From the NCBI GenBank assembly GCA_964013405.1, contig CAXGWI010000057.1, positions 1 through 20,157 on the forward strand: DNA of 20,157 nucleotides. Direction: 5' to 3'. This DNA comes from an uncultured Myxococcales bacterium. Lineage in GTDB: Bacteria > Myxococcota > UBA4151. Of the stretch, positions 1-20,157 are shown piece after piece. Each line of letters begins with the position of its first letter. Position 1 is the stretch's first letter. Below the pieces are notes generated by a model. The model searched no databases and was not told where the DNA came from. It saw only the letters and a list, made by a program, of their open reading frames with translations. The translations under genes were made by a program, and so were the position numbers.

Positions 1-1
1 G

Positions 2-883
2 GTGATCCGGGGTCAAGTCTATGACCTCAACGAATTCATCCACCTCCATCCCGGTGGCGCGAAAATTCTGATCTCCAGTGCGGGGATGGATGCGACCACC
101 GCCTACGAAAAGGTGGAGCACCACTTGAATAGCGAGGTGCATGCCATGCTCGATATGTACAAGATGGGCAGCGTTCGGCGTCTGGAATTGGGTTCAGCCT
201 GGGGTTACGCACTCACACCGGCGGGCCCCAAAGTGGTTTCTCTCGCCGAGGTCTACCGGGCGTGGGTTCGCTTCCTCTACCGGGTGGTGGAGTTGGAAAA
301 TGCCCTGGTGAACGACTTCAGTGTCCATGGGCTCCCACTGACCAAGCAGGAACAACCGGATGAGGTCACACCGCTCAAGTCTGCGCTTTTTGCCGAGACC
401 ATCGACCGGGTCCTCGGTTCAGTCATTGAGGAAATCCTCGGTAAAGATCTAGAATATCTGTGGTGTGTCACCACGGGACTCTGGGCGCCAGATCGGTCGC
501 TCTCCCTACACATCGAGAGCAACAAACAGCTCTTGGAGGGGGCCTCGAGGGTCCGAGCACGGGAGCAGCTCAAGACCTGGAACGACCAACTCGTGGCCCG
601 GTCGATGGGCGACAAGCCCCGAGCCGGGGACCTGGCGATTGGGCGAGGGCAACAGGCTCTCGAACAACAGGTGACCACGCTCTTGAGTCAGATCAAGGGT
701 CACCTTTGTGCTGCCCTGAAGGTTTTTGAAGTTCATGAAGCCGACAGTCTTGAGCATGGTTCGGACACCCTCCTTGCGGTCTTTCCAGGAATTCGCCGAG
801 AGGTCGCAGGCTTTCTCCATGGGTTTTATCGGACCATGGCAGCAACCCACTTCGCCTCCCATGATGAAAAGGAGACCCCATGA
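2..883 (+). CDS. Cytochrome b5-like heme-binding domain protein, 5'-truncated by the window edge; b5 domain followed by an uncharacterised helical region of about 230 aa
   Basis: IRGQVYDLNEFIHLHPGGAKILISSAGMDATTAYEKVEHH matches the b5 signature (VYD...HPGG...AG.DAT..F/Y...H). The frame is open from the window start. The stop overlaps the next start (ATGA, 880-883). Confidence 0.85.
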   Translation: MIRGQVYDLNEFIHLHPGGAKILISSAGMDATTAYEKVEHHLNSEVHAMLDMYKMGSVRRLELGSAWGYALTPAGPKVVSLAEVYRAWVRFLYRVVELENALVNDFSVHGLPLTKQEQPDEVTPLKSALFAETIDRVLGSVIEEILGKDLEYLWCVTTGLWAPDRSLSLHIESNKQLLEGASRVRAREQLKTWNDQLVARSMGDKPRAGDLAIGRGQQALEQQVTTLLSQIKGHLCAALKVFEVHEADSLEHGSDTLLAVFPGIRREVAGFLHGFYRTMAATHFASHDEKETP

Positions 884-1338
884 AGGTCAGGGAACTCATG
901 AACCGAAGGACTGCGGCGATCTTACCCACGGCGACCTTTCGCCAAGCCGCCGAACTGTTGGTCTTGAGTCAAGCCTCTGATCTGTGTGTGGTGGACGCCT
1001 CCAACCGATTTCTCGGCATCGTCTCCGAGGGGGACCTCATTCGGGCAGCGATGCCGGACTTTGATGAGCTGGTGGCCTCTGGACAAAGTCACGAGCAGAC
1101 GATTCAGATGCTGATCGACACCGGGCGGAGCTTGGCCGACCAGGAGGTGGAACGACTGGTGATCACCTCACCCTTGACCTTGGCGCCCTCGGATCCATTG
1201 ATGCGGGCAGCGGCGGTGATGCTGGACAAGATGATCCGGCGGCTCCCGGTGGTCGAGGACGGCGCTTTGGTGGGCACGCTCTCGCGAGCCGACCTCGTCT
1301 GGGGCATCATGTGCCTGAACTCGGGGCGACGGGGTTAA
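880..1338 (+). CDS. CBS-pair (Bateman module) protein
   Basis: MKVRELM...LCVVD..RFLGIVSEGDL and IRRLPVVEDGALVGTLSRADL are two CBS motifs. AGGAG RBS at about 870-874. ATGA overlap with the upstream gene. Confidence 0.92.
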   Translation: MKVRELMNRRTAAILPTATFRQAAELLVLSQASDLCVVDASNRFLGIVSEGDLIRAAMPDFDELVASGQSHEQTIQMLIDTGRSLADQEVERLVITSPLTLAPSDPLMRAAAVMLDKMIRRLPVVEDGALVGTLSRADLVWGIMCLNSGRRG

Positions 1339-1366
1339 CGCTTCGAGACGGGGATCAGCGGCTGGC

Positions 1367-4207
1367 TCAATCCACGAAAGAGATGGGTGTCGGTGTCCCG
1401 ATTGCCGCAGTGCACGTGCCGGAACCCAGCTGCCCCGTATCATTGCGCCCCCAACACAAGACGCGACCATCGGTAGAACGGGCACAGGTATTGCCGGGGC
1501 CTGTGATGAGTGCGGCGATATTGTTAGGTAAGCCACCGACGCGAACGGGTTCCATGAAGTTGTGTCTGCCCTCAGCCCCTGGGATGCCCCCCCGGCTTCC
1601 AGTCCCTAATTGGCCTTCCGTATTGTTGCCCCAACACCAGACACTTCCCTGCCGGTTCAAGGCACAACTGTGTCGGTCACCAAGGGCGACATCGACGATG
1701 TTCTCCAGATGTCCCAGGTGTTGAGGCGTTCGGACACAGGGAACATCCCCCTCGCAGAGTTCCTCGTCCGAGGTGATACCCACCTGAGCGTGATCGTTCT
1801 TCCCCCAGCAAAAGAGGGCCCCGTTCGCATTCAGTGCACAACTGTGCCCCTGACCAACGGCCACATGCACCACGTAGCCAAGGTCGCCGACAACGTATCG
1901 GCGGGTCGCATCGCAGGCCGCAGCACAGTTTGGATCGCCCTCAGTCACATGATTGGTCCCTGTCTGACCGGCATCGTTGCGGCCCCAGCAGGTGAGGCGC
2001 CCGTTTTCTAGGATGACGCATATGGTGTCCGTACCGACGGTCACAAACGTTGCTGCTTGGTTCTCTGGCATGGAAAGGGGGTAGGGAGTGGCCCATCCAC
2101 CGATCCTCCCCATGGGCTGTCGGTAGCTGAGGAGACCATAACGTGAGGAGCCCCAGCATTTGAGGGTGTCACGATCGACGAGGCAGTAGTTGTGGCGGCC
2201 GACGCTCACGCCCTTGAGTTGCTGAATACTGTGTCGGCCAAAAGTCGGACCAATTTCTCCAATCCCATAAAGGGAAGGGACCGCCGTACAGGATCCGTCA
2301 CTTCGAATATGCTGTTGGGCGGGGTCACAATCGGGAAGCTCACACGGCCGAGGGACAAAGTTATGTCGAGGCTCATGGGCACACCACGTCCAGTCGACGG
2401 CCTCCACGATAGATCGCGCCGAAGTGACCGTCGAGTCGCCGACTCTACCCCAACAATATGCATGTCCATCCCGTCCATAGAGTGCGCAGATATTTGCATT
2501 ACCACCACCGCTCAAATCCAAGACTTCAGCGTCGGAACCGACAACTTCGATGGCGTCCGTGACCACATCGATCATCAGCCCATTTGCCTGCCCGGGCATT
2601 TGGCATTGGATGCGGTCAGCCTCGTGGACGGCGTCGACGTTCTCGCCGAGCACAAGAGTCTCGTTACTGCCCCAACAACGGACGCCTCCATCGACGACCG
2701 CACAACCGGTTCCCCCAGCCATCGCGAGGTGGCGGCGGGCCCGGCAGTCGCTCCGGCAGCGAAAATAGTTCGAGTCGGGTGCGTCGGGATCGCATTCCTC
2801 GTTTTCGTCTAAGAGCCCATTGCCACAGGGCCATTGGACCCAAAGGTCATAGGCTCCCTGTGACCCGGTCAGACCAGAGACAAGGACGTAGGCATGTTGC
2901 CCCGGTTGGAGATAGATCTCGACGCGGCAGTCTCGGCTGCCAACGTGCTGATCGTCCTGAAAACCCGCGAGGACCCGATCATCGGTATACAGCCGACAAA
3001 CCGGGTCGAGTAAGGGCAGGCCGTCGGCATGTCGCTTCGTCTGAAAGGCGTGTACACCGGCGACCTCAGCCGTAAAGACAAAGGCATCCACGTCATCGTT
3101 GGCGCCGATTTCGGCGTCATCGATAATGCGGTAGAGGCCCCGAAGACCGGAAACATCGGTCGGTACCGGCGTCGCAGTCTCGAAATCGTCTCCATGGTCA
3201 TCGAGGCGGCAGTCCACACTGCATTCGTCGCCGGGCACCAGGTTACCGTCATCGCAGGCTTCGCCCAGTTGAAGAATGCCGTCGCCGCAGGCTGGCGCCG
3301 TGCAATTGTTCGTGCAGTCATCATCATCGACCCCATTGCCGTCATCGCAGGCCTCTAAGGCTTCGTGCCGTAGTCCATCGCCACAGCGGGCAAGGCTACA
3401 GTCCGATAAGCAATCGTCGTTCTCGTTCCCATTGCCGTCGTCACAGGCTTCGACATCACGCCGAACATGTCCATCGCCGCAAGACGCGATCGCGCAGTTG
3501 TCTAAACAGTCATCGCTTTGATCTTCGTTGCCGTCGTCGCAGGCCTCCACACCTTCGTAGACGGCGCCGTCACCGCATGCGGCTGCCAAACAGTTTGGCA
3601 AGCAGCCGTCGGTCTCGATGCAGTTCCCGTCATCACAGGCTTCGCCTACTTGCAGGTAACCATCACCACAACTCGGTGCGCGACATGCCGGCGTACAGTT
3701 GTCATCGGACTCATCGTTGCCATCATCGCAGTGCTCATAGCCGGCCGTCGAACAGCGACCGGCGACACAGATCTCGCCCGTCGGACAGGCGGAAGGATCT
3801 GATCCACAACAGGGTATTTGGGATCCAGGGAAGAGGTCGCTCCGGCGTAAGCCGTCGCCACACCGGGCGACTTCGCAAGAATTCGTGCAGGCGTCTCGAT
3901 CATCGATGTTCCCGTCATCGCAGGCTTCGTAACCCTCCATTCCGGGCTCGAGATCAGCCCGTACGACACCATCCCCACAGCGAGCATCTCGACAACCTTG
4001 TGTACAGGCATCCCCATACCAGTTGTTGCCATCATCACATTCCTCACCTTCACCCAAGCGGCCGTCACCACAACGATTCATGAGGGGGGCTAGGGTGGGT
4101 AGGGGGTCCGGACAACCGCTGAATGGGAAAGCGACGAAGACGGTCAAAAGAACGCGCGGCAATGAGGAAGCAAATGGGGAGTTCGTCCCCTTAGGTTGGA
4201 TTGACAT
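1367..4207 (-). CDS. Exported protein or probable lipoprotein: 9 myxobacterial Cys-rich repeats (DUF4215/TIGR02232-like), a PPC-like domain and a C-terminal RCC1/BLIP-II-like beta-propeller
   Basis: Hydrophobic N-terminus ending FSG-C and a GGGGAG RBS. Eight CGDG..E.CDDGN..D.C...C repeats, then a DDHGDD...D.D.F.F...DP...GAYDL PPC-like domain (about 2830-3202), one more repeat, and repeated HSCAL...G.V.CWG.N..GQLG motifs. Confidence 0.88.
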   Translation of the reverse strand: MSIQPKGTNSPFASSLPRVLLTVFVAFPFSGCPDPLPTLAPLMNRCGDGRLGEGEECDDGNNWYGDACTQGCRDARCGDGVVRADLEPGMEGYEACDDGNIDDRDACTNSCEVARCGDGLRRSDLFPGSQIPCCGSDPSACPTGEICVAGRCSTAGYEHCDDGNDESDDNCTPACRAPSCGDGYLQVGEACDDGNCIETDGCLPNCLAAACGDGAVYEGVEACDDGNEDQSDDCLDNCAIASCGDGHVRRDVEACDDGNGNENDDCLSDCSLARCGDGLRHEALEACDDGNGVDDDDCTNNCTAPACGDGILQLGEACDDGNLVPGDECSVDCRLDDHGDDFETATPVPTDVSGLRGLYRIIDDAEIGANDDVDAFVFTAEVAGVHAFQTKRHADGLPLLDPVCRLYTDDRVLAGFQDDQHVGSRDCRVEIYLQPGQHAYVLVSGLTGSQGAYDLWVQWPCGNGLLDENEECDPDAPDSNYFRCRSDCRARRHLAMAGGTGCAVVDGGVRCWGSNETLVLGENVDAVHEADRIQCQMPGQANGLMIDVVTDAIEVVGSDAEVLDLSGGGNANICALYGRDGHAYCWGRVGDSTVTSARSIVEAVDWTWCAHEPRHNFVPRPCELPDCDPAQQHIRSDGSCTAVPSLYGIGEIGPTFGRHSIQQLKGVSVGRHNYCLVDRDTLKCWGSSRYGLLSYRQPMGRIGGWATPYPLSMPENQAATFVTVGTDTICVILENGRLTCWGRNDAGQTGTNHVTEGDPNCAAACDATRRYVVGDLGYVVHVAVGQGHSCALNANGALFCWGKNDHAQVGITSDEELCEGDVPCVRTPQHLGHLENIVDVALGDRHSCALNRQGSVWCWGNNTEGQLGTGSRGGIPGAEGRHNFMEPVRVGGLPNNIAALITGPGNTCARSTDGRVLCWGRNDTGQLGSGTCTAAIGTPTPISFVD

Positions 4208-4296
4208 GATGACTCCCCGTGGGGTCGTAGCCGAATCGCCAACGGCTTCCCAATGGAAAGGCCGAGGGATCGCCCTTCTAGCCGGCAGTTTGACCT

Positions 4297-4788
4297 TCAG
4301 TCGCGCGCCTCAATGGCCAAGGACGAAACCAGTTCATAGGCCACAGGCCAAAGTTCACCATGGTCAAAGGCCAGGTCCATCTGAGCAACTTCACCGACGG
4401 AAAACCAACGGGCATCGTCTGCGTCGTCGCCGGCCTGAACACGGCGAGCTGCCCCCGCATCACAACGCCCTGTAAAAAGGACCGTGACAATACGCCAGCG
4501 ACGATCTCTCTCGGGATCACCGAAGGCACGGACCTGTCTTAACTTAACGTCAGAGGGTGTGAGACCCGTCTCCTCCATCAATTCCCGTTGGGCGGCATCG
4601 GGAAGATCTTCACCCTTGTCGAGCAGGCCATCCCCGACGTCCACATAGCCCCCAGGAAGAGCCCATTTTCCCCGATCGGGTTCTGCTCCTCTGAGAATTA
4701 GGAGCAGCTGCTCCTCTCCGCCGATGCGATGAAAGAGGGCGACATCCACGGTCAGGGCTGGTCTGGCGTAGGGGTAGGTGTAAGTCAT
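4297..4788 (-). CDS. Nudix hydrolase (ADP-ribose pyrophosphatase / 8-oxo-dGTPase-like)
   Basis: YPYARPALTVD...LLLILRG.EP..GKWALPGG...AAQRELMEETGL...FGDPERD.R...AGDDA..ARWF...LAFDH. Start moved from 4869 to the ATG at 4788, where family-like sequence begins. Confidence 0.92.
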   Translation of the reverse strand: MTYTYPYARPALTVDVALFHRIGGEEQLLLILRGAEPDRGKWALPGGYVDVGDGLLDKGEDLPDAAQRELMEETGLTPSDVKLRQVRAFGDPERDRRWRIVTVLFTGRCDAGAARRVQAGDDADDARWFSVGEVAQMDLAFDHGELWPVAYELVSSLAIEARD

Positions 4789-4967
4789 CGTTAGAAAGCT
4801 CATCCCACACCTACGCCGCTTCAGAGCCAGCGAGCAAGGCACCGGCGAACGTTGACGGACGTGACGCAATTCTCCACCCTCAGCAGGGTGGGGCAGTTGA
4901 TGAGTTACAAGAAGGTCTTAGGCATGGTTTTCGTGCGGCTTGTCGGCCGAGGTGAGGCTTCGGAACC

Positions 4968-6173
4968 TTGAGCCAATATCTTGATCCGCAACTTCTCCTG
5001 ATTCCATTGATCAGCGGTTTGATCGGCTGGGGCACCAATGCCCTCGCCATCAAGATGTTGTTTGCCCCACTGACTCGCCGCGGGATCGGCCTTCTCTCAT
5101 GGCAAGGTGTCCTTCCTGCCCACGCCCAGCGCATGGCGACCATCTGCGTTGAGCTCATGACGACCCGACTCCTCAACGTGCCTAATCTCTTTCGGCGGAT
5201 CGAGCCCGAGCGGGTGGCTGAGCTGCTCGCACCGGGGATCGAGCGACACGCCGAAGCCGTGGTCGAGGAGGTGCTCCAAACTCGCTATCCTCGCCTCTGG
5301 AAGGCCATGCCAGATGGCATTCGACAACGGGCCCGGCTGCGGCTGAAAAATGAGATCCCCGTGGTGGTCAAGAAACTCATGGGCGAGTTGCGGGCTGATC
5401 TAGATTCCTACTTAGATGTGAAAGGCTTGGTGGTTGGAGCGTTCGTGCGGAACCGAGCCTTGCTCAACGAGTTTTTCTGGCGCTGCGGCGCAGCCGAGTT
5501 CCGTTTTATCGCCCGCAGCGGTCTCATCTTCGGTTGTCTCTTCGGGCTGCCGGTGGCCGTTGTCTGGATGGTTTTCCAGCCTGGATGGCTGCTGCCGGTC
5601 ACCGGGCTTCTTGTCGGTTGGGCCACCAACTGGCTCGCCCTCAAGATGGTCTTCGAGCCCCTCGAACCCAAAAGGCTGGGGCCTTTCCAGTGGCAAGGCC
5701 TCTTTCTCAAGCGCCAGGCCGAGGTCAGTGAGGCCTACGGCGCCTTCTTCTCTGAACGAATCCTGCACCCGAAAGCCCTTGTCGATGCGGTGATCGAAGG
5801 CCCGGCCTCGGACCGCATCGTCGAACTGATTCAACGCTATGTGGGGGAGGCTGTGGATGAGGCCTCGGGACCGGCCCGCCATTTGGTTTCTCTGACCTTG
5901 GGGAGCGAAGAGTGGCAAGCCCTTCGACGTTCGGTTTCCGACGGCCTCAGCAGCCGAATCCCCGCGGAACTGGACCGGGTTCAAGACTATGCCGGCGAGG
6001 CTCTGGAGTTGGATCAGGAATTGGCCCGCAACCTTCGGGAGTTGCCACCCGTTGATTTTGAACAAGTGCTGCGCCCGGTCTTTCGAGAGGATGAAGCGAC
6101 CCTCATCGCGGTTGGCGCCATCTTGGGCGGTGTGGCTGGACTGCTGCAGATGCTCGCCCTGGGCGCGGTCTAG
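4968..6173 (+). CDS. DUF445-family membrane protein
   Basis: Internally duplicated motif GLIGWGTNALAIKMLF.P...WQG and GLLVGWATNWLALKMVFEP...WQG. C-terminal EDE..LIAVGAILGG. TTG start. Confidence 0.85.
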   Translation: MSQYLDPQLLLIPLISGLIGWGTNALAIKMLFAPLTRRGIGLLSWQGVLPAHAQRMATICVELMTTRLLNVPNLFRRIEPERVAELLAPGIERHAEAVVEEVLQTRYPRLWKAMPDGIRQRARLRLKNEIPVVVKKLMGELRADLDSYLDVKGLVVGAFVRNRALLNEFFWRCGAAEFRFIARSGLIFGCLFGLPVAVVWMVFQPGWLLPVTGLLVGWATNWLALKMVFEPLEPKRLGPFQWQGLFLKRQAEVSEAYGAFFSERILHPKALVDAVIEGPASDRIVELIQRYVGEAVDEASGPARHLVSLTLGSEEWQALRRSVSDGLSSRIPAELDRVQDYAGEALELDQELARNLRELPPVDFEQVLRPVFREDEATLIAVGAILGGVAGLLQMLALGAV

Positions 6174-6209
6174 GGACGGCCTGATACCCCAAAGCCACTC
6201 CGGGCCCCC

Positions 6210-6719
6210 TTAGGCTTCGGATGCTCCGGGAAATAGACCGGTCAGCACCTCTCGCCGATAACGGAAGATCCGATCGAGGTCCCGTACGACAAAGAGCCTT
6301 CGTATCAACGGACCTCCGAGGACCTCATAGGTGACTTCATCCTCACACAAGGTCCCCCCAGGGACGTCATAGAATCGATGCAGATGGTGCCACTTGCGAT
6401 AGGGCCCCTTGAGTTGTTGATCGACAAAGCTGTGGGATGGATTCCAGTCGATGATCTCACTGCGCCAGGTCATGGGAAGGCCATGGAGGCGAAGACGATA
6501 GTCGATGCGGGTGCCGTTGCCCATCACGATGGGCTCAGGGCTCAGCACACGGAAACGCAAGAAATCCGGTGTCAGAGTCTCTAGGTTTCGGGCTTCTTTG
6601 AAGAAGTCGAAGACCTCTTCTCGGGGGCGGGGGAGGACGAAGACATCCCGCAAAGACCAGGCCCCTGAAGGCAAGCGGTCATGGACCGGTGCAGTTGTGA
6701 CGGAGGGCAGGATGGTCAT
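6210..6719 (-). CDS. SRPBCC (START/cyclase-like) family protein
   Basis: PREEVFDFF..ARNLETLTP.FLRF...IDYRLRLHGLPMTWRSEI..W.P...FVD.QLKGPYRKWHH.HRF...IFRYR. Confidence 0.88.
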   Translation of the reverse strand: MTILPSVTTAPVHDRLPSGAWSLRDVFVLPRPREEVFDFFKEARNLETLTPDFLRFRVLSPEPIVMGNGTRIDYRLRLHGLPMTWRSEIIDWNPSHSFVDQQLKGPYRKWHHLHRFYDVPGGTLCEDEVTYEVLGGPLIRRLFVVRDLDRIFRYRREVLTGLFPGASEA

Positions 6720-6842
6720 GGTGGGCGATGAGCCATGGCACCGGGCTCAAGTCAAGACGTCACAACTTTTGGCTCATGGGGCTTTTGCCCCCATCGCCGG
6801 GCCGCTATCCCCCCCGTACCCACTGCCCGATGAAATTGAGTC

Positions 6843-7829
6843 ATGTCACGCTTCTCCCTCGTTTTCGCCGCGATTTTGCTTCTCCCCATGGATGCTCTTG
6901 CTGAGGGTGCGCGTCAGGACCAATGGCAGCAGGCGGCCGGTCCGACTTGGCTCCAGGCCCGCAAGCGCCGCAGGAAGCGAAAGCGAAAGAAGAAGCCAGC
7001 GCCCGCAAAGAAGGCGGCTCCGGCCAAGGTCGAGTCCCCCAAGCCCAAGCCCGAGCCAAGCCCCCCCGCTGCGAAGCCAGAGCCAGCAGTGGCACCGGAA
7101 GCCGAGGGTGATCCCGCGAAACGCTTTGGTGAAAAGCCTGGGGTCGCCATCATGGAGATCGCTGCGATGCATGGCGTCGAGCCCAGCTTGGCTGAACTGC
7201 TCGGGGGAAATCTCAACACGGCCTTTCAATCGACCGGACGCTTCGATGGCGTCATCTCGAGCACAGATGTTCAAGCGATGTTGAGCCATGAGCAACAGGC
7301 GCAGGCCCTTGGCTGTGATGATACCTCCTGTATTGCTGCCCTTGGCGGTGCCTTAGGCGTGCCGCTTTTGGTGGTGCCCAGTTTGGGTCGGGCCGGTGGG
7401 CGCTTTATCCTCAACGTCAAAGTCATCGCCGTTGAAGAAGCGGTGGCCGTTGCCCGTCTCACCCGCCTCTATACGAACGAAGCCAGTCTGGTCTCCGAGA
7501 TCGATGAGGTCGGTACCGGCCTGGCAGCGATGGTGTTCGGGGAAAAGAGTTCCCTACCCACGGTTCCTCCCGTGGTCGAAGAGAAAGCCCAATCGAAACT
7601 CCCCCAGATGGTGGGCGCGGGCTTAGCTGTTTCGGGGACCATCGCCTTCGTCAGTAGCTACTTCGTCGCCAGTGCCCGGCAGACAGAATTTGATAACACA
7701 GCCCAAAAGGATGCGGCGGCGGTCGATGGCCTCCTGGGCTCCCAAACCATGGTCAGCACCCTTTGGGGGGGCGGGCTGCTCGTAGGCCTTTCCGGGGCCG
7801 GCCTCTTCACTTGGGGGATGTTGCAATGA
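6843..7829 (+). CDS. Exported hypothetical protein: signal peptide, polybasic tract, Pro/Ala/Lys linker, CsgG/TolB-N-like alpha/beta domain and two C-terminal hydrophobic segments
   Basis: MSRFSLVFAAILLLPMDALA signal; RKRRRKRKRKKK; PKPKPEP linker; LGCDDTSCIAALGGALGV...SLGRAGGRFILNVKVI; Gly-rich hydrophobic C-terminal helices. The stop overlaps the next start (ATGA, 7826-7829). Confidence 0.75.
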   Translation: MSRFSLVFAAILLLPMDALAEGARQDQWQQAAGPTWLQARKRRRKRKRKKKPAPAKKAAPAKVESPKPKPEPSPPAAKPEPAVAPEAEGDPAKRFGEKPGVAIMEIAAMHGVEPSLAELLGGNLNTAFQSTGRFDGVISSTDVQAMLSHEQQAQALGCDDTSCIAALGGALGVPLLVVPSLGRAGGRFILNVKVIAVEEAVAVARLTRLYTNEASLVSEIDEVGTGLAAMVFGEKSSLPTVPPVVEEKAQSKLPQMVGAGLAVSGTIAFVSSYFVASARQTEFDNTAQKDAAAVDGLLGSQTMVSTLWGGGLLVGLSGAGLFTWGMLQ

Positions 7830-10800
7830 GATGGATGATTCTATGCCTCTCAGGCCTGCTGATGGCCTGTCCGCCCAACCTCGACGCCAAGGGCTACACG
7901 CCCTGCGCCTCCGACGCAGAGTGCGCCGCCGGCCCCGACGGATTGGCCCGGATTTGTACGGAAGGGGTCTGTACACCGAGTCGCTGTGGCGATGGGGTCG
8001 TCTCGGCCGATGAAGAATGCGACGATACCAACGATGTGAACACCGACGGCTGCACGAACGGTTGCCGGCTGCCTCGCTGCGGCGATGGCATCACAACCAT
8101 CGATGAGAACCTCCCCGCGGACGAACGAGAGCAGTGCGATGACGGTAATTCGGCCAATGATGACGGCTGCACCAGCTCCTGCCGCCGAGCCCGTTGTGGC
8201 GACGGTACCGTACGTCAGGACCTCGACCCGATCGATGACCTCTACGAGGAGTGTGATGACGGCAATGACATCGACACCGATGGCTGTAATCGATGCCAGG
8301 ATGCTTTCTGCGGCGATGGCGCGATGCGGGCCGATCTTCAGGCCGGCGACGAGAATTACGAGGAGTGTGACGACGGTGACAACATCAATACGGATGGTTG
8401 CACCAGCACTTGCGAGTTGCCCAGGTGCGGTGATGGCTACCTGCGAACTGACCTGTCGTCGAACCAAGAGGGCTATGAAGAATGTGACGACGGTAACTTG
8501 GACGATGGCGACAGTTGCAGCAGCAGTTGTGAGCTGCCCGGCTGCGGCGACGGTGTCACTCAGGAGGGCGAAGAATGTGATGACGGCAATGACATCGACT
8601 CCGATGCATGCACGACTGCGTGCAAGAGTGCCACCTGCGGGGACAACGTTGTCCAACCTGGCAACGACGAGGAATGCGACGACGCCAATGCCGTGCAAAC
8701 AGACGGATGCCTGAACAATTGTCACTTCGCCCGCTGCGGCGATGGCTTTCGCCGTACAGATCGGCCGGCCCACGATGATAACTTCGAAGAATGTGACGAC
8801 GGCCCTGAGAACAACAACGATGCCTGTACCAATCTCTGTGAGTTAGCCCGCTGCGGCGATGGCATCAACCGGGCAGACCTGGCTCCGGGGCAGGTGGGTT
8901 ACGAGGCTTGCGACGATGGCAACGTGGAAAACGACGATGCCTGTCTTAACAATTGCCAGGAAGCAGTGTGTAACGATGGCGTTATTCGACGGGACATTTT
9001 GCCCGGCCAAGACGGCTTTGAGGCATGTGACGACCTGAATTTCGTCGATACCGATGGTTGTACCAATAGCTGCAAAGTGGCCCGATGTGGCGACGATATC
9101 GTTCGGCGTGATTTAGGGGAAAACGACCCCAATTTTGAAGAATGCGAAGACGGAAATAACAACAACCAAGACGCCTGCACAAACCGCTGTCGTTCCGCTC
9201 GCTGTGGTGACGGGATCGTGCGGGGTGACCGGGAGCAGGGCCAACTGGGCTTTGAGGCCTGCGATGACGGCGAGGACAACAACAACGCCCTCGCTGATGC
9301 CTGCCGAACGAATTGTAGGCCTGCGGCCTGTGGGGACCGTGTCGTCGATGCGGGCGAGGACTGTGATGATGGTGATGACGACGACCGAGACGCTTGTCTT
9401 TCCTGCGTTGAAGCCCGCTGCGGTGATGGGGTTCTGCGCTTGGATCTCGGGCCCAATGACGACGCCTTTGAGCAATGCGATGATGGCAACCGTATCGACA
9501 ATGATGACTGTAATAACAATTGTGTTGCCCCCGCCTGTGGCGATGGACGACGGCTCGGGAACGAAGAATGTGATGACGGAAATCTGGTCAACGAAGACGC
9601 CTGTACCGCTGAATGTGTCTTGGCCCGTTGCGGCGACGGGATTTTACGGGAGGACCTCGTCAATCCTGCGGCCGAAGGCTTCGAGGCCTGTGATGAGGGT
9701 GCGAACAATGGGGACATCGCCGACACCTGTCGGGCAAACTGCCTGCTTCCCCGCTGCGGTGATGGCATCATCGATGCGGCGCGCGAAGAGGGTTGCGATC
9801 CGGGCCCAGATGGCGACTGGTCCGACTGTAGCCGGCTCTCGTGCAAGCCGCCCCGGCGACGATTGGCTGTCTCTGAGCGCTATGTCTGTGTTTGGCCTGA
9901 AGAGAGTGAAACGCTCCAATGCTGGGGTCTCGATGACCCGCTCTACCGTTGGCATGAGCGGGGTGAGCGCGCCCAATCGGTCTGCTTCAATGCTTGGCCC
10001 CCAGTGAATTGCTACGTGAATGAGACCATCGAGCTCCGCTATGATGAGGGCATCGAGGGCTCGAACCTGCCCCGGGCGAATGGCTGGCGCAGCCTCCAAG
10101 CCGTGGATGAGGGCCTCTGTATGAACACGGAGTACGGGGTCTGGTGCATGGGTCAATTGGCTCGACTTAATAATCAAGGGCGGCTGGAGAAGACGTCTAT
10201 CCTGCCGAATCTGTGGGGTGGGTGGAATCCTCAAGGAATGGGTAACCAGATGCATGGAGGGGATAATTCGAATCGTGTCCTTGCCTACCACAGCGCCGAC
10301 AGTCACGGCTGCCACATCAGTCGGTGGAACCAAGCGGACGAGAATGAGCCGGAAGACTGGTCGCCTGCCGAACTTCGCTGCTGGGGGACGAATGACAAAG
10401 GCCAGTTAGGCAACGGCACAACCGATGACGCGGAGGGAGAGGTGGAGGTCATGACCTTGGATGGGGCCCAGCCTGTCGATGTCTTCACGAGTACCGACAC
10501 CAGCTGTGCGCTGACCGAGGGCGGAGGACTCTGGTGTTGGGGCAATCGGGCATCGGGCGTGGCACCGGCGGGCCAAGATTGTGGCAACAACGAGGGCAAC
10601 TGCGAGCCGACCCGTGTAGCTGGTCTCACGGATGTTCGTCGTGTGTGGCTGGGGGACTCCAACATCTGTGTCGTGACCGGCGATGAAGCCCGCCTCCATT
10701 GTTGGGGGATGGCGGACAATGGCCAATTGGGGCTGGCACCAGAACATGAGGATCTCGAGAGGTGTAGCCCCAGGAATGACGAGTTCGAGTATGCTTGCCT

Positions 10801-11155
10801 TAGGAGGCCACGGGATCTCGGCATGGTTGGCATCGAAGATCTCGCGTTGGGTGACGGCTTCATCTGTCGTTTGATCGAAGGGCGTGTCCGTTGTTGGGGC
10901 GCCGACGGTTACGGAGAACTGGGTATCGGGCTTGAGGACCTGCAAGAGGATCCATGGTTCCATCTCGTTCCAGACAACGATGTCGACGTCGACTTGCCTG
11001 GGACCGTCAGTGAGATCAGTACCTGGTACGGGACGGTCTGCGCACTCCTAGACGATGGTCGGGTCTATTGCTGGGGTTCCAATGGCTACGGGCGTGTTGG
11101 GCGACTGGGGGCAAACGAGTACGGCTCTCCTCAATTTGTCGAGATTCCTCGCTGA
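7826..11155 (+). CDS. Lipoprotein with 17 myxobacterial Cys-rich repeats and a C-terminal RCC1/BLIP-II-like beta-propeller
   Basis: Start moved from 7763 to ATG 7826, giving MRWMILCLSGLLMA-C (lipobox) and coupling to the upstream stop. 17 C(G/N)D(G/N/D/R) repeats, then CWG.N.KGQLG, CWGMADNGQLG and CWGSNGYGRVG RCC1-like motifs. Confidence 0.9.
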   Translation: MRWMILCLSGLLMACPPNLDAKGYTPCASDAECAAGPDGLARICTEGVCTPSRCGDGVVSADEECDDTNDVNTDGCTNGCRLPRCGDGITTIDENLPADEREQCDDGNSANDDGCTSSCRRARCGDGTVRQDLDPIDDLYEECDDGNDIDTDGCNRCQDAFCGDGAMRADLQAGDENYEECDDGDNINTDGCTSTCELPRCGDGYLRTDLSSNQEGYEECDDGNLDDGDSCSSSCELPGCGDGVTQEGEECDDGNDIDSDACTTACKSATCGDNVVQPGNDEECDDANAVQTDGCLNNCHFARCGDGFRRTDRPAHDDNFEECDDGPENNNDACTNLCELARCGDGINRADLAPGQVGYEACDDGNVENDDACLNNCQEAVCNDGVIRRDILPGQDGFEACDDLNFVDTDGCTNSCKVARCGDDIVRRDLGENDPNFEECEDGNNNNQDACTNRCRSARCGDGIVRGDREQGQLGFEACDDGEDNNNALADACRTNCRPAACGDRVVDAGEDCDDGDDDDRDACLSCVEARCGDGVLRLDLGPNDDAFEQCDDGNRIDNDDCNNNCVAPACGDGRRLGNEECDDGNLVNEDACTAECVLARCGDGILREDLVNPAAEGFEACDEGANNGDIADTCRANCLLPRCGDGIIDAAREEGCDPGPDGDWSDCSRLSCKPPRRRLAVSERYVCVWPEESETLQCWGLDDPLYRWHERGERAQSVCFNAWPPVNCYVNETIELRYDEGIEGSNLPRANGWRSLQAVDEGLCMNTEYGVWCMGQLARLNNQGRLEKTSILPNLWGGWNPQGMGNQMHGGDNSNRVLAYHSADSHGCHISRWNQADENEPEDWSPAELRCWGTNDKGQLGNGTTDDAEGEVEVMTLDGAQPVDVFTSTDTSCALTEGGGLWCWGNRASGVAPAGQDCGNNEGNCEPTRVAGLTDVRRVWLGDSNICVVTGDEARLHCWGMADNGQLGLAPEHEDLERCSPRNDEFEYACLRRPRDLGMVGIEDLALGDGFICRLIEGRVRCWGADGYGELGIGLEDLQEDPWFHLVPDNDVDVDLPGTVSEISTWYGTVCALLDDGRVYCWGSNGYGRVGRLGANEYGSPQFVEIPR

Positions 11156-11257
11156 TTCGCACACGACACCGGAGTAGAGACTACCCCGTAAAAACCCGTT
11201 CTCATCTGGCGCCCCTAAGTGCTCCCGTCGCCCAAATCGAGTCGGTGTGCTGTTAGC

Positions 11258-11354
11258 CCTGATGAAACGGTGCCTCTGAGCATCGGAACCTCATGAGGCC
11301 GGGTAGCTAGACACAGTGGCCTCGGCCAACCTATGGATCCACCGAGTCATCAGG
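11258..11354 (+). promoter_or_regulatory. Candidate structured 5' leader or inverted-repeat element upstream of the aminotransferase
   Basis: CCTGATGA-aa-CGGTG (11258-11272) is complementary to CACCG-ag-TCATCAGG (11340-11354). Inner stem GAGGCC/GGCCTC (11295-11300/11318-11323) and palindrome CCTCATGAGG (11289-11298). Confidence 0.35.
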
Positions 11355-11370
11355 AAAGGGGCCGAGCGCA

Positions 11371-12687
11371 ATGTCCCAATCTCAGCAGGCGACACGGATG
11401 GGCCTTGCCCATCAACATATGCCCCAAGGGGTTGCCGAGAATTACCGATACTGGGGGGAGGAGCAGACGGTCTTTGTCCAGTCTGCGAAAGGCTGTGTGC
11501 TGACCGACTGCGATGGCAAGGAGTTCGTTGATTTTCGTCTCGGCTATGGGCCCATCATCCTTGGCTATCGAGATGAAAGGGTCGACGAGGCGGTGGCTAA
11601 AGCGATGCGGGAGCGGGGAATTTTAACGGGTTTTTCCTCGCCGCTCGATGTCCCGGTGATCGAAGCGATTAAGGCCTTGTGTCCCCAGATCGAGAAGATG
11701 CGTTTTGCAAACTCGGGTACCGAAGCGGTGATGGGTGCGCTCCGGACTGCGCGGGGATTCACCGGGCGTGACCGGGTGGTGGTGGTCGAAGGGGGCTTTC
11801 ACGGCCTCTACGATGAGATGATGTGGAAGAGCGATATGGAAGGGTGGTCTGGAGGCCCAGGCACGGTTCCAGATATTGTCCCCTTTGGCGCGGGGATTCC
11901 GAAGGGCAGCCGCGAGCTTGTGGACTTCCTGTCGCTGAATGATTTCGATGAACTGGAAGCCCTTTTCAGCCGCGGCGGGGACACGATCGCCGCCGTCCTC
12001 CTCGAGCCGATCATGGGCAATTGCGGGAGCATCGCTGCCACCCCTGAGTGGCTCCAAGCCCTTCGTCAGGCCTGTAGTCAAGCCGGCGCCATGCTGGTGA
12101 TCGATGAAGTGAAGACCGGCTTCCGGGTGGCCCGGGGCGGGGCGCAGGAATTGTATGGCATCACGGCCGATCTCACCACCTATGCCAAGGCCATGGGGAA
12201 CGGCTACCCGGTGGCTTGTTTTGGTGGCAGAGCGGACGTCATGGACGTCATCGGTGCGGGTGGCGGCGTTGTCCATGGGGGGACCTATACGGGCAACCTG
12301 GTCGGACTGAGTGCCAGCCTCGCCACCCTGGAAATCCTCAAAGAGACAGATGCGTTAGAGGTCGCCGCGACCATGGGCGCGGCGATCCAAGCGAGTCTCG
12401 GGCGCGTCTTTGAGGGGGCGGGGGTCGCCCATCGTTTCACCGGCCCGGACGCGATGTTCGGTGTTCACTTCACAGCCGATGAAGTCCCAAGCAATTATCG
12501 GGATTGGAAACGGACCGATAGTCCACTCTACACAGCCTTTGCCTGGAACCTCATCGAGCGAGGTGTGATGCTGGAACCGGACTCCCGTGAGCCCTGGTTT
12601 CTGTGTGAAGCCCATCGGGCTCTGGATCTGAGCTGGTTCGAGGCCGTAGCGACGGAAGCCATGGAAGTGGCCCTTACCAAGGCATAG
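11371..12687 (+). CDS. Class III PLP-dependent aminotransferase, glutamate-1-semialdehyde aminomutase (HemL)-like paralog
   Basis: D.DGKEFVDF..GYGPIILG, RFANSGTEAVM.A.R.ARGFTGRD, EGGFHG, EPIMGN, IDEVKTGFR, TYAKAMGNGYP (PLP lysine), HGGTY.GN. Purine-rich RBS. An in-frame TAG at 11308 excludes an earlier start. Confidence 0.9.
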   Translation: MSQSQQATRMGLAHQHMPQGVAENYRYWGEEQTVFVQSAKGCVLTDCDGKEFVDFRLGYGPIILGYRDERVDEAVAKAMRERGILTGFSSPLDVPVIEAIKALCPQIEKMRFANSGTEAVMGALRTARGFTGRDRVVVVEGGFHGLYDEMMWKSDMEGWSGGPGTVPDIVPFGAGIPKGSRELVDFLSLNDFDELEALFSRGGDTIAAVLLEPIMGNCGSIAATPEWLQALRQACSQAGAMLVIDEVKTGFRVARGGAQELYGITADLTTYAKAMGNGYPVACFGGRADVMDVIGAGGGVVHGGTYTGNLVGLSASLATLEILKETDALEVAATMGAAIQASLGRVFEGAGVAHRFTGPDAMFGVHFTADEVPSNYRDWKRTDSPLYTAFAWNLIERGVMLEPDSREPWFLCEAHRALDLSWFEAVATEAMEVALTKA

Positions 12688-12744
12688 ACTGCACGCTGCG
12701 GGTGCGCCCCCCATCACAATCTGGCCCACGTCGCCAAGACTCGG

Positions 12745-13962
12745 ATGTTTGACCGAGAAACCACCAGAACGTTCGGTCGATACCTTTTTCGAATTGCAGA
12801 AGAAGGGATTCGCAGCATGGAACCGATCCGTTTCTCAAACCAGCCAGCCAGTGGAGCGCGCCCCACAGACCATTGGAACCACCCCTCGGCCATCGCCAGG
12901 GACAGGGGCCTCGCGCTCAACGTCCTACGGCACCCAAGCGAAACCAATCGCCCCTTCGCCATCAGTGGCTTCGAAAGCCAGCGCGGTAGTGAACACTTTC
13001 TGGGTCGCAGTCTCGCTTTGTCGAGCCGCCCAAGCTTCGGGCGAGTCTCGCCACAGACGCGGGCCATTCTGGCGGCCACACAGCCCTGGAAGGTGAACGA
13101 CAAGCCCGTCACCAGTGGCTTCGCCGCAAGTTACGACTGGCAGCCCAGGCACCGCCGACGTTGGACGGTATCCAGCGACGGGCGGGAGCCCCCGGAAGAC
13201 CTGGCAATGAAAGCCAGCGCCACCTTGTTTAACGTGGGTCGAGAAGGGCGCATGGCCTGGCGGGAACTTCAAGGAGAGACGAAGATCGCCGGGGGATTTG
13301 AGGCCAGCGGGCGAGCCACCGCCGGCGGGCTCTACGGGACCACTGGGTTGCGGGCCGACCTCAACCTCATGAGCGGCGAAGCGGAGTTGAAAGCCACCGC
13401 CGGGGCCCGGGCCGAGCTCGCCGCGCTGGAGGGCCGCCTCGCGAGGGCCATCGGGAGCAAGTCAACGGGGCTCACCGCATCAATCAATGGCTCCGCTGCC
13501 GTCTTAGCAGAGGGCACAGGGGAGGCTGCGTTGATCCTTGAACCCCGCCGAGGGACCGCCAAAATTGGGCTCGGTGGTGACGTCTTCGCCGGTGCCAAAG
13601 CAACGGCCAGTTTTCGGACCGAAGGGAGGGCCCTTGGTGAGCGTTTCGGCTCAGCCAGTCTCGGGGTCGAGGGCTACGCCGGTGCGTGCGCCAAGGCGAA
13701 AGCGGAGTTAGGCTTCGATGAGGGCTGTCTCAAGGCCTCGGCCGAGTTGGGTGTCGGACTCGGACTTGGGGCCGGCCTGAAGGTCGAAGTGGACGTGGAC
13801 GTTGCTGGTGTCGGCCGGGCCGGGCTGAAAGCGAGCAAAGCGGCCCACGGGCTGATCGAAGCCGCCGGTGAATCCCTCGGTGAGGCGGCTTTTTGGAGTT
13901 ACTATCACTCGAGCCGAGAGCTCAGCCGAGCCTTTGATCGGGTTGTCGACTGGATCGACTAA
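12745..13962 (+). CDS. Hypothetical protein with a Gly/Ala-rich alternating beta-strand C-terminal half; the true start may be ATG 12817
   Basis: 405-aa ORF filling the gap between two genes. Repeats such as GGDVFAGAKATAS, GVEGYAGACAKAKAELG and ASAELGVGLGLGAGLKVEVDVD. GAAGGGA RBS before ATG 12817. Confidence 0.7.
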   Translation: MFDRETTRTFGRYLFRIAEEGIRSMEPIRFSNQPASGARPTDHWNHPSAIARDRGLALNVLRHPSETNRPFAISGFESQRGSEHFLGRSLALSSRPSFGRVSPQTRAILAATQPWKVNDKPVTSGFAASYDWQPRHRRRWTVSSDGREPPEDLAMKASATLFNVGREGRMAWRELQGETKIAGGFEASGRATAGGLYGTTGLRADLNLMSGEAELKATAGARAELAALEGRLARAIGSKSTGLTASINGSAAVLAEGTGEAALILEPRRGTAKIGLGGDVFAGAKATASFRTEGRALGERFGSASLGVEGYAGACAKAKAELGFDEGCLKASAELGVGLGLGAGLKVEVDVDVAGVGRAGLKASKAAHGLIEAAGESLGEAAFWSYYHSSRELSRAFDRVVDWID

Positions 13963-13987
13963 ATCGTCGCTGCCGGGCTTCTGTTCT

Positions 13988-15238
13988 TTAGTTGGGCCGG
14001 CGCCGGGGGCCTCGGGGGCGACGCCGAGAACGGCGAGAGCGCCCTCCCTCTTTGGCGGGAGGTCGTTCCGAACGGTGAGGGATCACCGCGGGGATCGCAC
14101 TGGGCTCATGCCAGGGATGATCATCAACAACATCCAACTCCCGACCGATCAACCTTTGGATGTCCCGCAGATAGGGGGACTCACTGGGCTCGCAAAATGC
14201 GATGGCGATGCCAGCCCGTCCGGCCCGTCCCGTCCGGCCGATCCGATGCACATAGCTCTCGGAGATGTTCGGTAGATCGTAGTTGAAGACATGGCTCACA
14301 CCATCCACATCGATGCCTCGGCTGGCGATATCCGTCGCGACGAGCACCCGAATCCGCCCCTCTTTGAATCCGGCGAGGGCCCGGGTACGGGCCCCTTGGG
14401 ACTTGTTGCCATGGATGGCGGCGGCTTCAATCCCGCCCTTCGCAAGTTCTTTCACCACCCGGTTCGCCCCGTGTTTCGTGCGGGTGAAGACGATGGCGCT
14501 TTCGATGCTGTCGTCGCCTTTGAGTAAGGCTTGCAGGAGCCGCTTCTTGTCAGCCTTCGCCACAAACATGACCCGCTGCTCGATGGCTTCGACCGTGGTG
14601 GACTGCCGGTCGACTTCGACCCGAACTGGCTCGCTCAGAAACCCACTGGCGAGTTGGACGATGGGCTCCGGCATCGTTGCAGAAAATAGCAGATTCTGGC
14701 GCTCGGTAGGCAACAGCCGGAGCACCCGGCGGATGTCATGAATGAAGCCCATGTCCAGCATCCGGTCAGCCTCATCGAGGACAAAGAACTCCACGTTGTT
14801 GAGATGGATGAACCCTTGCCCCTGGAGATCGAGGAGGCGGCCCGGTGTGGCGACGAGAACATCGATCCCCCGGCGCAAGTCGGCCACCTGGGCTCCCTGC
14901 TTGACCCCCCCAAAGATCACTCGGTGACGTAAGGGGAGAAACTTGGCGTACTCTTTAAAGTTGTCACCGATTTGGGCCGCGAGCTCTCTCGTTGGGGTGA
15001 GGACCAGAGCCCGGATTTTGGGCTTTCCCTGAGTGGGGCTTGAAGCCAGACGTTGCAGGATCGGCAGGAGGAAGGCTGCGGTCTTTCCGGTGCCGGTCTG
15101 GGCGCAACCGAGGACATCTCGTCCTTCGAGGAGCGGGGGAATGGCTTTCGCTTGAATCGGCGTTGGGCTCTCGTAGCCCGCCTGGGCGACAGCCCGGCGC
15201 AAGGGCTCGATCAAGTCGAGCGTATCGAAGGAGTTCAC
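13988..15238 (-). CDS. rhlE: DEAD-box ATP-dependent RNA helicase, RhlE-like
   Basis: Q motif [73 protein letters not shown] and an Arg-rich tail. GTG start. Confidence 0.95.
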
Positions 15239-15355
15239 GGTGAGTCACCTAATGAGAGTCGAAGGATCCGGCCCGGTGTCTTCGCCGTTGGCGGCGCGGG
15301 CAGCGGATAGCGGCTGCTCCCTAGCCTTCAGGGCAGCAAATGTCCACGGCGGACC

Positions 15356-15799
15356 CTAGCTGGGGCTGGCGCCCACGTTGAACGAGGAGTGGTGGAGGGT
15401 GATCAGAACCCGTCCATCACGCTTATGGTAGCTGAAGCTGTAGTCAGCGAGTGTCTCGCTGCCGTCGGGCCCACGGAAGACATAATGCCCCATGTCCTGC
15501 CCCGAACGTCCACCGCTCTCCAGCATCGGGCCTCGAGCGCTCTGGAACTCGACGGCAACGAAGCCATTGTGCAGAAAGCCGTGGTCTTTGGGATAGTTTG
15601 GATCACCACCCACGAAGTAAGACCTCGTCCCGCTTTCATCGGTGCGAATCTCCGCAGCCATGGTGGGTTTGAACAAGAGGCAGTCGAAGTCATAAAGCGC
15701 GGCGAGGGTTTCCACGTCCTGGCGAACCACGGCGGCGCCCCAGGCTGCCTGGGCGGCTTCGATTTCTGCGGCGGTCAAAAGGCTAAATTCGTTTGTCAT
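15356..15799 (-). CDS. COG4337-like (iota-class) carbonic anhydrase, NTF2/SnoaL-like fold
   Basis: AQAAWG, LY, LFKPT.A, SYFVGG.P.YP.D.GF, MG.YVF, DYSFSY and C-terminal LHHSS. Start moved from 15910 to ATG 15799, 10 bp after the alkA stop. Confidence 0.78.
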   Translation of the reverse strand: MTNEFSLLTAAEIEAAQAAWGAAVVRQDVETLAALYDFDCLLFKPTMAAEIRTDESGTRSYFVGGDPNYPKDHGFLHNGFVAVEFQSARGPMLESGGRSGQDMGHYVFRGPDGSETLADYSFSYHKRDGRVLITLHHSSFNVGASPS

Positions 15800-15809
15800 G
15801 GTCGGGCTT

Positions 15810-16430
15810 TCAATACGCAACGGGAATCGGGTCAAGACTTCTCCACAAAAACCACGTGGCGACGCTCCGCCATGGCCGCCAAACCTCGGCGATCGATTCG
15901 ATCTCTGCATCGGCTAAACGCTGACCATCGGCATAGTGGCGCTCGACAGCTCGCCGCAGGCCAATGTCCTTAAGGGACAAAATGTCGGGCCTGCATAAGG
16001 TAAACATCATGAACATCTGGGCGGTCCATTCGCCCACACCTTTGTAGGTCGTGAGTTGTTTCAGGACCTCCTGGTCGCTGAGTTCAGCAAGGCGAGTCGG
16101 GTCGCAAAGCTGGGGTGCTTCAGCAATTCCTCGGACATAGCGGACTTTCTGGCGGCTCAAGCCGCAGGCGCGCAGGGCGTCTTCATCGGCATCAAGTAGG
16201 GCAGAGGGCGTGATTTGACCGACGCATTCGAGGGTCCGGTCCCAGACCGCTTGGGCTGCTTTGACCGAGATCTGCTGCCCAACGATGGCCCGAATCAAGG
16301 TCTCGAAGCCTTGGCCTTTCGGCTCGAGGCGCTCACCCGGGAACTGGCTGATCAAGCGAGCCATCACGGGATCGGCCGCAGCCAAATCCTCCGTGGCCTG
16401 GGCCCACTGAGGAAACTCCGACAAGGTCAT
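15810..16430 (-). CDS. alkA: DNA-3-methyladenine glycosylase II (AlkA / HhH-GPD family)
   Basis: FETLIRAIVGQQISVKAA, LRACGLSRQK, HhH motif KGVGEWTAQMF, RPDI...DIGL, WRPWRSVATWFLWRSL. Start moved from 16541 to ATG 16430. Confidence 0.93.
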   Translation of the reverse strand: MTLSEFPQWAQATEDLAAADPVMARLISQFPGERLEPKGQGFETLIRAIVGQQISVKAAQAVWDRTLECVGQITPSALLDADEDALRACGLSRQKVRYVRGIAEAPQLCDPTRLAELSDQEVLKQLTTYKGVGEWTAQMFMMFTLCRPDILSLKDIGLRRAVERHYADGQRLADAEIESIAEVWRPWRSVATWFLWRSLDPIPVAY

Positions 16431-16443
16431 GCTCAAGGAAAAC

Positions 16444-17340
16444 TCAGGACTCAGGAACAGGCTCAGGAACCGCCTTCTTCGAGAGGGCCAGTCCGTCGAG
16501 ATGCATTTCCATATCGATGCGATAGGGCTCGGTGGTGGCATCGGGGCGCCGCAAGCCCCGCAAACAGTCGAGGATCTCTTTTTCGGTCACCTCGAAGGTG
16601 CCGGAAGCGCCCCGGATGCCGTGAGCGTAGAATTTTCCGTCCCCTAAATAGATCACGTTCTCACCACCAAAGGCCGAGTTTGCCTCCGAGGCGTCGGGGT
16701 TTTTGTAGTAGTAATGACTGCCCGGCATGAGCTTGCTGGGTCGGTGGGCAAGGCGTTTCACTTCGGTGAAGTCACTGTCTTCCACCTGCCAGCGGAAGAA
16801 CTTCAGGTTGCGAGGCTCGGAGAACAAGCGGTCGAAGGCTTCATCACCGATGTGGTCCAATATCGCTTTATGATAGATCACCATCATCGCAGTGGCACAC
16901 TCAAAAGAGTAGGCTTTACCGTTGGAGAAGATGTCACGAAGGGCTGTCGAGGGCTTGCCAATCTCACCATCTGGCAGCCACTTTCGCACTTGCATCTTGC
17001 CGCCATAGCCCATGGTCCAGAGTTCCTTGTTGACCCGGTCCTCGCCGCTCCTGCCAGCGAAGGCGACACCGCTGTTCGCCAAATCTTTCCCGGCTCGAAC
17101 GACCGCATGGCGAAAGGCGAGATCCTCTGTCCGACGAGGCCCCAAACGTTCAACGCTGGCCCCTTCCGTTGGAACAAAGCGGTCGTCCGCATCGATGCGG
17201 GACCGAAGACCCTGGTCGCCATCCTCAAGACTCGCACCGGGGCCGTATAGTTCTTTCGCAATATCCTGGGCGGCCTCTAGATCCCGCAAGGGCGGGGGAG
17301 TAGGACTCCGACGAAAGATAGAATCGAGCCAACTGGGCAT
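16444..17340 (-). CDS. tgl: Protein-glutamine gamma-glutamyltransferase (Bacillus Tgl-type transglutaminase homolog; unrelated to the Myxococcus pilotin also called Tgl)
   Basis: KPSTALRDIFSNGKAYSFECATAMMVIYHKA...IGDEAFDRLF...YYKNPD...GENVIYLGDGKFYAHGI...EILDCLRGLRR parallels Bacillus Tgl motifs YAFECATA, YFKNP, GENVI.LG...Y.AHG. Strong RBS AGGGGAGAAGGA. Confidence 0.85.
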   Translation of the reverse strand: MPSWLDSIFRRSPTPPPLRDLEAAQDIAKELYGPGASLEDGDQGLRSRIDADDRFVPTEGASVERLGPRRTEDLAFRHAVVRAGKDLANSGVAFAGRSGEDRVNKELWTMGYGGKMQVRKWLPDGEIGKPSTALRDIFSNGKAYSFECATAMMVIYHKAILDHIGDEAFDRLFSEPRNLKFFRWQVEDSDFTEVKRLAHRPSKLMPGSHYYYKNPDASEANSAFGGENVIYLGDGKFYAHGIRGASGTFEVTEKEILDCLRGLRRPDATTEPYRIDMEMHLDGLALSKKAVPEPVPES

Positions 17341-17391
17341 GAGTAGCGTTCCTTCTCCCCTTATGGGCTAACGACTCACGGCGGACAACCG

Positions 17392-20001
17392 TTAGTCATC
17401 GCCCCAACTGATCTCCAGGCGCCCGTGACCGGCCCGTTGGCCTGAGAGCGTGCCCCCGAGAAGCACACGCTGAGGATCCCACCAGGAAGAGCCGCCGCCA
17501 CCGCCGGCGTTGTTCGCGCCGCCGCCGCCGCCGTAGTAGCCGCCGCCACCGCCGCCACCGTCGTTACCATCACCCATGCCGCCGCCGCCCAGAACACCAG
17601 GGCTTCCAGCGCTACACGTATGAGCGTTGTAGTGACCGCCTGCTCGGCCTCCAGCCTGCTGCGTTCCGCCCCCGGACCCGATGCCATTGTATTCGTTCCC
17701 GCCCTCGCCTGCGAGGCCTCCGCCCGCGCCGCCATCATCCCCGTCGCCGCTGCCGCCACCACCGCCGGCCACCAAGATCCGGTCATTCAAGCCAGCGTCG
17801 CCCCGCCGGAGATCACTGGCGCCCCCCCCGGTACCGGCGAGCGCACCTGCATTGCCACAGCACTGGGAACCCGTGGGACCACCGCCATTGTAGCCGCCGC
17901 TTTGACCACAGCCGACACGGCTTTGCCCTTGGCCCCCAATAAAAATCCTCAGTTGCTCGCCGGGGGTCACGGAGAGTTGGCCTGTGACGTAGCCACCTAA
18001 ACCGCCAGCTCCTTGATTGGCACCTCCCTGGGCACCCCAGGCCTCGACCGTGACGGAGGTCAGGCCCAATGGAACGGTCCAGACTTGCTCACCGCCCGTG
18101 TACTCGAAGGCGACGGAGCCAGGATCCGGCGCATTCCGCTCACAACTGTTGCTGCAGGCATCGTCATCGATCTGATTGAGATCATCGCAAGCCTCACCGT
18201 CTTGAACGACGCCATCGCCACAGAAGGAGACCGCACCGGCCACCGACTGACATTCCCCATCGCAAACGATGCACTCCCGCAGGCCGTAGTCACAGGCCTC
18301 CAAGTCCTGATTGCCATCATCGCAGGTCTCAGGACCGTTCTGAATCCCATCTCCACAATAACTGACTGCACCGGCGACCGGTTGGCATCGGTCATCACAG
18401 ACCTCGCAGGCCTGCACGCCATAGGCGCAAGCTTCGAGGAGATCGTTGCCATCATCACAGCCTTCACCGCCCTGGATCACGTTGTCGCCGCAGTAGTGAA
18501 CCGCCCCCGCAACGGCCTCGCAACTGGGGTTACAGACCGTGCAAGCCCGTTCTCCGTAAGCGCAGACCTCGAGGACTTCGTTGCCATCGTCACAGGTCTC
18601 CGGGCCATTCTCGAGCCCATCGCCGCAATAGGCGACCGCGCCGTCCTCGATTTGGCATGTCTCGCTACACACCTCGCAAGAGAGTAGACCATAGTCGCAG
18701 ACTTCGGTCTCCGCATTGCCATCATCACAGGCTTCACCGACTTGAACCTGCCCGTCACCGCAAATGGCGATGCGGCATTGGTTATCACAACCATCCAATG
18801 GATCGTCGTTGCCGTCGTCGCATTCTTCCTGGCCGGCCCAGACCACACCATCACCACAGCTTGGGCGCTGACAATTGTTGCGACAGAAGTCACCATCGTC
18901 ATCATTGCCATCATCGCAGGCTTCGTAGCCCTCTTCACCGGGCTCTAGATCACCTCTGAGCGTGGCGTCACCGCAGCGAGCGCCAACACAGTGGTTGCGG
19001 CAAGCGTCGAGGTCATCGTCGTTGCCGTCGTCGCAGGCTTCACCGGCATCCACCCGGCCGTTGCCACAGCGCTCCTGTTGGCAGGCAGCATCACAACCAT
19101 CGCCATCCTCAGCGTTACCGTCGTCACAGGCTTCGAAACCATCCTCATCGGCCGCCAGGTCGATCCGGGCGAAACCATCGCCGCAGCGGGCCGGTTCACA
19201 GGCATTCGTGCAAGCATCCCGGTTCTCGGCATTACCATCGTCACAGGCTTCTTCATCGGCCCACAGCACACCGTCGCCGCAGGCAGCGATGGCACAGTTG
19301 TTAAGGCATTGGTCTTCCTCGTTGTCGTTGCCATCGTCACAGCGTTCCCCCGATTGGATGACCCCATCGCCACAGGTTGCCGGCTGACAGCCGTTGCAAT
19401 CGTCGGTGGGATTCTCATTGCCGTCGTCACAGCCTTCGCCAGGCCCGAGAATCCCATCACCACAGCGAGCTTCTTCGCAGTTGTTTAAACAACTGTCCTC
19501 GTCTGTATCGTTGCCATCGTCACAGGCCTCATAGCCCGCATCACCGATGTCGAGGTCGCCGCGCACGATACCATCGCCGCAAGTGGCTTCCTGGCAATTG
19601 GCCAGACAGCCATCTTCATTCAGGTCATTGCCGTCATCGCAGGCCTCGAACTTACGATCGCCTTCCGAGAGGTCGAGGCGGAGCACTCCGTCGCCGCACT
19701 CGGCTTCCAGGCAATTGCTAAGACAACCATCACCGGCTTCCCCGTTGCCATCATCGCAGGCTTCATAGCCCGACTGGTCCGGACTCAGGTCGTCCCGGGT
19801 GACGCCATCGCCGCAACGAGCAAGCTCGCAGGCATTGGTGCAACTGTCCGTGTTGGTCTCATTGCCATCGTCGCAACCCTCCCCGGTCTCAAGCTTCCCG
19901 TTGCCGCAGCTGGCCTCGGTCTCTCGGACCACCACTTGTTCCCCCGCGCAGGCAACGAGAAAACCGAGCATAGAAAGGCAAAGAAAGATCTGACGGGCCA
20001 T
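17392..20001 (-). CDS. Lipoprotein with 16 Cys-rich repeats and a C-terminal glycine-rich (ALK/LTK-like Gly_rich) domain
   Basis: Start moved from 20130 to ATG 20001: GGAG RBS and MARQIFLCLSMLGFLVA-C lipobox. CGDG/CDDGN repeats, then FEYTGG...TVP.G..SVTVEAWGAQGG...GGYNGGG...GGGASDLR...RILVAGGGGG...GGGGGGYYGGGGG. Confidence 0.9.
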   Translation of the reverse strand: MARQIFLCLSMLGFLVACAGEQVVVRETEASCGNGKLETGEGCDDGNETNTDSCTNACELARCGDGVTRDDLSPDQSGYEACDDGNGEAGDGCLSNCLEAECGDGVLRLDLSEGDRKFEACDDGNDLNEDGCLANCQEATCGDGIVRGDLDIGDAGYEACDDGNDTDEDSCLNNCEEARCGDGILGPGEGCDDGNENPTDDCNGCQPATCGDGVIQSGERCDDGNDNEEDQCLNNCAIAACGDGVLWADEEACDDGNAENRDACTNACEPARCGDGFARIDLAADEDGFEACDDGNAEDGDGCDAACQQERCGNGRVDAGEACDDGNDDDLDACRNHCVGARCGDATLRGDLEPGEEGYEACDDGNDDDGDFCRNNCQRPSCGDGVVWAGQEECDDGNDDPLDGCDNQCRIAICGDGQVQVGEACDDGNAETEVCDYGLLSCEVCSETCQIEDGAVAYCGDGLENGPETCDDGNEVLEVCAYGERACTVCNPSCEAVAGAVHYCGDNVIQGGEGCDDGNDLLEACAYGVQACEVCDDRCQPVAGAVSYCGDGIQNGPETCDDGNQDLEACDYGLRECIVCDGECQSVAGAVSFCGDGVVQDGEACDDLNQIDDDACSNSCERNAPDPGSVAFEYTGGEQVWTVPLGLTSVTVEAWGAQGGANQGAGGLGGYVTGQLSVTPGEQLRIFIGGQGQSRVGCGQSGGYNGGGPTGSQCCGNAGALAGTGGGASDLRRGDAGLNDRILVAGGGGGSGDGDDGGAGGGLAGEGGNEYNGIGSGGGTQQAGGRAGGHYNAHTCSAGSPGVLGGGGMGDGNDGGGGGGGYYGGGGGANNAGGGGGSSWWDPQRVLLGGTLSGQRAGHGRLEISWGDD
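18190..18729 (-). repeat. Four tandem 135-nt (45-aa) six-cysteine repeat units inside the lipoprotein CDS
   Basis: CDDGN...E.C.YG...C.VC...C....GAV.(Y/F)CGD occurs four times with an exact 45-aa period. Confidence 0.85.
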
Positions 20002-20128
20002 GGTGAACGCTCCAGTTGGCACGGGACAATAGCGTTCCCAGAAGGCGGGCGAAAGCCCCCCGAGATCAAGGGTCGAAGCCCCCAACAGAGTTGACAAGGG
20101 GGCGGCGGGCGTTCCAACCGAGAACACC

Positions 20129-20157
20129 ATGCTGTTAACCCTTATCTTTATTTTCCT
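20129..20157 (+). CDS. Possible start of a divergent gene with a signal-peptide-like N-terminus, truncated by the window edge
   Basis: ATG CTG TTA ACC CTT ATC TTT ATT TTC = MLLTLIFIF. TTGACA at 20092-20097 upstream. Only 9 codons are visible. Confidence 0.25.

Follow-up and report, generated by a model that had tools for sequence, protein, structure and literature searches.

Background

The closest described relatives of the gene reported here are the tgl genes of the Firmicutes. The Pfam family PF20085 (TGL) is given as a spore-coat enzyme (PMC10318531), and Tgl is described as a sporulation-specific gene of spore-formers that is patchily spread within the Firmicutes (PMC3533761). The catalytic unit of the Bacillus subtilis enzyme is described as a dyad, in which Cys116 works with Glu187 or Glu115, and His200 as a substrate-interaction residue (PMC6490927). 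We found no literature on non-Firmicute Tgl in our searches, outside which most subscription papers lay; some homologs are already annotated automatically as protein-glutamine gamma-glutamyltransferase.

Cysteine-dependent chemistry on glutamine side chains is also directed against other cells. Among the effectors of type III and type IV secretion systems (T3SS and T4SS), Cif, OspI and MavC are deamidases or transglutaminases. CNF1, DNT and VopC are named as such effectors (PMC11297309). The protein described below is predicted to act on glutamine side chains of another cell in a like manner, but these effectors have eukaryotic targets and it has no sequence match or significant fold match to any of them in the sequence and structure searches described below. 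Two bacterial systems are closer to the present case, namely EAT14, a toxin associated with extracellular contractile injection systems (eCIS) that combines DUF4157, LysM and PF09017 (PMC11297309), and the needle-less T3SS* of Myxococcus xanthus, which works with a Tad-like Kil pilus, is required for prey lysis, and has effectors that are merely postulated (PMC12075869).

Results and discussion

The gene and its product

The window (the whole stretch of DNA analysed, 20,157 nucleotides) is the entire contig C57 of genome G000, which is 3.9 Mb in size, 94% complete and 0.7% contaminated. It carries a gene, single-copy in this genome and starting with ATG, whose product (P0001) an earlier note had proposed to be a homolog of Tgl. 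The features of the gene are as follows.

16444..17340 (-): Tgl-family protein-glutamine gamma-glutamyltransferase gene, P0001, 298 aa (Pfam, PDB sequence matches, AlphaFold model)
17349..17362 (-): purine-rich tract resembling a ribosome-binding site, about 9-22 nt 5' of the ATG (sequence)
17293..17340 (-): aa 1-16, N-terminus modelled with low confidence (pLDDT 54-60), consisting of a short amphipathic helix (4-8) and then a Pro-rich linker
17125..17292 (-): aa 17-72, N-terminal subdomain of a helix and a beta-hairpin, present in non-Firmicute forms and unalignable in Firmicute Tgl
17182..17223 (-): aa 40-53, degenerate EF-hand-like loop (D40, D50, D53), a putative Ca2+ site, of canonical DxDxDG type in long homologs
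16483..17124 (-): aa 73-286, TGL catalytic core of NlpC/P60-type fold (Pfam, Foldseek, VIA-align)
17059..17061 (-): Phe94, B. subtilis Phe69 (4p8i alignment; PMC6490927)
16897..16902 (-): Glu147-Cys148, B. subtilis Glu115-Cys116 (4p8i alignment; roles from PMC6490927)
16789..16791 (-): Trp184, B. subtilis Trp149, on the Gln-substrate side (4p8i alignment; PMC6490927)
16708..16710 (-): Tyr211, B. subtilis Tyr171 (4p8i alignment; PMC6490927)
16657..16662 (-): Glu227-Asn228, B. subtilis Glu187-Asn188 (4p8i alignment; roles from PMC6490927)
16621..16623 (-): His240, B. subtilis His200, at the back tunnel entrance (4p8i alignment; PMC6490927)

The proposed homology is borne out by profile, sequence and fold. 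P0001 scores 157.9 bits (E 3.6e-46) against PF20085, for which the gathering threshold is 23.7 bits, and its sequence matches in the PDB are 7c9j (E 2e-27) and 4p8i (E 4e-22), the Tgl enzymes of Geobacillus stearothermophilus and B. subtilis, to which it is 30-35% identical with a fold rmsd of 1.8-2.4 Å. In searches with the AF2 model (pTM 0.89, mean pLDDT 90.2), Foldseek matched 4p8i at E 1.2e-17 and 1.8 Å (1.8-2.2 Å over 4p8i and 7c9j), and VIA-align matched 7c9j with Z 27.4 and rmsd 2.4 over 207 aligned residues, against Z 7.8 for the runner-up; wall hydrolases of the NlpC/P60 and CHAP types come next in fold after Tgl (Z 6-7.8). By Pfam, P0001 is a single-domain protein, with neither a carrier domain nor a peptidoglycan-binding domain.

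The motifs to which the note had drawn attention are intact at the positions given there: FECATA at residues 146-151 (Cys148), GENVI at 226-230 (Glu227) and YAHG at 238-241 (His240). Its assignment of catalysis to the Cys, Glu and His of these motifs stands for the first two but not for the His, which is described in Tgl as a substrate-interaction residue (PMC6490927); the equivalences were drawn by sequence alignment rather than by superposing side chains. The tunnel-entrance residues F94, W184, Y211 and N228 are identical to B. subtilis F69, W149, Y171 and N188; B. subtilis W184 is replaced conservatively by Phe224, the variable R185 by Gly225, and D168 by Ser208. Against the NCBIfam model of the spore-coat Tgl equivalog (NF002869/PRK03187) the protein scores 148.3 bits, below the cut-off of 307. 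P0001 belongs to PF20085 and is Tgl-like in fold and residues, but on two defining counts, this score and the nature of its host, it does not qualify as the spore-coat equivalog.

In place of the Firmicute N-terminus, P0001 has the amphipathic segment and the acidic-loop subdomain. A DxDxDG loop of the EF-hand type has 12 residues, with ligands at positions 1, 3, 5, 9 and 12. The loop of P0001 retains D40, D50 and D53 but carries an insertion relative to this canonical form; D40 and D53 are invariant across alignment A1, and both key loop acids occur in 146 of 168 non-Firmicute cores as compared with 0 of 88 Firmicute-type cores, in which the Firmicute sequences are unalignable over this region. 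The first 16 residues are a candidate export or membrane-targeting segment. Their hydrophobic moment lies at the 98.5th percentile of host N-termini and the amphipathic character is kept in the closest homologs, so that the helix could have a role in export or in membrane anchoring. By a simple hydropathy measure the best 11-residue window at the N-terminus reaches only -0.04; there is therefore no Sec- or lipoprotein-like signal, in agreement with the note.

Host genome and integrity of the contig

The host is a diderm member of the Myxococcota, and a search of its genome for SpoIVA found nothing; this agrees with its description in the note as a myxobacteria-like diderm that does not form endospores and sets it apart from the hosts of spore-coat Tgl. 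LpxC is present in G000, SpoIVA gave no match in this 94%-complete genome (the B. subtilis control was positive), and the closest relatives of P0001 that carry a taxon label (71-73% identity) lie on contigs of Myxococcota bacteria. Chimerism of the contig, a possibility that the note had raised, is excluded, because composition is genome-typical and independent and syntenic contigs agree. The GC content of the window is 0.605 (genome mean 0.607), its tetranucleotide profile ranks 95 of 135, and GC3 of the gene is 0.67 as compared with 0.68. An independent contig (L131) is 100% identical over window positions 16330-17734, spanning the gene into both neighbors, and two contigs of about 75% identity (L132 and L133) keep the gene order around it. 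Comparison with two of these contigs gives a dN/dS of about 0.02, at synonymous sites that are nearly saturated; the gene is vertically inherited and strongly constrained by purifying selection. Orthologs occur in two of five other genomes of the host's class, and there are orthologs in the same family. None was found in G001 (same genus, 93% complete), G004 (85%) or G005 (59%), nor was TGL found in 32 genomes of g78, the genus of G112.

Distribution and architecture of the family

The finding is wider than one odd gene, in that P0001 is one member of a large, apparently undescribed non-Firmicute branch of the Tgl family. Sampling of the host's phylum turned up PF20085 in 44 of 401 genomes; these belong to 13 of 35 families, and in 32 of them the match is strong (E<=1e-18). 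PF20085 is present in 9 of 251 genomes of a Bacillota sample and in 3 of 301 genomes of the phylum of a Haliangium-titled genome, each of these two counts including the centre genome, which was chosen for having the gene. The domain is commoner in the host-phylum sample than in the Bacillota sample, its architecture is far more varied, and its distribution is patchy. A profile search gave 1796 TGL clusters at 50% identity, of which the best 150 were viewed and 67 were scanned with Pfam. Look-alike clusters in the atlas are commonest in Chlamydiota, with TGL in 29-38% of members, an observation that is no more than a lead. A phage search gave no TGL match and a plasmid search two matching Firmicute records; one contig from a viral collection (L156) carries a Tgl-like gene of 33% identity.

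Catalytic and tunnel residues are conserved in both Firmicute and non-Firmicute cores, and most non-Firmicute cores keep the residues corresponding to F69, W149, Y171, N188 and H200 of the Tgl tunnel. Across the family the TGL domain is placed C-terminally, behind interchangeable N-terminal modules. PG_binding_1 precedes it in four homologs (P0086, P0095, P0097 and P0104); eCIS_core/DUF4157 carriers are joined to it in P0149, L111, L115, L163 and P0242-P0244, and likewise, with a TGL match, in L116; and it ends giant Ig-domain proteins of about 1,700 residues (L108 and L109). The TGL domains of the DUF4157 and Ig-domain proteins are for the most part more distant ones. Ten of 128 non-Firmicute proteins begin with a hydrophobic, signal-like segment; among these are P0061, P0062 and P0168 of the same clade as P0001. 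Long forms show weak EF-hand or dockerin Pfam matches and additional EF-hand-like motifs N-terminally, and the model of one long form has its first 36 residues disordered ahead of the same Tgl core. Among the matches listed, searches for longer forms yielded none for A2 and three DUF4157 fusions for A3, which says little about fusions to Rhs or VgrG. The distant TGL domains linked to DUF4157 (about 20% identity, without the acidic loop) occupy the same slot as the enzyme domain of EAT14 (PMC11297309). PF09017, as described there, is a different family, of Streptomyces type with Cys-Asp-His, and P0001 itself has no DUF4157. The idea that EAT14 is a TGL protein, raised by its Asp-His spacing, was ruled out, the domain being PF09017.

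Two copy-number observations were made in passing. Genome G091 has three giant proteins (L108-L110) in which a Transglut_core domain and Ig domains are joined to a variable TGL-like domain at the C-terminus, and G106 has tandem TGL paralogs (L119-L120), with four copies in a 2.8-Mb genome, one of which contains internal stops.

A survey of the neighborhoods of homologs, which the note had suggested, revealed no shared neighborhood and no recurring partner: no conserved partner gene recurred among the 32 and 52 loci compared, and no chaperone or immunity gene was a recurring neighbor of TGL among them. Ser/Thr-kinase-like neighbors at 7 of 32 loci were rejected as partners, their Pfam architectures being different and such kinases being abundant in these genomes.

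Phylogeny

Of 332 profile matches among the fetched sequences, 286 cover the core, and 256 distinct cores entered a FastTree tree; two IQ-TREE LG+G4 runs and one mixture-model run complete the set. In all four trees, Firmicute Tgl and the short clade of the window protein each fall on one side of a well-supported branch. P0001 lies outside the Firmicute clade and is therefore not a recent Firmicute transfer, which supports, of the two possibilities that the note had posed, a Myxococcota clade. What we call the Firmicute-type clade (88 cores) follows from the FastTree topology and takes in the loci titled Bacillota, one titled Dehalococcoidia and many proteins without a name; for the Dehalococcoidia-titled contig (L037), transfer and mis-binning are both possible.

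Under LG+G4, the window clade and Firmicute Tgl are sisters inside the long forms (UFBoot 97; 96/85). The mixture model did not recover this sisterhood and placed both within a weak group (83), and an AU test of non-Firmicute monophyly, a group that was named after inspection of the tree, gave a borderline p of 0.043 against it. The root (midpoint or long-branch outgroups) is unsure and the sample favors non-Firmicute sequences; read in this light, the topology suggests that the spore Tgl of Firmicutes is derived and nested among non-Firmicute forms, an origin that would fit the patchy spread of tgl within the Firmicutes (PMC3533761).

Export routes in the host

Genome G000 encodes a flagellum, with eight flagellin-domain matches in its flagellar set, and a separate non-flagellar T3SS, of which SctV, SctN and SctR score above NCBIfam cut-offs and SctJ, L, Q, S, T and U are best-matching and below cut-off. 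These non-flagellar genes match a single T3SS cluster of about 24 kb in G112, which by gene content and by the description in PMC12075869 appears to be a needle-less T3SS* of the M. xanthus type. In G000 itself the genes are scattered over at least five places (contigs C1, C9, C48, C174 and C179), with an orphan sctV. A Tad-like CpaB locus is present, and VipB of the type VI secretion system was not found in the host genome. Judged from its genes, the host has an export apparatus matching that of M. xanthus as well as a Tad-like locus; the accessible part of PMC12075869 names no T3SS* substrate, and we found no published link between T3SS* and TGL in the literature searched.

SctV (criterion E<=1e-200; tallies include the unpublished genome G183) occurs in 37 of the 44 genomes that have TGL and in 188 of the 357 that do not (Fisher p 4e-5), and at the family level TGL occurs in 12 of the 22 families that have SctV, as compared with 1 of the 13 that lack it (Fisher p 0.01), kin being non-independent in both comparisons. 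SctR was above cut-off in six of the seven SctV-negative TGL carriers, in a check covering these misses and two other genomes but not the TGL-negative set, so that all 32 genomes with strong TGL matches have a T3SS core gene. A genome of family f14 has an SctR-like match just below the cut-off, and 'SctV-negative' therefore does not equal T3SS-free. TGL is missing from all 31 SctV genomes of the phylum of G407. Carriers without SctV include G091, with its giant proteins, one of which has a signal-like start, G407 (a hydrophobic N-terminus), G557 (a double DUF4157) and G504 (a LysM-like stretch, judged by eye). The association may track only lineage or lifestyle.

The N-terminus of P0001 has no hydrophobic signal and a low pLDDT; a test of N-terminal composition could not tell non-Firmicute proteins from Firmicute ones. 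An excess of Pro at residue 2 (32% of 128, against 4%) was dropped as an export signal after it vanished on removal of near-copies, when Pro, Thr or Ser occupied this position in 12 of 42 proteins, as compared with 26% of the host proteome. N-terminal content of Ser, Thr, Pro and Asn failed its control (5.7 for cytoplasmic Firmicute Tgl, 5.2 for non-Firmicute proteins), and HMMs of the N-terminal modules matched no other host protein.

Three other host proteins were noted. A signal-less 374-residue protein (G000 C98:7847-8968 (-), the same as L159:1848-2969) has a low-complexity start, PG_binding_1 and, by eye, a Cys/His amidase-like tail; it shares the layout of the long TGL forms and is a candidate T3SS-exported wall hydrolase. 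Two signal-less proteins without a Pfam match have similar starts, one (C179:5274-6038 (-)) encoded near sctU and a TPR chaperone-like gene, and the other (C36:21667-25230 (+)) a repetitive, beta-rich protein of 1188 residues.

Proposed function and alternatives

Evidence at the level of the family favors export and an antagonistic role for P0001, and that the enzyme acts outside the producer's cytoplasm is probable, taking together the three readings that would place it there. The reading that we put first, with confidence just short of even, is that P0001 is an effector without a signal peptide, delivered by the needle-less T3SS, that would act on prey or competitors by cross-linking or deamidating their proteins. 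We prefer it because TGL sits behind swappable delivery modules across the family; because the host has a non-flagellar T3SS and a Tad-like locus; because SctV co-occurs with TGL and SctV-less carriers have other modules; because the spread is patchy and the neighborhood not shared; and because EAT14 offers a precedent in which DUF4157 is joined to another transglutaminase family. By analogy with Tgl, Cys148, with Glu227 or Glu147 assisting, would attack a Gln carboxamide, and the resulting thioester would be resolved by a Lys amine (cross-linking) or by water (deamidation). Signal-less TGL forms would be exported via the T3SS, as the architectures of their relatives suggest, and, more speculatively, the acidic N-terminal loop might serve as a Ca2+ switch that keeps the enzyme off inside the producer.

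Several observations run counter to the effector reading. P0001 has no carrier and no conserved chaperone or immunity neighbor; the N-terminal composition test failed its control; 188 SctV genomes are without TGL; and the TGL domains joined to DUF4157 are distant ones without the acidic loop. The amphipathic helix could anchor the protein to a membrane of the producer itself, and the dN/dS of about 0.02 and the intact tunnel residues are just as compatible with a constructive cross-linker.

Such a constructive enzyme, exported and cross-linking the producer's own surface proteins (coat, pili or matrix) as Tgl does on the spore coat, is unlikely on our reckoning, though a serious contender. It would account for the retention of catalytic and tunnel residues as in Tgl and for the strength of purifying selection, and the Sec-like signals of P0061, P0062 and P0168 in the same clade would deliver those proteins first to their own periplasm. 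It is weakened by the outward-pointing eCIS carriers within the family, by the absence of the gene from G001 and the 32 g78 genomes as searched, and by the lack of a substrate: no clear Gly/Pro-rich protein with Gln/Lys repeats was seen among the 3143 host proteins scanned, and no conserved substrate gene lies nearby.

We regard as distinctly improbable that P0001 stays in the cytoplasm, where its amphipathic helix would hold it at the inner membrane, and there deamidates, polyaminates or cross-links the cell's own proteins. B. subtilis Tgl is likewise made in the cytoplasm without a signal, and the missing signal peptide of P0001 and the conservation of the amphipathic N-terminus among its closest homologs agree with such a role. 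The signal peptides (also within the same clade), peptidoglycan-binding domains and eCIS fusions of the family speak against it, as does the patchy distribution, and the EF-hand-like acidic loops would suit the high Ca2+ outside the cytoplasm.

Slightly less credit still goes to a cell-wall hydrolase or transamidase, in which the NlpC/P60 core would attack peptidoglycan at its gamma-glutamyl bonds. The folds that rank next after Tgl are those of NlpC/P60 and CHAP wall hydrolases (Z 6-7.8), four homologs carry PG_binding_1, the host has the signal-less protein with PG_binding_1 and a Cys/His tail, and wall hydrolysis would fit the lytic role of T3SS*; the wide gap in Z (27.4 versus 7.8), the conservation of Tgl tunnel residues in most non-Firmicute cores and the missing peptidoglycan-binding domain of P0001 tell against it. 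A binning artefact, a recent Firmicute transfer or a decaying gene, which the description of Tgl as a spore-former gene (PMC3533761) and the failure to find orthologs in G001, G004 and G005 might bring to mind, can be dismissed as highly improbable in view of the genome-typical GC, tetranucleotide profile and GC3, the identical independent contig, the syntenic contigs of 75% identity, the same-family orthologs, the dN/dS of about 0.02 and the position outside the Firmicute clade in four trees.

Should the effector reading prove right, P0001 would be a testable cargo for the myxobacterial needle-less T3SS, the effectors of which are only postulated (PMC12075869), and antibacterial cross-linking or deamidation of proteins would be a chemistry of predation. 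A broader proposal, which we hold to be doubtful, casts TGL as a polymorphic domain of secreted effectors that is old in predatory Myxococcota, is under the control of Ca2+ and is sent out through the needle-less T3SS, eCIS and Sec, and the Bacillus spore Tgl as a domesticated offshoot of the branch to which this gene belongs. Were it true, the first class of T3SS* cargo would be named and the view of Tgl as an ancient invention of sporulation reversed. Even if the enzyme is constructive, the family would be a source of small transglutaminases that are possibly switched by Ca2+, and the story of spore-coat evolution would change.

Other genes in the window

The gene downstream of P0001 encodes an HhH-GPD glycosylase. 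A SnoaL-fold protein (15356-15799 (-)) matches the metal-independent carbonic anhydrase model NF047901 weakly (65 bits, cut-off 350), and its gene is also found near the TGL gene in L016 and L132. At 11371-13962 (+), a class-III aminotransferase with GntE as its top NCBIfam match (424 bits, cut-off 525) is followed by an ORF of 405 residues without a Pfam or NCBIfam match. Three large, Cys-rich myxobacterial repeat proteins (1367-4207 (-), 7763-11155 (+) and 17392-20130 (-)) are encoded on this 20-kb contig, and their C-terminal ends are RCC1-like propellers in two and an ALK/LTK glycine-rich domain in one.
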